DNA of 64,000 nt from an uncultured bacterium (GTDB taxonomy: Bacteria; Patescibacteriota; Minisyncoccia; Phycocordibacterales; GWA1-40-21). The notes below the pieces were generated by a model. That model made no database searches. It saw only the letters and a program-made list of their open reading frames with translations, and was not told the origin of the DNA. A program made the position numbers and the translations under genes. This document shows positions 1 through 64,000 of this stretch, piece after piece. Location: positions 15,934 to 79,933 of the forward strand of contig CAIKXE010000002.1 in the NCBI GenBank assembly GCA_903831305.1, in the 5' to 3' direction. How positions within the stretch are numbered: the stretch's first letter is position 1; every line of letters starts with the position of its first letter.

Positions 1-1731
1 CACGGAGGTAGCCACTAGAATATGGATTTTACCATCCTTAAATTCTTGCATCACATACTCTTTATCCGCGGGCAACATCTTGCTATGAAGAATCCCGATT
101 TTATAATTTTTAAAAATGTCACGCTCCAGTCTCTCAGCTTCCTCAGTAACTGATTTGGCAATCACGGCCATCTCCTTAGCCGGATCAGGGACATCTATCC
201 GCGGGCAGATCACATAAGCTTGCCGGCCAGCTTCTAATTCTTTTTTAATTTTATCATAAGTATTTTCTCGTTCACCGGGTAGGACAATCTCCGTAATAAT
301 CGGCTTTCGGCCCGTGGGCATTTGATCAAGCAAGGTGAGATCCAAGTCCCCATAAATAGTCAGGGCCAGAGTCCGGGGGATAGGGGTGGCGGTCATAGAA
401 AGTAAATGCGGATTTATGCCTTCCTTTTGGGCTAGCTTTTGGCGCTGGGCAGTACCAAAGCGGTGTTGCTCATCAATGATCACATAAGCCAAATGCTTGA
501 ATTTGACGGACTTTTGGATCAGGGCATGCGTGCCAATGAGAATCGGTATCTCACCATTCTCCACCCATTTTAACAATTGGGGTTTGGATATATGGGTCCA
601 CTCTTTTGGATTAGTTTTGGAGGGAAATTTACGGCACTCCTTGCCAGTGATGAGGCCGATATTTATGCCGAGGTAAGTAAAGTATTGGATAAAACTTTCA
701 AAATGTTGCTTGGCTAGAATCTCCGTCGGTGCCATATAAGCAGTTTGGAGGTTACCAAAATCCTGCCCTTTAGGCCGGGAGGTGATTATAGAGTAAGCGG
801 TCGAAGCGGCCACAGCGGTTTTACCAGAACCCACATCACCCTCGAGTAGCCGAGACATGGCGTGACCACTTCTAAAATCCGTCATGATATTATCTATGGC
901 TTTTCTTTGCGCATCGGTCGCCGTAAAAGGGAACCTCTTCACAAACTGTTCAATCTCGGCGGGAGTTTTCTCTATCACAAAGCTCGGCTCTTTTTGCCAA
1001 AGTAGGCGGTCTTTCTTTTTTTGGAGTTGAATAAAAAAGACTTCTTCAAAGGCAAACCTTTTTCGAGCGGAGAGGGCATGCTCTCTTTTTAACGGGGCGT
1101 GAATCCAGACCAAGGCCGTGGCGAGCGTGGGGAGGTTGTAAGTCTTTAAAATATACTCCGGGATCGGGTCAATTAAATTATCCAACACTCCTTCTTTAAA
1201 AACTTTTTGCACGGCGTGATAAAGCCAGTTTGTAGTCACCCCCTGGCTCTCTGGGTAGACAGGGTAGAGGGAGTGGGCTTCACCTTCTTCACCGAAGAGG
1301 GAGTCACCTACGCCGGTTGGTATTTTGGTCATGGTTTCAATCTTGGGGTTCATCATGCCGAGTACCTCTTTTCTTTCTGAGACTTTTCCTTCCACTCGGA
1401 CCAGGGCGCCCTCGTGAATCATCTTGGCAATGTAAGGCTGGTGGAACCAGATGGCTTTTATTCGGCCGGTTTCATCTTCAATATAGCCTTCAGAAATAGG
1501 TGTTCGTTTGATAAAAGCTTTACCGGTTTTTAGCCCGCTGATCTTGCCAAAAATGACGACATTTTCTCCGGCTACTAAACTGCTGATGTTTTTCATCTCC
1601 GAGGTATCTCCGTAGCGGGTGGGGAAATGATATAGTAAATCCTCAATGGTTTTAAGGCCAATCTTCTTTAGGGCCTTCTTTTGGCTCTCTTGTAGGCGGA
1701 AGTTTTTCTCTAATAAATCGGTTAAGGGCAT
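1..1731 (-). CDS. recG: ATP-dependent DNA helicase RecG, C-terminally truncated by the window edge (N-terminal about 577 codons present)
   Basis: Minus-strand translation from the ATG at 1731-1729 reads MPLTDLLEKNFRLQESQKKALKKIGL... continuously to position 1. It contains Walker A (GDVGSGKT), a DEQHRFG-type motif and the wedge-domain architecture typical of RecG. The ORF is missing from the track because it runs off the window. Confidence 0.85.
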   Translation of the reverse strand, partial: MPLTDLLEKNFRLQESQKKALKKIGLKTIEDLLYHFPTRYGDTSEMKNISSLVAGENVVIFGKISGLKTGKAFIKRTPISEGYIEDETGRIKAIWFHQPYIAKMIHEGALVRVEGKVSERKEVLGMMNPKIETMTKIPTGVGDSLFGEEGEAHSLYPVYPESQGVTTNWLYHAVQKVFKEGVLDNLIDPIPEYILKTYNLPTLATALVWIHAPLKREHALSARKRFAFEEVFFIQLQKKKDRLLWQKEPSFVIEKTPAEIEQFVKRFPFTATDAQRKAIDNIMTDFRSGHAMSRLLEGDVGSGKTAVAASTAYSIITSRPKGQDFGNLQTAYMAPTEILAKQHFESFIQYFTYLGINIGLITGKECRKFPSKTNPKEWTHISKPQLLKWVENGEIPILIGTHALIQKSVKFKHLAYVIIDEQHRFGTAQRQKLAQKEGINPHLLSMTATPIPRTLALTIYGDLDLTLLDQMPTGRKPIITEIVLPGERENTYDKIKKELEAGRQAYVICPRIDVPDPAKEMAVIAKSVTEEAERLERDIFKNYKIGILHSKMLPADKEYVMQEFKDGKIHILVATSV

Positions 1732-1922
1732 TGCTGTATCTTAGCAAAGATATGCTATAATTAAAAATGAGGATTTGGATTTCTCGTCGAACCATCTTCC
1801 TTTGGAGGGGCTTTTGAGCCTGACTGAGGCGAAAACGGAGAATTTTTTTAGCAGAAAAAATTCGTACCCGGAAAAGGATGTGGTGAGAAAGAGAAATAAA
1901 ATTATTAATTAATTAAAAACAA

Positions 1923-2411
1923 ATGGAACTTTCAACAATTGATATCTTGATTCGTTTAGCCGTGGCGATGGCTTTGGGTGGGCTAGTGGGGATGGAGCGC
2001 ACGATAGCCGGGAAAACTGCCGGGATGCGGACTTATGCCTTGGTCTCCATAGGCTCGGCCTTGTTTGTACTTATTTCTCAAGTCGTGATGCTTACTTTAG
2101 CTAACCCGCTTAGTCTGGACCCACTACGTATTGCCTCTCAAATTATCGTCGGCATTGGCTTTATTGGTGCTGGTTTAGTTTTCCATAATGACCGTGATAT
2201 GAAAACTTCTGGCCTTACCTCCGCCGCTGGCCTGTGGGTCTCAGCTGGTATTGGTATGGCGGCCGGTTTTGCTTTGTATGACTTGGCAGTCATTGCTTCT
2301 ATCCTCACCTTAGTGGTCTTTACCGTGCTCTGGTATGTGGAGCGAAGTTTCAAGAATGTTACTTATGGGGAAAAATGCCCAGAGGTAAAAACTCCAGGGA
2401 AAATATCATAA
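1923..2411 (+). CDS. MgtC/SapB family membrane protein
   Basis: N-terminus MELSTIDILIRLAVAMALGGLVGMERT is the conserved MgtC signature; multiple transmembrane segments. Confidence 0.8.
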   Translation: MELSTIDILIRLAVAMALGGLVGMERTIAGKTAGMRTYALVSIGSALFVLISQVVMLTLANPLSLDPLRIASQIIVGIGFIGAGLVFHNDRDMKTSGLTSAAGLWVSAGIGMAAGFALYDLAVIASILTLVVFTVLWYVERSFKNVTYGEKCPEVKTPGKIS

Positions 2412-2422
2412 TAGTATTTTAA

Positions 2423-2511
2423 GGCGGAGACGGCTGGATTCGAACCAGCGGGGGCGATTAAACCCCACTTCTTTAGCAAAGAAGCACATTAGACCACTCT
2501 GACACGTCTCC
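2423..2511 (-). tRNA. tRNA-Ser (anticodon GCT), long variable arm
   Basis: Minus-strand sequence GGAGACG...CTTCT-TTGCTAA-AGAAG...GCTGG-TTCGAAT-CCAGC-CGTCTCC-G folds with perfect acceptor, anticodon and T arms and a long variable arm. The D-stem is weak, as is common for Ser tRNAs. Confidence 0.8.
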
Positions 2512-2591
2512 TTCAGGAATAAATCTAGCATAAATTCTTTAATAAATCTAGAAGCGTGATATACTATTCATATATTAGCTAATCTAAAATT

Positions 2592-2990
2592 ATGAATGAA
2601 ACATACACTTGGTACTCAAAATTAATCAAACCCTCTTGGGCGCCACCGAGCTGGGTGTTTGGTCCAGCGTGGACTTTTTTGTATACTTTGATTGCTATTT
2701 CCTTTGGCCGAGTGTTTTGGCTGGCTTGGCAAGGGAAAATCGGTTTTATCATTGTTCTGCCATTTATTTTAAATTTAGTTTTTAACTTTGCTTTTAGTCC
2801 AATTCAGTTTACGTTGCAGAATAATTTTCTAGCGGCTATCGATATCCTTCTGGTTCTTGGGACATTGATTTGGGCGATGATCGCCATCTACCCTTATGCC
2901 AGCTGGATTACTTATATGCAAATACCGTATGTGCTCTGGGTTACCTTTGCTACTACAGTACAACTAACAGTTACTTATTTGAATAGGTAA
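2592..2990 (+). CDS. TspO/MBR (tryptophan-rich sensory protein) family membrane protein
   Basis: MNETYTWYSKLIKPSWAPPSWVFGPAWTFLY... is the characteristic TspO N-terminus; five predicted TM helices. Confidence 0.8.
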   Translation: MNETYTWYSKLIKPSWAPPSWVFGPAWTFLYTLIAISFGRVFWLAWQGKIGFIIVLPFILNLVFNFAFSPIQFTLQNNFLAAIDILLVLGTLIWAMIAIYPYASWITYMQIPYVLWVTFATTVQLTVTYLNR

Positions 2991-3085
2991 TTAGTCATCC
3001 TCTTCATCCTCGTATTCACCACTGATAGTGGCGGAAGTGTTTTCGTTTGAATACTTCATGGGGTGATTATAGTATAAACCGATAT

Positions 3086-3865
3086 TTAGTGAGCCAGGGC
3101 ATAACCGCGGATTTTTTGGGGGTTATAGCCGGCGGAGTTGAGGGCGCGGAAAGCCTCGTTCATGGTGGCGCCGGTGGTGATGACATCGTCGATTAGGATG
3201 AAGCATGAGTTTAAGCCCCGCCCAAAGCTTTCTTCGCTTAACGCTCCGCTAATCGCTCTGAAAGCTTTGGGCGGGGCTTTTTTATAACTAATCGTTACAA
3301 GTGTTTCCCCGAGGCTTTGGTGGCTGCTTACCGAAAAAGACCCACGGAGATTTTCCAGGCGCTTTTTACGATTACTGACTTTGGTTTGGTGCGGGGTGTC
3401 CACTTTTTTAATTAAGAAATTTTCTAGCAGTCGGAAATTATCTCCCTTTCTCTCTTGATCAATTTTTATTAATTCACGAACGATCAGTTTGCACTGATTA
3501 AATCCCTTTTCTTTCTCTCTTTCTCGGGAAGAGGGGATAGGAACCAAAAATGGTTTTTTAAAATTATTAAAGGTTTCTAAATCACTCAAGTCTTCCAAAA
3601 TATATTCATATAAAAGTAAGCTAAAATCTCGAATCAGCTTTTTATTAGCCCGGTATTTTATCTCCCAGATGGCCTGTCTACATAAGGCCGTTTTATAGTT
3701 AAAAATAGCCTTGATTTTACTAGTCTCAAAATCAAAGTTGTCAGAGCGCGGAATTTTATCAAATAAGCCGTCTGGACCCAGGGTCTCTAACTGTCGAACT
3801 CTTTCTTCTTTTGGTAAGATTAGGTCGGTTATTTTGTTCCAAAACGTGATTAGGCTGTTATTCAT
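3086..3865 (-). CDS. comF: ComF family protein (phosphoribosyltransferase-like, competence-associated)
   Basis: C-terminal LILIDDVITTGATMNEAFRALNSAG is the PRTase-type motif of ComFC. Confidence 0.7.
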   Translation of the reverse strand: MNNSLITFWNKITDLILPKEERVRQLETLGPDGLFDKIPRSDNFDFETSKIKAIFNYKTALCRQAIWEIKYRANKKLIRDFSLLLYEYILEDLSDLETFNNFKKPFLVPIPSSREREKEKGFNQCKLIVRELIKIDQERKGDNFRLLENFLIKKVDTPHQTKVSNRKKRLENLRGSFSVSSHQSLGETLVTISYKKAPPKAFRAISGALSEESFGRGLNSCFILIDDVITTGATMNEAFRALNSAGYNPQKIRGYALAH

Positions 3866-3905
3866 TTCTAATTATGATATAATATAAAGCGTAAATAGTA
3901 AAAAT

Positions 3906-5030
3906 ATGATTAATATTCCGGATTTTATAAAAAGTATTTTTTCCAGTGATCAGGGTAAAAGTGTGCTCGGTATTGATATTGGTCCTTCTTCTATCAAGAT
4001 CGTTCAGCTGAAAAAGAGAAAGGGCCGAGCCATCCTTGAGACTTATGGTGAATTATCACTTGGTCCATATGCGGGGCTAGAAATCGGACGGTCCACTAAT
4101 CTGACCACCGAACAGCTTGCTCAGGCGGTAGTGGATGTTTTGCGTGAGTCTAATGCCACCACTAACCGTAGCGGTATTTCTATTCCGATGGGGTCAAGCT
4201 TGGTTTCCTTTATCAAATTACCCAAGGTAGACGAAAGCCAGTTGGCCCAGATGATTCCACTGGAGGCACGTAAATATATTCCAGTTCCTATTTCGGAAGT
4301 CAGTATTGATTATTTAGTTATTCCCAGAAATGACAGTATCGCTTCCGAATATCAAAACAGTGAAGAAAAACCTGAGGAGAAAACTATTGATGTCCTCTTG
4401 GTGGTTATTCACAATGACGCCATGGCACGTAATAAAGAGATCACCCGCATTGCTAAGCTGGAGACGACTTTTTCCGAAATTGAAATCTTTGGTTCTATGC
4501 GTTCTGTTTTAGATCAGGGTACAGCACCACAGATGATTATTGATTTTGGTTCTGGTTCTACTAAGATCTATATTGTGGAGCGGGGGATATTGCGGGTCTC
4601 GCATATGATCAGTCGGGGTTCACAGGATATTACTCTCGCTATTTCCAAATCACTCGGTATTAGTGTGGATGAAGCTGAGAAAATGAAACGCGAGAGAGGA
4701 CTACTAAAAAAAGAAGGTGAGCAGATGGATATTAATGAAATCACTTCTTTGACCTTGGATTATATTTTCTCTGAGGTTGGCCGGGTGTTACTGAATTATC
4801 AGAAGAAAAACGAGCGGAATATCAGTAAAGTGTTTTTGACCGGTGGTGGGGTCCTGCTCAAAGGCTTGAGAGAGAAGGCAGAAACTAGTTTTAATGTGCC
4901 AGTGGTGATGGCGGATCCTTTTTCCAAGGTGGAGTTTCCGGCTTTTTTGGATGCCGTTTTAAAACAAGCCGGGCCATCTTTTTCTGTGGCTATTGGTTTG
5001 GCTTTGAGACGCTTGCAAGATTCGGAGTAG
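3906..5030 (+). CDS. pilM: Type IV pilus assembly protein PilM (actin-like ATPase fold)
   Basis: Begins GIDIGPSSIKIVQLKK...; 374 aa; lies at the head of a pilM-pilN-pilO arrangement. Confidence 0.85.
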   Translation: MINIPDFIKSIFSSDQGKSVLGIDIGPSSIKIVQLKKRKGRAILETYGELSLGPYAGLEIGRSTNLTTEQLAQAVVDVLRESNATTNRSGISIPMGSSLVSFIKLPKVDESQLAQMIPLEARKYIPVPISEVSIDYLVIPRNDSIASEYQNSEEKPEEKTIDVLLVVIHNDAMARNKEITRIAKLETTFSEIEIFGSMRSVLDQGTAPQMIIDFGSGSTKIYIVERGILRVSHMISRGSQDITLAISKSLGISVDEAEKMKRERGLLKKEGEQMDINEITSLTLDYIFSEVGRVLLNYQKKNERNISKVFLTGGGVLLKGLREKAETSFNVPVVMADPFSKVEFPAFLDAVLKQAGPSFSVAIGLALRRLQDSE

Positions 5031-5077
5031 GTTTGTATAGCTTTTATTTTTGATTAGTATTATAATAGTACAAGAAT

Positions 5078-5716
5078 ATGGAAGTAAAAATGCAAACATC
5101 TTTTATACCGAAGAAACCGATTATCGAAAGCCGTTCGGCTGGTTCGAGTATCAGTTTATTCCTCCTACTCTCTATTATTGTTTTTATTGTAACTATGGCG
5201 GCCGCTTCTGGTGTTTGGCTGTGGCGGGAATCATTGATAAAACAAGTTGATAAGGATATTGAGGATCTGGCGGCGGCCAAAAAAACTTATGTTGACAGCA
5301 CGATTGATGATCTCATCAGATTAGATAATCGGATTGAAGTATCTAAAGTTTTATTACAGAATCACCTAGCCGTATCTCCCGTGTTCACTTTTTTAGAAAA
5401 TAATGTCTTAAAGTTTGTCAGATTAAAATCCATGAGGTTTTCTTATGCTGGTAGCGAGAAAATAAAGATTGATCTTTCAGGTACGGCTGGTAGCTATGGG
5501 GTATTGTCAAAACAGTCTGACGCCTTTGGTGATTTGAGATTAAAAAGTCTCATCTCTCAACCGGTCATATCAGATTTTAGCCCACTTGCTGACGGCGGAG
5601 TCTCCTTTAATTTTTCTGCTTCTATTTATCCTAAACTCGTGACATATGCTGATATCGGTGATACGGGGGATAGTTCCGCTGTGGATATTAATAATGCCTC
5701 TTCTACGACTCAATAA
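5078..5716 (+). CDS. pilN: PilN-like bitopic membrane protein
   Basis: Single N-terminal TM then a periplasmic domain, immediately after pilM. The true start may be the ATG at 5090 (MQTSF...). Confidence 0.6.
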   Translation: MEVKMQTSFIPKKPIIESRSAGSSISLFLLLSIIVFIVTMAAASGVWLWRESLIKQVDKDIEDLAAAKKTYVDSTIDDLIRLDNRIEVSKVLLQNHLAVSPVFTFLENNVLKFVRLKSMRFSYAGSEKIKIDLSGTAGSYGVLSKQSDAFGDLRLKSLISQPVISDFSPLADGGVSFNFSASIYPKLVTYADIGDTGDSSAVDINNASSTTQ

Positions 5717-5724
5717 ATAATTAA

Positions 5725-6288
5725 ATGAATATTATAACATCAATCATTTTAATAATCATTTCAATCGGGACATTTTTTATCTATATTGATCCAACCTATC
5801 AAGGTGCTAATTTACCCAATGATAAACTGAGCGTAAAAGATTTGCTAGCCAAAGATGCTAAATACCAAAAAGCGCTAGCCGATACTAATATGATTCGTGA
5901 AAACAGACAGAAGTTACAAGATAAAAAAGCCCAATTTGATTTAGTTGATCTTGAGCGCCTAGAAAAGCTTTTACCAAATAATATTGATAATATCAAATTA
6001 GTAATTGATATGAATCAGATTGCCCAGAGCCATGGTTTGGTGCTTAAAAATATTAAGTTGGACACGGCAGCCAAGTTAGAAACTGGCAAGATCGGTCAAG
6101 ACAACAGTAAATACGGCACTGTCGGGCTTTCCTTTACTGTCACTTCTTCCTATGACAACTTTCAGAATTTCTTGGGTGATTTAGAGAAGAGTCTCCGTTT
6201 GGTAGACATCACTGATCTATCAGTTACAAGTAATGATACCGGTGTTTATGATTTTTCTGTCGGTCTGAAAACTTATTGGTTAAAATAA
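5725..6288 (+). CDS. pilO: PilO-like bitopic membrane protein
   Basis: N-terminal TM plus a coiled-coil region; third gene of the pilMNO order. Confidence 0.6.
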   Translation: MNIITSIILIIISIGTFFIYIDPTYQGANLPNDKLSVKDLLAKDAKYQKALADTNMIRENRQKLQDKKAQFDLVDLERLEKLLPNNIDNIKLVIDMNQIAQSHGLVLKNIKLDTAAKLETGKIGQDNSKYGTVGLSFTVTSSYDNFQNFLGDLEKSLRLVDITDLSVTSNDTGVYDFSVGLKTYWLK

Positions 6289-6298
6289 TATTATTAAT

Positions 6299-6610
6299 AT
6301 GAATCAGAAAACCAAACAAATAATAATAGCTATCATTATCATCAGTATTGCTTTTGTTATTTTTAAGGTTTCTTTTCCTAACGGCGGGGTAGAGACTGAT
6401 ACCGCCCTGGTAACTGATAATAATGCTCCGGCTGAAGTGATTGACGGGCAGATCATACTTACCTTATTGGAAAATTTAAAGAGGGTTACCTTGGATGAGT
6501 CTATTTTTGCGGACGCAGTTTTTACCAGTTTGATCAATTTTGAAAAACCGATAGAGTCTCAACCTGTTGGCCGACAAAATCCATTTTTGCCTATCGGTCG
6601 GGAATTTTAG
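6299..6610 (+). CDS. Small membrane protein in the pilus operon (possible PilP analogue)
   Basis: 103 aa with an N-terminal TM; sits between pilO and pilB. Confidence 0.4.
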   Translation: MNQKTKQIIIAIIIISIAFVIFKVSFPNGGVETDTALVTDNNAPAEVIDGQIILTLLENLKRVTLDESIFADAVFTSLINFEKPIESQPVGRQNPFLPIGREF

Positions 6611-6634
6611 TTTACCTTTTTAAGTTTAACCTGT

Positions 6635-8377
6635 ATGAGTATATTAGATATTTTAGCCCAAAAAGAAGTAATAAAAAGGGGTGATATTGGCCGGATCAAG
6701 ACTGAGGCTGAATCCGCCGGTGTTCCTCTGGAGCAGATCCTGATAAAATTTGGCGTAAATGAAGATGCTGTTTTAGATGCCAAAGGCGAGTATTATAATA
6801 TTCCGACCAGAAACCTAGAAGGACAGCAGATCCCTTTTTCTATCTTAAAAAATATTTCTGAAGACTCGGCGGTCCATTATAATTTCGTGCCGATCGGGGT
6901 AAAGGACGGGCTATTAGAGGTTGGTATTGTGGATCCTGAAAATATTGAAGCCCGAGATGCGCTAAATTTTATTGCTAGTAAGCTCAATATGCCATTTAAG
7001 CTTTATTTGATCTCAATGGCTGATTTTCAAAAGGTGCTAGATGATTATAAAGGTCTCTCGGGGGAGGTGACAGAGGCCTTGACCGAGCTTCAGTCTGAAT
7101 TAGCCCAAGACTCCGCTAATGTGGAAATCGAGGCCAAGGCGGCAGCTGAGGATCCATTTGAAACCAAGATCGTGGAGGATGCCCCAGTGACCAAGATAGT
7201 ATCAACTATTTTACGTTATGCGACTGAGGGCGGGGCTTCAGATGTTCATATTGAACACATGAAGGACAAGATTCGCGTTCGTTACCGAGTGGACGGCACC
7301 TTAAATACCAGCATTCTTTTACCAGTAGCTGTGCATTCCGCGGTAGTCGCTAGAATCAAGATTTTGTGCAACATGAAGTTGGATGAGAAACGTAAGCCCC
7401 AAGACGGTCGTTTTTCGGCCAAGATTGATGGCCGTAAGATTGATTTTCGTGTTTCTACTTTTCCCACTTTTCATGGAGAGAAAGTCGTGATGAGAATTTT
7501 AGATCAAGAAAAAGGTGTCCAGTCTTTGGACCAGATCGGCTTATCAGAAACTAATTTGGCCTATATCCGTGATGCCATCAGACGGCCTTACGGGATGATT
7601 TTGATTTCTGGTCCAACCGGTTCCGGTAAAACTACCACCATGTATTCTATGTTGAATGAAATTGATAAGGAGGGTTTGAATGTTTTGTCACTGGAGGATC
7701 CGATCGAATATAATATTGAAGGAGTATCTCAATCACAGGTTTTTGCAGACATTGGCTATACTTTTGCCAATGGTCTCCGTACTACTTTGCGCCAGGATCC
7801 AGATGTGATCATGGTCGGAGAAATCCGTGATAAGGAAACAGCTCAGCTGGCGGTGCAAGCGGCTTTGACCGGCCATTTGGTTTTAGCTACTATCCATACT
7901 AATAATGCGGTGGGGGTTATTCCACGACTCATTGATATGGGGGTTGATCCGTATTTGATTGCTCCGACTCTGATTTTAACTATGGCTCAGCGCTTGGTGC
8001 AGACTTTATATCCGGGCACGGGCAAGGCTGTAGCCGTCGATGGTAGCATAAAGGCTATGTTAGATAAGGAGTTTCAGGATTTGCCAGCTGAATATAAGAG
8101 CAAATTACCTAAATTTGAGTCAGTCTATGATCCAGAGGCTTCGGCCATGTGTCCGACCGGTATCAAGGGCCGAATAGCCGTTTTTGAGGCCTTTAAGATG
8201 AATAAAGAGATTGAAAAGCTTATTTTGACAGGTCCGACGGAGGCTAATATTTTTGAATCCCTTCGTAAGCGGGGGATGCTCACCATGAAGGAAGATGCTA
8301 TTATTAAAGCCTTGAATCGGCAAGTACCTTTTAGCGAGGTGGACGGTTTAGGGATGATGGAAGATGAGGAGATCTAG
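6635..8377 (+). CDS. pilB: Type IV pilus assembly (extension) ATPase PilB / GspE family
   Basis: Walker A GPTGSGKTT, ASDVHIE...RYRVDG motif and a C-terminal tetracysteine-like region; 580 aa. Confidence 0.9.
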   Translation: MSILDILAQKEVIKRGDIGRIKTEAESAGVPLEQILIKFGVNEDAVLDAKGEYYNIPTRNLEGQQIPFSILKNISEDSAVHYNFVPIGVKDGLLEVGIVDPENIEARDALNFIASKLNMPFKLYLISMADFQKVLDDYKGLSGEVTEALTELQSELAQDSANVEIEAKAAAEDPFETKIVEDAPVTKIVSTILRYATEGGASDVHIEHMKDKIRVRYRVDGTLNTSILLPVAVHSAVVARIKILCNMKLDEKRKPQDGRFSAKIDGRKIDFRVSTFPTFHGEKVVMRILDQEKGVQSLDQIGLSETNLAYIRDAIRRPYGMILISGPTGSGKTTTMYSMLNEIDKEGLNVLSLEDPIEYNIEGVSQSQVFADIGYTFANGLRTTLRQDPDVIMVGEIRDKETAQLAVQAALTGHLVLATIHTNNAVGVIPRLIDMGVDPYLIAPTLILTMAQRLVQTLYPGTGKAVAVDGSIKAMLDKEFQDLPAEYKSKLPKFESVYDPEASAMCPTGIKGRIAVFEAFKMNKEIEKLILTGPTEANIFESLRKRGMLTMKEDAIIKALNRQVPFSEVDGLGMMEDEEI

Positions 8378-8430
8378 GGTGCTGTACGAGGTCTGTTTTA
8401 TTAGTTAATAATTATGGTATAATTAAAAGT

Positions 8431-8826
8431 ATGGAAAATATAAAACCAAAGGTACTAATTGTAGATGACGACAAGTTCTTGATAAATATGTATTCTATCA
8501 AGTTTAACAAAAGGGAATTTGAAGTAAATTCGGCAATGTCTGGTGAAGACGCTATTAGCAAGCTCAAGGGTGGCTATACGCCGGATATTATTTTATTGGA
8601 TATCGTGATGCCGGTGATGGATGGTTTTGAGATTTTGGAGGCTATTCGGACTAATAATCTGTCACCGAAGTCTCTGATCATCATGCTTACTAATCAAGGC
8701 CAGCTTACGGACATTGAGCGCGCAAAGAGCTTTGGTATTAACGGCTACATTATCAAGGCAACTACTATTCCTTCTGAGGTGGTAGCCGAGGTAGAAAAGA
8801 TTTATAATTTGGCAAAAAAATCATAA
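8431..8826 (+). CDS. Single-domain response regulator receiver (CheY-like; PilG/PilH-like)
   Basis: LIVDDD...DIILLDIVMPVMDG receiver motifs; 131 aa; no histidine kinase seen in the window. Confidence 0.8.
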   Translation: MENIKPKVLIVDDDKFLINMYSIKFNKREFEVNSAMSGEDAISKLKGGYTPDIILLDIVMPVMDGFEILEAIRTNNLSPKSLIIMLTNQGQLTDIERAKSFGINGYIIKATTIPSEVVAEVEKIYNLAKKS

Positions 8827-8830
8827 AAAT

Positions 8831-9892
8831 ATGACCGATTATAAAATATATTTAGCGGAACTCGTAAAAACAGTTGTTAATGAAGGAGCTTCTGATATGC
8901 ACTTATCAGAAGGGCGTCACCCAACGATTCGGGTATCTGGTATGCTTTTACCCCTGGTCAAACATGCCGTACTTTCCAAGGCAGACACCGCTGGTTTGCT
9001 AGCAGAGCTCTTAACCGATAAAAATAAAGAATTATTTTATAGTACCAAGGAGGTAGATTTTTCCTACAGTTTAGATAGCGCCCGTTTTCGTGGTAATGCT
9101 TATTTTCAACAAGGGGCGGTGTCTATTTCTTTACGTCTAGTTCCTCGGGAGATCAGAACTTTTGAAGAATTAAATTTGCCAGATATTTTAAAGACTTTTG
9201 CGGAGAAACAGCAAGGTTTTTTCTTGGTGGTGGGACCAGTGGGGCATGGTAAAAGCACCACTCTGGCAGCGATGATAGATTATATTAATACTAGCCGAGC
9301 AGAACATATTTTAACCATTGAGGATCCGATAGAATATATTTATGAGCAAAAGCGTTCAGTGATAGATCAGCGTGAAGTGCGGATTGATACGGATGACTTT
9401 CCTAATGCTTTACGTAGTATGTTCCGTGAGGACGTAGATGTGGTGCTTATTGGGGAGATGCGTGGGATAGAGACTATTTCCACGGCCGTTACCGCCGGTG
9501 AGACTGGCCACTTGGTGTTTTCTACTTTGCATACAAACAGTGCTTCACAGACGATTGATCGAATCATTGATTCCTTTCCTGGTACTCAGCAAGATCAAAT
9601 CCGTAGCCAGCTGGCTAGTAGCTTGAACGGTATTTTCTCTCAGCGTTTGATACCGCGTATTTCCGGGGGTCTGATTCCCGCTTATGAGCTTTTGATAAAT
9701 AATAGCGCTATCGCAAATTTGATTCGTGAAAAGAGAACCCATGAAATAAACACCGTGATTGAGACCAGCTCTCAAGATGGGATGGTGGATATGAACCGCT
9801 GTTTGGCTGACTTGGTAGCGAGGGGAGAGATCACCATTGAAAATGCTTACCAGTTTTCCTTCAACCCTAAAAACCTAGAACGTCTTTTGTAA
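8831..9892 (+). CDS. pilT: Twitching motility / pilus retraction ATPase PilT
   Basis: 353 aa; Walker A GPVGHGKST; PilT-type motifs ASDMHL and GEMRG. Confidence 0.85.
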   Translation: MTDYKIYLAELVKTVVNEGASDMHLSEGRHPTIRVSGMLLPLVKHAVLSKADTAGLLAELLTDKNKELFYSTKEVDFSYSLDSARFRGNAYFQQGAVSISLRLVPREIRTFEELNLPDILKTFAEKQQGFFLVVGPVGHGKSTTLAAMIDYINTSRAEHILTIEDPIEYIYEQKRSVIDQREVRIDTDDFPNALRSMFREDVDVVLIGEMRGIETISTAVTAGETGHLVFSTLHTNSASQTIDRIIDSFPGTQQDQIRSQLASSLNGIFSQRLIPRISGGLIPAYELLINNSAIANLIREKRTHEINTVIETSSQDGMVDMNRCLADLVARGEITIENAYQFSFNPKNLERLL

Positions 9893-9957
9893 ATTCTTAT
9901 TTGTTGGTCGATTCGTATCATTTGTTCATTTGTAGATTCGTTAATTAATTAGTCAAT

Positions 9958-11163
9958 ATGATTTTTAAATACAAAGCCATAGACACTAGTAATAATCAGA
10001 AGGAAGGCACCATTGAGGCTGTCAGTTTGGAGGTGGCTATTGCTTCCTTGCAAAAAAGAGGCTTGGTGTTATCAAATATCAGTCCAGTAGAGCAAAAGTC
10101 TTTTTTGGAAAGAAATGTCTCTTTCTTAGAGCATATCTCAAGTAAGGATATCGTCATTCTATCTCGTCAGATGGCTACTTTGTTTGAGGCTCAGGTTTCT
10201 GCACTACGCGTTTTTGAGCTTTTGTCCAGTCAGGCCGAGAAGAATTCCATCAGGCAAAAACTATCTGAAATTGCAGGTGATCTCCAGGCGGGCAGTACTA
10301 TCTCAGATGCTTTAGCAAAGCATCCAGATATGTTTTCACCATTTTATGTGAATATGATAAAGTCTGGTGAAGAGTCTGGTAAGCTTGATCAGACTTTGCT
10401 TTATTTGGCGGATTATCTGGACCGGACTCATGAAGTGACCTCTAAAGTGAAGAGTGCTTTAGTCTATCCGGCTTTTATTGTTTTTACTTTTATTGCGGTG
10501 ATGGTTTTGATGCTGACCGTGGTGATACCAAAAATCAGCGCTATCCTGGTGGATTCCGGTCAAGACATTCCCGTCTATACTAAAGTCGTTCTTGGTATTT
10601 CTGGTTTTTTTGTGAGTTATGGGATGTTTATTTTGATAATCCTCGTGGTTGGCGGCTTTTTCCTCTGGCGTTATATTAAGACCGAGGCTGGGCGGTACTC
10701 CTTTGATTCCTTAAAAATTACCTTTCCAGCGATTCAGGTTCTTTATCGCAAGCTTTATTTGTCCAGAATTGCTGACAATATGAACGTGATGTTACTTTCT
10801 GGTATACCTATTGTCCGGGGCTTGGATCTGACATCCAAGGTGGTGGATAATAAGGTGTTTGAAAACTTAATAAACCAGGTGGTGGAAGATGTAAAGACGG
10901 GCAGTTCTATCTCTGATGCAATGATGAAGTCCGGAGAAATCCCCAGTATTTTTATTGCGATGATCAAGATCGGTGAGGAGACCGGTCAGCTGGGTAATAT
11001 CTTGAAAACCTTGGCTTTATTTTACCGCCGAGAGGTGATGAACGCCATAGACACTTTGGTGGGGCTTATTGAGCCAGTGATGATTGTCCTTCTGGGTTTT
11101 GGAGTAGCCTTCTTACTCGCTTCCGTACTTATCCCTATTTATAATCTATCTGGGGCGATGTAG
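9958..11163 (+). CDS. pilC: Type IV pilus platform protein PilC / GspF family
   Basis: 401 aa, two GspF repeats, three TM segments. Confidence 0.85.
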   Translation: MIFKYKAIDTSNNQKEGTIEAVSLEVAIASLQKRGLVLSNISPVEQKSFLERNVSFLEHISSKDIVILSRQMATLFEAQVSALRVFELLSSQAEKNSIRQKLSEIAGDLQAGSTISDALAKHPDMFSPFYVNMIKSGEESGKLDQTLLYLADYLDRTHEVTSKVKSALVYPAFIVFTFIAVMVLMLTVVIPKISAILVDSGQDIPVYTKVVLGISGFFVSYGMFILIILVVGGFFLWRYIKTEAGRYSFDSLKITFPAIQVLYRKLYLSRIADNMNVMLLSGIPIVRGLDLTSKVVDNKVFENLINQVVEDVKTGSSISDAMMKSGEIPSIFIAMIKIGEETGQLGNILKTLALFYRREVMNAIDTLVGLIEPVMIVLLGFGVAFLLASVLIPIYNLSGAM

Positions 11164-11168
11164 GGCAC

Positions 11169-11290
11169 AACCGCCCCGGTTCGCAAGGCCTCACCACCCC
11201 GCCTTGACCAAGGTGGGGAAAGGGAACTCAAACAACGAGGGTCTGCTTTCTCCTCCTTAGTCAAGGAGGAGTGGCATTCTGATGACGAGG
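11169..11290. repeat. Copy A of the GC-rich dual-hairpin intergenic element
   Basis: About 80 nt are nearly identical to 13503-13585 (CCACCCCGCCTT..AAGGTGGGGAAAGGGAACTCAAACAACGAGGGTCTGCTTTCTCCTCCTTAGTCAAGGAGGAGTGGC). Two perfect hairpins; starts right after the pilC stop codon. Confidence 0.8.
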
Positions 11291-11315
11291 TGGTGTGAAG
11301 TTTTCCACACCTCTC

Positions 11316-11345
11316 ATTGTTGCTTATTTTAGATGTGCTATAATA
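11316..11345 (+). promoter_or_regulatory. Sigma70-like promoter upstream of pilA (TTGTTG, 16 nt, TATAAT)
   Basis: Sequence TTGTTGcttattttagatgtgcTATAAT read directly; about 140 nt upstream of the pilA start. Confidence 0.45.
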
Positions 11346-11482
11346 TCTAGCATAAGCTAATTTTATTTTAGCTTTCCCGAAATTTTTGGTCGATCTCGTT
11401 TTGTCACTCTTACGTAAAGTGGTAAAGGAGTCAAAAATAAAAGGAATTTATAAGGTTTTAGTAATTTAATAATAAATATTAT

Positions 11483-11923
11483 ATGAAAAAAGGTTTTACA
11501 CTTATTGAACTTCTCGTCGTTATCGCTATTATTGGTATTTTGTCTTCTGTCGTTTTAGCTTCTTTGAATTCAGCTAGAAGTAAAGGTGCAGATGCTGCAG
11601 TGAAAGGTAATGTCGCGGGAATCCGGGCACAAGCAGAGCTATATTATGATGATTCTACAAAAGGTAATCAATCATATGGTATCGTTACGGCAAGCTGTAC
11701 AACTGGTATATTCTCAGATTCAAATATTACCAATGCAATTAATGGTGCCAATGCACAAAAAGGGACAGGAACTACCTTGTGTTTTGCTAGCTCCACTGCC
11801 TGGGCAATATCAGTACCTCTAAAAGGTGATGCTGGAAAGTGGTATTGTGTTTCTTCTGATGGTGTAGCAACCACAACATCTGTTGCTGCAGCTATTAGTG
11901 CTTCAGACCCATCTTGTAATTAA
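11483..11923 (+). CDS. pilA: Type IV major pilin (prepilin with class III signal peptide)
   Basis: MKKGFTLIELLVVIAIIGIL matches G|FTLIE with E5. 146 aa with a C-terminal Cys pair. Followed by an intrinsic terminator. Confidence 0.9.
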   Translation: MKKGFTLIELLVVIAIIGILSSVVLASLNSARSKGADAAVKGNVAGIRAQAELYYDDSTKGNQSYGIVTASCTTGIFSDSNITNAINGANAQKGTGTTLCFASSTAWAISVPLKGDAGKWYCVSSDGVATTTSVAAAISASDPSCN

Positions 11924-11943
11924 TTTATCTTAATTTCAAACAA

Positions 11944-11975
11944 AAAACCACCCGAAAGGTGGTTTTTTGTTTGGT
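11944..11975 (+). terminator. Rho-independent terminator after pilA
   Basis: AAAAAACCACCCGAAAGGTGGTTTTTTGTTT: a GC stem with flanking A and T tracts. Confidence 0.8.
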
Positions 11976-11977
11976 GG

Positions 11978-12100
11978 TTTTGAGGCAACCGCCCCTAACC
12001 CCTCCTTAACTAAGGAGGGGAAGAGACGTGACTCTAACTGGGTTACTCTTTCACCTTCCCGCCTCAGTTGAGGAGGGACTGAGGGAAGTTGGCTCTTGGA
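11978..12100. repeat. Copy C (diverged) of the dual-hairpin intergenic element
   Basis: Shares CAACCGCCCCT and the hairpin CCCCTCCTTAACTAAGGAGGGG with the same loop as copy B, plus a second hairpin CCCGCCTCAGTTGAGGAGGG. Confidence 0.6.
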
Positions 12101-12123
12101 GCAGGTTAGTGTATAATGTCACC

Positions 12124-12639
12124 ATGAAAGCAAACAAAGGTTTCACTATTATTGAAGTCCTGGTGGTCATAGCTGTCATTGCTGTATTGACCATCCTTAT
12201 TTTTCCGTCACTGAACAATATTCAAAAGAAAAATCGTGATGCTGAGCGGATTGCGGACATTTCATCCATCCAGCTGGGTCTACTTCTATATTATAGCCAA
12301 CACCCAACAGGGGGTTACCCTGAAGATATTTATAATTCAGATTTTAGTCCCCAATACGTCACGGCCGAGGTTTTGGTCGGTCCCGATGGTAAAAATTATA
12401 CCTATGTCCCTTTGACCCACATTACCACACTAAATCCTAAATGTTCCTATTATCATTTAGGCACAGCCCTAGAGCTTCCGAGCGCTCAGATAGATGCCAA
12501 TGATGATTTTGATTCTACTAATGATCCTGACTCACCCCCACCTATTAAAAAAACATTGTCAGGCGGCTACTTGTATTGTGATCCAGAAAATAACACTGGC
12601 CTAGCTCCTAGCCCTACAAATTATAACGTCCATCCCTAA
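12124..12639 (+). CDS. Prepilin-type N-terminal domain protein (minor pilin)
   Basis: MKANKGFTIIEVLVVIAVIAVL. The track ORF begins at 12028 inside the repeat element, but the pilin-consistent ATG is 12124, 7 nt after a TATAAT. Confidence 0.75.
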   Translation: MKANKGFTIIEVLVVIAVIAVLTILIFPSLNNIQKKNRDAERIADISSIQLGLLLYYSQHPTGGYPEDIYNSDFSPQYVTAEVLVGPDGKNYTYVPLTHITTLNPKCSYYHLGTALELPSAQIDANDDFDSTNDPDSPPPIKKTLSGGYLYCDPENNTGLAPSPTNYNVHP

Positions 12640-12643
12640 TATC

Positions 12644-13477
12644 ATGCCCACTCAAATTTTATTTTACCTTTTAGTTTTTATCTTTGGCACTATTGTGGGG
12701 AGCTTTTTAAATGTCTTGGTTTTGCGTTATGGCACCGGTATCTCACCCATGAAGGGGCGGTCATTTTGCTTTTCCTGCGGTAAAAAGCTAGGGGCTCTCG
12801 AGCTTATTCCGGTTTTCAGTTTCCTTTTCCAAGGCGGTAAGTGTAAGGGCTGTCAGAGTAAAATCTCTTGGCAGTATCCGGTAGTAGAGGCTATTGCCGG
12901 CTTGCTTTTTGTGGCCGTTATTTTACGTTATTCTGGTTTGGTAGGGTTGATCTTTGATTCATGGTTGGTCGTCATTTCTTTGTTAGTCATTGCGGTCCTG
13001 GTGGCTATCACCGTCTATGATATAAAGCACAAAATAATTCCTGATGGGCTGACTATTACCTTTGGTCTTCTGGCGCTCACTAAAATAGTACTAGATTATA
13101 ATCAGCTGACTTTGACTCCAGAGGCCAGCAAGATCCACTTGATTTCATATTTACTGGCTGGTCCGGGTCTGGCCTTACCCTTTTTCTTCCTTTGGTTATT
13201 TTCCAAAGGCCGGTGGATGGGGCTAGGGGATCCCAAACTGATGGTTTGTATGGGCTGGTTTTTGGGGCCGATTATGGGTTTGTCTGCCATTATTTTGGCT
13301 TTTTGGAGCGGGGCGCTTTATGGGCTAGTCCTTCTCGCTCTATCTAAATTCAGTTGGCATGGTCTGAAAATCACCGGCAAAACAGAGGTTCCTTTTGCTC
13401 CGTTCCTGGTTCTTGGCTTTCTTTTAGTCTTTTTCTTTCAGATTGATATTTTGAACCTTGGTTTCTTGTTACCCTGA
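12644..13477 (+). CDS. pilD: Prepilin peptidase PilD (A24 family aspartic peptidase / N-methyltransferase)
   Basis: N-terminal CxxC...CxxC zinc-ribbon-like motif (CFSCGKKL...CKGCQSK), multiple TM segments, 277 aa. Confidence 0.85.
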   Translation: MPTQILFYLLVFIFGTIVGSFLNVLVLRYGTGISPMKGRSFCFSCGKKLGALELIPVFSFLFQGGKCKGCQSKISWQYPVVEAIAGLLFVAVILRYSGLVGLIFDSWLVVISLLVIAVLVAITVYDIKHKIIPDGLTITFGLLALTKIVLDYNQLTLTPEASKIHLISYLLAGPGLALPFFFLWLFSKGRWMGLGDPKLMVCMGWFLGPIMGLSAIILAFWSGALYGLVLLALSKFSWHGLKITGKTEVPFAPFLVLGFLLVFFFQIDILNLGFLLP

Positions 13478-13479
13478 CC

Positions 13480-13597
13480 AACCGCCCCGTCCATCAGAAT
13501 GGCCACCCCGCCTTAACTAAGGTGGGGAAAGGGAACTCAAACAACGAGGGTCTGCTTTCTCCTCCTTAGTCAAGGAGGAGTGGCGAAGCTTTGTGAG
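13480..13597. repeat. Copy B of the dual-hairpin intergenic element
   Basis: Nearly identical to copy A over about 80 nt; begins 3 nt after the pilD stop codon; a TTGTGA-16-TATAAT promoter overlaps its 3' flank. Confidence 0.8.
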
Positions 13598-13621
13598 CCG
13601 AGGTGGTTGTGTTATAATGTA

Positions 13622-14233
13622 ATGATGATATTTAGGAAAAAAGTTAATTCCGGTTTCACCCTTGTAGAGCTTTTGGTCACTATCACTATCTTTACTGTCC
13701 TGACCGGGGTGGTGCTTTTTAGCCAGAGTAAATTCAATAGCTCTATTTTACTTACTAATTTGGCCTATGATATAGCTCTCACTACCCGCCAAGCGCAAAA
13801 TTATGGCATAAATATTAAGGAATATGATGCTGGTGAATTTTTACCATACGGCGTGCATTTTGATTTGTCTAGTACAAAATCTTTTATTTTATTTGCTGAT
13901 CATGGTTATTATAATAATAAAGAAAAGGTTAGTCCTTATGACGGCGGAGTAACTTTTTGTGATTTAGGACACGGTTGTGTAAACCGGTATAATATCCAGG
14001 GTGGTAATTTTATTTCTGCTCTTTGCGTGACGTCTGGAGAAGGGGAAACGTGTGATCTTGAAAAGCTGGATATTATTTTTCAAAGGCCAGATCCTGATGC
14101 CAAGATTTATGCTGGTGGGGTTACTGACACTACTTATTCTAAAGCTGTCATTGTGGTCACGGGTTCTGATGGAAGCACTAGAGAGGTGGTGGTTCAAGCT
14201 AACGGCTTAATCCAAATTGGAGAAAATATATGA
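13622..14233 (+). CDS. Prepilin-type N-terminal cleavage/methylation domain protein (minor pilin)
   Basis: MMIFRKKVNSGFTLVELLVTITIF. A TATAAT at 13612-13617 lies 4 nt from the ATG; the track start at 13580 is inside the repeat. Confidence 0.75.
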   Translation: MMIFRKKVNSGFTLVELLVTITIFTVLTGVVLFSQSKFNSSILLTNLAYDIALTTRQAQNYGINIKEYDAGEFLPYGVHFDLSSTKSFILFADHGYYNNKEKVSPYDGGVTFCDLGHGCVNRYNIQGGNFISALCVTSGEGETCDLEKLDIIFQRPDPDAKIYAGGVTDTTYSKAVIVVTGSDGSTREVVVQANGLIQIGENI

Positions 14234-14835
14234 TGAAATATTTTAATTTTAAAAGAAAGTTAGTGTGTGGGTTTACGCTCGTGGAGATGATGGTGGCTAT
14301 TGCCGTTTTCTCCATTGTGATGGTGGTAGCCATGAGTGCCTTGATCAACGTGATTGATGCCAATAATAAAGCTCGGTCTATCAAAACCGCTATTAATAAT
14401 ATTAGCTTTGCTTTAGAGGGTATTTCCAAGGATATGCGCATGGGGGAGGAATATGCCTGTGGAAATGACGTTTCTAATCTATCAGGTAATTGCCTTGATG
14501 GAGGAAGTGCTATTAAATACCGCTCACAAAGGGCTTATCTAGACACGACAACCGGTAAAAACAGTTTTGCCTATTACAAATTTTCAGGAACACAGCTTTA
14601 TGAGTGCTTAGAAAAAGAACTTAATGATAATTGCAATGGTGTAACTGCAGTTTTTAGCCCCGTTACTTCTTCTGAGGTTACCCTAAAAAAGGTTATATTT
14701 TATATTCTTGGTGTTGGTGAGGCAGGTAAACAACCCAGGATGATTATGACCATCAGCGGTGAAGCGGGGACGAAGGAAAAGATCAAAACTACTTTTGATT
14801 TGCAGACCAGTGTGTCACAGCGAAAAAGAATATAA
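14230..14835 (+). CDS. Prepilin-type minor pilin (GspG/PilW-like)
   Basis: CGFTLVEMMVAIAVFSIVMV prepilin motif; 201 aa. Confidence 0.75.
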   Translation: MMKYFNFKRKLVCGFTLVEMMVAIAVFSIVMVVAMSALINVIDANNKARSIKTAINNISFALEGISKDMRMGEEYACGNDVSNLSGNCLDGGSAIKYRSQRAYLDTTTGKNSFAYYKFSGTQLYECLEKELNDNCNGVTAVFSPVTSSEVTLKKVIFYILGVGEAGKQPRMIMTISGEAGTKEKIKTTFDLQTSVSQRKRI

Positions 14836-14836
14836 T

Positions 14837-15349
14837 ATGATGAAGACAAATATAAAAAATAATAATGGGTTTACTTTACTTGAGGCCATGGTGGCCATTT
14901 CTATTCTCATGGTGGCCGTCGTCGCCCCTATCACTATCGCCCAGAAGGGACTTTCTTCAGCTGTTTATTCTAAGAATCAAATGATTGCTTCATATCTCGC
15001 CCAGGACGCCCTTGAGTATATTAAAAATGTGCGGGATGAAAATATTAAGAATAGCCAATTATGGCTGGAGAGTCTTGATTCTTGTGTCGGCGAATCAAAA
15101 TATTGTCAGATAGATACTATAAAGCCCGTCACTGATTTTGGGGTGGTAAAACCCTATAACAGCGCAGTTTTATCACTAGATAGCAATGGTTTTTACGGCT
15201 ATGATGGGGGAACACCTACAAATTTTATGCGGAAAATTAATATTATAGTAGATCCTTTTGGGAATAATTCTGATGAAGCTCAGGTTACGGCAACTGTCAG
15301 TTGGAATACAGATAAAGTAGAAGTTAAAACTTTAATTTATAATTACTAA
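14837..15349 (+). CDS. Prepilin-type minor pilin (PilV-like)
   Basis: MMKTNIKNNNGFTLLEAMVAISILMV. The track ORF starts earlier (14759) and overlaps the previous gene. Confidence 0.7.
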   Translation: MMKTNIKNNNGFTLLEAMVAISILMVAVVAPITIAQKGLSSAVYSKNQMIASYLAQDALEYIKNVRDENIKNSQLWLESLDSCVGESKYCQIDTIKPVTDFGVVKPYNSAVLSLDSNGFYGYDGGTPTNFMRKINIIVDPFGNNSDEAQVTATVSWNTDKVEVKTLIYNY

Positions 15350-15350
15350 A

Positions 15351-15926
15351 ATGATAATTTTTGACTTAAAAAAGAATAAAGGGACCTGCCCCGCGAAGCT
15401 GAAGCGTATTGGGGGGTTTGCCCTTCTTTTTTCAGTTTTGGTGGCCAGCCTGCTTTTGACCATCGGCCTCTCTATCTTTAGAATCGCCCTAAAAGAGCTA
15501 GCTATCTCTACCGCCACTAGACAGTCTATCCACGCTTTTTATGCGGCGGACAGCGGGCGAGAGTGTGCACTATATTGGGATAATAAAGAAAAGGTTCCGT
15601 ATCTTTTTAATTCGTATATTTCCCTTGCCCCAAAAGTCTCTGGTGGCGAAATATTCTGTGGTGGAATGTCCATTAATCTTGCTTTGACACAGAGCTTTGA
15701 AAACCCAATGGTTGATAAGATAGAATCTTTTATCCCGCAAAGTGCTAGTATTAATAATATAATTTCTGTTTCTGCTGATTTGCTAGGGCCGAATTTCTAT
15801 GTGCTTATTGATAGAACTAAGGTTGTTTTAAGCCCAGTATCAAAAGTGTTTACCACAATCAAATCGTACGGCCAAGATTCAGTGGGGGGAGACAGAGTAC
15901 AGAGAGCTATTATTGAAACATATTAA
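15351..15926 (+). CDS. Pilus-associated membrane protein (PilX-like N-terminus), hypothetical
   Basis: N-terminal TM then a Cys-containing periplasmic domain; last gene of the pilin block. Confidence 0.45.
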   Translation: MIIFDLKKNKGTCPAKLKRIGGFALLFSVLVASLLLTIGLSIFRIALKELAISTATRQSIHAFYAADSGRECALYWDNKEKVPYLFNSYISLAPKVSGGEIFCGGMSINLALTQSFENPMVDKIESFIPQSASINNIISVSADLLGPNFYVLIDRTKVVLSPVSKVFTTIKSYGQDSVGGDRVQRAIIETY

Positions 15927-17937
15927 ACTGATGAAAGAGCGTTATGAAAAATTGATACGGGCCATAGAGCATCATCAGTATCTCTATCATACTCTGGATC
16001 AGCCAGAGATTACCGATGAAGCCTATGATTCCCTGATGCGGGAGTTACTCGAGATAGAGGCCAGACACCCGGAGTTCATATCACCTTTGAGTCCTAGCCA
16101 GCGAGTGGGTGGAGTACCACTCTCAGAATTTAAAAAGGTCCATCATCAGGTCCGGCAGTGGTCTTTTGATGATGTTTTTGATTTTAACGAGCTTATAAAG
16201 TGGGAGGAAAAGATAAAGCGCCTGATGCTAAAAGAGCCTAGCTTAAAATCCGAGAGATTAGAATATTGTTGTGAATTAAAAATAGATGGTCTAAAGGTTG
16301 TTTTGACTTATATAAACGGAGAGTTTGTAGAAGGGGCTACGCGCGGTGACGGGCAGGTGGGGGAAAATGTGACCGAGAATCTAAAGACTATAAAATCTAT
16401 TCCGTTTTTTCTGCAAGAAAAGGTGGATATAATAGTGGTGGGAGAAGCTTGGATGAATAAAAGTGAGCTGGCCCGGATAAATAAAGAACGAGAGAAAAAC
16501 GGCGAACAAATATTTGCCAATACTAGGAATGCTGGCGCCGGCTCTATCCGTCAGCTGGATCCTAAGGTCACGGCAAAAAGAAGACTTGATACCTTTATCT
16601 ATGATATTGATGCTCTAGGCTGGGAGTGGCCCAAAACTCAAGGTGAGGAATTGGAATTATTAAAAAAGCTAGGTTTCAAAACCAACCCATATTTTCATAT
16701 TGCTAAAGATTTAGCGGAAGTCCAAAAGTATTATCTGGAATGGACAAAGAAAAAAGATAAAATGGATTACGGTTTGGATGGAATTGTAATAAAAATAAAC
16801 TCGCGTAAAATCCAGGAGGTCCTGGGTTATACGGGCAAGACTCCGCGCTGGGGTGTGGCTTATAAATTTCCAGCGGAACAGGTGACGACGGTGGTGGAAG
16901 CTATTGTGCTTCAAGTGGGGCGGACCGGGGTACTTACTCCGGTAGCACATCTCACACCGGTCCGGGTGGCCGGGTCTCTAGTCTCACGAGCTACTCTGCA
17001 TAACGAGGATGAAATAAAACGCCTAGACGTGCGGGTGGGTGATACCGTCATTTTGCAAAAAGCGGGGGACGTGATTCCGGATATTGTGGCGGTTCTAAAA
17101 GAGTTTCGAACTGGTAAGGAAGTAGCTTATGAGTTTCCAGCTACTGTGGCGGATTGTGGTGGTGATGGCCGGATTGAGCGGGTGCCAGGACAAGTAGCTT
17201 GGCGTTGTGTAAGTAAGGATTCTTTTGCTCAGAAACGCCGGATTTTTTATCATTTTGTGTCAAAAAAAGCCTTTGACATGGATGGCTGTGGACCAAAGAT
17301 AATCGATGTCTTATTGGACAACAATTTGATTGCAGACTTTGCTGACATTTTCACTTTAAAAAAAGGTGATCTTTTAGCCCTGCCTCGTTTTGCAGAAAAG
17401 TCCGTGGATAATCTCTTGGCATCTATTGAGAAATCACGACCGGTCAGCTTATCAAAATTTTTGGTGAGTTTGTCTATTTCTCAGGTGGGGGAGGAAACCG
17501 CTATTGATCTGGCCAAGCATTTTGGTAGTATAGAAAAACTGCGAGTGGCTTCCTTTGAGGATTTGCAACAGCTTGATGGCGTGGGGCCGGTAGTGGCGGA
17601 GGCTCTCACTCTCTGGTTTGGAAATAAAAATAATAAGCGGATCCTGGACGACCTATTTGCCCAAGTAAAAATATCAAGGAAATTCCTTGATGAAGATAAA
17701 GGTAAAAATGGAAAATTAGCAGGTAAAACCTTTGTGATTACTGGCACACTTTCTGCTTTGTCCCGAGACCAAGCCAAGGATAAAATCCGGGCCCTGGGCG
17801 GAGAAACTTCGGAATCTATATCAGCCAAAACCTCATATTTAATAGCGGGGGAAAATGCCGGTTCCAAACTTGAAAAAGCTCAAGCTCTCGGGGTGGCAAT
17901 ACTAAAGGAGGGAGATTTTCTTGATCTACTTAAATAA
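15913..17937 (+). CDS. ligA: NAD-dependent DNA ligase LigA
   Basis: KxDG adenylation motif (CELKIDGLKV), OB fold, zinc finger CGG..., HhH repeats and a BRCT tail; 674 aa. Confidence 0.9.
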   Translation: MKHIKLMKERYEKLIRAIEHHQYLYHTLDQPEITDEAYDSLMRELLEIEARHPEFISPLSPSQRVGGVPLSEFKKVHHQVRQWSFDDVFDFNELIKWEEKIKRLMLKEPSLKSERLEYCCELKIDGLKVVLTYINGEFVEGATRGDGQVGENVTENLKTIKSIPFFLQEKVDIIVVGEAWMNKSELARINKEREKNGEQIFANTRNAGAGSIRQLDPKVTAKRRLDTFIYDIDALGWEWPKTQGEELELLKKLGFKTNPYFHIAKDLAEVQKYYLEWTKKKDKMDYGLDGIVIKINSRKIQEVLGYTGKTPRWGVAYKFPAEQVTTVVEAIVLQVGRTGVLTPVAHLTPVRVAGSLVSRATLHNEDEIKRLDVRVGDTVILQKAGDVIPDIVAVLKEFRTGKEVAYEFPATVADCGGDGRIERVPGQVAWRCVSKDSFAQKRRIFYHFVSKKAFDMDGCGPKIIDVLLDNNLIADFADIFTLKKGDLLALPRFAEKSVDNLLASIEKSRPVSLSKFLVSLSISQVGEETAIDLAKHFGSIEKLRVASFEDLQQLDGVGPVVAEALTLWFGNKNNKRILDDLFAQVKISRKFLDEDKGKNGKLAGKTFVITGTLSALSRDQAKDKIRALGGETSESISAKTSYLIAGENAGSKLEKAQALGVAILKEGDFLDLLK

Positions 17938-17939
17938 TT

Positions 17940-18152
17940 TTACATACTCAATAACTGACTGTAAGCTGAAATATCAAAACTGGACATAAAGCTCGGTAAT
18001 ACAAAAAGAAGACCGATCAAAGGGAGAACGGTGACCACGATGGTGATAATGAGAGTCCAGAGAAAAAAGTTTTTTAGGAACTTGATATATTTACTAATGA
18101 CGTCTATTTTTCCTTCCAATACATCTAGTCTATTTTTTAATTCGTTATCCAT
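17940..18152 (-). CDS. Small hypothetical membrane protein (70 aa)
   Basis: ORF with one strongly hydrophobic segment; convergent with ligA. Confidence 0.35.
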   Translation of the reverse strand: MDNELKNRLDVLEGKIDVISKYIKFLKNFFLWTLIITIVVTVLPLIGLLFVLPSFMSSFDISAYSQLLSM

Positions 18153-18206
18153 CTATTCATTGTAACATATTTTTTTTGTTTTGGACGGTTTTTATGCTAC
18201 AATTCA

Positions 18207-18497
18207 ATGATGGAGATAAAGGATATTGAGAAATTGGCTAAACTGGCTCGGATCGAGCTCTCTGAGGCGGAAAAACAAGCTTATCTAAAGGATATGAGCG
18301 CTATTTTGAATTATGTAGATCAAATCAAGGAAATAGTGGGGACCACCAGTGAGGAGAAAAAGGCCGGTGATCTCCGTAATGTCACTCGTCTGGATGAGTC
18401 CCAAGATCAAGACCAGGATAAGGCTCGGGCCATAATTGCTGAATTTCCCAGACAAGAAAGAAATTACTTAAAAGTAAAAAAGATATTAGAAAACTAG
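18207..18497 (+). CDS. gatC: Glu/Asp-tRNA amidotransferase subunit C
   Basis: MMEIKDIEKLAKLARIELSEAEKQ... is the typical GatC N-terminus; 96 aa; directly precedes gatA. Confidence 0.85.
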   Translation: MMEIKDIEKLAKLARIELSEAEKQAYLKDMSAILNYVDQIKEIVGTTSEEKKAGDLRNVTRLDESQDQDQDKARAIIAEFPRQERNYLKVKKILEN

Positions 18498-18499
18498 TT

Positions 18500-19939
18500 A
18501 TGATTGATTTAAAAAATTTAACAATAAAACAAGCACATGAATCTTTACTAAGTGGTAAATACACCGCGGTGGATTTGGCCCAAGCCTATTTGGAAAATAT
18601 AAAAACAAAAGACAGTAAAATCCACGCCTATCTGGAAGTTTTTTCTGATGTTTTGGATCAGGCTAGGGAATCAGACAAACGTATTGCTAGCAAAGACCGG
18701 GTTACGGTTTTGACCGGAATACCTATTGCAGTAAAAGATAATATTTTAATCAAGGGACGGATTGCTAGTTCGGCCTCAAAGATGCTAGAAAATTATCACG
18801 CCACCTATGATGCCACTGTCATAAAAAAGCTAAAAGAGGCTGGGGTGATTTTCCTTGGTCGGACAAATATGGATGAATTTGCGATGGGTGGCTCTACGGA
18901 GAATTCTGCTTTTGGCGTAACTCACAATCCTTGTGATTTAGAGAGGGTAGCGGGTGGTTCTTCTGGTGGGTCGGCGGCGGCTGTTGCCGGGGATATGGCC
19001 CTGGCTGCTTTAGGGTCAGATACTGGTGGTTCTATCCGTCAGCCAGCGAGCTTTTGCGGTTTGGTTGGATTTAAGCCTACTTATGGGGCCGTTTCTCGTT
19101 ATGGGGTGATGGCGATGGGCTCATCCTTTGACCAGATTGGTCCTTTTGCTAAAAGCACCGAGGACGCGCAAATCCTTTTTGATTTTATTGCTGGCTCGGA
19201 TATCATGGACTCCACTAGCGTTAGTCCCCAAAGCTTGGCCTTGGGTATTCACAAAGGCCTAGCCTTGGGGCCAATAAAAATTGGTATTCCGAAAGAGGTG
19301 ATGAAAGTGGAGGGGATGGATGAAGCGGTCCTCGCTAATTTTAATCAGTCAGTGGAAAAGTTAAAAAAACTTGGTTATGAAATACAGGAAGTCAGCTTGC
19401 CAAACTTGCCGTACTCTCTAGCGGTCTACTATACTTTGATCCCAGCTGAAGTGTCATCAAATATGGCGCGTTTTGATGGAGTGCGTTATGGTTTGCATGT
19501 GGAGGGGGCTAATATGACTGACGATTATTTTAAATCCAAGCAGACTGGTTTTGGTCCAGAAGTAAAACGCCGAATTATTTTGGGTACCTATATCTTATCT
19601 TCTGGCTATTATGATGCTTATTATAATAAGGCTAATATCGTTCGGGATCTGATCCGAGCCGACTATAAAAAAGCCTTTGAGATAGTAGATGTGATTATTA
19701 CCCCGACCACGCCTAGTCCAGCCTTTAAAATTGGGGAGAAAATAAATGATCCATTGAAATTATATTTGGAAGATATTTTTACTGTTCCTGCTAATTTGGC
19801 TGGTATACCAGCTGTGTCTATCCCATCTGGTTTTAAACCTGTCGGAGCCAGTAAATTACCCCTTGGGTTACAGCTGTTGGCGGCCTCGGGCAATGACAAA
19901 TTATTATTTACTGTTGCTGCAGACTTTGAAAGTAAATAA
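18500..19939 (+). CDS. gatA: Glu/Asp-tRNA amidotransferase subunit A
   Basis: Amidase signature GGSSGGSAAAVA; 479 aa. Confidence 0.9.
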   Translation: MIDLKNLTIKQAHESLLSGKYTAVDLAQAYLENIKTKDSKIHAYLEVFSDVLDQARESDKRIASKDRVTVLTGIPIAVKDNILIKGRIASSASKMLENYHATYDATVIKKLKEAGVIFLGRTNMDEFAMGGSTENSAFGVTHNPCDLERVAGGSSGGSAAAVAGDMALAALGSDTGGSIRQPASFCGLVGFKPTYGAVSRYGVMAMGSSFDQIGPFAKSTEDAQILFDFIAGSDIMDSTSVSPQSLALGIHKGLALGPIKIGIPKEVMKVEGMDEAVLANFNQSVEKLKKLGYEIQEVSLPNLPYSLAVYYTLIPAEVSSNMARFDGVRYGLHVEGANMTDDYFKSKQTGFGPEVKRRIILGTYILSSGYYDAYYNKANIVRDLIRADYKKAFEIVDVIITPTTPSPAFKIGEKINDPLKLYLEDIFTVPANLAGIPAVSIPSGFKPVGASKLPLGLQLLAASGNDKLLFTVAADFESK

Positions 19940-19960
19940 TTATCTGGTATTATATAAGTA

Positions 19961-20599
19961 ATGGACCCACTCGCTAAACAACCATTTGATCTAGTTTCGC
20001 TTTTAACTTCAATCATCAATAATTTTTTAATTAATATCTTTGGCCAGGACTGGGGGAAGTCTGTAGAAAACCTTTGGTCACTTTTGCCGGATTATGCGGT
20101 AGCGGTTATGCTCCGGGTCATAACTTTTTCTTTTGTGCTTTCGGTTATTTTGATTGTCATCGTTGTTTTGTTAATTAGAAGTATGATGGGTTACAGAAAG
20201 AAGATGAATGATACTTTGACCTTCCCCGGGGATAAGGCGGACCAGGAGGTAAAGCCAACTTCTCTTCGAACGCCACCACCAGTAATAAATGAAAAGTGGC
20301 AGAATGTGCTGGCCCATATCAATTCGGAAAACGCCAGTGATTGGAAGCTGGCCATTTTGGAATGTGACATTATGCTTGGTGACCTCCTGGAAAAGATGGG
20401 GTATATGCAGGAAAGCATAGGGGAGAAGCTAAAGGTGATTGAGCCTAGTGATTTTACTGGTATTGAATATGCTTGGGAGGCGCATAAAATCCGCAACGCC
20501 ATTGCTCATGATGGTTCAGACTTTATGATAAATGACCGGGAGGCTAAAAGAGTCATCGGCCTATATGAAGCCGTTTTTAGAGAGTTTGAATATATCTAG
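19961..20599 (+). CDS. Membrane-anchored protein with a C-terminal HEPN-like domain (R-x4-H motif)
   Basis: Two N-terminal TM segments. The C-terminus contains EAHKIRNAIAHDGS, fitting the HEPN Rx4-6H nuclease motif. Confidence 0.5.
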   Translation: MDPLAKQPFDLVSLLTSIINNFLINIFGQDWGKSVENLWSLLPDYAVAVMLRVITFSFVLSVILIVIVVLLIRSMMGYRKKMNDTLTFPGDKADQEVKPTSLRTPPPVINEKWQNVLAHINSENASDWKLAILECDIMLGDLLEKMGYMQESIGEKLKVIEPSDFTGIEYAWEAHKIRNAIAHDGSDFMINDREAKRVIGLYEAVFREFEYI

Positions 20600-20602
20600 T
20601 AG

Positions 20603-20673
20603 TCTTACTTTTGTGCCGATGGATGGAATTGAACCATCTTTTGAGGCTTATGAGTCCCCCGTTCTACCATTGA
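20603..20673 (-). tRNA. tRNA-Met (CAT) elongator-type (or tRNA-Ile2)
   Basis: Minus strand GCCGATG-TA-GTTC-AATGGTA-GAAC-G-GGGGA-CTCATAA-GCCTC-AAAA-GATGG-TTCAATT-CCATC-CATCGGC-A. Perfect acceptor, D and T arms with canonical GG and TTC loops; one mismatch at the base of the anticodon stem. Confidence 0.75.
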
Positions 20674-20812
20674 ACTACATCGGCGTTATTTAATTTTCCC
20701 TAGAATCTACCAACAACTACATCGGCGTTATTTAATTTTCCCTAGAATCTACCAACAACTACATAGGCATATTACTTTACCCTATGTCCAACACCAATAA
20801 CTACATCAACAT
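20664..20812. repeat. Tandem 42-bp repeat array (3.5 copies) of tRNA-Met 5'-fragment plus promoter-like sequence
   Basis: Period-42 units CTACATCGGCGTTATTTAATTTTCCCTAGAATCTACCAACAA, two identical and two degenerate. On the minus strand each unit reads TTGTTG-18nt-TAAATA-ACGCCGATGTAG, a -35/-10 pair followed by the first 12 nt of the tRNA and a degenerate D arm. Confidence 0.8.
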
Positions 20813-20894
20813 ATTATGTCTGCTTAATATAGCATTTTGAGGCAAAAAATCAAACCAGTATTGCTATTTGGCCAAAAAATGATACTATGTGATT

Positions 20895-20965
20895 AGCGGG
20901 GTAGAGTAACAGTAATTCGCGAGGCTCATAACCTTGAGATGTACGTGCGAATCGTACCCCCGCAA
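20895..20965 (+). tRNA. Initiator-like tRNA-fMet (CAT) with non-canonical D and T loops
   Basis: AGCGGGG-TA-GAGT-AACAGTA-ATTC-G-CGAGG-CTCATAA-CCTTG-AGAT-GTACG-TGCGAAT-CGTAC-CCCCGCA-A. It has a 1-72 mismatch and an A11-T24 pair like bacterial initiators. It lacks G19 in the D loop and TTC in the T loop. Confidence 0.55.
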
Positions 20966-21065
20966 CAATTAATTATTTTTGTGATCTAGTACTTGTTATT
21001 GGTGTATTTTATTGCTCAAATGTAGATTTTGTGTATAATAATGAGGATCTCATTTTTTTGAGATT

Positions 21066-21380
21066 CATCGCCACGCGGGCGTAGCTCAACGGTAGAGCAC
21101 TCCCCTGTAGACGTGCAGCTTTCCGCCGAGATGCGGATTGAAACTCTCTGGGATAACGGTGAAGGCTAAGTTCCATTTTGGAATATGCGAACACCGTGGG
21201 AACTCTTGTGAGATTTGGGGCCATCGGTCCCGAGTGAAACGAGGGAGCGCCGTAGAGACTAGATACCGGAGTACCCTAACTCACTGTGTGTGAAGGGTAA
21301 AGATATAGTCCATGCCACTATGAAAATAGTGAATTAGTGCACGGGAGAGGCCGTGGGGTCAGCACCCATCGCCCGCGCCA
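21066..21380 (+). tRNA. tRNA-Asp (GTC) interrupted by a group I intron; exons 21066-21099 and 21340-21380, CCA encoded
   Basis: 5' exon GCGGGCG-TA-GCTC-AACGGTA-GAGC-A-CTCCC-CTGT; 3' exon CAC-GGGAG-AGGCC-GTGGG-GTCAGCA-CCCAT-CGCCCGC-G-CCA. The spliced anticodon loop would be CTGTCAC, with G10, C38 and G73 as in tRNA-Asp. Confidence 0.75.
21100..21339 (+). ncRNA. Group I self-splicing intron (about 240 nt) in the tRNA-Asp anticodon loop
   Basis: Contains the conserved group I core elements R (GTAGAGACTAGA, 21253-21264) and S (AAAGATATAGTCC, 21297-21309), which pair as P7 (GACTA/TAGTC). The 5' exon ends in U and can pair CUGU with the intron GCAG at 21106-21109 including a U-G wobble (P1). The intron ends in G. 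There is a P9-like hairpin CCACTATGAAAATAGTG. Confidence 0.75.
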
Positions 21381-21383
21381 GTA

Positions 21384-21406
21384 AAAGCCCTGAATAAGGG
21401 CTTTTC
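21384..21406 (+). terminator. Hairpin with flanking A/T tracts directly after tRNA-Asp
   Basis: AAAAGCCCTGAATAAGGGCTTTT. Confidence 0.5.
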
Positions 21407-21409
21407 TGT

Positions 21410-21587
21410 TGCGCGGGCGAAGCAAGCAAATGATTTTGCTTGCGTTGGGTTGCTGACCGGCGGAGCCAGATTTTTTCAGTAGAAAAAATAGGTGAGCCGG
21501 TGTCCAACCCGAGCCGAGCGACGGCGAGGGGAGAGGTGCGGACAAGCACCCACATTGTTTTGTGCGAGGGAGAGTCCATCGCCCGCG
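21410..21587 (+). ncRNA. Structured ncRNA-like element (about 178 nt) closed by a tRNA-Asp acceptor-like stem; identity unknown
   Basis: The 5' end CGCGGGCGAAGC and the 3' end GGGAGAGTCCATCGCCCGCG copy the tRNA-Asp acceptor and anticodon-stem sequences but lack D and T arms. The interior folds into at least four hairpins. It is followed by the terminator at 21591-21625. Confidence 0.45.
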
Positions 21588-21590
21588 GTT

Positions 21591-21625
21591 AAACCACCCC
21601 AGAAGGGGTGGTTTTTGTTTTTTAA
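21591..21625 (+). terminator. Rho-independent terminator
   Basis: AAACCACCCCAGAAGGGGTGGTTTTTGTTTTTT. Confidence 0.85.
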
Positions 21626-21679
21626 TTATTTTGTTTGTGTTATAATATGAAGGGTTATTAGTAATTTATTTATAAAAAT

Positions 21680-22093
21680 ATGGGTACTCAAAAAATTGTC
21701 TGGGATGAAAAATATAGTGTGGGGGTAGAGGAGATTGATAACCAGCACAAGCGGATGTTTGAAGTGATAAATGAATTATTAGAGGCTATAAATACTAATA
21801 CCACTGAGGATCATCTCGGTAATATCATTGACGGGCTTATAAAATATAAGGTATTTCACTTTGCGACTGAAGAAAAATATTTTAAGCAGTTTAATTATGA
21901 AGGAGCAGAAGAACATATACTAAAGCATAAAGAGTTTAATGATAATTTGATGGTTCTAAAGGATAAGTACCCCATCTATAGTGTTGAATTTGCTTTTGAA
22001 TTAGTTGATTTTCTTGAGGATTGGCTTATTGATCACCTCATGATTGTAGATCAAAAATATAAAAAGTGTTTTGCTGAACATGGCTTAAAATAG
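21680..22093 (+). CDS. Bacteriohemerythrin / hemerythrin-like metal-binding protein
   Basis: WDEKYSVGVEEIDNQHKRMF is the classic hemerythrin HHE motif; 137 aa. Confidence 0.8.
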   Translation: MGTQKIVWDEKYSVGVEEIDNQHKRMFEVINELLEAINTNTTEDHLGNIIDGLIKYKVFHFATEEKYFKQFNYEGAEEHILKHKEFNDNLMVLKDKYPIYSVEFAFELVDFLEDWLIDHLMIVDQKYKKCFAEHGLK

Positions 22094-22107
22094 AAATATT
22101 ATTTATT

Positions 22108-23699
22108 ATGTATTCTCTTTTGAAAAAATCATTAAAAAAAACATTCTCTATCCTTTTTGGTTTCCAGTTGTTATTAATCTTAATATTAGGGATTTTAATT
22201 TTTGTTTTATATAAAAATCAGGGTAATTTGGCAAAAAGCCGGGATAATCAGTATGCTTCATATCAGTTGGCTGACCAGCTACGCCAAAGCTCGGATGATC
22301 TTACGCGTATGGTTAGAACTTATGTAGCCACCGGTAATCCTGAGTTTGAGAGGGAATATTGGGCCGTTTTGGATATCAGGAATGGTAAAATTCCTCGTCC
22401 GGATGATTACGATAATATTTATTGGGATTTTGTTTCCGCCACTGGTCAAAAACCACGCGCTGATGGAACCGCCGTTTCTCTGTATGATTTGATGGTTAAA
22501 GAGGGTTTCACTGAAGAAGAATTAAATAAACTATCTTTGGCTAAGAAAAATTCTGATGGCTTAGTAAGGGCAGAGACTGTGGCTATGAACGCCATGAAGC
22601 GGTTATTCGTTTCCGTATTGACGGTATGCTGCGCCTCGCCGGTTCGGTGACGATGGAGTATTATGAAAATGTTTTAAATCGCATAAAGATTCAGTCAAAC
22701 TTGCGCACCGATGAGCACTTCTCACCTCAGGATGGAGCTATCCGTTTTATAAATAAGGATTCATCAGTAGATTTGCGTGTTTCTATCGCCCCGACCCTTG
22801 ATGGTGAGAAAGTCGTAATCAGGATTTTAGCAGAATATGTTAAGGGTTTAACCTTTGTGGATTTAGGTTTTTCTGATTATCATATCAAGCTGATTGAAGA
22901 GGCCTCTAAGAAGCCCTTTGGTATGATTTTGGTTTCCGGGCCAACCGGTTCTGGTAAAACCACATCTCTCTATGCTTTGATAAAAAAGTTGAATACTCCA
23001 GAAGTAAATGTCACCACTATTGAGGACCCAGTAGAGTACCGGATGTTTGGAGCTAATCAGATTCAAGTCAATCAAAAAACTAATTTAACTTTTGCCAAAG
23101 GTCTCCGGGCAATTGTTCGTCAAGACCCCAATGTCATTTTGGTCGGAGAAATACGTGATGGAGAAACTGCCGAAACGGCTGTAAACGCGGCTTTAACCGG
23201 ACACTTATTACTTTCTACTTTTCATGCTAATGACGCTGCTACTAGTATTCCTAGATTGCTAGAAATGAATATTGAGCCTTTCCTTTTAGCTTCCACTTTG
23301 GAGCTCATTATCGCTCAGCGTTTGGTCCGCCGGGTTTGTGAGTCCTGCCGTTATGGCTATAAAGAAAAGATATCAGCCATGAAGGAAACATTTCCACAAG
23401 CAAAGGACTATTTTGCGGGGACTGAAATTACTCTGTATAAGGGCAAGGGCTGTTCTACTTGTAATGGGACTGGTTATAAGGGTAGAACCGCCATTGTGGA
23501 GATGATCAATGTCACAAGGGCAATTAAGGAGTTGATTAATAACAAGCCTTCTTCCGAGGAGGTGTGGAAGTTAGCTAAAGCCGAGGGGGCTAAGTCACTC
23601 TTTGCTGACGGAATAGAAAAGGTGAAGATGGGCGTGACTACCCTAGAAGAGGTGATCCGAGTGGCCTCACCAGGTGAGATAGTTGATTTTAAAATTTAA
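22108..23699 (+). pseudogene. Chimeric, frameshifted GspE/PilB-family ATPase: TM + CHASE3-like sensor segment (22108-22650, frame 1) joined out of frame to an ATPase core (22557-23699, frame 0)
   Basis: The ATPase frame opens right after a stop at 22554-22556, directly at the conserved HEAVIRFRIDGML motif. It carries Walker A GPTGSGKTT, the Asp/His boxes and a C-terminal CxxC...CxxC, but lacks the N1/N2 domains. The upstream frame encodes a TM segment plus a segment resembling sensor-domain consensus (YVATGNPEFEREYW). Confidence 0.55.
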
Positions 23700-23702
23700 A
23701 AT

Positions 23703-24812
23703 ATGAAATTTGATTTTAAAAAAAGTCCAAAATCTTTTTGGCGCGGATCCTTCATTAAATTACGTTCTTTTGGTCTGCATAATGAGTCAAACTTTTTTAT
23801 TCAAAACTTAGCGGTACTGATTGGAGCGGGGATCGGTATTCCAGACGCTTTGGAATCAGTGCAGCAGGAAATAAAATCCTTTCGCATGCGCTCGGCCAAT
23901 AAAGAAATTATGGAAAGTGTAAATGAGGGCTTATCACTTTCCCGGGCGATAGAAAGAGCCGGTATCGTCGCTCCACACACCTTGGCCCTTATCTCTTTGG
24001 GGGAAGTATCTGGTCGTTTGTCAGCTAATCTCCAGGTGGCCGCCTTGCAAAATGAAAAAGAAGCCGCCTTTCGTTCTCGTATTCGTTCAGCTTTAGCTTA
24101 TTCTTCCTTTGTCTTTGTGACCGCTCTCGTGGTGGGAATAGGTGTGGCCTGGTTTGTATTACCAAAGATTGCTTCATTCTTTAGCGACCTGAATGCGCCA
24201 CTTCCGTTTATAACTAAATGGATTATCGCGGTGGGAGTTTTTCTCCAGGATTATGGTTACGTCTTTGTCCCATTATTTTTAATTATCATTGGTATCCTGT
24301 TTTACTTCCTCTTCTCTTTTCCCAAAACTAAATTTGTGGGCCACACTATTCTTTTTCATATCCCGATTATAAGAAAACTTATTTTAGAAACAGAAGTCTC
24401 TCGTTTTGGTTTTTTTTCTGGGACTATGGTGTCCGCCGGTATCCCGATCCAGAATGTCTTTGATCTCTTGCCGTCAACTACCACTTTTGGAAATTATAAG
24501 GATCTCTATATCTATCTAGCTAAGAGCGTGGGGGAGGGGTCATCTTTTCAGAGAATGTTTTTAGAATATAAGAATTTAAATTCTCTTTTTCCTTTGCCGG
24601 TTCGGCAGATGATTGTGGCCTCGGAAAAGTCTGGAACCTTGTCAGAAATCCTGCTGAAAATCGGAGCTCTATATGAGGCCAAGGTAGAGACCACTTCTCG
24701 TAACATTCCAGCCTTCCTCGAGCCAGCCCTGCTTCTGTTTATTGGAGTCGTCGTGGCTATTTTAGCTTTGGGTATTCTTGTTCCGGTCTATAATTTAGGT
24801 CTTTATTTTTAA
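23703..24812 (+). CDS. GspF/PilC-family inner-membrane platform protein
   Basis: 369 aa; two GspF repeats and three TM segments. Confidence 0.8.
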   Translation: MKFDFKKSPKSFWRGSFIKLRSFGLHNESNFFIQNLAVLIGAGIGIPDALESVQQEIKSFRMRSANKEIMESVNEGLSLSRAIERAGIVAPHTLALISLGEVSGRLSANLQVAALQNEKEAAFRSRIRSALAYSSFVFVTALVVGIGVAWFVLPKIASFFSDLNAPLPFITKWIIAVGVFLQDYGYVFVPLFLIIIGILFYFLFSFPKTKFVGHTILFHIPIIRKLILETEVSRFGFFSGTMVSAGIPIQNVFDLLPSTTTFGNYKDLYIYLAKSVGEGSSFQRMFLEYKNLNSLFPLPVRQMIVASEKSGTLSEILLKIGALYEAKVETTSRNIPAFLEPALLLFIGVVVAILALGILVPVYNLGLYF

Positions 24813-24818
24813 TTTAAT

Positions 24819-25247
24819 ATGAAGAAAGGCTTTTCTCTAATTGAAATGATTGTAGTCATCGGTATTATAAGTATTGTTGGTTCTATTTCTCTGGTGACTT
24901 ATAATACTTTGCGTTATGTGGGTGATGCTCGGCATGCCGCTTATGTTTTTGTGGATGCTCTAAAGGAAGCTCAGAATAAGGCTAAAATAATGGAGTATGA
25001 TACCGCCTGGGGGGTAAAAGTTAATACTGCTGATGCTGTGGTTTTTAGTGGAGCCTCATATTCCGGCCGTGAGACGTCACGAGACAAAGTCTACATAATA
25101 CCAAAAGATTTAATAATTTCTGGACCCACGGAAATAGTTTTTGCCAAGTTTACTGGTCTGCCAAATACTTCTGGTACCACTACTTTTTCTAATGCTTTTA
25201 GCACGAGCACGGCTTATGTTTGGTCCAGTGGAGTAATCGGTTATTAA
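24819..25247 (+). CDS. Prepilin-type N-terminal domain protein (pseudopilin)
   Basis: MKKGFSLIEMIVVIGIISIV. Confidence 0.8.
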   Translation: MKKGFSLIEMIVVIGIISIVGSISLVTYNTLRYVGDARHAAYVFVDALKEAQNKAKIMEYDTAWGVKVNTADAVVFSGASYSGRETSRDKVYIIPKDLIISGPTEIVFAKFTGLPNTSGTTTFSNAFSTSTAYVWSSGVIGY

Positions 25248-25250
25248 TTT

Positions 25251-27728
25251 ATGTTTAATTTTTTTTCAAAAAAAGGTATGACAGTGGTGGAGACGGTAGT
25301 GGCCGTTGGTATCTTTGCTATTTTGTCTACTGTTGCTTATGAAATCTATATTGGGGTGGATAATCTGGTCAAGCGGGCGGATCAAAAGTCTACCGCCTTA
25401 TGGTTAGCTGAGGAAGGAATAGAAGCCGTAAGGTCAATTCGGGACGAAAATTTTACTAGCCTAGCTGATGGTACTTATGGTCTATCAGCCTCGGGTAATA
25501 AATGGGTTTTGGCTGGTAGTTCTGATGTGGTGGATAATTATACGCGTGTTTTAAATATTTCCACTATCTCGGCAAACGAAAAAGATGTCTTGGCTACTAT
25601 CAGTTGGAATTATAAAACCCAAAATAATTCTTTAAGCTTGAATAGTCGGCTGACAAATTGGCATAAGGTGGATTATAATGCTGGCTTGACGGTGGAAAAA
25701 GTGATTATTAATCACGGTGGTAATGCTACCTCGACTACCTTTGCTCCTTACACAGTGAGTATTACGGTCGGTACTAGCACCACTGATACGGTGGTAGAAG
25801 CGGGAGCCACTAATCAGTTTATGCCTGGTACTTATACGGTGACGGAAACAGCAGATCCAAATTATACTCAGTCCTTTGATCTGGATTGTAACGCCCTAGG
25901 TGAGGTGACTGTAGCCACCAGTAGTACCAAGGTCTGCCGTATTATCAATGAAGAAAAGCCGGCTAAATTACGGGTAAACAAAACCGTTATTAATCATGGT
26001 AATAGCAAGGTTGTTTCAGACTTTTCCTTACGAGTGGATTCTAACCCCGTTACTTCTGGGGCTTTAAATACTTTTGACTCTGGAGTGCATACTGTTTCTG
26101 AAGTGGTGGATGCTGAGTATGATACGACGATCGGCGGTGATTGTAATAGTGGTGGTTTAGTCACTCTGGTGCCTAATGTGACTAGGACCTGTTCGGTCAC
26201 TAATGAAGAAAAGTTATCTTATGTGACGGTTTATAAAAATATAATTAATCATGGGGGGACCGCGGTTACGGCAGATTTTGCTCCTTATAAAGTGGGGGCC
26301 ACGACTGTGACCTTAGGAGCTACGACCACCAAAAATTCCGGCACCTATACCGTGACAGAGACGGTGGATCCGGCTTATACTCAAACTTTTAGTGGGGATT
26401 GTAATGGTTCTGGTTCTATCACCCTCATTGGTGGTATGACTAAGACTTGTACCATTACTAACGAAGAAAACTTTGTCGTTCCGACGGTGACGATTCCTAC
26501 TGTTACCTCCATCACTCAGACTACGGCTACTTTGGGAGCGACAGTGGCTTCCTTGGGCGTGCCACACAGTATTTCCGCTCGGGGTACTTGCTGGGGGACA
26601 ACATCAAATCCAGTTACTAACTGTGTGGCAGAAGGCGGAACGACTACCGGTGTCTTTACTCAGGCTCGCACCGGATTCACCGCGGGTACGACTTACTACT
26701 ATCGCGGTTACGCTACAAATAGCACCGGGACTGGTTATTCTGCCGATGGGACCTTTACTACTTTGACGGCCAATGTGGTGCCAACAGTCACTACGCCGAC
26801 GGCAACTGCTATTACTTCAAATTCTGCTACTTTGGGGGCGGATGTTACTTCTCTTGGTATTCCCGCTACTATTACGGCTAGGGGTACTTGCTATGGTACA
26901 ACACCAAATCCAGTTACTAACTGTGTGGCAGAAGGTGGAACTACTACCGGAGTTTTTACTCAGGCTCGCACCGGATTCACGGCGGGTACGACTTACTACT
27001 ATCGCGGTTACGCCACCAATAGCACCGGGACGGGTTATTCAGCCGATGGGATGTTTGCCACTGTTGCTATCTGCTCAGTGGCAGCCGCAACGGTGGGTAC
27101 TCCTACGACTTATGATAATGCCGGATCTGTTTCGGCGGTGGTGGCTAAGCCAACTGGTGTGACTCAGGGTGATATTATGTTTGCTCAAGTTTTTCATTTT
27201 AATAGTACGGATCGATTTACTACCACACCAGCGGGTTGGACGGAAATTGGTCGTCATAAAAATGGTAACTATAATCAAGCTCTGCTCTATAGGGTCGCCA
27301 CCGCTGGTGAGGGAGGAGTTTCAAACTATACCTTCAGTCTTGTTTCAAGTTCTAAATTAGCGGTTACTATTTCTGCCTATCGCGGTTGTTTTGACATTGC
27401 AAATCCGATTGATAGTTTCTCTAATGTGGAGTATGTGGTAAATAATACTACCTATCGGGCTGGTAGTATTAATTTGTCAGCCGCTAGCACCACCGTTTTA
27501 ATGTTTCCAAGTGTTTATAATGGTTCGGTTAGAACTTTTTCTCCTCCTTTGACACAAGGTGGGGGCTGGACCGAGGATCATGATCATGGAACAAATACGG
27601 CTGACTTCTCTCGAGCCGGCTATCGTAAATTTATTTCCAGCGCAGGAGCTACCGGTGTGATAGACAGTATAGGAAACTCTAATAATAATGCTAAGCATGC
27701 TTTTGCTGTCGGTTTGCATCGTTTATAG
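25251..27728 (+). CDS. Large (825 aa) prepilin-leader protein with repeated beta-sandwich domains (pilus-associated adhesin candidate)
   Basis: N-terminus KKGMTVVETVVAVGIFAIL is a prepilin-type motif. Three about 90-aa repeats (VINHGG...TVTETxDPxYTQxFxxDCN) are followed by two about 95-aa near-identical repeats (TCxGTTxNPVTNCVAEGGTTTGVFTQARTGFTAGTTYYYRGYATNSTGTGYSADG). Confidence 0.75.
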   Translation: MFNFFSKKGMTVVETVVAVGIFAILSTVAYEIYIGVDNLVKRADQKSTALWLAEEGIEAVRSIRDENFTSLADGTYGLSASGNKWVLAGSSDVVDNYTRVLNISTISANEKDVLATISWNYKTQNNSLSLNSRLTNWHKVDYNAGLTVEKVIINHGGNATSTTFAPYTVSITVGTSTTDTVVEAGATNQFMPGTYTVTETADPNYTQSFDLDCNALGEVTVATSSTKVCRIINEEKPAKLRVNKTVINHGNSKVVSDFSLRVDSNPVTSGALNTFDSGVHTVSEVVDAEYDTTIGGDCNSGGLVTLVPNVTRTCSVTNEEKLSYVTVYKNIINHGGTAVTADFAPYKVGATTVTLGATTTKNSGTYTVTETVDPAYTQTFSGDCNGSGSITLIGGMTKTCTITNEENFVVPTVTIPTVTSITQTTATLGATVASLGVPHSISARGTCWGTTSNPVTNCVAEGGTTTGVFTQARTGFTAGTTYYYRGYATNSTGTGYSADGTFTTLTANVVPTVTTPTATAITSNSATLGADVTSLGIPATITARGTCYGTTPNPVTNCVAEGGTTTGVFTQARTGFTAGTTYYYRGYATNSTGTGYSADGMFATVAICSVAAATVGTPTTYDNAGSVSAVVAKPTGVTQGDIMFAQVFHFNSTDRFTTTPAGWTEIGRHKNGNYNQALLYRVATAGEGGVSNYTFSLVSSSKLAVTISAYRGCFDIANPIDSFSNVEYVVNNTTYRAGSINLSAASTTVLMFPSVYNGSVRTFSPPLTQGGGWTEDHDHGTNTADFSRAGYRKFISSAGATGVIDSIGNSNNNAKHAFAVGLHRL
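26480..27065 (+). repeat. Intragenic tandem duplication (2 x about 285 bp, about 88% identical) within the 825-aa gene
   Basis: Nucleotide blocks 26494-26760 and 26781-27050 align nearly base for base. Confidence 0.8.
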
Positions 27729-27777
27729 TATTATATTTTATATGGTTATAAAAAAATTACATAAAAAAAGCGGGGGG

Positions 27778-28263
27778 ATGACCTTGGTGGAAACGCTAGT
27801 GGCTATTGCTATTATGTCCCTGCTGATGCTTACGGTGGCTTCTTTGTTAGCTAGTACTTCTAAAAGTGAAAAGAGGAACAGAGTGATTACCGAAGTAGAA
27901 TATCAGGCTTCCGCTCTTATTTATGAGATTGCTCAGTCTGCTCGTAATGCAAGCTCTATTGTGAGTCCGCTTGTGGCCGCTACTTCTACTACCTTAAATT
28001 TAGTTTTGTCTTCAGTGCCGGCCGAGAGCCCAACTATTTTTTCTTTGACCGATCAAGCCCTATATGTGTCTCGTGGGGGAGCGGCGGCTGAGCCGATATC
28101 AAGTGACACCATACTCGTGACGGGTCTGACCTTTGAAAATATTTCTGCCTTAAATACCCATGGGGCTATCAGAGTCACCCTCAATGTCCAGGGAGCAAAT
28201 CCAAATAATAAGCCCGAGCTTGTTTATGCCACTAGCCGGACTACCACAATCACATTAAGATGA
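27778..28263 (+). CDS. Prepilin-type N-terminal domain protein (pseudopilin)
   Basis: MTLVETLVAIAIMSLLML preceded by GGGGG as an SD-like sequence. The track ORF starts at 27688 and overlaps the upstream gene; 27742 is an alternative start. Confidence 0.7.
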   Translation: MTLVETLVAIAIMSLLMLTVASLLASTSKSEKRNRVITEVEYQASALIYEIAQSARNASSIVSPLVAATSTTLNLVLSSVPAESPTIFSLTDQALYVSRGGAAAEPISSDTILVTGLTFENISALNTHGAIRVTLNVQGANPNNKPELVYATSRTTTITLR

Positions 28264-28658
28264 AAATTATTAATTACAAAAATAATAAAGAAGGATTTGC
28301 CTTGCTTTACGTTATGCTGGTCTTGGCTAGCATTATTGTGGGTCTAGCTTTATCCGCTAATCAGTCGGCTTTTTTCTCGGCTAATCGGTTGAAATCATAT
28401 TCTAATTCGGCGGAGGTAAGGATGATAGCTGGTTATTGTGGGGAAAATCTTTTGATGCAGATTAGGGATAATCCAGCGCTTGTTACCACTGGTACTCTTA
28501 GTTATGCTGGTGGGTCTTGCACTTACAGTATTTCCGGTACCGTACCAGTCAAAGTGATAACCATTATTGCTTCAAAAAATAACATTTATAAAAAGCTCAC
28601 TATCACCACTTCGCAAATTTACAGCACTATTGAGGCTACCTGGGTAGAGACAAATTAG
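28260..28658 (+). CDS. Pilus-associated hypothetical protein with N-terminal TM (PilX-like)
   Basis: EGFALLYVMLVLASIIVGLAL with conserved Cys residues; 132 aa. Confidence 0.5.
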   Translation: MKIINYKNNKEGFALLYVMLVLASIIVGLALSANQSAFFSANRLKSYSNSAEVRMIAGYCGENLLMQIRDNPALVTTGTLSYAGGSCTYSISGTVPVKVITIIASKNNIYKKLTITTSQIYSTIEATWVETN

Positions 28659-28705
28659 TGGTCATAATTGAAAGAAAGCGGTAAATAAGCTATTATCAGC
28701 GTGTA

Positions 28706-28779
28706 GCCAAATTAGTTCAGTGGTAGAACACTACTTTCGTAAAGTAGAGACGTGAGTCCGATTCTCACCTTTGGCTCCA
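28706..28779 (+). tRNA. tRNA-Thr (CGT), CCA encoded
   Basis: GCCAAAT-TA-GTTC-AGTGGTA-GAAC-A-CTACT-TTCGTAA-AGTAG-AGAC-GTGAG-TCCGATT-CTCAC-CTTTGGC-T-CCA; one 7-66 mismatch. Confidence 0.8.
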
Positions 28780-28780
28780 A

Positions 28781-29686
28781 ATGTCAGAAAAAGATATACA
28801 GAAGAAAAAGCTGGAAGAATTAGAAGCCTTGATGAATCAGGTGGATTTTTGGGCTGATAAGGCCCGCGCGCAAGCGGTGATTAAGGAGATTGCGGATTTA
28901 AAAACAGAGATTGCCGGCGTGGGTAAATATGATAGTGGTGATGCTGTGCTTACTATCATTGCTGGAGCTGGTGGCGTGGATGCTGAGGATTTTGCCCGAA
29001 TGCTTTTGGAAATGTATTTGAAGTTTTTTACTAAAAAAGGTTTTGGTTATCAGACAGTTCATCAGAATGAAAATAATCACGGCGGTTTTAGAAATGTCAC
29101 TATTGAAGTGACCGGCCATTCGGCTCTGAGAGCCTCAGGCTCGATGAGCAAGGGAGCTTACGGATTGCTAAAAAATGAGAACGGCGTACATCGGTTAGTG
29201 CGGACTTCACCTTTTAACGCTAAAGGTTTGCGCCACACTTCTTTTGCACTAGTAGAATTTATTCCTAAATTTGAAAAAGCGAGTGCTAGTGATTTAGTCA
29301 TCCCCGAGGAAGATATTCGCTACGAGTTTTCTCGCTCTAGTGGTCCGGGTGGGCAAAATGTAAATAAGCGGGAAACCGCTGTTCGGGTTGTCCATATTCC
29401 GACCAATATGGCCGTGCATGCTGAGGGTGAGCGTTCTCAGGCCCAGAACAAAGAAAAAGCCTTACAGATATTGCGCGCTAAACTGTATGTGAAGCAGGAG
29501 GAAGAGAGAAAGAAAAAAGAGCAGGGTCTGTATGTAAGTAAAACCATGGAAATAGAGTGGGGTAATCAGATCCGCTCTTATGTCCTGCACCCTTATAAAA
29601 TGGTCAAGGATCACCGGAGTGGAGTAGAAACCGCCCAGGTGGATGAAGTGCTTGATGGTGATATTGAGCGTTTTTTGGTACAATAA
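28781..29686 (+). CDS. prfB: Peptide chain release factor 2 (short form lacking the N-terminal about 25 aa and the frameshift site)
   Basis: SPF tripeptide (RTSPFNAKG) and GGQ (SGPGGQNVNK). The N-terminus aligns with E. coli RF2 just after the +1 frameshift position. The ATG begins 2 nt after the tRNA-Thr CCA. Confidence 0.85.
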   Translation: MSEKDIQKKKLEELEALMNQVDFWADKARAQAVIKEIADLKTEIAGVGKYDSGDAVLTIIAGAGGVDAEDFARMLLEMYLKFFTKKGFGYQTVHQNENNHGGFRNVTIEVTGHSALRASGSMSKGAYGLLKNENGVHRLVRTSPFNAKGLRHTSFALVEFIPKFEKASASDLVIPEEDIRYEFSRSSGPGGQNVNKRETAVRVVHIPTNMAVHAEGERSQAQNKEKALQILRAKLYVKQEEERKKKEQGLYVSKTMEIEWGNQIRSYVLHPYKMVKDHRSGVETAQVDEVLDGDIERFLVQ

Positions 29687-29696
29687 CTACATTATA

Positions 29697-30287
29697 ATGC
29701 TAGAAAATATCATACAGCTCATTATTTACCACAAGTACCTGATAATTATTCCGGTTACCATAGTTGAAGGACCAATCGTTTCCTTTTTGTCTGGGTTTTT
29801 GGTTCAGCTTGGAGTCCTCAACTTTTTTTATGCCTATATATGTCTCATGATAGGTGATCTTATTGGAGATGTTGCCTGGTACTGGTTGGGCTGCAAATGG
29901 GGGATGCCCTTCATCAGAAAATTTGGAAAATATTTCAGTCTCTCTGAAGAAAAAATTCAACCCATACATAAATTATTTCATAAATATCACACCTCAGTTT
30001 TATTCATCTCAAAACTGACAACTGGTTTTGGTTTTGCTCCGGCCGTCCTCTTTACGGCTGGAATGACAAGAATCCCATTTTCACGTTATCTAACTCTAAA
30101 TTTTTTTGGGCAGTTTATTTGGACAGCGCTACTTCTCTTCCTTGGATTTTTCATAGGGCACCTCTATGAAAGTTTTAATTCAATACTCGAGCGAGTTTCT
30201 ATTTTTGTTATTGTTGCTGCATGCTTCTTTTTAATAGTCGGTTTTGGTAAATATCTCCGAGGCCGTATAATAAATAAAACCATATGA
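29697..30287 (+). CDS. DedA/VTT-domain family membrane protein
   Basis: IIIPVTIVEGPIVSFLSGFL and ...GMTRIPFSRYLTLNFFGQFIW are typical of DedA. The track start at 29643 overlaps prfB, so the ATG at 29697 was chosen. Confidence 0.7.
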   Translation: MLENIIQLIIYHKYLIIIPVTIVEGPIVSFLSGFLVQLGVLNFFYAYICLMIGDLIGDVAWYWLGCKWGMPFIRKFGKYFSLSEEKIQPIHKLFHKYHTSVLFISKLTTGFGFAPAVLFTAGMTRIPFSRYLTLNFFGQFIWTALLLFLGFFIGHLYESFNSILERVSIFVIVAACFFLIVGFGKYLRGRIINKTI

Positions 30288-30970
30288 TATCTATCGTTAT
30301 ACCAGCGCATAATGAGGAAAAGTATATCGGGCGAACACTCAGGGCGGTTTTAGATTTGGATTATCCAGATTTCGAGGTGATTGTTATTGATAACGCTTCG
30401 ACTGATAATACCAGTGCTATAGCAAAGTCTTTTCCTGGAGTAAAGGTTTTTTTTGAAAAACAAAAGGGCACTCAATTTGCCAGAGAACGCGGAAGGGTAG
30501 AGTCAAAAGGAGAAATTATTGCTGGTATAGATGCTGACTGTATTCCAGATAGAGACTGGCTCAAGAACGGTGTGGTTTATTTTAATGATCCAAATGTGGT
30601 TGCTGTCTCTGGTCCTTATTATTATTATGACACTGGCTGGTTTTTTCGTTCCGTCTCTCTTTTTATCCAGAGGACGTATGCCATAACAAATGATATCCTT
30701 CAGTTTTTTCATCACGGCGCTGTCCTAATTGGTGGTAATTGGCTCATTCGAGCTTCGGCTATGGAAAAGATAGGCGGGCATGATACCAGTTTTGTTTTTT
30801 ATGGTGATGATACTGATACAGCAAAGAGGCTTTCAAAAGTCGGTAAAATCATATTTTCCACCAAGTTCGTAATGCAATCATCTGGCCGGCGATTTGAAAA
30901 TATAGGTCTCCTCAGAACACTTTATAATTATGCTTTAGGTTTTTTAAGAGTCACGTTAAAGAAAAACTAG
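30284..30970 (+). CDS. Family 2 glycosyltransferase
   Basis: MISIVIPAHNEEKYIGRTLRAVLDLDYPDFEVIVIDNASTD... with a DxD motif (GIDADC). Confidence 0.8.
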   Translation: MISIVIPAHNEEKYIGRTLRAVLDLDYPDFEVIVIDNASTDNTSAIAKSFPGVKVFFEKQKGTQFARERGRVESKGEIIAGIDADCIPDRDWLKNGVVYFNDPNVVAVSGPYYYYDTGWFFRSVSLFIQRTYAITNDILQFFHHGAVLIGGNWLIRASAMEKIGGHDTSFVFYGDDTDTAKRLSKVGKIIFSTKFVMQSSGRRFENIGLLRTLYNYALGFLRVTLKKN

Positions 30971-31017
30971 AAGAAGACGGTATCCTCTTAATCCCACATA
31001 TATGGTTATTTGTCTAG

Positions 31018-31046
31018 TTGTATAAATATAGCATATATGCTATACT
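31018..31046 (+). promoter_or_regulatory. Sigma70-like promoter (TTGTAT, 17 nt, TATACT)
   Basis: Read directly from sequence; it heads a 400-nt locus with no long ORF. Confidence 0.4.
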
Positions 31047-31211
31047 CTCTGTGAGATAAGAGATTGAAAGAAAAAGCTACTTGATAATTAAAGAACAGAG
31101 ACCCTTCCTGGGGAGCTTTTAAAACGTTTGAGATTTCCCCGGGGAGGGGATATGGGTCACTTAGCTACCCAAGACGTTGTCGGACGTCTTAATAGCCCCC
31201 TTCTTCTAAAA

Positions 31212-31385
31212 TGATGAAAATTTTAGGAGCCCTGGGACTAGGTTTAGCTATTCTGATCCTCCGCTCACTTATGCCAACGGTCTTTCAGGCATTTGAGCAT
31301 ACCCTTCTCGTGTTCTTTAGCTTAGCAGGCTCGCTACTTGGTAAAGCCCAAGTTTTAGTGAACAACCTGCCCGTCTCTCCTTAAT
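31212..31385 (+). CDS. Candidate small hydrophobic protein (57 aa), below the 60-aa cut-off of the ORF track
   Basis: MMKILGALGLGLAILILRSLMPTVFQAFEHTLLVFFSLAGSLLGKAQVLVNNLPVSP; two predicted TM helices. A terminator follows at 31420-31460. The SD is weak. Confidence 0.3.
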
Positions 31386-31419
31386 CCGCTTTACGCTGAT
31401 TAGGAGAACCACGACCTTG

Positions 31420-31460
31420 ATCCCAGTTTGCCTCGCGCAACCTGGGATCTTTGTGTTTTG
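31420..31460 (+). terminator. Rho-independent terminator (GATCCCAG ... CTGGGATC + T-tract)
   Basis: 8-bp GC-rich stem with a 15-nt loop followed by TTTGTGTTTTGGTT. Confidence 0.6.
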
Positions 31461-31513
31461 GTTGAAAAAAAATGAGAAATAAGGTATCTTTAGGAAGTGC
31501 TTATTTGTAATAA

Positions 31514-31589
31514 GCCAAGATAGCTCAGCTGGTAGAGCACGTCATTGGTAATGACGAGGTCCCGGGTTCAAACCCCGGTCTTGGCTCCA
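31514..31589 (+). tRNA. tRNA-Thr (GGT), CCA encoded
   Basis: GCCAAGA-TA-GCTC-AGCTGGTA-GAGC-A-CGTCA-TTGGTAA-TGACG-AGGTC-CCGGG-TTCAAAC-CCCGG-TCTTGGC-T-CCA; all stems perfect. Confidence 0.9.
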
Positions 31590-31714
31590 ATCACAAACAA
31601 ACTTATTTGTTTGTGCCGGGGTTTGAACGGCGGAACGATGTTTTGATAGCAATTAAAACCGTGAGCCGGTGCCCAGTCTAAAATTTTTGACGCGAAATTT
31701 TAAGGCGAGGGCTA

Positions 31715-31732
31715 GTCCCGGTCTTGGCTCCC
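31715..31732 (+). repeat. Direct repeat of the tRNA-Thr(GGT) 3' end (GTCCCGGTCTTGGCTCCC), 126 bp downstream of the tRNA
   Basis: A 17/18 match to tRNA positions 60-76. A second T-arm-like fragment CCGGGGTTTGAAC lies at 31616-31628. Confidence 0.6.
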
Positions 31733-31778
31733 AAAAGTGTTTGGAGGAATATCACTTTGGTGATATAATCTAGGGGAC

Positions 31779-32459
31779 ATGATTTACTTTGATAAAGTTT
31801 CTAAAATTTATTCTGATGATTGCTCGGCTTTGGAAGATATCAGTCTAAAGATTGAGCCCAAGGAGTTTGTTTCCATTGTCGGTCACTCCGGCGCTGGCAA
31901 GACCACCTTGATCAAGATGATTTTGGCTGAGGAAAAGCCGACTAAAGGAACGGTCTTTTATGAGTCGGCCAATGTCCATAAGTTGAAGGGGAAAGAGATT
32001 ACGGCTTTGCGCAGAAAGATCGGTACAGTTTTTCAGGATTTTCGGCTACTCCATAATAAAACGGTTTATGAGAATATTGCTTTTGCCATGGAGGCGGCGG
32101 GCCGGACAGATGAAGAGATCGAGGCTGATGTGCCGCATGTTTTAGAGCTCGTGGATATCAGTAAGAAGATTTATAGCTTCCCAAGCGAACTGTCTGGTGG
32201 GGAGAAACAGCGCGTGGCAATTGCCAGAGCTATTGTGAACCAGCCAGATGTGATTATTGCGGATGAGCCGACCGGTAACCTAGATCCGGCTAACACCTTT
32301 GAGATAATGCAGATTTTAAAAAAGATCAATGATTTGGGGACGACCGTGATTATCACCACGCATAATCGAGGGGTAGTGGAGTCACTTGGTAAGCGGGTGA
32401 TCAGTATGCAAAACGGTAAGATCGTTCGAGATGATAAAAATGGTTCATTTATGTTATAA
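31779..32459 (+). CDS. ftsE: Cell division ATP-binding protein FtsE
   Basis: Walker [13 protein letters not shown] signature [14 protein letters not shown], Walker [12 protein letters not shown]; immediately followed by ftsX. Confidence 0.9.
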
Positions 32460-32467
32460 TTTACATT

Positions 32468-33403
32468 ATGTTTTTCACTAAAATAAAAAGAACTTTTAGG
32501 GCGGGGGTGACGAACTTTTGGCGTAACGGTTTTGTCTCCCTATCGTCACTCGTGGTGATGTTTATCACCCTCTTTATGATCTGCTCGCTGATTTTTATGA
32601 GCGCTATTTTGAAATTTTCCTTGGCTGAGATAAAAGATAAAGTAGATATCAACGTTTACTTTACTACTAAGGCCAGTGAGGCTGATATTTTAAGCTTAAA
32701 AAAATCAACAGAAGCTTTATTAGAAGTAGAAAAAGTTGACTATCTGTCTAGTGAGAATGTTTTGACTAATTTTAAGGAAAGGTGGAAGGATAACGGCTTA
32801 GTGCTCGAAGCGTTAGATGAGCTTGGAGAAAATCCTTTTGGGGCACAAATGAATATCAAAGCCAAGGATCCATCACAGTATGAGGGTATCTCTAATTTTT
32901 TTGGCTTGAAAGGAACTGACTGTAAATCATTTGAGAGTAAGTTTCCTGTAATTGAAAAGGTAAATTATTGCCAAAATAAAGTTATAATAGACAATCTAGT
33001 CAAAGTTACAAATGCTGTTAACACTGTCGGTTTTTGGATCGCACTAATTTTATTGATAATTTCTATTGTCATTACCTTTAATACTATTCGTTTGGCCATC
33101 TTTATCTCTAAGGAAGAAATCTCCGTGATGCGCCTAGTGGGGGCTTCTGGCCGGTATGTGAAAGGACCGTTTGTTGTGTCCGGCATCCTTTATGGTATTG
33201 TTTCGGCTACTTTAGTGTTGGCGGTTTTCTTCGGTCTCACTTATTGGCTGGGTAGTTTGTCCAAGGACTTTTTTGTCAGTCTAGACCTCTTTGCTTTTTA
33301 TCTGAAAAACTTTGGGCAAATCTTTCTCATAATTTTTGGTTCGGGTATTGCCCTCGGTGCCGTGTCTAGCTACTTGGCTGTGAGACGGTATTTGAAGATC
33401 TAG
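32468..33403 (+). CDS. ftsX: Cell division permease-like protein FtsX
   Basis: 311 aa; TM1, large periplasmic loop, three C-terminal TM segments; genomic context with ftsE. Confidence 0.85.
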
Positions 33404-33490
33404 TCTAGACAATTTTCTATAATCTGTTAGTCTTTTACTAGATTTGATGTCTGACGTTCGGTGTCTTAAACCTGAGAAAATGGGGGTACG

Positions 33491-33748
33491 GTGATGCAGA
33501 TTTTCTTGATGAGGAACCAGGACTCGGTGTACTTTCTGGTACTAGCGGAGAGTGAGGATGAAGCAAAGCGGAAACTCGAAGCTTGGAAGCCTGGAACCTA
33601 CGCCTACGCTGGCGAGACGCTCATTCTTTCCATTACCCGTATCGGTCCGATTGCTATGGTGGAGAACCACTTCATGGTTCGGCTACCGCAGCTGAGTCTT
33701 GGGCTTCAGACGGCCCAGATTGAGTACAGTACTCCTCCGAAAGGTTGA
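33491..33748 (+). CDS. Hypothetical 85-aa protein, atypically GC-rich (about 52% GC)
   Basis: ORF with GC-rich codon usage in an AT-rich genome, followed by a GC-rich terminator. Confidence 0.4.
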   Translation: MMQIFLMRNQDSVYFLVLAESEDEAKRKLEAWKPGTYAYAGETLILSITRIGPIAMVENHFMVRLPQLSLGLQTAQIEYSTPPKG

Positions 33749-33768
33749 ATCAGGGTCTTCTTTGTACC

Positions 33769-33808
33769 TAGAGCCACCGCGTCCGCGCGGTGGCTCCTTC
33801 CTTTTTAT
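33769..33808 (+). terminator. Rho-independent terminator (GAGCCACCGCG tccg CGCGGTGGCTC + T-tract)
   Basis: 11-bp perfect GC stem then CCTTCCTTTTTATATT. Confidence 0.8.
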
Positions 33809-33846
33809 ATTGAAAAAAAACTGATAATAAGGTATCCTGTCACTAT

Positions 33847-33917
33847 TGCGGGTTCGTCTAAAGGTAGGACACATCCCTCTGAAGGATGGTATTGGGGTTC
33901 GAGTCCCTGACCCGCAG
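33847..33917 (+). tRNA. tRNA-Gln (CTG)
   Basis: TGCGGGT-TCG-TCT...GAC-A-CATCC-CTCTGAA-GGATG-GTAT-TGGGG-TTCGAGT-CCCTG-ACCCGCA-G. U1-A72, G73 and a 3-bp D stem are as in bacterial tRNA-Gln. Confidence 0.8.
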
Positions 33918-33958
33918 CAAAATTTGAGGCCTAGGTATTTTATGTTAGAATAGTACTA

Positions 33959-35818
33959 ATGAAATATATCAAATGGTGGGTGGCGGATACAGTACTTATG
34001 GTCTTTCTTCTGGTAGTCCTACTCCTTGAGGGTTTGAATAGTTTACATGTGGACATTCATAATCCGCTTATTGCTATTGTGGCCGTGATCGGGACTATAC
34101 CCGTGGCTTGGAGCGCTATCAAGGTGGTTTATAGTAGAAAAATTTCCATTGACCTTTTAGCAGCGATTGCTTTGATCTTTTCTTTGATTGAAAAACAGTG
34201 GCTATCCGCTATCTTTATAAACTTGATGCTTACCTCCGCCCGCCTGCTTTTGGCTTATAATGAAGCACGCGCCAGGAAGAATCTGGAGAGCTTGCTCAAA
34301 CTAAAGCCATTAAATATCAAAGTAAAAACGGAGGTCGGAATAATAGAGGTAAAATATCAGGAGGTAAAAGTGGGTGATGTGGTAATGATAGATTTAGGTG
34401 AGCGTATACCGGTGGATGGTACGGTGATCTCGGGGTCAGCATCCATAGATGAGTCATCTTTGACCGGCGAGTCTATACCCGTAAATAAAACGGCGGGTGA
34501 TATGGTGGCGAGCTCTGGTTTGGTGGTTTCTGGTAATCTGATGATTCGGACGGAGAAGGTAGCGGGGGACACCACCCTGGAGAAGATAATCAAAATGGTG
34601 GAGCAAGCCCAGATTGACAAGCCGGATATTCACACGGTGGCCGAAAAGTTTGCCACTTGGTATCTGGCGATTATTTTTGTTTTGACTGTTATTTTGTATT
34701 TTTTTACGCAGGATATGACCTTGATTCTGGCCGTTCTCTTGGTCATCTGTGCGGATGATATTGCGGTGGCTATGCCTCTGACTTTCCTCACCGCCATCAG
34801 TTTCTCTGCTAAAAAGGGTATTATTATAAAAGGAGCAAGTTTTTTAGAGGCTTTACGGGATATCAAGGTGATTTTTGTGGATAAGACCGGGACTCTGACC
34901 AAGGGCAAATTAAAGGTGGAGGGTTTTATCTCTGAATTACCAGAGCAAGATGCTATTTTAAAATACGCTGGTATCTGTGCTGAGCTCTCTGATCACCCTA
35001 TGTCCAAGGCCATCGCTTTATATTCTATCGGCACCAAGGGACAGGGTGTTGAAATACCGGAAACCTTTAGTGAAGTCAGTGGTAATGGTATGCGAGCGAT
35101 TTTTGCCGGTCAAGAGTTACTTTTAGGTCGGCAATCATTTTTGGAAAATAACAATATCAAGATTTCTCCCAAGGTTTTAGCAGAAATAACAGCAGAAGAG
35201 GAGAAGGGTTTTAATGTAACCTTTTTGTCTTACGGTCAAAATTATGTGGGTTATTTTATTATTGCGGATGAGATAAAAGAAAATATAAAGTCCTCTATGG
35301 AGGAATTAAAAAAACTTGGAGTGGAAAAGATCATCATGCTCACCGGGGATAATGAGCGGGTAGCCAGGCGGATAAAAGAGGTGACGGGTATTACAGATTT
35401 TTATGCTAATTTATCACCCGGGCAAAAACTGGAGCATATTAAAAACAGTCTAAATAAAAAATACAAAGTGGCCATGATCGGTGATGGTATCAATGATGCC
35501 GCGGCACTCTCCTTGTCTGATGTGGGGATTGCCATGGGGGGAATTGGCTATGATGTAGCCATTGAATCCGCTGATGTGGTGCTTATGAAGGATGATTTCT
35601 CCAGGGTGCCACAAATGATTAAAATATCAAAGTATGTGATGAATATTGCGGAGCAGGACTTTTGGATCTGGGGGTCCACAAACCTCATCGGTTTAACCTT
35701 GGTTTTTATGGGTATTTTAGCTCCTACGGGTGCCTCAGCCTATAACTTCCTGACAGATTTTCTGCCCCTTTTTAATTCCACCCGTATCTTTCAGGTCTAT
35801 TTGAAGGAAAAGGTTTAA
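33959..35818 (+). CDS. Cation-transporting P-type ATPase (short, 619 aa)
   Basis: DKTGTLT phosphorylation motif, TGES-like actuator motif (TGESIP), GDGINDA hinge. No CPC motif and no N-terminal metal-binding domain were seen. Confidence 0.8.
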
Positions 35819-35866
35819 ATTTATATTTGTATTGCATTATATTTTAGCTGATATATAATACTAGGT

Positions 35867-36271
35867 ATGGAAAATACACAAAAATTTACTCCTGGGACCA
35901 AGATCGTCATTGTGGAAGATGACAAGTTTCTTGGTGGTTTGGTTTTTAAAAAATTAATTGAAGAGGGTTGTACTGTCCGTCATATTGAAAGTGGAGAGAG
36001 AGCTCAGGCCTCAATTGAATCAGAAATACCAGATTTGATATTTTTGGACTTACTTTTGCCCGGCGTTAGTGGTTTTGATATTTTGGCTGGTTTAAAGAAA
36101 AATGATGATACCAAAGATATTCCAGTGGTTCTTTTGTCAAACTTAGGTGAGAGGGATGATATCCGAAAAGGTCTGGATTTAGGAGCAACTAGTTTTCTAA
36201 TCAAGGCGTCTATGACGGTAGATAGTATTATTGCTGAGGCCTCAAGAATCCTTCGAGCCAGGAAGAAATAA
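35867..36271 (+). CDS. Single-domain response regulator receiver protein
   Basis: IVIVEDDKFL...DLIFLDLLLPGVSGF...KDIPVVLLSN receiver motifs; 134 aa. Confidence 0.75.
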   Translation: MENTQKFTPGTKIVIVEDDKFLGGLVFKKLIEEGCTVRHIESGERAQASIESEIPDLIFLDLLLPGVSGFDILAGLKKNDDTKDIPVVLLSNLGERDDIRKGLDLGATSFLIKASMTVDSIIAEASRILRARKK

Positions 36272-36272
36272 G

Positions 36273-36989
36273 CTAATTTTTTTGTAAGAATAGTAGATAC
36301 TCTTTATTCCCTGATCCGCCTAGGATCGGGGAATCAATAGTTTTAACTACAGCCAAATGGTTTTGTGCACAAAAGTTCTTGATTTTTTCTAATACTTTTT
36401 CTCGGATCTGATCATTTTTAACAACACCACTTTTATTTTTATCTATATTAGCACTTTCAAATTGTGGTTTAACTAAAGCAATAATCTTGCTTTTTTCTTT
36501 GAGTAAATCAGATACTTTTTGTAAAACCAGTGCCAGTGAGATAAAAGAGACATCAATCACTGCTAGATCGGCTTTCTCCGGTAATTTATTAATTTTTCTG
36601 ATATCGGTTCTTTCCATAGAAATTACGCGCGGGTCAGTTTTTAGTTTGGAATCTAATTGATCAGTTCCTACGTCCACCGCGTAGACTTTTTTAGCCCCAG
36701 CTTGTAATAGGCAATCCGTAAAGCCACCAGTAGAGGAACCAATGTCTAAAACCGTTAGACCAGTGGGGTCCACTTGAAACTCCGTCAGGGCCTTTTCCAG
36801 CTTGAGTCCGCCCCGTCCGACATATTTAGGCTGGGCTGTTATCTCGATATCTGTTTCTAACGGGTATTCTTTGGCTGGTTTAGTCACTACTTCACCATTA
36901 GCCTTGACTAGACCTTTTTTAATTAAGTCCACTGCTACCGCCCTACTTTTTGTCAGTTTCTTTTTGGTAATTAATATATCTAATCTCAT
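36273..36989 (-). CDS. tlyA: TlyA family rRNA (cytidine-2'-O)-methyltransferase
   Basis: N-terminal S4 domain (MRLDILITKKKLTKSRAVAVDLIKKGLVKANG) plus an FtsJ-like methyltransferase with GSSTGGFTD. Confidence 0.8.
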   Translation of the reverse strand: MRLDILITKKKLTKSRAVAVDLIKKGLVKANGEVVTKPAKEYPLETDIEITAQPKYVGRGGLKLEKALTEFQVDPTGLTVLDIGSSTGGFTDCLLQAGAKKVYAVDVGTDQLDSKLKTDPRVISMERTDIRKINKLPEKADLAVIDVSFISLALVLQKVSDLLKEKSKIIALVKPQFESANIDKNKSGVVKNDQIREKVLEKIKNFCAQNHLAVVKTIDSPILGGSGNKEYLLFLQKN

Positions 36990-37034
36990 AAATACATATT
37001 AGTATATTTTTAAAAAATTTGATACACTAAAAGA

Positions 37035-37814
37035 ATGAAATGGAGACATTATTTATCTTTGGCTGGTTTAGCATTTTTTTTGAGTATTTTTGCCCTTATT
37101 TACACAGGTATTATTGATGTAAACTATCTGGATCTGAAGTCTAGGATTAATTGGCTACCACTACTTATCGTGGCAGCGGCTTTTGTGGATAGTATTAATC
37201 CTTGTGCTTTCTCTGTCCTGTTTATCACTTTGGCTTTTTTATTTAGTCTCGGGCATAGCCGGTCACAGATTATTAAAACTGGTTTGGTCTATGTCGGGGG
37301 AATATTTTTGACTTATATTTTAATTGGCCTGGGGATATTAAAGGTTCTGACTATTTTCAATATTCCAAACAGTATGGCCAAGCTGGGAGCCATCGCTATT
37401 ATTATCTTTGGTGTCATTAATCTTTTAAATGAGTTTTTTCCCAAATTTCCGATCAAGCTTAAAATGCCAGACGCCTCACACAGTAAAGTGGGGGAGCTGA
37501 TTGCCAAGGCTACTGTGCCGGCTGCTTTTATTCTAGGACTGCTCGTGGGGATGTTTGAGTTTCCTTGTACCGGGGGCCCGTATTTGCTGGTGTTGGGCTT
37601 ACTACATGATGAAGCTAATTTTATGAAAGGTTTTTGGTATTTAGTTTTGTATAATTTTATCTTTGTTCTGCCATTACTTATTGCTATCTTTATCTCCACG
37701 GATAAGCCCATCTTAGAAAAGCTGGATAAATTACGCCGACTGGAGACTAAAAAGGGGCGCGTGTGGGTAGCCCTCATTGTTATCGCTATGGGTTTATTAG
37801 TTTTTATAATATAA
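37035..37814 (+). CDS. CcdA/DsbD-family thiol-disulfide transporter (cytochrome c biogenesis-like)
   Basis: Conserved Cys in SINPCAFSVL and FPCTGGPY; six TM segments. Confidence 0.7.
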   Translation: MKWRHYLSLAGLAFFLSIFALIYTGIIDVNYLDLKSRINWLPLLIVAAAFVDSINPCAFSVLFITLAFLFSLGHSRSQIIKTGLVYVGGIFLTYILIGLGILKVLTIFNIPNSMAKLGAIAIIIFGVINLLNEFFPKFPIKLKMPDASHSKVGELIAKATVPAAFILGLLVGMFEFPCTGGPYLLVLGLLHDEANFMKGFWYLVLYNFIFVLPLLIAIFISTDKPILEKLDKLRRLETKKGRVWVALIVIAMGLLVFII

Positions 37815-37821
37815 TTTAAAT

Positions 37822-38325
37822 ATGACTGAAGACACAAATATAAAATATGCCGAGATTTATAAGAAGGTAGAGGCTATGAAAGCCAGTGGAACTTTGGATT
37901 TATCTACTGAGGAGGATCTAGCTATAGCGATTATGAATTTGATTTCTTTGGAAGAGCATTTTTACTTTACCGGGGCCAAGACAGATAAGCCAGAATATTT
38001 TGATTTGATGAACGAAGTCCGTCTAATGCGCACCAAACTTTTGGCTCGGCTGATAGATAAGAAGGAAGGCGAGGTCTGGTGTATCTCTAAGCATTTATTG
38101 GCTACTTCTATGCGTCTGATGGAGGTCGGTACCAAGCTACAGAAGGAGGGTAAAAAGGATGAGGCCAGGGATTTTTTCACTGATTCTCACAAGATGTTTA
38201 ACTTATTCTTTGCTCTGAGACTTAAAATTGTCAGTATCCCCGATTTGAAAAAGGTGGCAGAAGCAGAACAACCAATGACTCTGAAGGATGTGATGTCTAA
38301 ATTAGTAGATTGTTGTAATGAATAA
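37822..38325 (+). CDS. Hypothetical protein (167 aa) between ccdA-like and thioredoxin-like genes
   Basis: ORF only; no recognisable motif. Confidence 0.4.
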   Translation: MTEDTNIKYAEIYKKVEAMKASGTLDLSTEEDLAIAIMNLISLEEHFYFTGAKTDKPEYFDLMNEVRLMRTKLLARLIDKKEGEVWCISKHLLATSMRLMEVGTKLQKEGKKDEARDFFTDSHKMFNLFFALRLKIVSIPDLKKVAEAEQPMTLKDVMSKLVDCCNE

Positions 38326-38713
38326 TGATATGAAAAATAAAAGTGAAATTATTGTTCCTGTTATCGTTGGTATATTGACGCTCGTTTTCGTCGGACTTTT
38401 TGCTTACTTTGGTAGTAGTGGTGGGGTTGTGAAAAATGATAAAACTGGCCTTTTTGAAGGGCAAATGAGTTTGGAAAAGCTTTCTGAAATAAGTACTTGT
38501 CCATTGACCAGTGATAAGGATAGTTTTGCTAAATGTTTGACAGAAAAAGGTTGGACCATGTATGGGGCCAAGTGGTGCTCTCATTGCCAGGCACAAAAAG
38601 ATTTATTTGGTGATTCATTTCAGTATGTTACCTATGTGGAATGTCCGGACAACGCAGAATTATGCGTGGCGGAGGGAATAAACGGTTATCCGACCTGGAA
38701 AGTCAAAAAATAG
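38318..38713 (+). CDS. Thioredoxin-fold protein with WCxxC active site, membrane-anchored
   Basis: N-terminal TM; GAKWCSHCQAQK active-site motif; 131 aa. Confidence 0.65.
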   Translation: MNNDMKNKSEIIVPVIVGILTLVFVGLFAYFGSSGGVVKNDKTGLFEGQMSLEKLSEISTCPLTSDKDSFAKCLTEKGWTMYGAKWCSHCQAQKDLFGDSFQYVTYVECPDNAELCVAEGINGYPTWKVKK

Positions 38714-38882
38714 CCGGCTTGTGGATAACCTTTTCCTTGCATCTTTCTGTGGGCTTGATACAATATATAGCAAGCTTAAAAAGCGTTTATTAATTTATCA
38801 GCCTAATTAACAGCCCCGTAAAATTAATAGCGGGACAATGTTCTCAGAAAAATTGAGAAAATATAAAATGCCCAAAATAAAT

Positions 38883-39371
38883 ATGTCAAAGTGTGCTAAT
38901 TCCCAAAAAGGTTTCACCCTTTTGGAAATCCTGTTGGTTGTCGGTATCATTGCTATCTTGGCTGGTATCGTCATTTTGGCTATCAACCCTACCAAGCAGT
39001 TGGGTGATGCCAGAAATGCTCAAAGACGAGCAGATGTCCTCACTATTTTAAATGCCATTTATCAATATACTATTGATAACAATGGTACTATCCCTGCTAC
39101 TATTACCTCAACTTCTGCTTGCGCCTTAGGAGCAAGCCTGGAGATTGCCACTGGTACGGCTACTACTACCGGAAGCCTGGTTGGACTATACTCATACCTT
39201 GTCGGATCAGCCGCCGCTTCTTCTACCTATATCGTTTCTATTCCTAGGGATCCACTTGCTACCTCTACTGGTCCTGGTTCTGGCTATTCTGTCACTAAAA
39301 CTGCTTCAAGTCGGATTACAGTTTGTGCTCCGCTTGCTGAAAACGCTGTTTCTATTTCTGTCACCAGATAA
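38883..39371 (+). CDS. Type IV pilin (prepilin)
   Basis: MSKCANSQKGFTLLEILLVVGIIAILAG. The track ORF starts at 38838; 38868 and 38883 are alternative in-frame ATGs. Confidence 0.75.
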   Translation: MSKCANSQKGFTLLEILLVVGIIAILAGIVILAINPTKQLGDARNAQRRADVLTILNAIYQYTIDNNGTIPATITSTSACALGASLEIATGTATTTGSLVGLYSYLVGSAAASSTYIVSIPRDPLATSTGPGSGYSVTKTASSRITVCAPLAENAVSISVTR

Positions 39372-39440
39372 TCATATCTTTGTCCGCTTGTCTTGGACGA
39401 GCGGATTGTAGGTTTGGCTATTTTTATTGAAACAAAAGAG

Positions 39441-41135
39441 ATGCCTTTAACACTAGAAAAATTAAAAGAAATACTAGTTTCGGGCAACTATGTCAATGAA
39501 CAAAGTTTGGAAAATGCGGCGGCCACCGCTTTAAAAAAAGGTGAGCCTATAGAAGTGGTTTTGGTGCGGGAAGAAATGATTAAGGATGAAAAGCTGGGGG
39601 AGGCAATTTCCAAGTATTATAATGTCCCTTATACGGATTTGCGAGAGGAAAATATTCAAAATGATTTATTGGAAATGTTACCTGAGGCGGTAGCTTTGAA
39701 GCAAAATGCCGTGATTTTTGCTAAAACTGATGAGGGTTATAGCTTGGCTACTTCAGAACCGACTAATCTGAGTTTTATAAAAAGCGTGGATCAGTCTACT
39801 GAAGGACGAATCAAGATTTATTATGCTACTCCTTCCGGGATGCTTGAGGCTTTTAAGGCCTATAAGAATAATATCTTCAAGAATGTCTTGGATCTGATTG
39901 AAAACTATAAAGTGCACAATGATGAAAATAGTGTGGTGCTTCTGGTCAATCAGTTTTTGGAATATGCTTATGATAATAATGCTTCAGATGTACACATAGA
40001 GCCTTTGGCAAATAATGTGGTGTCTGTTCGTTTCCGTATTGATGGTATTTTGACTGAGGTGGTGCGTTATCCGATCGAGATGCATGACAAGATTATTTTT
40101 CGGGTAAAGATCATGTCTCACCTCCGTACGGATGAGCGCGGAGCGACGCAAGACGGTCGCTTTGAATATAAAACTGATCAGATGGAGTTTGACGTGCGTG
40201 TCTCTATTTTGCCAATTACTAATGGAGAAAATATTGTTTTTCGTATTCTCTCTGAGCGAGCCAAGAAAGTCCAGCTTGAGGATTTGGGTTTGAGTACTTT
40301 TGACTTAATAAAGGTTAAAAGGGCTATTGCTCAGCCTTATGGTATGATACTCGTGGTGGGGCCAACGGGGGCCGGTAAGACTACTACTTTATATTCTCTT
40401 ATTCAGATTTTAGCCGCCTTACCTATCAGTATTGTGACCATTGAAGATCCAGCAGAATACAGTATTGATAAGGTTCAGCAGATTCAGGTAAATCTGAAGA
40501 AAAATATTACTTTTGCCAATGGTCTACGTTCTATTGTGCGTCAGGATCCAGATGTGATTATGGTGGGAGAAATCCGTGATAGTGAGACCGCCAGTATTGC
40601 AGTGAACGCCGCTATGACTGGTCACCTTTTGTTTTCTACTTTGCATGCCAATGATTCGGCCACTATCTTTCCACGTTTGTTTGAGATGGGGGTGGAACCA
40701 TTTTTGGTAGCTTCCTCCATTAACGTGGTAGTAGCCCAGAGACTAGTCAGAAAAGTCTGTCCAAATTGTCGGATTAATTATCCTAAAACAGCGGCTGATA
40801 TCCCAGCCATTTTAGAGCAAGAAAAAACACCACAGTTTAAGGCTATGATGTCTAGGTTTTTTCCTAATAAGGAGCTTAAGGATATCAAGCTTTATCGGGG
40901 AACTGGTTGCAAGGCCTGCAAGCATACCGGTTACTTGGGGCGTATTGCCGTGTTTGAAGTGATGGAAGTGGATGATGATGTGCGAGCTTTAATCAGCGTC
41001 AAATCTTCCTCTTCAATGGTTAAAAATAAAGCCGAAGCCAATGGTATGACGCTTATGTATTACAATGGTTTGGTGCACTTGTTTAATGGTATCACCACCT
41101 TTGATGAATTAGAGGGGCTTTCCAATTTTGATTAA
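39441..41135 (+). CDS. Second PilB/GspE-family pilus ATPase
   Basis: Walker A GPTGAGKTT, ASDVHIEP...RFRIDG, C-terminal CPNC...CKAC zinc motif. The track start at 39393 was moved to the ATG at 39441 preceded by AAAGAG. Confidence 0.85.
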   Translation: MPLTLEKLKEILVSGNYVNEQSLENAAATALKKGEPIEVVLVREEMIKDEKLGEAISKYYNVPYTDLREENIQNDLLEMLPEAVALKQNAVIFAKTDEGYSLATSEPTNLSFIKSVDQSTEGRIKIYYATPSGMLEAFKAYKNNIFKNVLDLIENYKVHNDENSVVLLVNQFLEYAYDNNASDVHIEPLANNVVSVRFRIDGILTEVVRYPIEMHDKIIFRVKIMSHLRTDERGATQDGRFEYKTDQMEFDVRVSILPITNGENIVFRILSERAKKVQLEDLGLSTFDLIKVKRAIAQPYGMILVVGPTGAGKTTTLYSLIQILAALPISIVTIEDPAEYSIDKVQQIQVNLKKNITFANGLRSIVRQDPDVIMVGEIRDSETASIAVNAAMTGHLLFSTLHANDSATIFPRLFEMGVEPFLVASSINVVVAQRLVRKVCPNCRINYPKTAADIPAILEQEKTPQFKAMMSRFFPNKELKDIKLYRGTGCKACKHTGYLGRIAVFEVMEVDDDVRALISVKSSSSMVKNKAEANGMTLMYYNGLVHLFNGITTFDELEGLSNFD

Positions 41136-41144
41136 CCCTAAAAT

Positions 41145-42209
41145 ATGAAAATCAATTTATCATTTTTTAATAAAATATCACTGGAGGACCAAATCAGTTT
41201 TTCCAAAAATTTGGCGGTACTGCTTCGCGGTGGAGTGACGATCAATGAGGCGGTGGATTCCTTGGCTAGCCAGTCCAAGGGTAATATGCGCAAGGTTTTG
41301 TATCGTATCAAAGGTCATTTGGAAAATGGTGTTTCTCTTTATTCGGCTATCAGTGAAGAACCAGGGGCTTTTGGCCAGATTTTTATGAGTTTGGTCAAGG
41401 CGGGCGAGCTCTCAGGTTCCTTGTCTGAAAACTTGGAGTTTTTAGCCACCTGGCTCGAGCGGGATAGTAATCTGAGGCGAGAGATCAATGGTGTTTTGCT
41501 TTATCCCAAGATCGTTTTGACCGCCGTGGTCCTGCTTGGTGGTGGGTTATCTATTTTTATTTTGCCTAAATTAGTACCGATGTTCACCAGTCTTAACGTG
41601 ACTTTGCCCCTGATTACTAGAATAGTTTTGGCCGTTTCGGTCTTCCTACAGTCTTATTGGGTAAAGGTTATTGTCGGCACTTTCTCCACCATTACCGCCA
41701 CTTTTTTAATTTTTAAAATCCCTGTTATGAAGTACCTTTACCATAAAACCTTGGTTCATTTCCCTTATATTCAGAAATTTATTGTAGGGTATCAGCTGGC
41801 TCTCTTTTCTCAGTTGATGGGGACCCTGCTAAAGTCAGGTATCCCGATCGACGAGGCTTTAGAAGTAGCTTATGTAGGGACATCAAATTTGTATTATAAA
41901 AAAGTATTAAAGGAAATAATGGATCGGACTAATATGGGGGTATCATTGGTGGGAACAATGCATCTTTATCCCGAGCTTTATCCGGCAAACTCTTTGAGTA
42001 TTTTGTCTGTAGGAGAGAGTAGCGGAACGTTGGAGGACTCCTTTTTTAAGATTTCGGAATTTTGGACTAAAGATATTTTGGATCGGACCAAGCTCTTACC
42101 AACCATTATTGAACCAGTTCTTTTGGTAGTCATTGCGGCGGCGGTGGGAATGATCGCTCTTTCTATTGTCATGCCGATTTATAAACTGACCGGAAATTTG
42201 AAGAATTAG
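41145..42209 (+). CDS. Second PilC/GspF-family platform protein
   Basis: 354 aa, GspF repeats, three TM segments. Confidence 0.8.
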   Translation: MKINLSFFNKISLEDQISFSKNLAVLLRGGVTINEAVDSLASQSKGNMRKVLYRIKGHLENGVSLYSAISEEPGAFGQIFMSLVKAGELSGSLSENLEFLATWLERDSNLRREINGVLLYPKIVLTAVVLLGGGLSIFILPKLVPMFTSLNVTLPLITRIVLAVSVFLQSYWVKVIVGTFSTITATFLIFKIPVMKYLYHKTLVHFPYIQKFIVGYQLALFSQLMGTLLKSGIPIDEALEVAYVGTSNLYYKKVLKEIMDRTNMGVSLVGTMHLYPELYPANSLSILSVGESSGTLEDSFFKISEFWTKDILDRTKLLPTIIEPVLLVVIAAAVGMIALSIVMPIYKLTGNLKN

Positions 42210-42246
42210 ACAACCTCACTGGGCTAAAGTATGTTATAATAATCTT

Positions 42247-45200
42247 ATGAAGAGAGGTTTTTCTATGTTTGAACTTTTACTCGTAGTAGCTATTGCGGCG
42301 GTGATTTTTACTATTGTGGCCCCGGTGGGTATTAGCCTTTATCGAGCACAACTAGTGGAGGAGGTGCGGAGCAACATTATTGATGCCCTGCAAAAAGCTC
42401 GTCATAACTCTATTTTGCAAAAAGGGGATACGGCTTATGGAGTGCGCGTGGTAGCCGGGAGTTATACTATATTTCAGGGTGTGACATATGACACCAGGAA
42501 TATTGATGGAGATGAAGTTTTCCCGGTTGCCAGTAACGTCTCTTTTTCCGGTTGGCAGGATATTATTTTTGCTAAACTGACTGGCTTACCAAATGCTACG
42601 GGGACCCTGGCTATAAATTATAATGATATGAATCGTGGTATTGCGGTGGATATTTCTGGTGGTATTTCTAAGGTGGATGTGGTGGGCGGGGTGGAGGTGG
42701 TTACCGCTACTTATAGTGTCACTTTTGATGCAAATGGTGGTATTGGTAGTATGTCAGCTCAGACCTTTGATTCTGGGTCCACCGCTAATCTGAGTATTAA
42801 CACTTACACACGCTCTAGTTATGTTTTTGTTGGTTGGGCCACGAGTGTTGGTGGAGCAGTGTCTTATGCCGATGGTGCAAGTTATACTATGGGCTCTGCT
42901 AATGCCACACTATATGCCAAGTGGATAACGGTTCCCGGTGCACCCACTATTGGCACAGCTACTGCTGGTAATGCCACCTCTAGTGTCACATTCACTGCTC
43001 CGGCATCTGATGGTGGGGCAACTATTACTGGTTACACCGTCACTTCTAGCCCTGGTGGTCTCACTGGTACTGGTTCGGCTAGCCCTATTATCGTCACTGG
43101 TCTTTCAAATGGCACGGCCTACACGTTCACTGTCACCGCCACAAACTCTGTTGGCACCGGTACTTCTTCCGTCGCTTCAAACTCCATCATTCCTTCGGCT
43201 ATTTCAGCTGGTGGTCTAGTTTCTTACTGGCCGTTTGACGGTAATGCTAATGATATTATTGGTTCAAACCACGGCACAGTCTATGGTGGAGCATCTCTTG
43301 CTTCTGGTCTTAAGGGGGTCACCGACACGGCCTACAGTTTTGATGGTGTGGATGATTATATCAATGTAAACTCTTCATTTGGTAATCCAAATACAGTTAC
43401 TATTTCAGTTTGGTTTAAAACAAGCAGTAATGGAATTATATTTAATCAACATGATACCGTCTCACCTCCTACTAGCGCAAACTCTCATGTGCCAGCTCTC
43501 TGGGTGATTCCGGATGGTAGGCTTAGGGCTGAGTTATGGTCCGGAAGTATTGGAGCGATTTATAGTTCTAATAGTGTTGCTGATAATAATTGGCATCTTG
43601 CTACTTTAGTTGGTAATACTAATATTCAGTATTTATATCTTGATGGTGTTTTAGTGAATAGTAGAAGTGGTAACCTCAGTCAAAGCTGGTGGGCCAGAAC
43701 TACTTTTGGTGTCGGTTATGCAGCAAACCGTGAGGGCTCTGCTTCCGTTTGGAAATATTTTCCTGGATCGCTTGATCAAGTACATATTTATAACAGGGCC
43801 TTGTCTGGTTCAGAAATTTTGGTTATTTATAATGAGGAAAAACCGACCATCGTTGTCCCTGGTGCGCCCACTATTGGCACAGCTACCGCTGGTAACGCCA
43901 GCTCTAGTGTCACATTTACTGCTCCAGTTTTTAATGGTTATGAAAATATCACTAGCTATACGGTGACCTCTAGCCCGGGTGGCCTCACCGGTACTGGTTC
44001 GGCTAGCCCTATTATTGTCACCGGTCTTTCAAATGGCACGGCTTATACTTTTACTGTTACTGCTACTAATTCAGCTGGTACAAGTTTGTCTTCAGGCGCG
44101 TCCAACACGGTAATGCCGACGGTTGTTTCTGGAGGGCTTGCTTCATTTTGGCCGTTTGATGGTAATGCTAATGATTTGGCATCAACTAGTAATGGAACGG
44201 TTTATGGGGCTACAGCGACAACTGGTACTAGAGGCATAGCTAGTACGGCTTATAATTTTAATGCTAACACTGATTATATAGGAGGATTTGGGGATAATTT
44301 TGACATGGGGACCAATAATCAGACTATCTCTGCTTGGTATAAGGGAGGGACTTTGTCACAGATAGGGATGATTGTTGGTAAATCTCGTTATGCTGGCGGT
44401 GCTGGACGTTGGGCGGTGTATTTAACCACTGCCGGTAAGGTCGGAATGTTTATGAACTGTGGTGGTGCGGATATTGATGGTATTGGAACTAATTCTCGGG
44501 TCATAACTGATAATGTTTGGCATCATATTGTGGGAGTGTGGGACCGAGCCGGTAATTTTACTACTTATGTTGATGGTGTAGCTGATGGAGTAGTATCTAT
44601 CTCATCGTGTAATGGCTACAATATGGATAACCCTTATTACTTTTTGATTGGTACTTATGGTGATGAAACTGGTACGGGTGGTATAAAAACAATTTTGACG
44701 CTCAAGGGTAGCTTGGATCAGATTCGCTATTATAACAGGGCTCTTTCAGCTTCGGAAATTCTAGAAATTTTTAACACCGAGAGCCCTTGGTATAACAGTG
44801 CTTGGGCTTACCGCACCAGAATCACCATTGACCGCACCAAGGTAGCAAGCTCCACTGGCACGTTACTCGCTAATTTCCCCGTACTTATAAGTACTACCAG
44901 TGCCATGTTTAAAGATACGTCAAACAGTGGACACGTGGGGCAGGCGGATGGTGGGGATATTGTTTTCACTTCCGCTGACGGTATTACCAAGCTGGATCAT
45001 GAGATAGAGAGTTATACGCCCGCTTCTGGTAACCTCATCACCTGGGTGGAAGTGCCATCAGTTGCTACCACCACGAACACGGATATTTATATGTATTATG
45101 GCAATGCCAGTGTGGCAAATCAGTGGAATGCCTCAGGCACTTGGGATAGTAATTATAAAGGCGTGTGGCATTTATCTGATGCTGGTAATTCTACTAGTAC

Positions 45201-45873
45201 GGATTCTACTAGTAATGGTAACAATGGCACGAATAATGGTGTGACCGCTACTTCTTCAGGTCAAATAAACGGAGGATCATATTTCAATGGTGCGGGTTAT
45301 ATTAATATTCCTAGTAATTCTAACTTAAATGCTGGCAATAGCGGAACAACTTTGACTGTTTCTGCCTGGGTTAATCCAACAACTGCAGGCACTGATCAGA
45401 CAATTGCTTCAAAGTGGGATTATAATACTCAAGCTTCATGGGGTTTTCAAACAGGGGCAGGAGGTGAAGGTGGTGCAAGTAATTTACAAACATATATTCC
45501 CTCAACTGTTACTGATATAGGAGATAAAAAAGTATGGACGACAGATAATGGGCTATCATCAGGGTCGTGGCAGTATGTTCTTTTTGTTTATGATGGAAGT
45601 CAAACAGGAAATACAAATAGAGTTAAAATATATATTAATGGTAATTTAAAATCTGAAGCATCAGGTGGTACAGTACCATCCTCAGCCTCCGGAGGTTCTG
45701 CTTCAGTTAAAATTGGTAAATTTGGTGGAAACCTCACAAGATATTTTTCCGGTTCAATAGATGAAGTTCATATATCTTCCGTTGCCCGTTCTGCTGATTG
45801 GATAAAGACGGAATATAATAATCAAAGCGCACCGAATACTTTCTACACCATCGGCTCTGAGGTGACGTATTAG
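42247..45873 (+). CDS. Giant (1208 aa) prepilin-leader protein with 2 FN3 domains, 2 LamG-like lectin domains and a C-terminal DUF2341-like + LamG module (pilus-tip adhesin candidate)
   Basis: N-terminus MKRGFSMFELLLVVAIAAVIFTIV. Two about 90-aa FN3-like repeats (PGAPTIGTATAGNA.SSVTFTAP...YTVTSSPGGLTGTGSASPIIVTGLSNGTAYTFTVTATNS). Two LamG-like segments end in LDQVHIYNRALSGSE and LDQIRYYNRALSASE. The C-terminal module (WAYRTRITIDRTKV...DIYMYYGNASV...VARSADWIKTEYNNQSAP) recurs in the 47550 gene. A TGTTATAAT lies 6 nt upstream of the ATG. Confidence 0.8.
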   Translation: MKRGFSMFELLLVVAIAAVIFTIVAPVGISLYRAQLVEEVRSNIIDALQKARHNSILQKGDTAYGVRVVAGSYTIFQGVTYDTRNIDGDEVFPVASNVSFSGWQDIIFAKLTGLPNATGTLAINYNDMNRGIAVDISGGISKVDVVGGVEVVTATYSVTFDANGGIGSMSAQTFDSGSTANLSINTYTRSSYVFVGWATSVGGAVSYADGASYTMGSANATLYAKWITVPGAPTIGTATAGNATSSVTFTAPASDGGATITGYTVTSSPGGLTGTGSASPIIVTGLSNGTAYTFTVTATNSVGTGTSSVASNSIIPSAISAGGLVSYWPFDGNANDIIGSNHGTVYGGASLASGLKGVTDTAYSFDGVDDYINVNSSFGNPNTVTISVWFKTSSNGIIFNQHDTVSPPTSANSHVPALWVIPDGRLRAELWSGSIGAIYSSNSVADNNWHLATLVGNTNIQYLYLDGVLVNSRSGNLSQSWWARTTFGVGYAANREGSASVWKYFPGSLDQVHIYNRALSGSEILVIYNEEKPTIVVPGAPTIGTATAGNASSSVTFTAPVFNGYENITSYTVTSSPGGLTGTGSASPIIVTGLSNGTAYTFTVTATNSAGTSLSSGASNTVMPTVVSGGLASFWPFDGNANDLASTSNGTVYGATATTGTRGIASTAYNFNANTDYIGGFGDNFDMGTNNQTISAWYKGGTLSQIGMIVGKSRYAGGAGRWAVYLTTAGKVGMFMNCGGADIDGIGTNSRVITDNVWHHIVGVWDRAGNFTTYVDGVADGVVSISSCNGYNMDNPYYFLIGTYGDETGTGGIKTILTLKGSLDQIRYYNRALSASEILEIFNTESPWYNSAWAYRTRITIDRTKVASSTGTLLANFPVLISTTSAMFKDTSNSGHVGQADGGDIVFTSADGITKLDHEIESYTPASGNLITWVEVPSVATTTNTDIYMYYGNASVANQWNASGTWDSNYKGVWHLSDAGNSTSTDSTSNGNNGTNNGVTATSSGQINGGSYFNGAGYINIPSNSNLNAGNSGTTLTVSAWVNPTTAGTDQTIASKWDYNTQASWGFQTGAGGEGGASNLQTYIPSTVTDIGDKKVWTTDNGLSSGSWQYVLFVYDGSQTGNTNRVKIYINGNLKSEASGGTVPSSASGGSASVKIGKFGGNLTRYFSGSIDEVHISSVARSADWIKTEYNNQSAPNTFYTIGSEVTY

Positions 45874-45909
45874 TTTTTAGTTTGAGTTTTTTAATGATAT
45901 AATTTAATC

Positions 45910-47016
45910 ATGACTATTACTCAGATCAAGCATAGCCAAGGATTTTCTCTTTTAGAGCTGGTTTTGGCGATCGCCATTTTTGCCTTTGGTTCTTTTGCCA
46001 TGGGGGCCATGCTCATTGATTCTAACGTGAGCACTAATGTAAGTATTGAACGTACCGCCGCCCTGCTTTATGCCAAGGAGGGGATAGAGGCAGTGCGGTC
46101 TATCCGGGATAATGACTGGAATACTATCTCTGCTCTTACCGATGGTAATCACGGTCTGAGTATTAATACCGCTAGCAGTACTTGGTCTCTAAGTGGCATT
46201 GCTGATTCATTGGACAGTAAGTTTACCCGGACGGTAAATATCTCAGCTAGTTCTACTGCTTCCTTTTTAAAAAATGTGGCAGTGACGGTGGACTGGCCTC
46301 TGCAATCTGGCAAGCTGGCTACCACCACCTTAAATACCTTGGTGACAAACTGGATTAATGTGCGTAACTTACCGAGCCAAATCCCTACGGATGGTTTAGT
46401 GGCTTATTGGTCCTTTGATGACGCTATGGCCGGTACGGCCGTGGACAGTGTGGGGACAAGTACCGGTACTGTCTATGGTGCTACTTCTACTCCGGGGGTC
46501 AGGAGTTACGGGTATAGTTTTGATGGAGGGAGTGGCTATGTTGATACTAAACAAATTAACTTTAATTACTTAGCAGTGTCTATGTGGTTTTATATGAAAA
46601 CTAATAATGGGACTGGTCAGTATGTATTGGCAAGTTCCGACGATGGGTCAAGTAGAAATTGGGCATTGTATTTTAACCCATCAGGTGCGCCGAACATTAT
46701 TCGTTTCTTTGTTTTTGTGAATAGTGTTGCTCAAATGTATGATGTTCCTTTTATTCCTTCGTTAAACACTTGGTATCATGTAGTAGCCACTGCTGATGGC
46801 TCATATTTAAAAATATATGTAGATGGTGATGTTCAATCACCGCCATTTGCTTATTCTGGGCTTATTGATAAAACAGGTGTTACTGTAAAGATAGGAAAGG
46901 GTTCTAATTCCTACTCACCGAATTATTTTGATGGCAAACTTGATCAAGTCCGTATTTATAACCGTGCGTTGACGCCTTATGAAGTAGAGGTGATTTATAG
47001 TGAGGAGAAGCCCTAA
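45910..47016 (+). CDS. Prepilin-leader protein with LamG-like lectin domain (368 aa)
   Basis: QGFSLLELVLAIAIFAFG; shares the region ...EGIEAVRSIRDN with the 25251 gene; C-terminal LDQVRIYNRALTPYEVEVIYSEEKP. Confidence 0.75.
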   Translation: MTITQIKHSQGFSLLELVLAIAIFAFGSFAMGAMLIDSNVSTNVSIERTAALLYAKEGIEAVRSIRDNDWNTISALTDGNHGLSINTASSTWSLSGIADSLDSKFTRTVNISASSTASFLKNVAVTVDWPLQSGKLATTTLNTLVTNWINVRNLPSQIPTDGLVAYWSFDDAMAGTAVDSVGTSTGTVYGATSTPGVRSYGYSFDGGSGYVDTKQINFNYLAVSMWFYMKTNNGTGQYVLASSDDGSSRNWALYFNPSGAPNIIRFFVFVNSVAQMYDVPFIPSLNTWYHVVATADGSYLKIYVDGDVQSPPFAYSGLIDKTGVTVKIGKGSNSYSPNYFDGKLDQVRIYNRALTPYEVEVIYSEEKP

Positions 47017-47041
47017 TAATTAGGTGGTATAGTATAATAAT

Positions 47042-47431
47042 ATGCAGAAAAATTTTAAAGAATGGCATAAGAATAAAAGTGATATACATGAAAATAAGCA
47101 AAGACCTTTTTTTCATGAACAAGAGGTCTGGTTTGCTTCACTTGGATCAAATATTGGTTTTGAACAGGATGGTGTTGGGGAAAGTTTTTTAAGGCCAGTG
47201 GTTATTATTAAGAAGTTTAATAACGAAATATTTTGGGGTATTCCGACCACTAAGAAAAATAAAAAAGGAGTGTACTATTTTAGATTTAATTGGGGTAAGG
47301 ACAATGGCAGTTCGGCAATTCTTTCTCAAATAAGGTTGGTTGATAGTAAACGGTTATTTTATAAAATAGGCCAGATTAGTGATAAAGATTTAAAAGAAAT
47401 CAAAAAGCGTATTATTTCTTTGTTAGAATAA
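47042..47431 (+). CDS. MazF/PemK-family toxin-like protein (mRNA interferase fold), solo
   Basis: EVWFASLGSNIGFEQDGVGESFLRPVVIIKK...GIPTTKK...SAILSQIRLVDSKRL follows the PemK/MazF consensus (W..L.P..G.EQ.G.RP.VV...P.TT.....QIR..D..RL). No antitoxin-sized ORF is adjacent. Confidence 0.65.
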   Translation: MQKNFKEWHKNKSDIHENKQRPFFHEQEVWFASLGSNIGFEQDGVGESFLRPVVIIKKFNNEIFWGIPTTKKNKKGVYYFRFNWGKDNGSSAILSQIRLVDSKRLFYKIGQISDKDLKEIKKRIISLLE

Positions 47432-47549
47432 TACGCTTTTTGTTTGGACCCCCTTGCGGGGGAGGGCCGAAGCCATTTAGAGTATAAGTATAACAAACAA
47501 ATGATTTGTGTCAAGTCTAAAATAAGGTTATAATATCAGTATAAAATAC

Positions 47550-48812
47550 ATGAAAAAAAGAGGGTTTACATTACTGGAGGCGGTTTTATATCTGGCGATC
47601 GCTGGGGTGGTCATCTACTTTATCAGCGGGTTTGCGTTCAACGCCATTTTTGGTAAAGCCAAGATTGAATCCATCCAAGAGGTGAGTGAGGGTAGCCGGT
47701 CCGTGCTGGACCAGATCAGTAGCGCCATCAGTAATTCTTCTGAGATCAATGGTTTGGAGGTGGACGTTCCGCCAGGGGAAACTGTTCCTTGGTATGATGT
47801 CTCTTGGATCTATCGAAAAAAGATTACTATTGATAAAACCAAGGTACCTAATACTGATCAGACTAATTTTCCGGTGTTGGTGTCACTCACTGGTCTCTCA
47901 AATATAAATGCAAACGGTACCGATATTAGATTCACTGATTCAACCGGTACTGGAGAACTAGCTAGAGAAATTGAATCATATTCCGCTGGCACATTGGTGG
48001 CTTGGGTCAAAGTGCCCGTACTTTCTACTTCTGCCAATACGGATATTTATATGTATTATGGCTCTTCGGGAGCCTCAGAGCCTTCGCCAAGATCGGCCTA
48101 CGGTTCACAAAAAGTTTGGGATGATGGTGGGAGTAATTATTTTAAAGGCGTGTGGCACTTAGCCGACCCGACAAATCCAGTTGATTCTACAGATGCGAAT
48201 AACGGGACAAACAGTGGATCGACAGCTACGGTTGGTCAGGTTGATGGCGGTGCATATTTTACTTCAGCAAATTATATCTCTCTTGGAGCATCAAATTTAT
48301 TTACTCCAACAACAGCATCAACTTTAAGTTTTTGGGTCAAAACATCCAACACGCACTACCAAAGATTATTTGTTTTTGAAAGGGCGTCTGGTTCATCAGC
48401 TATGGCTTTAAATATTGCAGTTAGTACTGGCGCCGGTGACGATAATAACGGGAAACCTTATGCTTTTTATCGCAATAGCTCAGATATATTGCTTTCAATG
48501 ATTGGTCCGTCGTCAATTGCTGATGGCAACTGGCATTACTTATCATATACTATTAATAATACAGTGGGCAGTTTATATGTCGACGGAATATCAGCTGCAA
48601 CTGCCAGTGATATTAGCGTTTCAAAAACTTTCAATTTTTCGAGCGATAATGCTCTTATTAACTATTTTACTAGCAATGGCCTTAATCCGGGATATCTCGA
48701 TGAGTCCAGATTTTCTAACACTGCCCGCTCGGCGGATTGGATAAAAACAGAATACAATAACCAAAGTTCACCAGCGACTTTTTACACCGTGGGGTCTGAG
48801 GAGACACCCTAG
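47550..48812 (+). CDS. Prepilin-leader protein with DUF2341-like + LamG-like module (420 aa)
   Basis: MKKRGFTLLEAVLYLAIAGVVIYF. Its WIYRKKITIDKTKVPNTDQTNFPVLVSL...DIYMYYGSS...ARSADWIKTEYNNQSSPATFYTVGSEETP parallels the C-terminus of the 1208-aa protein. Confidence 0.8.
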   Translation: MKKRGFTLLEAVLYLAIAGVVIYFISGFAFNAIFGKAKIESIQEVSEGSRSVLDQISSAISNSSEINGLEVDVPPGETVPWYDVSWIYRKKITIDKTKVPNTDQTNFPVLVSLTGLSNINANGTDIRFTDSTGTGELAREIESYSAGTLVAWVKVPVLSTSANTDIYMYYGSSGASEPSPRSAYGSQKVWDDGGSNYFKGVWHLADPTNPVDSTDANNGTNSGSTATVGQVDGGAYFTSANYISLGASNLFTPTTASTLSFWVKTSNTHYQRLFVFERASGSSAMALNIAVSTGAGDDNNGKPYAFYRNSSDILLSMIGPSSIADGNWHYLSYTINNTVGSLYVDGISAATASDISVSKTFNFSSDNALINYFTSNGLNPGYLDESRFSNTARSADWIKTEYNNQSSPATFYTVGSEETP

Positions 48813-48814
48813 TC

Positions 48815-48940
48815 AACCTCTCCCGCCAGCCGACTGGTGACCTCCCCTCATCTGATGGGGGGGGTGCGGAGAGTAACGTCTTCTCCCTCACATTAGTTAA
48901 GGGGAGGGTGTCGTTCTGACGACCGGAGAGGTTGTGTTTG
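48815..48940. repeat. Copy D (diverged) of the GC-rich multi-hairpin intergenic element
   Basis: Outer 10-bp stem CAACCTCTCC...GGAGAGGTTG encloses the hairpins CCCCTCATCTGATGGGGGG and CCCTC...GAGGG. Starts 3 nt after the upstream stop; a TATAAT lies 8 nt before the next gene's GTG. Confidence 0.55.
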
Positions 48941-48979
48941 TGTGTTGGTTTTGAGAGCGGATGTGGTATAATTTAAAAT

Positions 48980-49414
48980 GTGGAGAAGTATTTTAATCAG
49001 CGGAAAAATAAGCAAAGGGGTTTTTTGGTCTTGACCCTAGTGCTTCTGGTCTGTGCCACGGTTCTCGCTATCGCTTCTGGTATCTTTCTCCGTTCCATCG
49101 GCAAAGTAAGTGAGACCGGTGATTCAGAAAACTCTTTTAAATCCTGGAGTGCGGTGAATGCTTGCGGGGAATATGCCCTGGGGCGTATGGCCTCTATTGC
49201 TAGTGGTCAGCCAGGCTGGGCCTATCAAGGAAATGAGCTTTTGACCATCGGGGGTGAGACATGCTATATTTATGGCATAATTACCCAGGGAGAAAGCAAA
49301 ATCATTCAGGCTTCAAGTACGGTTTCCAATTTTACTAAAAAGATTGTTATTGAAGTGGCCACTAATACTCCCAAGGTCGTGATTAGTTCCTGGCGGGAAG
49401 TGGCGGATTTTTAG
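48980..49414 (+). CDS. PilX-like pilus protein with N-terminal TM (144 aa), GTG start
   Basis: RGFLVLTLVLLVCATVLAIASGIFL. The start follows the ORF track (GTG at 48980), 8 nt after TATAAT. Confidence 0.5.
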   Translation: MEKYFNQRKNKQRGFLVLTLVLLVCATVLAIASGIFLRSIGKVSETGDSENSFKSWSAVNACGEYALGRMASIASGQPGWAYQGNELLTIGGETCYIYGIITQGESKIIQASSTVSNFTKKIVIEVATNTPKVVISSWREVADF

Positions 49415-49426
49415 TTTAAATAGTTT

Positions 49427-50812
49427 ATGGATTATAAAGAAAAATTAAGAGAAATTCTGAGTGTAAAGTTTGATAATGCCTTTGGTTTAGACATTGGTGA
49501 TGGCTCCGTGGAGATTATTCAGTTGCAAAAGTTTTTTCGCTACTCTATTACCACTTATGGTCGGGAAGAATTGTCAGCGGGAGTTGTAGAAAACGGCCGA
49601 ATCCTTGATCCTAATGCTCTGGCGGAGAGCCTTAAAAAGTTGCTTCGCAACGCCAAGCCCAAGAGAGTGTCCACTAACAAGGTGATTGTTTCCTTGCCAG
49701 AGTCTCAGGTCTTTACAAATTCTTTTGAAGTTGATTCCAAGCTTAAGGCCGGAGCTTTATCAAATGTTATTTTAGAAAAAGTTGGCCTTTCAATGCTTGT
49801 TAATGTGGATAAAACATATTGGGATTATATGGTCAGTCCTTTGCCGGACAAGACAAAAAAACTGGTGACTTTTTTCTGTGTTCCAAAGGAGATCGCAAAT
49901 AGTTATGTCAAATTTTGTAATTCTATCGGGCTTGAGGTGGTGTCCCTCTGTCTGGAGCCACTAAGTTTGGCTAGAGTCATTTTAAAAAGTGCTTCTAGAC
50001 AAAGCCTGATAATTGATATCGGTTCTGGTGCTACCAACCTTAATTTTTTTGATAGTAATGATAAGTTAAATGTCTCTATTACTTTGCCGGTTGCGGGAGA
50101 GCAAATGACCAAGGCTATAATGGATAGGTTAAAAATAGAGAGGGACGAGGCAGAGACATTAAAGGTCAAATTTGGTTTTCAAGATGTACCAGAAAACACC
50201 ATTCGCCCTATTATCCAGCCCGTTTTTGAGGATATCATGTCTGAGATAAAAAGCGCTATTACTTACTATGAGGAATCATTTAAACAAAAGCTAGATGATA
50301 TTTACCTTATTGGTGGCTCGGCTCTTTTGCCGGGGTTATTAGAGGCAATGCGCGTGGGTTTGGCAAGGACAGTTGTTTTTGGTGCTTGTACCCATAATAT
50401 TGATTTTACAGTTATGACTGGTAAAAATAATCAGTTTGTTTTATTTGCCAATGTTTTAGGTTTGGGGATACTTGGCTCAAGCACTGGGTATCGGGACATT
50501 AACTTTTTAAAGAAGATGCCACGAGTAGAGTCAAATTCAGTAAATAAGCTTAATCTGCTAAAATTAGGATATCTGAGTAAAGTGAATACCTTGCGTACCA
50601 TTATGAATAATAAGTTGATTTTGATATTGATGATCGCCGTAATTGCCACCATTTTTTACTTTATGCTTTTACAGATAGAAAGTTATGAAAAGAAATTGGT
50701 AGAAGAAAATACCTTGAGTGAGGTGTTACTACCTTCACCGGTAAGCCGTGGTGGAGTTTTGTCTACTAGTACTGAGGCAAACATTATTAGCACCTCAACC
50801 ATAATCAAATGA
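49427..50812 (+). CDS. PilM-like actin-fold ATPase fused to a C-terminal PilN-like TM segment (461 aa)
   Basis: GLDIGDGSVEIIQLQK... PilM-type N-terminus; TM segment near residue 395 (LILILMIAVIATIFYFMLL). Confidence 0.7.
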   Translation: MDYKEKLREILSVKFDNAFGLDIGDGSVEIIQLQKFFRYSITTYGREELSAGVVENGRILDPNALAESLKKLLRNAKPKRVSTNKVIVSLPESQVFTNSFEVDSKLKAGALSNVILEKVGLSMLVNVDKTYWDYMVSPLPDKTKKLVTFFCVPKEIANSYVKFCNSIGLEVVSLCLEPLSLARVILKSASRQSLIIDIGSGATNLNFFDSNDKLNVSITLPVAGEQMTKAIMDRLKIERDEAETLKVKFGFQDVPENTIRPIIQPVFEDIMSEIKSAITYYEESFKQKLDDIYLIGGSALLPGLLEAMRVGLARTVVFGACTHNIDFTVMTGKNNQFVLFANVLGLGILGSSTGYRDINFLKKMPRVESNSVNKLNLLKLGYLSKVNTLRTIMNNKLILILMIAVIATIFYFMLLQIESYEKKLVEENTLSEVLLPSPVSRGGVLSTSTEANIISTSTIIK

Positions 50813-51978
50813 CTAATACCCTAAAAAACAACGGTTTGTTTTCGGTTTATCTTCTGGGTTTCCTTTTTGCTTTTCATACGGCTCTTCCGACCTATATTAA
50901 CTCCAGTTTTTTGAACACTTTTATTTCTGAGAAAATGATCGGAATTATTTATATTATTGCTTCTATTTTTACCATCTGCTGTTTTTTATTTATGCCTCTG
51001 GTTCTAAAAAAGTTTGGTAATTATCACACGGCCCTGTTTTTAATTTTTGTAGAAATTTTGGTTTTACTGGGCTTGTCATTCTTTGATTCCTTTTCATGGC
51101 TAATCCCTCTTTTTATTGCAAATTTAGTGGCCATTCCGCTTATTTATTTTTCTACGGATATATTTTTAGAGGGTTATTCTAGTAACCGCGCCACTGGTAG
51201 AATCCGGGGTATATATCTCACCTCAGTGAATCTAGCGTGGGCCATATCACCACTTGTGAGTGGTTTGATTTTGGTTGAGGGTGACTATTCAAGGATATAT
51301 TTTGCTTCTTTTATTTTTATGTTGCCGGTGCTACTTATTTTGGTGTCTCGGCTCAAGCGGTTTAAGGACTCGCCGTATGAGGCTACCCATGTTTGGCAGA
51401 CGATCAAAGTTATTTCTCGGAGTAGAGATTTGCGGAATATTTTTATGGCTAATTGGTTTTTGTTTTTCTTTTATTCCTTGATGACTATTTATACTCCGCT
51501 TTATTTGTCAAAAAATATTGGTTTCTCATGGGGGGAGATCGGTATTACTTTTAGTATTATGCTTTTGCCATTTGTTCTATTCCAATTTATTCTGGGTCGC
51601 TTGGCTGACAAAAAATGGGGGGAGAAGGAGATGCTTTCTTTAGGCTTTATTATTATTGCTATTTCCACCAGTTTGATTTCTTTTATTACAGACAAAAATA
51701 TAGTACTGTGGGCCACCATATTGTTTGTTACGCGTATTGGTGCCAGTATTATAGAGGTGATGTGTGACACTTATTTTTTCAAAAAGGTAGATAGCTTGAA
51801 TGCCAATATAATTAGTTTCTTTAGGATGTCTAACCCCATTGCTTACATCGTGGCTCCACTTTTTGCGGTTATCATGCTTAATTTCTTTTCTCTGGAACTC
51901 CAGTATCTTTTCTTGGCCCTGGGCCTGATTATGTTTATTGGTCTTAAATTTAGCTTATCATTAGAAGATACCAAATAA
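50809..51978 (+). CDS. MFS-family transporter
   Basis: 12 predicted TM helices; GRLADKKWG-type motif between TM8 and TM9. Confidence 0.65.
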   Translation: MTNTLKNNGLFSVYLLGFLFAFHTALPTYINSSFLNTFISEKMIGIIYIIASIFTICCFLFMPLVLKKFGNYHTALFLIFVEILVLLGLSFFDSFSWLIPLFIANLVAIPLIYFSTDIFLEGYSSNRATGRIRGIYLTSVNLAWAISPLVSGLILVEGDYSRIYFASFIFMLPVLLILVSRLKRFKDSPYEATHVWQTIKVISRSRDLRNIFMANWFLFFFYSLMTIYTPLYLSKNIGFSWGEIGITFSIMLLPFVLFQFILGRLADKKWGEKEMLSLGFIIIAISTSLISFITDKNIVLWATILFVTRIGASIIEVMCDTYFFKKVDSLNANIISFFRMSNPIAYIVAPLFAVIMLNFFSLELQYLFLALGLIMFIGLKFSLSLEDTK

Positions 51979-52034
51979 GCTCTTAGCTATCTTTAGGTGT
52001 TGCTTTTATCGTATTTATATGTATAATTGTCCAC

Positions 52035-52718
52035 ATGTTTAAATTACACGTTGAAAAGAGGGATTTAAAAGAGGCTTTGGTGCCATTGCGTGAATCTGGT
52101 AAGGTACCAGCCGTTTTTTACGGCCCTAAGGAACCGTCAACCGCTATTAAAATGACTTTGTCAGATTTTAAAAAAGCTTGGAAAAGCGCCGGTGAATCCA
52201 CTGTGGTATCACTCGAGGGTAACGGTATTCTAGCTGAGGTTTTGATCCATGATGTGGACCTTGATCCTGTGACTGATGTCCCTATCCATGTAGATTTTTA
52301 TGCCATTGAAAAAGGTAAAAAACTGACTGTGGATGTGCCTCTAGAATTCATCGGTGTCTCACCAGCCGTTAAAGAGCTTGGAGCCGTGCTCGTCAAGGTA
52401 CTTCATGATGTGGAGATTGAGGCCTTACCAAAGGATTTACCGCACAAATTAGAAGTGGATATTGCTAGCCTGGTTACCTTTGATAGTGTGTTGACCGCCA
52501 AGGATATCAAATTACCAGAGGGTGTTGCTCTTAAAATAAAATTGGATGAAGTTATTGCCTCAGTGTATGAGCCAAAGGAAGAGGTGGTGGAAGCCGCTCT
52601 AGTGGATCTTTCTGCTATTGAGGTAGAGAAGAAGGGTAAGGAGGCTAAGGAAGGAGAGGCTGGTGCTGAAGTAGCTGATGCCCCAGAGAAGAAGGATGAA
52701 AAGAAAGACAAGAAATAA
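52035..52718 (+). CDS. rplY: 50S ribosomal protein L25 / general stress protein Ctc
   Basis: GKVPAVFYGPKEP...VHVDFYAI L25 fold with an acidic Lys-rich tail. Confidence 0.85.
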   Translation: MFKLHVEKRDLKEALVPLRESGKVPAVFYGPKEPSTAIKMTLSDFKKAWKSAGESTVVSLEGNGILAEVLIHDVDLDPVTDVPIHVDFYAIEKGKKLTVDVPLEFIGVSPAVKELGAVLVKVLHDVEIEALPKDLPHKLEVDIASLVTFDSVLTAKDIKLPEGVALKIKLDEVIASVYEPKEEVVEAALVDLSAIEVEKKGKEAKEGEAGAEVADAPEKKDEKKDKK

Positions 52719-52759
52719 TTCAGACCGGGCTAAAACCTAAAATTTATGCTAAAATAACA

Positions 52760-54181
52760 GTGATGAACAAATTTGTCACTGTTATTTTAATTTTGTTAAT
52801 TTTATTTTTAGGCTTTTTTGGTTTAAAAAATGTTTCTTGGGCGGAGACACAATCATGCCCAGCGGGTATGGCTATTTCTGAGTGCTCAAGATTAATGGCT
52901 GAATATGATGCCTTGCAAAAGGAAATTGCCGAATGGCAAAAGGTATTAGATGAGACAAAAGCTAAAAAAAGCACTTTGCAGGGAGATGTGACTATTTTAA
53001 ACGCTCAGATAGCTAAAGCCGAGAAGGAGATAAAACAGCGCACCATCACGGTCACTACTTTGACGTCAGAAATAAATCAAAAAGTGAAGAATATCAGCTC
53101 CTTGGAAACGCGGATTGAGAATGACCGGAATCTTTTGGCTAATCTATTAAAAAAGAAGGATCAAAATGAAGTGGAGCCTATTTTTTATCTTTTACTTTCA
53201 TCTCAAGATTTGGCTAATATGATTGTGGATGTGGACAATGTGCAAATGGTTAATAAGGGTCTACAGGATTTGTTTGCGGAGTTGCGTGATGTGAAAGCTT
53301 TAACTCAAAAGGAAAAGGAAGCTTTAGCTGTTAAAAAAGATCAAGAGCTTGATGCTCAATATGAAGTAGAGCAAAAAAAGAAGCAAATTAGCCAAAACCA
53401 AATACAGAAAAAAGAGCTTTTGACTATCACGACGAAAGTTGAGTCTAATTATCAAGCCGTACTATCAGAGCGGCAGCGTCAGGCAGAGGTGATCAGAAGT
53501 GCTTTGTTTGATTTACGTGATACGACCGGTATTTCCTTTGCTAAAGCTTTGGAGTATGCCACTTATGCTGGTGAAAAAACGGGGGTTCGACCAGCCATTA
53601 TTTTAGCAATTTTGTCACAGGAATCAGACCTGGGGAAAAACATTGGTTCCTGCTACGTGTCTGACTTAATCACCGGGAATGGTGTGGGTAAGAACACCGG
53701 GACAAAGTTTGAACGAGTGATGTATGCTCCACTACCTGGATCTACCAGTAATCGTCCAAGTGACACGGCTTATTTTGAGCAAATTACTAAGGAGCTCGGA
53801 TTGACTTGGGCCACAACCCCTGTTTCTTGTCCGCCGGGGGCTACTTATTATGTAGGTAGAGGCTTTGGTGGTGGTATGGGTCCGACTCAGTTTATTCCTT
53901 CGACTTGGGCTGGTTTTGTATCACGCCTGAAGAACACTTTAGGGGTTTCGACTCCTAACCCATGGGATCCCAAGCACGCTATCATGGCAACCGCTATATA
54001 TATCTCTGATTTGGGTGCCGGAACACAGACCTACACGGCTGAACGAAATGCCGCCTGTAAATATTATTCCGGCTCGGTTTGTACGCCTGGGCGCAAACCC
54101 GCTAACACTTTTTATGGTGATCAGGTGATTGCTAAGGCGGAGAAATTTCAAGCCGATATTGATTTCTTAAAAAATATTTAA
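52760..54181 (+). CDS. Coiled-coil protein with a C-terminal lytic transglycosylase (SLT-like) domain
   Basis: N-terminal TM and a long coiled coil; C-terminus has AIILAILSQESDLG (E-S catalytic motif) and YYSG. Confidence 0.6.
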   Translation: MMNKFVTVILILLILFLGFFGLKNVSWAETQSCPAGMAISECSRLMAEYDALQKEIAEWQKVLDETKAKKSTLQGDVTILNAQIAKAEKEIKQRTITVTTLTSEINQKVKNISSLETRIENDRNLLANLLKKKDQNEVEPIFYLLLSSQDLANMIVDVDNVQMVNKGLQDLFAELRDVKALTQKEKEALAVKKDQELDAQYEVEQKKKQISQNQIQKKELLTITTKVESNYQAVLSERQRQAEVIRSALFDLRDTTGISFAKALEYATYAGEKTGVRPAIILAILSQESDLGKNIGSCYVSDLITGNGVGKNTGTKFERVMYAPLPGSTSNRPSDTAYFEQITKELGLTWATTPVSCPPGATYYVGRGFGGGMGPTQFIPSTWAGFVSRLKNTLGVSTPNPWDPKHAIMATAIYISDLGAGTQTYTAERNAACKYYSGSVCTPGRKPANTFYGDQVIAKAEKFQADIDFLKNI

Positions 54182-54273
54182 AAGCTATTTTGACTATTGG
54201 GCCTTTTTAGTATAATCTTAAATCAGAATAGAGTTCTTATTATATTGGTTAAACAAAAGACAGGGGAGACGAG

Positions 54274-54738
54274 ATGATAGTTAATTGTGGTTCTCAGGAT
54301 GGCTACGGTTTTGAAAGAGAGGCCTTTGGTATTGCTTCACCAGATGTGGATGAGCGCCTTCGGTCTGAGCGGGTTCGTTCCTTCACTGAAGCTATACAAA
54401 AGGTTATGCGGTGTCAACATTTTCTGGACTGGAACCCTAGGAAACCGAAGACGCCACTGATACAGAGTCTCTTCCGGCGGGTGGCTCACGGCTTACGAGA
54501 TCATCGGGATTTGCGTTTTTACATCTCGGTCGGTACCTGGCTTGATCCCATGGGCGTTGATTGCTTTTTTGAACATCAAGATCGAGTCGTCACTATTGAC
54601 CTGACCGTCCGGCCCTTCAAACATGATCTGCGGGCAGATTTTCTGCTTTCGCGCCTAGATTTTGTGTTGGACTGCCATTATCAGTTGGCGGATCGGATGG
54701 CCAAAAAACTGTCCAGAAGACAGAAACTGGTTGCCTAG
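54274..54738 (+). CDS. Hypothetical Arg-rich protein (154 aa), atypically GC-rich (about 50%)
   Basis: ORF with a GC-rich terminator GGACCGCGCTTGCCAGATGTGGCAGGGGCGGTCC at 54755-54790. Confidence 0.4.
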   Translation: MIVNCGSQDGYGFEREAFGIASPDVDERLRSERVRSFTEAIQKVMRCQHFLDWNPRKPKTPLIQSLFRRVAHGLRDHRDLRFYISVGTWLDPMGVDCFFEHQDRVVTIDLTVRPFKHDLRADFLLSRLDFVLDCHYQLADRMAKKLSRRQKLVA

Positions 54739-54902
54739 AAAAAGGAATGGACCGCGCTTGCCAGATGTGGCAGGGGCGGTCCTTAAAGTTTATATTTAGT
54801 TATTTTTGACAAAATAGAGTTTATTAAATCTGTTATGGCTTGTGACTAAACAAAAGGCAAAAATATGATAAAATACGGCTTCTCTTATTTATAAATTATT
54901 AG

Positions 54903-56210
<1,308 letters not shown>

Positions 56211-56214
56211 ATTA

Positions 56215-57756
56215 ATGTTAAGTCCGGAAATTAAAAAACCTGTGGCTTTGATTGTGCTTGACGGCTGGGGATATCGGGAAGAGAAAGAGCACAATGCTAT
56301 TGCTGAGGCCAAAACCCCTTTCTTTGATGAGCTGTGGCGGGATTATCCGCATTCCTTGCTGGAGGCTAGTGGTTTGGCGGTGGGATTACCAGAAGGACAA
56401 ATGGGTAATAGCGAAGTGGGGCATACTACTATTGGCGCTGGTAAAACGGTTTTTACTGATCTGGTGCGAATCAGTGAATCAGCCAAAAGGGGTGGGTTTG
56501 GTGATAACGAAGCTTTACAGAAATTATTTTCTCATGCTGTAAAAAATAATTCTACCCTGCATCTCTTAGGGCTTATTGGTACTGGCGGAGTGCATGCACA
56601 TAGTGATCATCTGATAGCCGTACTAAAATCAGCCAAAGAGGCCGGGGTAAAAAGAGTAGCGATCCACGCCTTTGCGGATGGCCGAGATACGCCACCAGAA
56701 AGTGCCGGCGGTTATTTAGTGGACTTAGAAAAAGTCCTAGTAGATTTAGATTACGGCTTTATCTCTACTCTGGCCGGCCGGTATTATGCCATGGACCGAG
56801 ATAATAATTGGGACCGTTTGGTGAAGGCCGAGCAAGCAATTTTCACTGGAGCCGGGATGCAAGCTGGTAATCAGAGGGCCTCAGTGGTGGCTAAATTATT
56901 TTATTCTAAAGGGAAGACGGATGAGCACTTTGAACCGGTAGTGTTTCTGGATCAGACCGGACAAAAGGAAACAATAAAAGAAAATGATGCCGTCTTTTTC
57001 TTTAATTTCCGAGCAGATCGAGCTAGGATGCTGGCGCAGAAAATAATGGAATATGCCGTCGGTAAAAATATCTTATTTGGAACTATGACGCAGTATGATA
57101 AAAGTTTTGCTTGCCCGAACCCTGATGGTACTAGGGCTTGTCTGGTAGCTTTTTCACCAACCGTCATTGAAACGACTCTGGCTAAAGAAATATCAAAGGC
57201 CGGCCTATCCCAGGCCCATATTGCCGAGACGGAGAAATTTGCTCATGCCACATACTTTTTAAATGGCGGAGAAGAAAAGCCTTATCCTAAAGAGGAGCAT
57301 ATTCTCGTACCGAGCCGGAAAGATGTACCAACTCATGATTTGGCTCCAGAGATGATGGCTGAGGAAATTGCTAATAAGGCGATTATGGAAATAAACAAAG
57401 GAACTGATTTTATTTTTATTAACTTTGCCAATGCGGATATGGTGGGCCATACGGCGAATAAGGAGGCCATAATTAAAGGAATAGAGAGGGTAGATTTAGA
57501 ATTAAAAAGAGTAGTACTGTCTATCCAAGAAAAAGGCGGAGTGGCTTTTATTACAGCTGATCATGGTAATGCCGAAATAAATGTAGATACTAAAACGGGG
57601 GAGAAACACACGGCTCATACCTTGAGTCCGGTACCGTTTATTATTACGGATAAAACAAAAACGTTAAAAAATGGCACTTTAGCGCAAATCACCCCGACAA
57701 TATTGAAGATTCTGGGTATTGAAAAGCCGGATATAATGACCACGAGTCTCTTTTAG
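56215..57756 (+). CDS. gpmI: 2,3-bisphosphoglycerate-independent phosphoglycerate mutase
   Basis: LIVLDGWGY...NSEVGH...ADHGNAE motifs; 513 aa. Confidence 0.9.
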   Translation: MLSPEIKKPVALIVLDGWGYREEKEHNAIAEAKTPFFDELWRDYPHSLLEASGLAVGLPEGQMGNSEVGHTTIGAGKTVFTDLVRISESAKRGGFGDNEALQKLFSHAVKNNSTLHLLGLIGTGGVHAHSDHLIAVLKSAKEAGVKRVAIHAFADGRDTPPESAGGYLVDLEKVLVDLDYGFISTLAGRYYAMDRDNNWDRLVKAEQAIFTGAGMQAGNQRASVVAKLFYSKGKTDEHFEPVVFLDQTGQKETIKENDAVFFFNFRADRARMLAQKIMEYAVGKNILFGTMTQYDKSFACPNPDGTRACLVAFSPTVIETTLAKEISKAGLSQAHIAETEKFAHATYFLNGGEEKPYPKEEHILVPSRKDVPTHDLAPEMMAEEIANKAIMEINKGTDFIFINFANADMVGHTANKEAIIKGIERVDLELKRVVLSIQEKGGVAFITADHGNAEINVDTKTGEKHTAHTLSPVPFIITDKTKTLKNGTLAQITPTILKILGIEKPDIMTTSLF

Positions 57757-57834
57757 ATTAGATTTGTTTATGTTATTATTAGCTTATATCAGGCTTAATT
57801 AATAATCTCTCGAAAACTCGAGATAAATAAAAAT

Positions 57835-58251
57835 ATGTTTAAAAAAATAGCGCAATTTTTTGATAAGCTGGAGGATCGGGTGAGGGCCAGGCTCAGCCAC
57901 CGGTCCATCCTTTATGCTTTGATTGGCGGTACTTGTACTGTTCTTTTTTGGCGCGGGATTTGGCACTCCGCTGATATTTTAATGGTTCGGGGTGGGTTTT
58001 GGGGTGACTTTTTCTATGAGCCGACCTCTATCATTTGGACTTCAGTGATTCTTTTGATGACTGGCCTTTTTGTCTCAAACTTTATTGGAGAAAGAATTGT
58101 TATTTCCGGACTTAAGCGAGAGAAGAAAGTGACTGATAAAACAGAGTTGGAAGTCCAAGAGGAGGAGATAAGGATTAAGAGGTTGGAAGATAAAATGGAC
58201 ACACTGCTCAAAGAAATTTTAACCATAAAAGATGACTTGGCTAAAAAGTAA
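57835..58251 (+). CDS. Hypothetical membrane protein (138 aa)
   Basis: Two TM segments and a C-terminal coiled coil. Confidence 0.4.
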   Translation: MFKKIAQFFDKLEDRVRARLSHRSILYALIGGTCTVLFWRGIWHSADILMVRGGFWGDFFYEPTSIIWTSVILLMTGLFVSNFIGERIVISGLKREKKVTDKTELEVQEEEIRIKRLEDKMDTLLKEILTIKDDLAKK

Positions 58252-59125
58252 AAAGACGGTCGCCGTTCACTCTGGTAATTTTCATGCTGATGACATTTTT
58301 TCGGTAGCTCTTTTATCACTATATCTTAAAGAGAAGGTAAAAATCATTAGAACGCGAGATGAGGCTGTCTATGGGCAGGCAGATTATGTTTTTGATATTG
58401 GGCAAGTTTATGAGCCCGAGCATAAACGGTTTGACCACCATCAGACGGGTGGAGCCGGTAATAGGGTAAATGGCATTCCTTATGCTACTTTTGGTTTATT
58501 GTGGAAGGAGTATGGGGAGAGTTTAACCGGTTCAAAGGAAGCTAGTGATATGATAGATAAAAAGCTTGTGGCTCCAACAGATGCTGATGATAACGCAGTG
58601 GATATTTGCGCAGATTTTACTTACGGTGTTAGGCCATACACTGTTTCGGACTATATTGTCTACCGTAATTCTATTTGTGAGGAAAAAGATCGTCAGATAG
58701 TTTTTGAAGAGCTTGTAGAGTGGGCCAAGAATATTGTTCAGATGGAAATTAAAGTTGCCAACAAGTTCCTGATTGACCGAGAGAAGATAGTGACCGTTTA
58801 TAATTCAACGACAGACAAAAGGCTGATTATTTTAGATGAAGATTATGAGGAAGTGCAGGTTCTTGCTGACTATCCGGAGCCTTTGTTTGTGGTCAGACCA
58901 GCGCCGGCTATCAGTGCTTGGAAGGTATACGCGGTCAAAGTGAAAGGAGAAAAATTTAAAAATCGGATTGATTTACCGGTTGCTTGGGGGAGTAAAAGGG
59001 GTGTGGAATTCGCCCAGGTTACTGGTGTGGCTGATGCCCTATATTGTCATCACCAGCTCTACATGGCGATTGCTAAATCTAAGGAAGGTGCTATCAAACT
59101 GGCCCAAATCGCTTTAGAAAAGTAA
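58232..59125 (+). CDS. MYG1/UPF0160 family metal-dependent hydrolase
   Basis: VAVHSGNFHADDIFSVALL...RFDHHQ motif. Confidence 0.75.
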   Translation: MTWLKSKKTVAVHSGNFHADDIFSVALLSLYLKEKVKIIRTRDEAVYGQADYVFDIGQVYEPEHKRFDHHQTGGAGNRVNGIPYATFGLLWKEYGESLTGSKEASDMIDKKLVAPTDADDNAVDICADFTYGVRPYTVSDYIVYRNSICEEKDRQIVFEELVEWAKNIVQMEIKVANKFLIDREKIVTVYNSTTDKRLIILDEDYEEVQVLADYPEPLFVVRPAPAISAWKVYAVKVKGEKFKNRIDLPVAWGSKRGVEFAQVTGVADALYCHHQLYMAIAKSKEGAIKLAQIALEK

Positions 59126-59147
59126 GATAGTGTGTTAGTATCTATTT

Positions 59148-60116
59148 ATGGCATTTATTGATGAATTAAAATTGCATATTCGCGCCGGCCGGGGTGGTGA
59201 CGGTGTGGTGCGCTGGCTCCATGAAAAAGGCAAGGAATTTATGGGTCCGGCTGGTGGTAATGGTGGTCAAGGGGCCGATGTTTATGCTCGCGCTACGCGG
59301 GATATTGGTATTTTGAATAATTATAAAAACCTCAAGGAAATAGAAGCGCCGAAGGGTGGTGATGGTGGTAATAAGAGCTGTCATGGGGCCAACGGGGTGG
59401 ATTTATATTTGGATTTTCCGGTGGGTTCTGTTATTACCAATTTACAAACCGGGGGGAAAGTTTTTCTTGATAAAGAAGGGGAAACTAAACTATTGGCTCA
59501 GGGAGGTCGCGGGGGGATGGGTAATGAAAATTTCAAATCATCCACGAACCAGCGTCCAGAACAGTCTAGTCCGGGAAAACCGGGTGAAGAATTTGATTTT
59601 TATATTGAAGTAGAGCTTGTGGCGGATGCGGGACTCATCGGTTTGCCAAATGCCGGTAAATCCAGCTTGATCAATGAACTGACCAATGCAAAATCCAAAG
59701 TGGGAGCCTATCAGTTCACCACGCTTGAGCCAGCCTTGGGTGATATGTACGGTTTTATCTTGGCGGATTTGCCGGGGCTCATTGAGGGCGCCTCAGAAGG
59801 TAAGGGACTCGGTGATAAATTCCTCCGTCATATAAAAAGAACCAAGATTCTTTTCCACTGTTTGTCCCTGGAGAGCACTCGTCTGATTACAGATTATAAA
59901 ACTATTAGACGTGAGCTTAAGGCTTACAGTCAGGAATTGGCGGACAAGAAGGAAATACTCGTTTTAACTAAGACGGATATGCTGACGGAGAAGGAGCTTA
60001 AAGAGATAGTGAAAAAGCTTCACAAACTTAATCCAAATATTTTAACGGTGACCATTTTAGACGATGCTTCTGTTAAAAACCTCAAGGATAACCTGATCAA
60101 GATTTTACGAGGCTAG
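59148..60116 (+). CDS. obg: GTPase Obg/CgtA
   Basis: Gly-rich Obg fold, then G1 GLPNAGKSS, G3 DLPG, G4 TKTD. Confidence 0.9.
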   Translation: MAFIDELKLHIRAGRGGDGVVRWLHEKGKEFMGPAGGNGGQGADVYARATRDIGILNNYKNLKEIEAPKGGDGGNKSCHGANGVDLYLDFPVGSVITNLQTGGKVFLDKEGETKLLAQGGRGGMGNENFKSSTNQRPEQSSPGKPGEEFDFYIEVELVADAGLIGLPNAGKSSLINELTNAKSKVGAYQFTTLEPALGDMYGFILADLPGLIEGASEGKGLGDKFLRHIKRTKILFHCLSLESTRLITDYKTIRRELKAYSQELADKKEILVLTKTDMLTEKELKEIVKKLHKLNPNILTVTILDDASVKNLKDNLIKILRG

Positions 60117-60156
60117 GTTTGCTTTTTAGCTAATAATCTGCTAGAATTTTAAAACT

Positions 60157-60378
60157 ATGAAAAAAGATATACATCCAACATATTTTCCTAAGTCAGAGAC
60201 CACTTGTGCTTGTGGGGCTAAATTTAACGTCGGTTCTACCAAGGAGGCTATTGAGGTAGAAATCTGCGCAGTTTGCCACCCATTTTACACTGGTAATGAT
60301 AAGGTGCTTGATACCGCTGGCCGGGTGGAGAAGTTCAAAGCTCGCAAAGCCGCTGGAACCAAGAAAACCGCTAAATAG
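60157..60378 (+). CDS. rpmE: 50S ribosomal protein L31
   Basis: [10 protein letters not shown]...CACGAKF...[10 protein letters not shown] zinc-ribbon form. Confidence 0.9.
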
Positions 60379-60381
60379 CGA

Positions 60382-60497
60382 ACTGGGAGTAGAATATTGT
60401 GTTTGTGAGCCTCTCGGAAGACGACGGTCTGAGAGTGAGAGATTTTTTCAGCAGAAAAAATACTCGTGCTCAAAAAACATAATATTCTACTCCCAGT
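60382..60497. repeat. 115-nt imperfect palindrome (20-bp arms) enclosing an AT-hairpin motif, between rpmE and prfA
   Basis: Arms ACTGGGAGTAGAATATTGTG / CATAATATTCTACTCCCAGT; inner hairpin GATTTTTTCAGCAGAAAAAAT at 60441-60463. Confidence 0.7.
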
Positions 60498-60521
60498 TTT
60501 GTTTTATGCTACAATAATCAC

Positions 60522-61505
60522 ATGACAATAGAAGAATTCAAAAATAATAAAAAAACGGAATATCTGGCTGATGAGTATTTAAGACTAGATAAGGAAGAAA
60601 ACTCGGTTAAAGAAATGCTCACTGCTGACCCCAGTATGGCGGAGATGGCCGGTGAAGAACTGGCGACTTTGACGTCTCAAAAAGAAGTCCTCTGGAAGCA
60701 GATGGAAGAGATTTTGACTGAAGAAAAACAGGAAGAAGAATTCCCGAATGAAATAATTATGGAAGTGCGCGCCGGGGTGGGTGGGGATGAAGCGGCTTTG
60801 TTTGCCGAGGTACTCGCTAAAATGTATGCTGGTTATGCGGGGATTAAAAACTGGAGTTTTACCGCTATTGATGAATCCCGTAATGATTTGGGTGGTTATA
60901 AGGAAGCGTCATTTGAAATAAAAGGTTTGGGTGTATATAAGGAACTGCGTTATGAGACCGGGGTGCATAGGATACAAAGGATCCCCGAGACGGAGAAGAA
61001 TGGCCGGGTGCATACTTCTACTGCTTCCGTGGCCGTCTTACCGATCAGAAAAAAAAGCTCGGTGGAAATCAAACCATCGGACTTGCTGATTGAATTTTCC
61101 CGGGCTGGTGGTAAGGGTGGACAGAATGTGAACAAAGTGGAGACCGCCGTGCGCATAGTGCACAAGCCGACCGGTATTGAAGTGCGTTGTGTGGCCGAGC
61201 GTAGTCAGTCCAGGAACAAGGAAAAAGCCATGACTATTTTGACGGCTAAACTGGAGTTACAAAAGTCTGAAGCGGATGCGGCACAGTTTGCTAAAGAGAG
61301 AAAAGATCAGATCGGTACCGCCGACCGGTCAGAAAAAATCCGCACTTATAATGTTTTACAGGACCGGATCACGGATCACCGGGTCAAACAGTCTTGGTAT
61401 AATATTGAAAATATTTTAAATGGTGAAAAGGTGGGGGATTTGATCAAATATGTGGGGGAAAATATCGGCAAACCGGTGGATGGTAAGACTGAGGATGACG
61501 AGTAA
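60522..61505 (+). CDS. prfA: Peptide chain release factor 1
   Basis: P-E-T tripeptide region ([14 protein letters not shown]) and GGQ ([11 protein letters not shown]); 327 aa. Confidence 0.85.
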
Positions 61506-61510
61506 AAAGT

Positions 61511-61539
61511 TTGACTTCTATAATAAAAAGGTGTATAAT
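61511..61539 (+). promoter_or_regulatory. Near-consensus sigma70 promoter (TTGACT, 17 nt, TATAAT) upstream of the GC-rich ORF
   Basis: Read directly: TTGACTtctataataaaaaggtgTATAAT. Confidence 0.5.
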
Positions 61540-61653
61540 AGTAGTTAGATAGTTACAAGATGTTTGTTAGCCGTAAATGAGCGGATGCTCGTTCGGCTGT
61601 GTGTCAGGTGGACACTGTCCAAGACTGGACAAGTCCAAAGTGGGAGAAGGACA

Positions 61654-62229
61654 ATGAGCAACGAACTGATGCTCGATGTCGGTCAGGCGAATGAGCTGAA
61701 GATGGCTTTTCGTCGTGAGGGTTCGTGGACGAATGAGCAGATCAAGAGGTTCTGTGAACTCCGTGGTTTGCTCAGCCAGGTTCTGGAGGTGCTCGAAGGC
61801 CGCGCTGAGATCAAACCCATGGAGTATGTCGTGGATCTCGACGCCGCTCCGTTCATCCCGAATGGTTGGACGGTGGAGTCCCACAAGCAGGGTGGACAGT
61901 GGAAGTATGATGCCACGAAGGTGTCGCTCTACCTGTCCGAAGGCCAGAAGGGCGGCAAACGTCTGGTCGGCACCAAGCTCCGCGAGGAACTGGAAAGCCT
62001 GCCAGTCATGAACGCCAACTTGTTGGAGTTCTACCTGGCTCACCCCCACCTCATTCCCGAAGAATGGAAAGGTGAGTATATCTTCTTCTGGGGAACGGTC
62101 TACCGTGACGCCGATGGCGACCTCTACGTTTGGTGCCTCTTCTGGAACGGCGAGAGGTGGTACTGGGGCTGCCGCTGGCTTGAGGACGACTGGGCCGGCT
62201 ACGACCTGGCGGTTCTGCTCGGCGAGTAG
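61654..62229 (+). CDS. Hypothetical protein (191 aa) encoded in a roughly 60% GC island; probable horizontally acquired gene
   Basis: High-GC3 codon usage (agc aac gaa ctg atg ctc gat gtc ...), SD GGGAGAAGG 6 nt upstream, Trp-rich C-terminus (FFWGTVYRDADGDLYVWCLFWNGERWYWGCRWLEDDW), followed by a GC-rich terminator. Confidence 0.6.
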   Translation: MSNELMLDVGQANELKMAFRREGSWTNEQIKRFCELRGLLSQVLEVLEGRAEIKPMEYVVDLDAAPFIPNGWTVESHKQGGQWKYDATKVSLYLSEGQKGGKRLVGTKLREELESLPVMNANLLEFYLAHPHLIPEEWKGEYIFFWGTVYRDADGDLYVWCLFWNGERWYWGCRWLEDDWAGYDLAVLLGE

Positions 62230-62285
62230 CCAAGGCACCAGCCCAACAGGTAAAAAGATAGATACCTGGAAATTCTATCGCTCAC

Positions 62286-62321
62286 AACACCCCTCGCGGC
62301 TTCGGCCACGCGGGGTGTTTT
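62286..62321 (+). terminator. GC-rich Rho-independent terminator after the foreign ORF
   Basis: ACACCCCTCGCGGCTTCGGCCACGCGGGGTGTTTT. Confidence 0.7.
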
Positions 62322-62375
62322 ACGTTTAGTATTTTCTTGCTTTTTTTGGCTATATTTGGTAAGCTACTGTGACAT

Positions 62376-63083
62376 ATGGAAGAAACAAAAAAGATAAATA
62401 ACGAGCGAATTGATCAGATGTTCTCCGTCGGGGCCCATTTTGGCTACTCCAAAACCCGCCGTCACGCTAGCGTCGCCCCTTATATTTTCGGGGTAAAGAA
62501 CAAGGTAGAGATCATTGACCTAGAAAAGACTGATGATTTACTGGAAAAAGCCTTAGCTTTTGTTTCTACCCTTGCTCGAGAGAACAAGCAAATCCTCTTT
62601 GTGGGTGGTAAGAATGAAGCCCGCGCGGCTTTGAAAATCGCTGCTGAGTCCATCGGTATGCCATTTGTGGATGGTCGCTGGATCGGAGGAACTCTCACCA
62701 ACTTCCCAGAAATCAAGAAGAGACTAAACAAGCTGGAAGATTTAACTAAACAAAAAGAACGCGGTGAGCTTTCAAAATACACCAAGAAAGAGAGACTGAT
62801 GATTGACCGCGAGATTGCTAACTTGGACCGCTTTTTCTCTGGTATCTTGCCAATGAAAGATTTGCCTAAGGCCATGGTGGTAGTAGATTCTAAAAAAGAG
62901 ATTATCGCCGTCACTGAAGCCTTGAAGATGAAAATCCCTGTTGTGGCTCTCTGTGGTACGGATACCAATATTTCTGATATCAATTATCCTATCGTCGCTA
63001 ATGACGCCTCCGTTTCTAGCATCACTTTTTTTGTGAATGAAATCGCCAAGGCTTATCAAAAAGCCAAGGTGCTCAAGGCCTAG
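62376..63083 (+). CDS. rpsB: 30S ribosomal protein S2
   Basis: GAHFGYSKTRRHASVAPYIFG...ILFVGGK S2 motifs; followed by tsf. Confidence 0.9.
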   Translation: MEETKKINNERIDQMFSVGAHFGYSKTRRHASVAPYIFGVKNKVEIIDLEKTDDLLEKALAFVSTLARENKQILFVGGKNEARAALKIAAESIGMPFVDGRWIGGTLTNFPEIKKRLNKLEDLTKQKERGELSKYTKKERLMIDREIANLDRFFSGILPMKDLPKAMVVVDSKKEIIAVTEALKMKIPVVALCGTDTNISDINYPIVANDASVSSITFFVNEIAKAYQKAKVLKA

Positions 63084-63176
63084 TTTTCTCTAAAGCTTGG
63101 GTCTCTCAGTTATTAGTGGCTTTTTATGGTAGAAACTAGTATAATTATAGTTACTTAAAAGTTAATTAAAATTTAT

Positions 63177-63779
63177 ATGGCAACAATCACTACAGAGCAA
63201 ATCAAGGAGTTAAGAGATATGACTGGTCTCTCTATTATGCAATGTAAGAAGGCCCTGGAAGAAGCAGAAGGTGATATCTCCAAGGCAAATATTTTGTTAC
63301 AGAAAAAGGGCGCCGGTATTGCTGCCAAGAAGGCTGACCGTAACTTGGGTGCCGGCCGGGTAGCCTCTTATGTCCATTCTAACGGTAATATTGCATCCTT
63401 GGTAGAATTACTCTGTGAGACGGACTTTGTGGCCAAGAATGATGAATTTGGGGCTTTAGCCTATAATATTGCCATGCAGGTAGCCGCCACTAATCCACTT
63501 TATTTAAAGATGTCTGATATCCCTGAAGCCACCAGAAAGGAAGCCGAGGAGGTGTTTGTGAAGGAGGTGGAGGGCAAACCAGCGGAGATGAAAGCCAAGA
63601 TCTTGGAGGGTAAGCTTAATTCTTATTTTAAAGATAAAGTGCTTTTGGAGCAAGAATATATCAAGAATCCTGAAGTGACCGTGAATGGATTGATCGAAGC
63701 CTTCATTCAGAAATTTGGCGAGCGTACGGAGATCGGCCGGTTTAGCCGGATTGGTGTCGGGCAAAAATCATTATGCTAA
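63177..63779 (+). CDS. tsf: Elongation factor Ts (short form)
   Basis: TAEQIKELRDMTGLSIMQCKKAL UBA-like N-terminus and LCETDFVAKN motif. Confidence 0.9.
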   Translation: MATITTEQIKELRDMTGLSIMQCKKALEEAEGDISKANILLQKKGAGIAAKKADRNLGAGRVASYVHSNGNIASLVELLCETDFVAKNDEFGALAYNIAMQVAATNPLYLKMSDIPEATRKEAEEVFVKEVEGKPAEMKAKILEGKLNSYFKDKVLLEQEYIKNPEVTVNGLIEAFIQKFGERTEIGRFSRIGVGQKSLC

Positions 63780-64000
63780 CTTTTGTTGTATTTATAATTT
63801 CTCTTGTTTTGATTGCTTTTTTGTTCATGCAAAAGAGCTTTGAGATATCTTATGGTAAGAAAGTACTTTTGGAGGAGACTTTTCTCAAATGCGATATTGG
63901 GATTCACAATATCTTACTTAAAATCAAGTATTGGTGGAGTCATGTAAATTTCAAGAATACTAGGCTGGTTTTTATGTGGGTTATGGTTAATGTAAGGAGA

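Follow-up and report, generated by a model that had tools for sequence, protein, structure and literature searches.

The four GC-rich elements (A-D) found between pilus genes in the 64-kb window, which is the whole stretch of patescibacterial DNA analysed here, are most probably gene-less, MITE-like DNA elements of the BoxC/PIT/TM repeat class that are linked to DUF559 genes. Judged from sequence, A-D belong to the intrastrand triplex repeats of this class, in a variant set apart by the additional hairpin that its loop 2 contains. In E. coli, BoxC/PIT/triplex-motif repeats were already described in the 1990s; hundreds of genomes contain them, and we know of no function, partner protein or means of spreading for them. 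The link to DUF559 may explain how these repeats spread.

Number, placement and anatomy of the copies

Screening of the window with the covariance model R1, with filters off, returned exactly four copies, namely B (129 bits), A (101 bits), D (87 bits) and C (58 bits on the + strand and 50 bits on the - strand), and the next-best matches were ordinary terminator hairpins scoring at most 18 bits. Both strands of the element score with this model. A preliminary description of this DNA had proposed a family of four copies, which is confirmed for the window, and an identity of about 95% between A and B, which is in fact 98% over 82 nt (11194-11275 and 13503-13584); C and D are diverged copies, as it had claimed. 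The two 9-bp hairpins that it reported are present as CCCCGCCTT/AAGGTGGGG and CTCCTCCTT/AAGGAGGAG, together with the long-range pairing CAACCGCC/GGTGGTTG, which is kept in D through two double changes (CAACCTCTCC/GGAGAGGTTG). It was accurate as to the hairpins and missed the defining feature of the elements, a third strand that forms a mirror repeat.

The coordinates of the four copies also bear out the reported placement, in which each copy follows a stop codon or terminator and a pilin-like gene comes next. Copy A (11166-11298) lies between the pilC stop codon (TAG, 11161-11163) and the major-pilin promoter. It opens with the leader, or third-strand complement, CAACCGCCCC (11168-11177, with CAACC at 11168), followed by the loop-2 segment 'beta' (11178-11196), hairpin H1 (11197-11205/11210-11218), a central linker (11219-11249), hairpin H2 (11250-11258/11263-11271), the loop-2 hairpin 'alpha-prime' (11272-11286) and the G-rich third strand GAGGTGGTG (11287-11295). 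Copy B (13477-13611) occupies the gap between the pilD stop codon (TGA, 13475-13477) and the extended -10 of the minor-pilin gene, and comprises a leader (13479-13488, with CAACC at 13479), the loop-2 hairpin 'alpha' (13489-13505), H1 (13506-13514/13519-13527), a linker (13528-13558), H2 (13559-13567/13572-13580), a loop 2 that includes GCGAAGC (13581-13599) and the third strand GAGGTGGTTG (13600-13609). The degenerate copy C (11980-12110) follows the major-pilin terminator (11936-11974), precedes the second pilin gene and begins, 12 nt past that terminator, with the leader CAACCGCCCC (11986-11995). Its first loop 2 is TAA (11996-11998), without the extra hairpin, as in E. coli type A, and is followed by H1 (11999-12007/12012-12020), H2 (12058-12065/12070-12077), a loop 2 of ACT and the third strand GAGGGAAGTTGG (12081-12092). 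The diverged copy D (48812-48936) is found between the stop codon of a 420-aa pilin-like gene (TAG, 48810-48812) and a pseudopilin-like gene (GTG 48980), with the leader CAACCTCTCC (48814-48823, CAACC at 48814), a loop-2 hairpin (48824-48839), H1 (about 48841-48868), H2 (about 48882-48908), the loop-2 hairpin GTCGTTCTGACGAC (48910-48923) and the third strand GGAGAGGTTG (48925-48934). The GC content is 54-60% over whole elements, against a mean of 41.7% in the window, and the roughly 65% given earlier applies to the best 80-nt stretch only (66%).

Folding energies were 3-5.9 standard deviations lower than those of shuffled sequences on the + strand and 3.4-5.5 lower on the - strand, and the minimum-free-energy fold of D is a clean four-way junction (z = -5.9). 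The minimum-free-energy fold of A-C, one long hairpin, is judged less probable than local hairpins: no pairing is possible between the two loop-2 segments of A (beta...alpha'), and the alpha segment folds alone and covaries, as do the loop-2 hairpins of other copies.

Triplex design and conservation of structure

Read along its G-rich strand, one arm consists of a pyrimidine strand, a 4-nt loop, a purine strand, loop 2 and a G-rich third strand that mirrors the purine strand, with G opposite G and T or A opposite A. The second arm is an inverse copy of the first, so that each DNA strand has one triplex-capable arm; moreover, the outer segments can pair mutually, which gives the long-range stem, or four-way junction, of the preliminary description. 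By definition, the class II purine motif has three consecutive blocks, of which the first is rich in pyrimidines, the second is its Watson-Crick complement and the third mirrors the purines (G.G-C, A.A-T, T.A-T); the three blocks of the class, with a stem of 6-15 nt and at most one mismatch, occur in A, B and C. A scanner for 8-nt triplexes returned six matches in the 64 kb, all in these three copies and one per strand in each: + 11249-11293 and - 11169-11217 in A, + 13558-13606 and - 13480-13526 in B, and + 12057-12089 and - 11987-12019 in C. Shuffled sequences gave one match in 20 runs (about 0.05 per shuffle). Copy D matches on the - strand only, with two triad mismatches allowed. Alignment by hand of the H2 purine strand of B, AAGGAGGAG, with GAGGTGGTT gave allowed triads at 9/9 positions. 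In addition, the motif is present in 48/48 metagenome copies detected by the model, on both strands in 33 of them.

Loop 1 measures 4-8 nt, whereas loop 2 is 3-5 nt in C and a hairpin of 13-21 nt in A, B and D (20 nt in D). Loop 2 of A, B and D thus exceeds the 1-6 nt of the ITxF database definition (PMC4666352), which is the reason for calling the elements a variant. They share the other marks of the class, being multi-copy, intergenic, arranged in inverted pairs and variable between relatives. The range of the repeats thus defined includes Patescibacteria, where they have a long-loop form that would escape the published search rules.

The structure is conserved beyond the window. The base at leader position N1 goes with that at hairpin position N4 (A with T 94 times, G with G 43 times, A with G once), and single arms in Hymenobacter and Pontibacter retain the leader without an available Watson-Crick partner. 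Besides, an alignment of 16 sequences from at least six lineages maintains the four-way structure, with 89.6% of cells paired versus 40-62% when the partners are slid; 19 of its pairs have double changes, and the loop-2 hairpins covary fully. Single-strand triplex folding has been demonstrated by CD or NMR for E. coli oligonucleotides only, and the triplex of the E. coli motif was not detected in double-stranded DNA or in vivo (PMC4666352).

Insertion sites and gene neighbours

Comparison of orthologous gaps shows that the copies are insertions that close relatives lack. The same pilus locus occurs without B and C in the closest relatives, which identifies these two copies as insertions. The site of B is empty in L001, L003, L007 and L009, with just 26 nt from the stop codon to the next ATG, and C has no counterpart in the orthologous gap of L009, the closest relative (95% amino acid identity in PilD); both copies are also missing from the remaining relatives that were compared. 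At the pilC junction, L001, L003, L005 and L007 have no element and L191 and L154/L169 have one, and the pilC and pilD junctions hold different variants in different lineages. Gene order in the pilus locus is conserved in all relatives, with or without the element. Neither a target-site duplication nor a defined target sequence was found when filled and empty sites were compared at the pilD and pilC junctions, where the original spacers are 3-14 nt, a length that accounts for the closeness of the copies to stop codons.

The family occurs in many phyla, with at least 120 loci each in the scans of genome contigs and metagenomes, and is abundant in unrelated contexts in Bacteroidota, Acidobacteriota and Proteobacteria. 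Phage was rejected as a vector, given one match only in a collection of 2.9 million viral contigs.

All four copies in the window precede pilin-like genes, and a further 10 such genes there lack one. Among 66 distinct copies sampled from other Patescibacteria, pilin-like genes made up 6/55 of the abutting gene starts versus 15/379 of other genes (Fisher p = 0.04, about 3-fold), and about 89% of the copies flank unrelated genes (secY, ribosomal-protein genes, tRNA-synthetase genes and others). The earlier proposal that the repeat targets pilin loci thus describes the window (4/4) but holds weakly in other Patescibacteria (6/55), where the copies do not always abut pilin genes. A modest enrichment near pilin genes remains. 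A pilus-linked DNA-uptake sequence was rejected in view of the cross-phylum distribution and of the many copies, the majority, without a link to pili.

Link to DUF559 genes

The arms show A-D to be gene-less miniatures of a cassette of about 490 bp, in which one arm is followed by a TGnTATTAT promoter with its leaderless 115-aa DUF559 gene and then by the inverse arm. The first 58 nt of A match one arm of the DUF559-carrying element in L069 at 93% identity, and nucleotides 3-57 of B are 93-95% identical to cassette arms in L161 and L069; overall, a DUF559 ORF lies between arms in six loci (L012, L028, L108, L043, L069 and L161). Its product is a predicted YcjD/Vsr-like PD-(D/E)XK endonuclease. 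Pfam assigns the ORF to DUF559 (PF04480; E = 1e-32 to 1e-36), the nearest solved structure is PDB 3HRL, an 'endonuclease-like protein', and the aligned DUF559 proteins have D53, E64 and H70 invariant and D66 nearly invariant; the cassette ORF matched no transposase family.

Among the matches listed, a DUF559 gene occurs at 12 of about 120 genome loci and at 6 of 120 metagenome loci, in nearly every case in contact with an arm; a tblastn search found none in the 64-kb window. The association is also seen from the side of the gene: eight DUF559 loci chosen from a plasmid database regardless of repeats all have triplex motifs within about 100 nt (8/8), with a shuffle expectation of about 0.05 per locus. 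Motif-flanked DUF559 genes come from cyanobacteria, Deinococcus, alpha-, beta- and gamma-proteobacteria and Patescibacteria, and they include E. coli ycjD, which adjoins TMECO no. 9 (1,351,204-1,351,239). These loci show that DUF559 genes of distant phyla are flanked by lineage-specific versions of the triplex motif. In the literature searched, we did not find a link between DUF559 and triplex repeats reported.

Promoters, terminators and alternative explanations

The minor-pilin gene downstream of B has an extended -10, TGTTATAAT (13610-13618), and a leaderless start at ATG 13622/13625, a host promoter (13610-13627, + strand) that lies outside the element, and the same TGnTATAAT-plus-ATG arrangement is found in relatives without the element. 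The preliminary description had placed a TATAAT 4-8 nt from the next start codon. This is right for B (13613-13618; ATG 13622/13625), C (12112-12117; ATG 12124) and D (48967-48972; GTG 48980) and wrong for A, where TATAAT (11340-11345) stands 137 nt before the pilin ATG (11483). Likewise, its claim that the elements end at or overlap a -35 region applies to B and C, which contain -35-like hexamers (TTGGCT at 12089 in C), and not to A and D. In E. coli, members of the class had neither promoter nor terminator activity, according to the account of Hoyne & Maher (2002) given in PMC4666352. The effect of the copies on pilin expression is probably small.

The elements could alternatively be a module of the 3' UTR acting at RNA level, with the four-way junction serving as a terminator or an insulator, or stabilising the mRNAs of pilC, pilD and the pilin gene by halting 3' exonucleases. 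The elements do begin 0-5 nt past stop codons, and 20/62 abutting gene ends in other genomes fall within -5 to +7 nt, a closeness that follows from the 3-14 nt of the original spacers. The RNA folds of the + strand are strong (z = -3 to -5.9) and slightly better than those of the - strand, and the G-U-compatible pairs on the + strand of A and B leave some room for this reading; nevertheless, R1 scores both strands, and the arm order is inverted between A (beta...alpha') and B (alpha...) despite both sets of flanking genes being on the + strand. The mismatches in the stems (T.C 23, C.A 23 versus G.T 10) are not an RNA signature, since C.A and T.C are no rarer than G.T. A terminator scan recovered the classic terminator of the pilin gene before C (11936-11974) and marginal sites at the 3' edges of A and D only, a weak one overlapping the 3' end of D and another following A, with none for B or C; the U-tract directly after a GC-rich hairpin that marks intrinsic terminators is absent from the elements, and a role of A-D as RNA terminators is not supported. 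Moreover, the unpaired leader is retained in single arms, the purine-motif triplex is impossible in RNA, and PIT elements are inactive as terminators or promoters in E. coli (PMC4666352). Taken together, these observations make an RNA-level module unlikely, and they do not support the terminator, insulator and mRNA-stabiliser functions suggested earlier.

The regulator site of that same suggestion fares no better, because the orthologous pilin promoters of relatives keep their extended -10 without any element. Pilin-specific cis-regulatory DNA that coordinates pilin genes, whether by binding a regulator or a nucleoid protein or by serving as an upstream promoter element, would agree with the 4/4 window copies that precede pilin-like genes, the -35-like hexamers inside B and C, the pilC-to-pilin junction occupied in at least three lineages and the 3-fold enrichment in Patescibacteria. 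It is highly improbable in view of the unrelated neighbours of about 89% of copies in other Patescibacteria, the abundance of the family in other phyla and the 10 pilin-like genes in the window without a copy. Triplex palindromes might also be retained as local DNA destabilisers that speed the shuffling of pilin genes, as an adaptive recombination hot spot. Comparison of E. coli strains shows more rearrangement at TM loci than at control sites (PMC4666352), pilin genes vary in number and sequence among relatives, and different lineages carry different variants at the pilC and pilD junctions. Nonetheless, the conserved gene order with or without the element, the weak pilin enrichment and the lack of evidence for rearrangement break-points at copies render this quite improbable.

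Other identities were considered for the elements. Rfam 15 gave no match at gathering thresholds in the whole window, with only chance-level matches of microRNA type (E up to 10). A hammerhead ribozyme was rejected: CUGAUGA occurs in A and CUGACGA in D, but the segment is not conserved in B or C; it forms the loop of the loop-2 hairpin, which is variable, and corresponds to the 'alpha' arm of B in inverse orientation. An integron attC site (RYYYAAC ... GTTRRRY) was also rejected, the family consensus ending in ...GGGGTGGTG without the GTTRRRY core; on casual inspection, no ORF resembling an integrase was noticed close to the copies. Mimicry of Shine-Dalgarno or anti-Shine-Dalgarno sequences (AAGGAGG and CCUCCUUA in the stems) was discounted, since the family is just as common in Bacteroidota and the triplex design explains the purine/pyrimidine pattern. 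The arm sequences of this genome matched only primers in the literature.

Proposed mechanism and significance

As a DNA element of the BoxC/PIT/TM class, the repeat would act at the DNA level, probably folding as single-stranded or cruciform DNA that exists transiently while DNA is replicated or repaired, and a DUF559 nuclease would spread or maintain it. The nuclease may nick the arms and so mobilise the element, or it may home into the centre of gene-less copies. Copies would persist where insertion is harmless, which in a compact genome may mean the handful of bases that separate a stop codon from an extended -10 that needs no -35; pilin-like genes with their own leaderless promoters would supply many such sites.

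We advance tentatively, and with more doubt than confidence, the broader idea that DUF559/YcjD is the dedicated nuclease of BoxC/PIT/triplex repeats across bacteria, the two forming a minimal mobile element of mirror-repeat arms and a 115-aa endonuclease. The nuclease would recognise the folded arm, perhaps its central mismatch, gene-less copies would be non-autonomous progeny or homing targets, and the copies of Patescibacteria would prefer junctions between stop codons and promoters, including those of pilus genes. We know of no DUF559 protein with a demonstrated ability to cut or mobilise anything, and a 115-aa nuclease alone is not a transposase that we know of. The association could also be passive, with repeats and a selfish gene accumulating at shared permissive sites.

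If the link is functional, it would give a role to YcjD, a conserved protein of E. coli, and would turn a 30-year-old puzzle into a simple experiment, in which the nuclease is applied to folded arm DNA. For genome annotation, the elements caution against calling GC-rich structured modules in compact genomes regulatory RNAs. The long-loop patescibacterial form, the arms shared with a DUF559 cassette and the DUF559 genes amid motifs across phyla were not encountered in the literature searched.

Comparison with known systems

The elements share with BoxC/PIT/TM repeats the three-block design with a mirror-repeat G-rich strand, the TTA/TAA loop 2 (seen in C), the frequent single mismatched triplet at the centre and a presence that varies between close relatives. 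Both are G/C-rich, multi-copy, strictly intergenic and often arranged as inverted pairs with one motif per strand, and neither is phage-borne (one match in 2.9 million viral contigs). They differ in the stem (CCCCGCCTT/AAGGYGGGG here versus CCCTCTCCC/GGGAGAGGG in E. coli), in loop 2 (3 nt in E. coli versus a 13-21-nt hairpin in A, B and D) and in the host, here a patescibacterium of 42% GC. R1 assigns the E. coli copy no more than 14.6 bits, so that the likeness is one of design, homology not being established. Published work on these repeats has no linked gene, and the survey of Holder et al. (2015) explicitly found no link of the motif to mobile elements (PMC4666352).

Like MITEs, the elements are intergenic, occur in multiple copies per genome, are polymorphic in insertion between relatives and have terminal inverted arms 93-95% identical (55-58 nt) to those of a longer one-ORF element. 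Unlike MITEs, they have no target-site duplication, the ORF encodes a 115-aa Vsr-like nuclease and not a known transposase, and the arms are structured, each being a hairpin plus mirror repeat. Of the four options raised in the preliminary description, a REP-like mobile repeat came closest to the evidence, without the GTAG head and the RAYT. Palindromic doublets that can fold as a long hairpin, a single-copy protein gene flanked by repeats, gene-less doublets scattered in intergenic DNA and a likely action on folded single-stranded DNA are common to REP/REPIN-RAYT systems and the present family. The arms here lack the GTAG head, the flanked gene was DUF559 in every case seen and never a RAYT (Y1 HUH), the fold of the linked protein is PD-(D/E)XK, and the design of the family is maintained across phyla, in contrast to the lineage-specific REPINs. 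DUF559, Vsr and I-Bth0305I form one PD-(D/E)XK clade (PMC3424549). The Vsr-like homing endonucleases of the I-Bth0305I family, which are free-standing or borne on introns (PMC3239194, PMC2677866), differ in that DUF559 has no known cleavage activity and that the 'target' here is a multi-copy repeat instead of a single conserved host gene; in both systems, a small nuclease gene sits at the exact centre of a target-like sequence that also exists in gene-less, 'empty' versions.

The four elements and their predicted structure

Exactly four copies of the element were found when R1, the covariance model of the family, was run across the whole window with filters off: copy B (13477-13611, 129 bits), copy A (11166-11298, 101 bits), copy D (48812-48936, 87 bits) and copy C (11980-12110, 58 bits), the next matches being ordinary terminator hairpins of no more than 18 bits. 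The preliminary description of these GC-rich modules is confirmed overall as an observation. Its account of the hairpins and outer pairing is correct, A and B are 98% identical across 82 nt, and the divergence of C and D is borne out by sequence comparison. Nevertheless, the GC content of about 65% ascribed to the elements was too high, as whole elements measure 54-60% (41.7% for the window). The claim of a promoter at the pilin start fails for copy A, whose promoter lies 137 nt 5' of the pilin start codon, and -35-like hexamers are contained within the element in B and C alone.

Each element consists of an arm and an inverse arm, the arm comprising a pyrimidine strand, loop 1, a purine strand, loop 2 and a G-rich third strand that mirrors the purine strand, with an outer segment (the leader) complementary to the third strand. 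When 16 full-length copies representing six or more lineages were aligned, the proposed fold (an outer and a central stem, with two main and two loop-2 hairpins) was paired in 89.6% of the cells, against 40-62% after sliding the 3' partners, and in 19 pairs both partners had changed. In the loop-2 hairpins the sequence was wholly replaced with pairing kept (for example TCCAT/ATGG, GTCTAT/ATAGAC, GGTTAT/ATAACC and GGCGC/GCGCC). Since R1 scores both strands, the element is a quasi-palindrome.

A purpose-written simple scanner for the triplex design, applied to the 64 kb, returned six matches, all in A, B and C and one per strand per copy, while 20 shuffles of the window yielded a single match in total; copy D passed on one strand only, with two mismatched triads permitted. 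The motif was present in all R1-detected metagenome copies (48/48), and on both strands in 33 of them. Moreover, single arms of Hymenobacter and Pontibacter keep the leader despite having no pairing partner, mirror-type covariation links leader to hairpin positions (a pattern confounded by lineage), and in copy D and the related locus L001 leader and hairpin are altered together, both to CCTC. These three features accord better with a mirror-repeat constraint than with simple pairing.

Insertion at pilus loci and relation to pilin genes

Comparison with relatives reveals that the copies are insertions. Five relatives share the gene order pilM...pilB, response regulator, pilT, pilC, pilins, pilD, minor pilins and ligase. 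In L001, L003, L007 and L009, the last being the closest relative (pilD 95% identical in amino acids and 85% in nucleotides), 26 nt separate the pilD stop from the next start codon, and this spacer contains a TGnTATAAT extended -10 alone; given these empty spacers, copy B amounts to an insertion of about 130 nt that separates the stop codon from a pre-existing promoter. Copy C is also absent from L009, and R1 detected no copy in the pilus loci of L003, L005, L007 and L009. The pilC-to-pilin junction, with a spacer of 3-5 nt in L003 and L007, has been occupied repeatedly, in the window genome, L191 and L154/L169, by elements of differing arm types. No target-site duplication was visible at the pilD or pilC junction sites compared. 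The pilD-stop/promoter junction of L005 (10833-10869), which is the site of copy B in the window, holds a compact triplex motif of another type (TCCCCC-ttgtca-GGGGGA, flanked by G-rich sequence, in cyanobacterial style), suggesting that this junction is struck repeatedly.

The proposed link to pilin genes holds in the window, where all four copies precede pilin-like genes (p ~0.002, or p = 0.04 with the three clustered copies as one event; 13-14 pilin-like genes in all, 14 of 68 genes in the enrichment count), but most copies elsewhere flank unrelated genes, such as secY, ribosomal-protein and tRNA-synthetase genes. Among 66 distinct copies from other Patescibacteria, 6 of 55 abutting gene starts were pilin-like, compared to 15 of 379 for the other genes (odds ratio 3, p = 0.04). 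The preference for pilus loci is real but modest. Copies generally lie close to stop codons (of 62 abutting gene ends, 20 fall within -5 to +7 nt), because the original spacers were only 3-14 nt. Insertions would persist at harmless sites, which leaderless extended -10 genes, such as the pilin-like genes of the window, may supply.

The minor pilin-like genes begin 3-7 nt past a TGnTATAAT extended -10 (12110-12126, 13610-13627 and 48964-48982), implying leaderless mRNAs with no Shine-Dalgarno, and the same arrangement is conserved at the pilD-pilin junctions of L001, L003, L007 and L009. The major pilin gene is the sole pilin-like gene in the window with a long 5' leader (~135 nt; window 11349-11482, L001 8255-8390, L003 8765-8905, L005 8815-8940, L007 8895-9030), which is highly conserved (core ...TTTTTGGTCGATCTnnTTTTGTCACnCTTACGTAAnGTGAnAAAnnAGTCAAAAA...) though the PilD proteins of the relatives are only 66-78% identical. 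This region had no match in Rfam and is a candidate cis-regulatory leader RNA.

Distribution of the family and co-location with DUF559 genes

Searches with a degenerate pattern derived from the four copies against species-representative genomes, and with a variant confined to the Patescibacteria-type leader against a metagenome collection, recovered at least 120 loci each, demonstrating a repeat family with wide host spread. Hosts among the matches listed include Hymenobacteraceae (many copies per genome), other Bacteroidota, Acidobacteriota, Competibacteraceae, Burkholderiales, Nitrospirota, cyanobacteria and several classes of Patescibacteria; Saccharibacteria copies correspond to A or B arm for arm, and viral contigs gave one match in 2.9 million. 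A Betaproteobacteria MAG (L085, 820-1023) carries one 5' arm and, after it, the unit CCCCTCCTTACCAAGGAGGGGTGGCGCCGAAGGCGACGGGGCAATTTT (H2, the loop-2 hairpin and part of the third strand) three times in tandem, so that tandem amplification of arms is possible.

In Pontibacter (L012, L028, L108, L043), Saccharibacteria (L069) and L161, which shares a contig with the relative L003, a 115-aa ORF lies between two arms. This ORF belongs to Pfam DUF559 (E = 1e-32 to 1e-36; nearest solved structure 3HRL), and the L161 cassette consists, in order, of an arm, TGCTATTAT, the DUF559 gene with its leaderless GTG start, and a second arm. Over 55-58 nt, the arms of A and B match those of L161 and L069 at 93-95% identity, which makes the window copies gene-less miniatures of the DUF559 cassette. 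In addition, complete gene-less copies immediately precede DUF559 genes in L001, L047 and L115. Among the matches listed, DUF559 genes occurred in 12 of ~120 genome loci and 6 of 120 metagenome loci, adjoining an arm in almost every case.

The association was also approached from the protein side, with eight DUF559 loci from a plasmid collection (Picosynechococcus, Synechocystis, Pseudanabaena, Deinococcus, Azospirillum, Sphingomonas, E. coli and Neisseria) that were selected solely through a protein search. Every one of them carries triplex motifs within ~100 nt, often on both sides and with lineage-specific sequences, against ~0.05 motifs per locus after shuffling. Arms are shared with the DUF559 cassette, and DUF559 and triplex motifs are co-located across the family. 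The DUF559 gene of E. coli K-12 is ycjD; published motif no. 9 sits in the fabI-ycjD spacer and a further arm overlaps the ycjD stop codon. Downstream of ycjD, the same spacer (L260 2205-2420; K-12 1,351,204-1,351,420) holds the final ~50 nt of ycjD and its arm a second time, in degenerate form, and then motif no. 9; this arrangement looks like a scar of cassette turnover. D53, E64 and H70 are invariant in DUF559 proteins and D66 nearly so, and the family falls in one PD-(D/E)XK clade with Vsr and the homing endonuclease I-Bth0305I (PMC3424549; PMC3239194). No connection of the protein with the repeats was found in the papers examined on DUF559, the triplex motif and ycjD, although a report outside the searchable literature is possible.

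Host and other features of the window

The window derives from a member of Patescibacteria (Paceibacterota), in whose genomes its prepilin peptidase has hundreds of homologues of 66-78% identity, and two contigs from a groundwater-type metagenome (L010 and L011) are 99.97-100% identical to it. Three paralogous pilus gene clusters are present (6635-8377, 22626-23699 and 39393-41135, with neighbours), whose PilB/PilT-like ATPase genes share stretches 61-77% identical (families D1, D5, D6). A GC-rich stretch of ~560 nt with no ORF, 3' of tRNA-Met (21056-21614), has its own promoter TGTGTATAAT (21031-21040) and terminator (21594-21617), and its start resembles a tRNA 5' half (GCGGGCGTAGCTCAACGGTAGAGCAC). 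The group I intron model matched 21084-21332 with 46.5 bits (E = 1e-10), slightly below the gathering score of 50, and ARAGORN called no tRNA in the stretch, which is probably a tRNA gene split by a group I intron.

Mechanism and comparison with known triplex repeats

Among the interpretations offered in the preliminary description, only that of a mobile repeat is supported, being favored by the sites empty in relatives, the widespread family and the arms in common with the DUF559 cassette. Several observations speak against an RNA terminator or mRNA stabiliser, and several against a binding site for a pilin regulator; the related E. coli motif has no promoter or terminator activity, and RNA is incapable of forming purine-motif triplexes (PMC4666352 and work cited there). 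A mobile repeat of this kind would act as DNA, in a transient single-stranded or cruciform state, and DUF559 would either mobilise it or home into it, with pilin expression little affected by the copies.

The E. coli relative of the arms is the motif of Holder et al. (2015; PMC4666352), a pyrimidine strand joined by a loop to a purine strand, which a 3-nt loop (TTA or CCG) links to a G-rich third strand, the mirror of the purine strand. The window arms have the same design: copy B pairs the purine strand AAGGAGGAG with the third strand GAGGTGGTT in 9/9 allowed triads, and loop 2 of copy C is TAA. The published triplex database rule admits loops of 1-6 nt, whereas the window variant lies outside it, with a 13-21-nt hairpin as loop 2. 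When single-stranded, the E. coli motif folds into a very stable triplex, and none is detectable in duplex DNA or in vivo; the motif marks strain-variable loci, and phages and plasmids lack it (PMC4666352 and work cited there). The central stem position is non-Watson-Crick in ~30% of 197 pooled arms (T.C 23, C.A 23, G.T 10), paralleling 'type A mm', the commonest form in E. coli; tolerance of the mismatch, or even a preference for it, seems likely, and its relevance to a Vsr-like enzyme is a matter of speculation. Overall, the four elements are a variant of an already known triplex repeat, and the link to DUF559 is the part that deserves pursuit.

Follow-up and report, generated by a model that had tools for sequence, protein, structure and literature searches.

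Tandem partial copies of a tRNA gene beside the functional gene have been described in plastids, where pseudogene arrays of trnF(GAA) occupy the trnL-F spacer of Brassicaceae, Solanaceae, Asteraceae and other groups (PMC3786074 and references therein). In these arrays, between one and seven partial copies, each 32-73 bp long, are arranged in tandem immediately 5' of the functional gene. They had a single origin within a clade, followed by diversification of the copy number, and the copies do not fold as tRNAs (PMC3786074). In Solanaceae, the copies lie downstream of sigma70-type promoter motifs, and the anticodon domain of plastid trnF copies is best kept while acceptor-stem residues are usually missing (PMC3786074).

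Judged by analogy, the plastid trnF arrays are the closest known counterpart of an array of tRNA fragments in the leader of a tRNA(CAU) gene that is described here for the window, i.e. the whole 64,000-nt stretch of DNA that was analysed. In both cases, partial tandem copies of variable number lie 5' of the gene, and one origin is indicated; the position after a promoter is shared with the arrays of Solanaceae. In contrast to the plastid arrays, the array described here is located on a bacterial chromosome, its best-kept parts are the 5' acceptor strand and nt 8-12, and its proximal head appears to be re-templated from the live gene. A literature search returned no description of a bacterial 5' leader array of tRNA fragments, which does not prove their absence.

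A bacterial system that also repeats a terminal piece of a tRNA is the tyrT operon of E. coli. It contains 178-bp repeats with the 3'-terminal 19 nt of tRNA-Tyr, which are the source of rtT RNA. These repeats are transcribed together with the tRNA, encode a processed RNA and a small ORF, and presumably originated from unequal recombination. The tyrT operon thus shares with the present locus the setting in a bacterial tRNA operon and the tandem units repeating a terminal tRNA piece. Unlike the units of the 5' array, however, the tyrT units are located downstream, repeat the 3' end and are 178 bp long, which brings them closer to the 3' elements of this clade described below. Given the observed anatomy of the array, the homology of its units between lineages, its variation in copy number, its position relative to a conserved promoter and a signature of slippage, it is moderately probable that it is a variable-number tandem repeat (VNTR) of decayed tRNA(CAU) 5' pseudo-fragments in the leader, driven by slippage and essentially nothing more.

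Anatomy of the array and its promoter

On the minus strand, a promoter, a 15-nt leader start, units A, B and C and the tRNA(CAU) gene follow one another. The three 42-nt units are arranged head to tail at 20810-20685 (-) in front of the tRNA gene at 20684-20613 (-). This gene is intact and encodes a non-initiator tRNA with the anticodon CAT, as identified by ARAGORN, an Rfam tRNA score of 66.5 bits and near-identical orthologues in relatives. The tRNA is either an elongator Met or, if lysidinylated, an Ile2, and the gene ends 13 nt from the stop of a convergent ORF (19961-20599). Unit C (GCCGATGTAGTTGTTGGTAGATTCTAGGGAAAATTAAATAAC, 20685-20726, -) abuts the first base of the tRNA, has a perfectly matching head and is the unit missing in a two-copy strain. 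Unit B (20727-20768, -) is identical to unit C except for a G-to-T change at nt 4 (GCCTATG...), as seen in the sequence itself, with TRF and in the repeat search. Unit A (GTTGATGTAGTTATTGGTGTTGGACATAGGGTAAAGTAATAT, 20769-20810, -) is older and degenerate, and its subtype is that of the units in two other lineages (L092 and L093). The native leader start (AAGCAGACATAATAT, 20811-20825, -), delimited by leader alignment, is homologous to AAGCAGGTTATTTT, a sequence that relatives have immediately before the tRNA or the first unit.

TRF reported a period-42 array at 20673-20768 (2.3 copies, 98% matches, score 185), and the repeat search found two exact 42-nt copies as well as a three-member family with a spacing of 42 nt. 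The earlier note had counted 3.5 direct 42-bp repeats; three units were confirmed, and the additional half is the head of the tRNA itself, counted as a last partial copy. Its statement that each repeat contains the first 12 nt of the tRNA also held up. This sequence, GCCGATGTAGTT (-), occurs at 20684, 20726, 20768 and 20810, exactly 42 nt apart, with 0, 0, 1 and 2 mismatches, and the heads of units A, B and C match tRNA nt 1-12 at 10/12, 11/12 and 12/12 positions. Since only 3.6 matches with up to two mismatches are expected by chance in the whole 64-kb window on both strands, three extra heads in an exact 42-nt register are not a chance occurrence. An assembly artefact can be dismissed as well because the sequence is identical in four independent assemblies (L001, L002, L003 and L009).

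The units are a duplicated 5'-proximal tRNA segment, as had been suggested, and the degenerate D arm was found as described, with GTTGGTAGATTC versus CAATGGTAGAAC. Demonstrably tRNA-derived are only nt 1-12 and the D-loop GGTAGA, which is shifted by one base. The assumption that a unit represents a full decayed 5' half of the tRNA (nt 1-42) was rejected, as its global alignment was no better than those of shuffles: when unit nt 13 to the end was aligned to tRNA nt 13-45, for example, 323-1986 of 2000 shuffles scored at least as high as the real alignment. The shuffle test detected no significant homology between unit and tRNA beyond nt 24, the leader alignment showed no match between the unit tail and the native leader, and neither comparison traced the source of nt 25-42. 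The units are without anticodon, T arm and 3' strand, and their D stem is disrupted, so that no cloverleaf is possible; ARAGORN and Rfam call only the real tRNA and none of the units. Coding potential was considered and discarded, with no ORF of at least 60 aa overlapping the array and only ATG-TAG contained in the heads.

A conserved promoter of the sigma70 type, TTGATT-16-TGCTATATT (20826-20853, -), precedes the array and was identified by a promoter scan and by its conservation in relatives. It is composed of TTGATT at 20853-20848, a spacer of 16 nt and the extended -10 element TG-C-TATATT, with its hexamer at 20831-20826. Of the 16 tabulated loci of relatives, 13 have the motif TTGWTT-16/17-TGYTATATT in front of the orthologous tRNA, and they include loci with and without arrays. 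The exceptions are two loci without the motif (L019 and L054) and one contig that stops before the gene (L102). This site at 20853-20826 is the sole sigma70-like site adjoining the array on the minus strand that was reported by the scan, and two weaker minus-strand matches are located more than 150 nt further upstream.

In array-less loci, the distance from the end of the -10 element to the first base of the tRNA is 9-61 nt. The close relatives among them (L031, L015, L088, L012 and L018), with distances of 9-29 nt, have the GCCGATG-type tRNA, and the more distant L055 has 61 nt and no recognisable unit. With an array, the distance increases to 54-143 nt, and in close relatives the difference corresponds to whole units. 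Unit A begins 15 nt after TATATT, which is the exact position at which the tRNA starts in the array-less L015. With the conserved promoter preceding all three units, these belong to the leader, and transcription is predicted to start near 20819.

The earlier note had instead assigned a promoter, TTGTTG-18-TAAATA, to each repeat. This string is literally present only in units B and C, whereas unit A has TTATTG-20-TAATAT. Its interpretation as a promoter is not supported: it agrees with the consensus at 6 of 12 positions, has no T at the last -10 position and does not pass the promoter scan. Moreover, its -10 hexamer ends 2 nt before the first base of the tRNA, which would place initiation inside the tRNA, and in relatives the equivalent hexamers are either misspaced or at a distance of 0-2 nt. 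The abortive tRNA-like transcripts proposed on this basis are not supported either, as the units, with the conserved promoter upstream of unit A, would be transcribed as leader instead.

Copy number, relatives and descent of the units

Lineages with homologous units were collected by one genome scan with the neighbouring protein and by one search of metagenomes in which a head had to precede the tRNA. A strain from another study (L010) is 99.8% identical over about 1.6 kb and has two copies compared to three in the window, with exactly unit C missing. The copy number, whose comparison across strains had been proposed in the earlier note, therefore varies even at this level of identity, and it ranges from one to three in other lineages. 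Homologous units were found in seven further lineages, with one copy in L093, L096 and L101, two copies in L022, L092 and L098, and three copies in L099. Four other metagenome matches (L094, L095, L097 and L100) were coding repeats rather than tRNA loci and were discarded.

Assemblies of this species and its relatives (L013, L017 and L102-L104) and Logan contigs (L004, L005 and L011) often end within about 100 nt after the ORF of a 212-aa neighbouring protein or inside the repeat. These ends fit breaks of the assembly graph at near-identical tRNA genes and the array, and the locus is likely under-represented in metagenome-assembled genomes (MAGs). Logan contig ends inside the repeat were also considered as transcript ends, but they coincide exactly with k=31 branch points and are thus assembly breaks.

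Every proximal unit starts with GCCGATGTAGTT followed by GTTGGT, although the metagenome pattern required a head and a tRNA with eight head positions fixed, so that the conservation of these positions is partly due to ascertainment. The tRNA has CAATGGT at this place, and the distal unit A of the window has ATTGGT instead of GTTGGT. The shared start points to one ancestral pseudo-fragment. The rest of the unit differs between lineages and is nearly identical within one genome. No heads were found in the close relatives L012, L015, L018 and L019. The leaders of L012 and L018 keep stretches that resemble unit tails by eye, and these would point to secondary loss if they are homologous. A neighbour-joining tree of the 212-aa neighbouring protein, a single short protein of low resolution, interleaves array bearers with array-less lineages, and monophyly of the bearers was therefore not retained. 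Overall, the distribution among lineages fits a single origin followed by repeated loss. The traits of a tRNA pseudogene array were all found at this locus, namely head-to-tail tRNA homology, a position immediately 5' of the gene without a cloverleaf, and a copy number that varies after one origin.

According to the favoured reading, one pseudo-fragment would have arisen in the ancestor of a group of Paceibacteria. The 12-nt heads, that of the real tRNA among them, would then have undergone slipped-strand mispairing or unequal recombination with one another, through which the array grew and shrank. With the newest unit taking its head from the live gene, the proximal head would remain perfect and the copies within a genome nearly identical. 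In L022, the two unit bodies are identical at 29/29 positions, while the distal head is ACTTGTGTAGTT (ACTTG...) and only the proximal one agrees with the tRNA (GCCGATGTAGTT, GCCGA...). In the window, unit B has GCCTATG, and unit C and the tRNA have GCCGATG. These head patterns are the signature of slippage or unequal exchange between successive heads. Since templating from the tRNA explains the perfect proximal heads, no selection on the heads is needed. The whole array would be transcribed from the upstream promoter, and the leader including the array would presumably be removed by RNase P. The repeats would then be largely a tolerated by-product rather than a device, probably close to neutrality.

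Some findings speak against pure slippage. GTTGGT is invariant in the proximal units despite being unlike the tRNA, and thus it cannot be refreshed from it. In addition, the former D-loop has the form of an extended -10 element in the multi-copy subtype, and the same motif occurs independently in a fragment of a tRNA-Thr gene. The invariant GTTGGT and the recurrent motif are a hint of selection. Finally, the neighbouring protein is just 54-64% identical across the array-bearing lineages, a range over which persistence is long for neutral DNA, although the nearby leader and the promoter are conserved as well.

Differences in copy number also bear on the proposal that the repeats are footprints of repeated site-specific integration and excision at tRNA(CAU), which we regard as extremely unlikely. 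The attachment (att) repeats of phages and islands at tRNA genes normally comprise the 3' part, are two in number and flank the inserted element. The array shares with them the direct repeats of a partial tRNA beside an intact gene, and other att features are absent from it. It is the 5' end that is duplicated, the units abut without DNA between them, and alleles differ by exactly one unit, whereas excision by an integrase restores a single site and builds no arrays. Two repeats flanking an integrase-bearing element were not found at the array, and there is no integrase among the neighbouring ORFs. A scan for CCGATGTAGTTGTTGGT in 2.9 million viral contigs (IMG/VR) returned only unrelated coding matches and hence no viral attP. 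The proposal is disfavoured by the contiguous 5' fragments, the missing integrase, the whole-unit length differences and the lack of an IMG/VR contig with the unit. In its favour, tRNA loci are prone to rearrangement in these genomes, as a block of two tRNA(CAU) genes is inverted between close relatives, and many tRNAs have 13-44-nt direct repeats of their own 3' ends downstream.

The genomic neighbourhood is that of a chromosome. The array is surrounded by LigA, GatC and GatA, by a 212-aa protein that has no Pfam domain, and by hemerythrin and type IV pilus genes; nearly all of these are on the plus strand, and the GC content is 41%. Homologues of the 212-aa protein are found in MAGs of Paceibacteria/Parcubacteria, which indicates a CPR chromosome rather than a phage. 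The order 212-aa ORF, initiator-like tRNA(CAU), non-initiator tRNA(CAU) and tRNA-Asp(GUC) is widely conserved in relatives. In the window, the non-initiator tRNA is inverted and comes first, as it does in L015, L093, L096 and L098. The two tRNA(CAU) genes form a block with divergent promoters (20613-20966), whose orientation and order vary among close relatives (L102, L022, L015 and L012). In L102, the closest relative found (ORF 80% identical), the whole block has the opposite orientation, and the breakpoints are at most a few nt away from the tRNA 3' ends.

Possible roles of the units in transcription and maturation

The extended -10 motif within the units leads to an alternative explanation, in which the array is an exapted cassette of tandem promoters. 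The D-loop of the subtype of units B and C, TGGTAGAAC, would have mutated to the extended -10 element TGGTAGATT, for which a good -35 element is not needed. Transcription from each unit would then start about 12 nt before the following head or the tRNA, and the copy number would equal the number of promoters and hence set the tRNA dosage. As a full account of the array, this is possible but rather unlikely. The candidate element in the former D-loop of unit C (20704-20712, -) matches TGnTAnnnT and lies 19 nt before the first base of the tRNA, with a predicted transcription start near 20697. That of unit B (20746-20754, -) lies 19 nt before the head of unit C, with a predicted start near 20739.

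In the collected loci, TGnTAnnnT occurs within 60 nt upstream of 75 of 179 tRNAs, compared to a background of 0.084 per 60 nt, which is about five times lower. The motif mostly ends 6-31 nt from the first base of the tRNA and is further away, up to 50 nt, in 3/75 cases. The form TGnTAGATT appears to be the native promoter of the tRNA-Ser of the window (TGCTAGATT, d=10), a tRNA-Asp (L037) and a tRNA-Met (L063). TGGTAGATT itself is present in units B and C and in the units of L098 (d=18-19), and the units of L022 and L099 have TGGTAAGTT, in which T-12, A-11 and T-7 are retained. In L089, an independent 39-nt fragment of tRNA-Thr(GGT) contains TGGTAGATT derived from TGGTAGAGC (d=14), with scrambled flanks. 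The D-loop TGGTAGA(A/G)C is one or two changes away from TGGTAGATT, a form that was thus reached independently at tRNA(CAU) and tRNA-Thr.

However, the critical A-11 is lost (TGGTG...) in unit A and in the units of L092, L093, L096 and L101, and yet these units persist; those of L092 were even duplicated despite this loss. The pattern of TGn with T-12, A-11 and T-7 is accordingly matched by units B and C, L098, L022, L099 and the Thr unit of L089, but not by unit A and these four lineages. A chance origin is also easy, as the native D-loop is only one or two AT-biased changes from the motif in an AT-rich genome. Furthermore, the canonical upstream promoter stays intact, being carried by the 13 of 16 tabulated loci mentioned above, and promoters 42 nt apart would occlude one another. 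The tandem promoters of the earlier note thus fall for TTGTTG-18-TAAATA and survive only in a changed form, as the promoter-like TGGTAGATT of units B and C, 19 nt before the next start. Internal promoters in the B/C subtype are plausible from this motif, and the two young units may have gained promoter activity. A broader idea, which we consider unlikely, is that tRNA pseudo-fragments serve as a source of new promoters and that their multiplication by slippage would create a strain-variable cassette with which the dosage of an essential tRNA is tuned by copy number in a reduced genome.

If TGGTAGATT is active in units B and C, and only then, the array would resemble the rrn P1/P2 promoters, which are tandem promoters of stable RNA about 120 bp apart, in having serial promoters before a stable-RNA gene. 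Unlike the array, the rrn promoters are not repeats of the 5' end of the gene itself, and their number is fixed between strains.

The conservation of the first 18 nt could alternatively reflect a function of the leader as RNA. The repeated pseudo-5' strands would compete for the 3' acceptor strand and thereby delay or tune maturation by RNase P, or the excised leader would act as a decoy or sponge that captures a factor recognising the tRNA 5' end. We consider this quite improbable, although each head is complementary to the 3' acceptor strand and, in the minimum-free-energy fold of leader and tRNA, the 3' strand pairs with the head of unit A instead of the true 5' end. The initial 18 nt of a unit, invariant in the proximal units, can also form a 7-bp hairpin (GCCGAUG/UGUUGGU), which is kept by several substitutions in distal heads. 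With -5.2 kcal/mol and a z of about -0.5, this hairpin is weak; it was predicted for neither unit A nor unit B and cannot be formed by the Thr unit of L089. As it does not exceed shuffles, it was rejected as the cause of the invariant 18 nt. The leader together with the tRNA is not unusually stable (z = -1.28), the units have z values of -0.9 to +1.2, and a structured cis-regulatory leader was therefore not accepted. The independent sequences are too few for a covariation test, and templating from the tRNA already explains the conservation of the heads. A search of the array and the tRNA against Rfam returned only the tRNA itself and a sub-threshold antisense match to Plastid-ycf2 on the tRNA. 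Slippage of decayed pseudo-fragments is the preferred reading, with promoter activity as a possible later addition in units B and C.

Other tRNA-linked features and significance of the array

Further tRNA genes in the window and the clade have unusual surroundings. The tRNA-Asp(GUC) gene of the window (21075-21380, +), which was missed by ARAGORN, has exons at 21075-21108 and 21340-21377 (plus CCA) and a 231-nt group I intron at 21109-21339, inserted after the second anticodon base (CTGT|...G|CAC). The Rfam score for Intron_gpI is 46.5 bits, just below the gathering score of 50. Otherwise identical genes without the intron are found in L012 and L101, and intron-bearing genes in L019, L035, L093 and L098. 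The initiator-like tRNA(CAU) (20895-20966, +) has an extended -10 element, TGATACTAT (20880-20888; site 20861-20895), that ends 6 nt before its first base, and the same distance of 6-7 nt is found in relatives (L012, L018, L019, L092 and L101). This suggests that its transcript starts at or next to the mature 5' end and is leaderless, in which case RNase P would not be needed.

Repeats upstream of other tRNA genes were also observed. In L085 (3268-3467), two 100-bp tandem units upstream of an initiator tRNA contain an exact copy of nt 1-24, after which come an anticodon arm that has diverged and a promoter-like, AT-rich stretch. In L089 (about 5240-5325), the 39-nt fragment upstream of tRNA-Thr(GGT) is accompanied by an older degenerate one, and in L057 a 13-nt copy of the head precedes tRNA-Thr(CGT) (4186-4260, -) by about 119 nt. 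Directly upstream of the tRNA-Ser of the window (2423-2511, -), about three copies of GAATAAATCTA (+) form an 11-bp tandem repeat (2517-2553), which copies TAGATTTATT including the apparent extended -10 element TGCTAGATT.

An unannotated structured element of about 130-210 nt is located directly downstream of tRNA genes, namely Thr-GGT, Asp and both tRNA-CAU genes. The window contains it at 21381-21588 (core 21444-21548) and 31590-31731 (core 31615-31717), and it is also present in L012, L019, L021, L022, L029, L030, L035, L042, L049, L060, L067, L071, L077, L088, L092, L093, L098, L099, L101 and L105. It starts with a terminator-like hairpin, which is followed by the reverse complement of the acceptor 3' strand and T arm of the host tRNA, split by a small conserved hairpin, and then by a conserved multi-helix core. 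It ends with an exact direct repeat of 13-44 nt of the host tRNA 3' end (12 nt in the tRNA-Asp copy of the window), and such a 3'-end repeat is present in 23 of 181 tRNAs. In the core, 90.6% of the cells are paired compared to 35-43% in slid controls, and none of 500 shuffles reaches this covariation. A covariance model gave 26 strong matches (E<1e-9) in 484 kb; in 19 of these, a tRNA called by ARAGORN precedes the match on the same strand at a distance of 22-83 nt. Of the other strong matches, five come after an intron-split tRNA-Asp, one (L098) comes after only a remnant of a tRNA 3' end, and one (L067) is next to a contig end. There are at least two other core types, and no Rfam match was found for the element. 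It is reminiscent of the tyrT/rtT repeats of E. coli and may be more novel than the 5' array.

The array itself shows that tRNA-pseudogene arrays, long used as a phylogenetic marker in plastids, also exist in bacteria, in this case in ultra-small CPR genomes, where the array occupies the leader of a tRNA that is presumably essential. As a 42-bp VNTR, it separates near-identical strains, and two short-read (Logan) contigs are broken at its position. Should the internal TGGTAGATT be active, the locus would represent the birth of a promoter from a gene's own sequence, with the dosage set by the copy number. If it is inactive, the locus would mean that RNase P substrates tolerate a self-mimicking leader of more than 100 nt.

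Follow-up and report, generated by a model that had tools for sequence, protein, structure and literature searches.

Nucleotides 21075-21380 (plus strand) of the window, by which the whole analysed stretch of 64,000 nucleotides of DNA is meant, very probably make up a functional Patescibacterial gene for tRNA-Asp(GUC), which is split by a group I ribozyme of 231 nt, lacking ORFs and inserted between U35 and C36. The fold of the intron is established by covariation, and the exact junction by natural intron-less alleles. We infer that the copy hosted in the window catalyses its own excision, by analogy with the in vitro splicing published for a homologous tRNA-Asp 35/36 intron. Introns of this class have been published and validated experimentally, and the window gene adds one more example.

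The tRNA-Asp(GUC) gene and its exons

The 5' exon (21075-21108, plus strand), defined by the sequence and by ARAGORN run on spliced and unspliced forms, reads GCGGGCG-UA-GCUC-AACGGUA-GAGC-A-CUCCC-CUGU. It carries the 5' strand of the acceptor stem, the D arm, the 5' strand of the anticodon stem and residues C32 U33 G34 U35. The 3' exon (21340-21380, plus strand), defined by the sequence, ARAGORN and the intron-less alleles, reads CAC-GGGAG-AGGCC-GUGGG-GUCAGCA-CCCAU-CGCCCGC-G-CCA. It begins with C36 A37 C38, continues with the 3' strand of the anticodon stem, the variable loop and the T arm, and ends with the 3' strand of the acceptor stem, G73 (21377) and an encoded CCA (21378-21380). Exons joined at 21108/21340 are called tRNA-Asp(gtc) by ARAGORN, and correspond to a mature tRNA of 75 nt, CCA included.

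Aspartate identity in E. coli and yeast is set by G73, the anticodon G34 U35 C36, C38 and G10. All these elements are found at the locus, as G21377 (73), G21107 U21108 C21340 (anticodon), C21342 (38) and G21084 (10). The sequence-only reading of this DNA had described a complete tRNA-Asp(GUC) cloverleaf in two halves, as well as a spliced loop CUGUCAC accompanied by C38, G10 and G73. Both descriptions hold: the two halves are read in the sequence, ARAGORN agrees on the joined exons, the intron-less alleles read CUGUCAC and the three residues have been located. The gene limits that it gave, 21066-21380, are correct at the 3' end, but the gene starts at 21075, nine nucleotides further on, and the spliced tRNA, announced as 74 nt long, counts one nucleotide more.

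The T loop is not canonical. It reads G54 U55 C56 A57 G58 C59 A60 (21358-21364), and does not match the motif U54 U55 C56 R57 A58, in which U54 and A58 are near-universal. The GUCAGCA loop, with its G54 and G58, is conserved across the tRNA-Asp clade to which the window gene belongs, in more than 120 loci. Residues G54 and G58 might mark a decaying gene; yet the loop is conserved at all these loci, and intron-less copies of the clade reach 59-61 bits when matched to the tRNA model RF00005. On sequence grounds, the variant is best regarded as a deviation within tRNA-Asp, and not as evidence against a tRNA-Asp.

The gene is flanked by sequences encoding a NAD-dependent DNA ligase (ligA), gatC, gatA and a hemerythrin-domain protein, and by genes for a type IV pilus ATPase (pilB-like), a platform protein (pilC-like) and pilins. 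Such a set of genes is consistent with a small bacterial genome. A phage origin, considered in view of the several tRNAs and the AT-rich composition of the window, was discarded, the neighbours being chromosomal genes; no match to the region 21040-21640 was found by blastn in 50,697 phage records.

Intron fold, covariation and splice junction

The intron spans residues 21109-21339 (plus strand). A covariance-model search with the Rfam group I intron model RF00028, the first check suggested by the sequence-only reading, returned a full-length match (21084-21332, model positions 1-253) with 46.5 bits and an E value of 1.3e-10, which nonetheless falls 3.5 bits short of the gathering score (50). 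This threshold is exceeded by the close relative found at locus L206, with 54.8 bits.

Homologues were searched by scanning genomes, one per species, for the core GTAGAGACTAKATACC, and at least 120 loci were identified. Among the 120 core matches listed, at least 33 were placed in tRNA-Asp(gtc) by ARAGORN; the others are mostly found in tRNA-Asn (often mis-called Thr-tgt), Tyr, Ser and Leu. Exact junctions, with CUGU preceding the intron, a G at the intron end and CAC following it, are found in at least 46 tRNA-Asp genes, when the genome scan and the metagenome loci retrieved through the tRNA 3' half are considered together. An alignment of 47 sequences was assembled from 43 non-identical tRNA-Asp genes, the window gene and three published tRNA-Asp introns. 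The structure scored on it was drawn by hand, and comprised the cloverleaf, P1, P2, P3, P4, P5, P5a, P6, P8 and P9, with P7 treated as a pseudoknot; in control sets the partners were slid by 1-3 columns. Pairing is found in 95.5% of the cells, versus 38-46% in the slid controls. Changes on both sides occur in 45 of the 71 pairs, and none of 500 shuffles reached the observed values. Compensatory changes are found in P2, P3, P4, P5a, P6, P8 and P9. The tRNA is similarly supported: the four stems of the cloverleaf, each 99.6-100% paired, exhibit compensatory changes, and exon stems covary across the intron. The anticodon stem, the strands of which are set 231 nt apart by the intervening ribozyme, is paired in all sequences (100%), and four of its five pairs covary.

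P1 (21105-21118, plus strand) is formed by the exon residues CUGU (21105-21108) and the guide GCAG (21115-21118), and its four pairs are invariant in all 47 sequences. U21108 pairs with G21115 as U·G, and the 5' splice site is directly 3' of U21108. In all 47 genes the guide is located 6-10 nt into the intron. P3 pairs 21146-21151 to 21266-21271 (plus strand); it is 97.5% paired, and five of its six pairs change on both sides. P4 (21156-21161 with 21192-21197) encloses P5 (21165-21166 with 21187-21188) and P5a (21171-21174 with 21180-21183), all on the plus strand; in the alignment the three helices are 95-100% paired and feature compensatory changes. P6 (21198-21199 with 21250-21251, plus strand) closes the region 21198-21251, and its extension exceeds in length that of most relatives. 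The R element GTAGAGACTAGA (21252-21263, plus strand) includes J6/7 and the 5' strand of P7 (G21255 and G21257-A21261), and is invariant in the 47 sequences. The S element AAAGATATAGTCC (21299-21311, plus strand) includes J8/7 and the 3' strand of P7 (21306-21311). The P7 pairing between the two is likewise invariant in the 47 genes. No P7.1 or P7.2 is visible between P7 and the 3' strand of P3 in the window sequence. In the P8 hairpin (21272-21299, plus strand; 21272-21277 with 21294-21299) good support is found for the four outer pairs, while the two innermost pairs drawn are specific to the window sequence, and are formed in only 7-15 of the 47 genes. The P9 hairpin (21316-21331, plus strand) is capped by a GAAA tetraloop, and all its six pairs covary, with changes on both sides. 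The intron ends with the terminal guanosine (omega G) G21339 (plus strand), followed by the 3' splice site, and a G is found at this position in all 47 homologues.

These data bear out much of what had been read from the sequence alone. The R and S elements that it proposed to pair as P7 are in place, and the core fold built on their pairing is substantiated by the double changes in P3 and P9 and by the retention of P7. The intron ends with G, as had been stated. The 4-bp P1 also stands, including the pairing of the last U of the 5' exon to an intron G, but this G is residue 21115 and not 21106, which is off by nine; by the same amount, the intron is shorter than the 240 nt originally counted.

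The only ORF found in the intron is a mechanical frame of 51 codons starting with TTG (21138-21293), which overlaps the ribozyme core, and was discarded as a homing endonuclease candidate. With its 231 nt, the intron is too short to accommodate a homing endonuclease gene.

The gene is easily overlooked. At default settings ARAGORN reported six other tRNAs in the window and missed the tRNA-Asp gene, which was missed also with option -i at default threshold; at the gathering score, Rfam reported no intron at the locus. When the intron option was combined with -ps90, ARAGORN recovered the unspliced gene, as a tRNA-Asp(gtc) spanning 21075-21380 and containing an intron of 231 nt. The misses of default tools were not taken as absence, because the gene is recovered both by the E-value Rfam search and by -ps90. 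They would speak for a chance resemblance, in which no intron exists and the tRNA halves are unrelated fragments; but the E value of the intron model match, and the 47 homologues sharing the same architecture, make this extremely improbable. As a consequence of similar misses by default ARAGORN and by Rfam at the gathering score, a Patescibacterial genome may seem to lack tRNA-Asp, and completeness estimates may be distorted. This lesson has been published already, and the window gene repeats it.

Splicing of the intron would proceed as follows. The precursor would be transcribed as a single RNA, in which the guide GCAG and the exon CUGU would form P1 and present the U21108·G21115 wobble. An exogenous guanosine bound at P7 would attack 3' of U21108, and G21339 would then take the same P7 site. 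The freed 3'-OH of U35 would finally attack after G21339, joining the exons in the loop CUGUCAC and releasing the intron. The exons would be held together by the anticodon stem closing around the intron. P10 is weak, consisting at most of ACG/CGU, and is marginal; P1 has 4 bp only. Both features, along with the RF00028 score 3.5 bits below gathering, are points against a functional reading.

The 35/36 insertion point, proposed from the sequence alone, fits all 47 genes. The intron-less tRNA-Asp found at the metagenome loci L169 and L205 is identical to the joined exons of the window gene, and thus to the predicted product. The same intron could be set two nucleotides upstream, at 33/34, with splicing after U21106, an intron ending with G21337 and a tRNA-Ala(UGC) host. 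ARAGORN accepts also this junction, as tRNA-Ala(tgc), and either boundary has a U just before the 5' splice site and a G as the last intron residue. Several observations, however, render this placement highly improbable. No guide is present that would pair with the sequence ...CCCU and place U21106 in a U·G, and hence no P1 would be formed. Alanine identity requires G3·U70 and A73; the window gene has G3-C70 in its acceptor stem and G73 as discriminator. A 33/34 boundary requires intron position -3 to be a G, which eight of the 47 homologues lack, so that this boundary is not general. Intron-less alleles reading CUGUCAC also argue against it. The ambiguity is not peculiar to the window. Both ARAGORN and tFind make the Ala(UGC) 33/34 call on some published tRNA-Asp genes, a mis-call noted in the source paper (PMC13011429, Table 1), where the sequenced spliced products of a homologue feature the 35/36 junction.

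Relatives and published 35/36 introns

The closest relatives of the window gene, at loci L210, L206 and L178, are 89-93% identical to it. Six near-identical metagenome copies differ by a single SNP, G21220A, found in two copies and located in the P6 extension. Identical copies of the gene are carried by several metagenome contigs, up to 80 kb in length. The closest loci combining intron and tRNA, among the matches listed, are labelled Candidatus Vogelbacteria, Paceibacterota, Nomurabacteria and Saccharibacteria, which, along with the gene content, suggests a Patescibacterium of the Paceibacteria/Parcubacteria type. By a crude motif test, the intron is found in only about 32 of the 120 metagenome loci that feature the 3' half of the window tRNA. 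About one fourth of one tRNA-Asp clade hosts the intron, which is therefore sporadic, a patchiness expected for a group I intron.

The locus might alternatively be a tRNA pseudogene hosting a decayed intron unable to splice, with an intact second tRNA-Asp gene located elsewhere. The RF00028 score below gathering and the odd T loop would agree with decay, and another tRNA-Asp is possible, as 64 kb of the genome are in view. On the other hand, the elements of the catalytic core are all intact and identical to those of the relatives; compensatory pairing is kept, also in the three relatives 89-93% identical to the window gene; intron-less genes of other genomes match the exons with 100% identity; and the one SNP distinguishing the six near-identical copies falls in the peripheral P6 extension. 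Decay is consequently an improbable explanation, and a functional split gene is favoured.

The sequence-only reading regarded an Asp(GUC) host with a 35/36 insertion as unusual. [quoted passage not shown] The Asp intron assayed is from GCA_001029755.1, and mutating its terminal G to C blocks exon ligation (PMC13011429). In the same work, a survey of 4,934 complete genomes yielded 28 insertions at 35/36, of which Patescibacteria account for 19. Subgroup IA was assigned to 25 of the 28; IC introns make up 81% of all bacterial tRNA introns, and no tRNA intron of Patescibacteria was assigned to IC (PMC13011429). Preceding this report, tRNA intron classes had been expanded to 21 with tFind by Williams (2020; bioRxiv 10.1101/2020.01.27.920355).

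The window intron shares with those described by Nakagawa and co-workers the host tRNA, the insertion point, the exon context CUGU/CAC and a GUN anticodon, as well as the guide GCAG, the cores GUAGAGACUAGAUACC and AAGAUAUAGUCC and the lack of a homing endonuclease. Standard tools miss or mis-call both, with the same Ala(UGC) 33/34 ambiguity. The tRNA-Asp intron of GCA_023898525.1 (Paceibacteria) can be aligned to it over the full length, with 71% identity and shared cores; the first 14 intron nucleotides are the same in the two, and the common 5' end is agacgtgcagcttt. Full-length identity to two published Microgenomatia tRNA-Asp introns is 58%. Relative to the three published tRNA-Asp cases, the window intron resides in another genome, has a different sequence and features a longer P6 extension. 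T loops also differ, being GUCAGCA in the clade of the window host and UUCGAGU in the three published tRNA-Asp hosts.

Introns at 35/36 of tRNA-Asp are far commoner in draft genomes than the three complete-genome cases suggest, because at least 33 tRNA-Asp cases emerged from the scan, and at least 46 genes have exact junctions. The value of the intron is practical, and no open question is made newly testable by it.

Classical bacterial group I introns of tRNA genes interrupt tRNA-Leu(UAA) at 34/35 in cyanobacteria and plastids, tRNA-fMet at 33/34, tRNA-Ile(CAU) in Azoarcus and tRNA-Arg(CCU) at 36/37. [quoted passage not shown] It differs from them in host tRNA and insertion position. The P7 and J8/7 sequences of these introns, as found in Azoarcus, in Anabaena and in the tRNA-Leu of Nostoc, are very similar to those of the window intron.

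A structured element trailing tRNA genes

A second structured sequence, 177 nt in length, is found downstream of the tRNA-Asp gene, at 21411-21587 (plus strand). It is not part of the intron, and is defined by its fold and by covariation. It is preceded by a hairpin (about 21384-21406), and followed by a strong terminator (21591-21624). The predicted fold is far more stable than those of shuffled sequences (z = -5.5). The first part of the element consists of GCGGGCG, which is the 5' strand of the tRNA-Asp acceptor stem, followed by the hairpin H1. The left arm UGGGUUGCUGAC differs by one inserted U from the family consensus AUGGGUGCUGAC, which is the exact antisense of the T loop and the T-stem 3' strand of tRNA-Asp. 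The core includes H2, made by GGCGGAGC, an apical hairpin and GUGAGCCGG, with a tandem G·A internal loop, and H3, which has a GACG cap. The right arm CCAUCGCCCGCG is a copy of the 3' end of tRNA-Asp.

Another element of this type is found in the same window at 31582-31732, after a tRNA-Thr(GGU) gene. Its left arm CCGGGGUUUGAAC is antisense to the GUUCAAACCCCGG sequence of the tRNA, and its right arm copies UCCCGGUCUUGGCUCC. At many metagenome loci the element follows tRNA-Asp, sometimes in tandem; at other loci the elements feature handles matching tRNA-Thr(CGU), tRNA-Met or tRNA-Thr(GGU). On sequence grounds, the family appears to be built of a conserved core (H1, H2 and H3) joined to handles copied from the particular tRNA located upstream: a 5' strand able to pair as in an acceptor stem, a left arm antisense to the T loop and T-stem 3' strand, and a right arm repeating the tRNA 3' end.

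Twenty-five trailing elements aligned by MAFFT were found paired in 87.4% of the cells, versus 38-45% in slid controls, and 46 of 54 pairs changed on both sides. Figures for 46 covariance-model matches, the alignment of which is fitted to the model, are 89.5% and 52 of 54 pairs. Because of this covariation, selection plausibly acts on the fold of the element, either as RNA or as single-stranded nucleic acid. No Rfam 15 family corresponding to the element was detected, either over 20950-21700 (E ≤ 10) or at ten further loci (E ≤ 1), and nothing relevant to it was found among open-access papers.

Several known RNAs were compared to the element and discarded. Weak matches to alpha_tmRNA are found at the tRNA 3' end, the spacer and the acceptor-like strand, with 17.7 bits in the window and 17-20 bits at L206 and L210. 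The order of T arm, acceptor 3' strand, CCA, spacer and acceptor 5' strand (21353-21424) is reminiscent of a two-piece, circularly permuted tmRNA. A tmRNA, either one-piece or permuted, was nonetheless rejected: the pair is G3-C70 and not G3·U70, there are neither a tag ORF nor pseudoknots, the 17.7 bits fall far short of the 50 required for gathering, a long helix and inserted hairpins stand in place of the T loop, and no tmRNA was called by ARAGORN. RNase P RNA was rejected too; GAGGGAGAGUCC merely resembles CR-I, and is a copied segment of tRNA anticodon stem and variable loop. In an informal comparison of consensus features, no fit was seen with SRP RNA, 6S RNA, T-box, hammerhead, twister, guanidine-II, integron attC or IS110 bridge RNA. 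The element is not a decayed duplicate of the tRNA with its intron either, given the strong covariation and a core shared with elements trailing tRNA-Thr and tRNA-Met.

The tRNA-Asp gene and the 21411-21587 element may form a two-gene unit, the second half of which would represent a family of structured RNAs, not described so far, trailing tRNAs in Paceibacteria-like genomes. If the family is truly undescribed, it would represent a multi-copy, tRNA-matched structured RNA hosted by very reduced genomes, and a more interesting lead than the intron. The element could be a tRNA-specific mimic or decoy, or an RNA pairing with the T arm of the cognate tRNA. A link between the trailing element and the GUCAGCA T loop of the tRNA-Asp clade is conceivable, and both deserve a further look. 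The element could also be a small mobile element, or a recombination product targeting tRNA genes. Mobility or turnover is favoured by the patchy distribution among close relatives, by the occurrence of tandem and decayed copies, and by handles that track the adjacent tRNA.

Trailing elements of tRNA genes

The intron-split tRNA-Asp(GUC) gene is directly followed on its 3' side by a structured element (the trailing element, 21411-21587), preceded by a hairpin (about 21384-21406) and followed by a terminator (21591-21624). The element begins with an acceptor-like 5' strand, next to which is hairpin H1. Its left arm is near-antisense to the T loop and the 3' strand of the T stem of tRNA-Asp, and its right arm is a copy of the tRNA 3' end. 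The core includes two conserved hairpins, one featuring a tandem G·A loop, the other capped by GACG.

A second element (31582-31732) is located directly after the tRNA-Thr(GGU) gene (31514-31589). The left arm of this copy, CCGGGGTTTGAAC, is reverse-complementary to GTTCAAACCCCGG of the tRNA, and the right arm, TCCCGGTCTTGGCTCC, is a copy of the tRNA 3' end. As the cores of the two elements are homologous, and the arms match either tRNA-Thr or tRNA-Asp, they share a common core decorated by handles (the tRNA-copied and antisense arms) specific to the adjoining tRNA.

Organization and spread of the family

The elements belong to a multi-copy family found on many Paceibacteria-like contigs; the tRNA-Asp trailing element matched no family in Rfam 15. 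Covariation is strong, as the structure is 87-90% paired and double changes occur at 46-52 of 54 pairs in two alignments, one of 25 members (MAFFT), the other of 46 covariance-model matches fitted to the model. An alternative core, ACCGAUUGAGC...CAAUCGGUGUACUGUUCCUGUAAGGAAAG, is found in comparison loci L008, L047, L141, L142, L207, L209, L226 and L236, flanked by the same tRNA-Asp-derived handles. It includes a small hairpin, UUCC-UGUAA-GGAA, of which a compensatory variant, UUCA-UGUAA-UGAA, was detected.

Trailing elements are tandem or clustered in L159 (2704-3040), L184 (12556-12885), L208, L209 and L219, the latter hosting six matches within 12 kb. Truncated remnants accompany these copies (e.g., L223, L182). 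Taken together, the repeated copies and remnants suggest duplication, turnover or mobility of the elements. L237 features a minimal element of about 70 nt.

A long hairpin (60379-60505) is located 3' of a 73-codon ORF (60157-60378). Its perfect 18-bp arms (AACTGGGAGTAGAATATT / AATATTCTACTCCCAGTT) precede a T run, and its interior hosts a AUUUUUUCAGCAGAAAAAAU hairpin module, as in trailing elements. The family covariance model, R1, gave a partial match here (60437-60466, 20.3 bits), a resemblance that may reflect either kinship or coincidence.

T loops of tRNA-Asp and of a neighbouring tRNA

The T arm of tRNA-Asp (21353-21369) carries a non-canonical loop, G54 U55 C56 A57 G58 C59 A60 (GUCAGCA), replacing U54...A58. 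The same loop is found in L008, L010, L017, L039, L047, L054, L068 and L127-L246, and is kept throughout one clade of tRNA-Asp genes, whether the intron is present or absent. The related tRNA-Asp genes L044, L052 and L097 retain a UUCGAGU or UUCAAAU loop.

Two divergently oriented tRNA-Met(CAU) genes (20613-20684, minus strand; 20895-20966, plus strand) are found close upstream of tRNA-Asp. The plus-strand gene, scoring 48.5 bits, less than the minus-strand one, has an unusual T loop, UGCGAAU.
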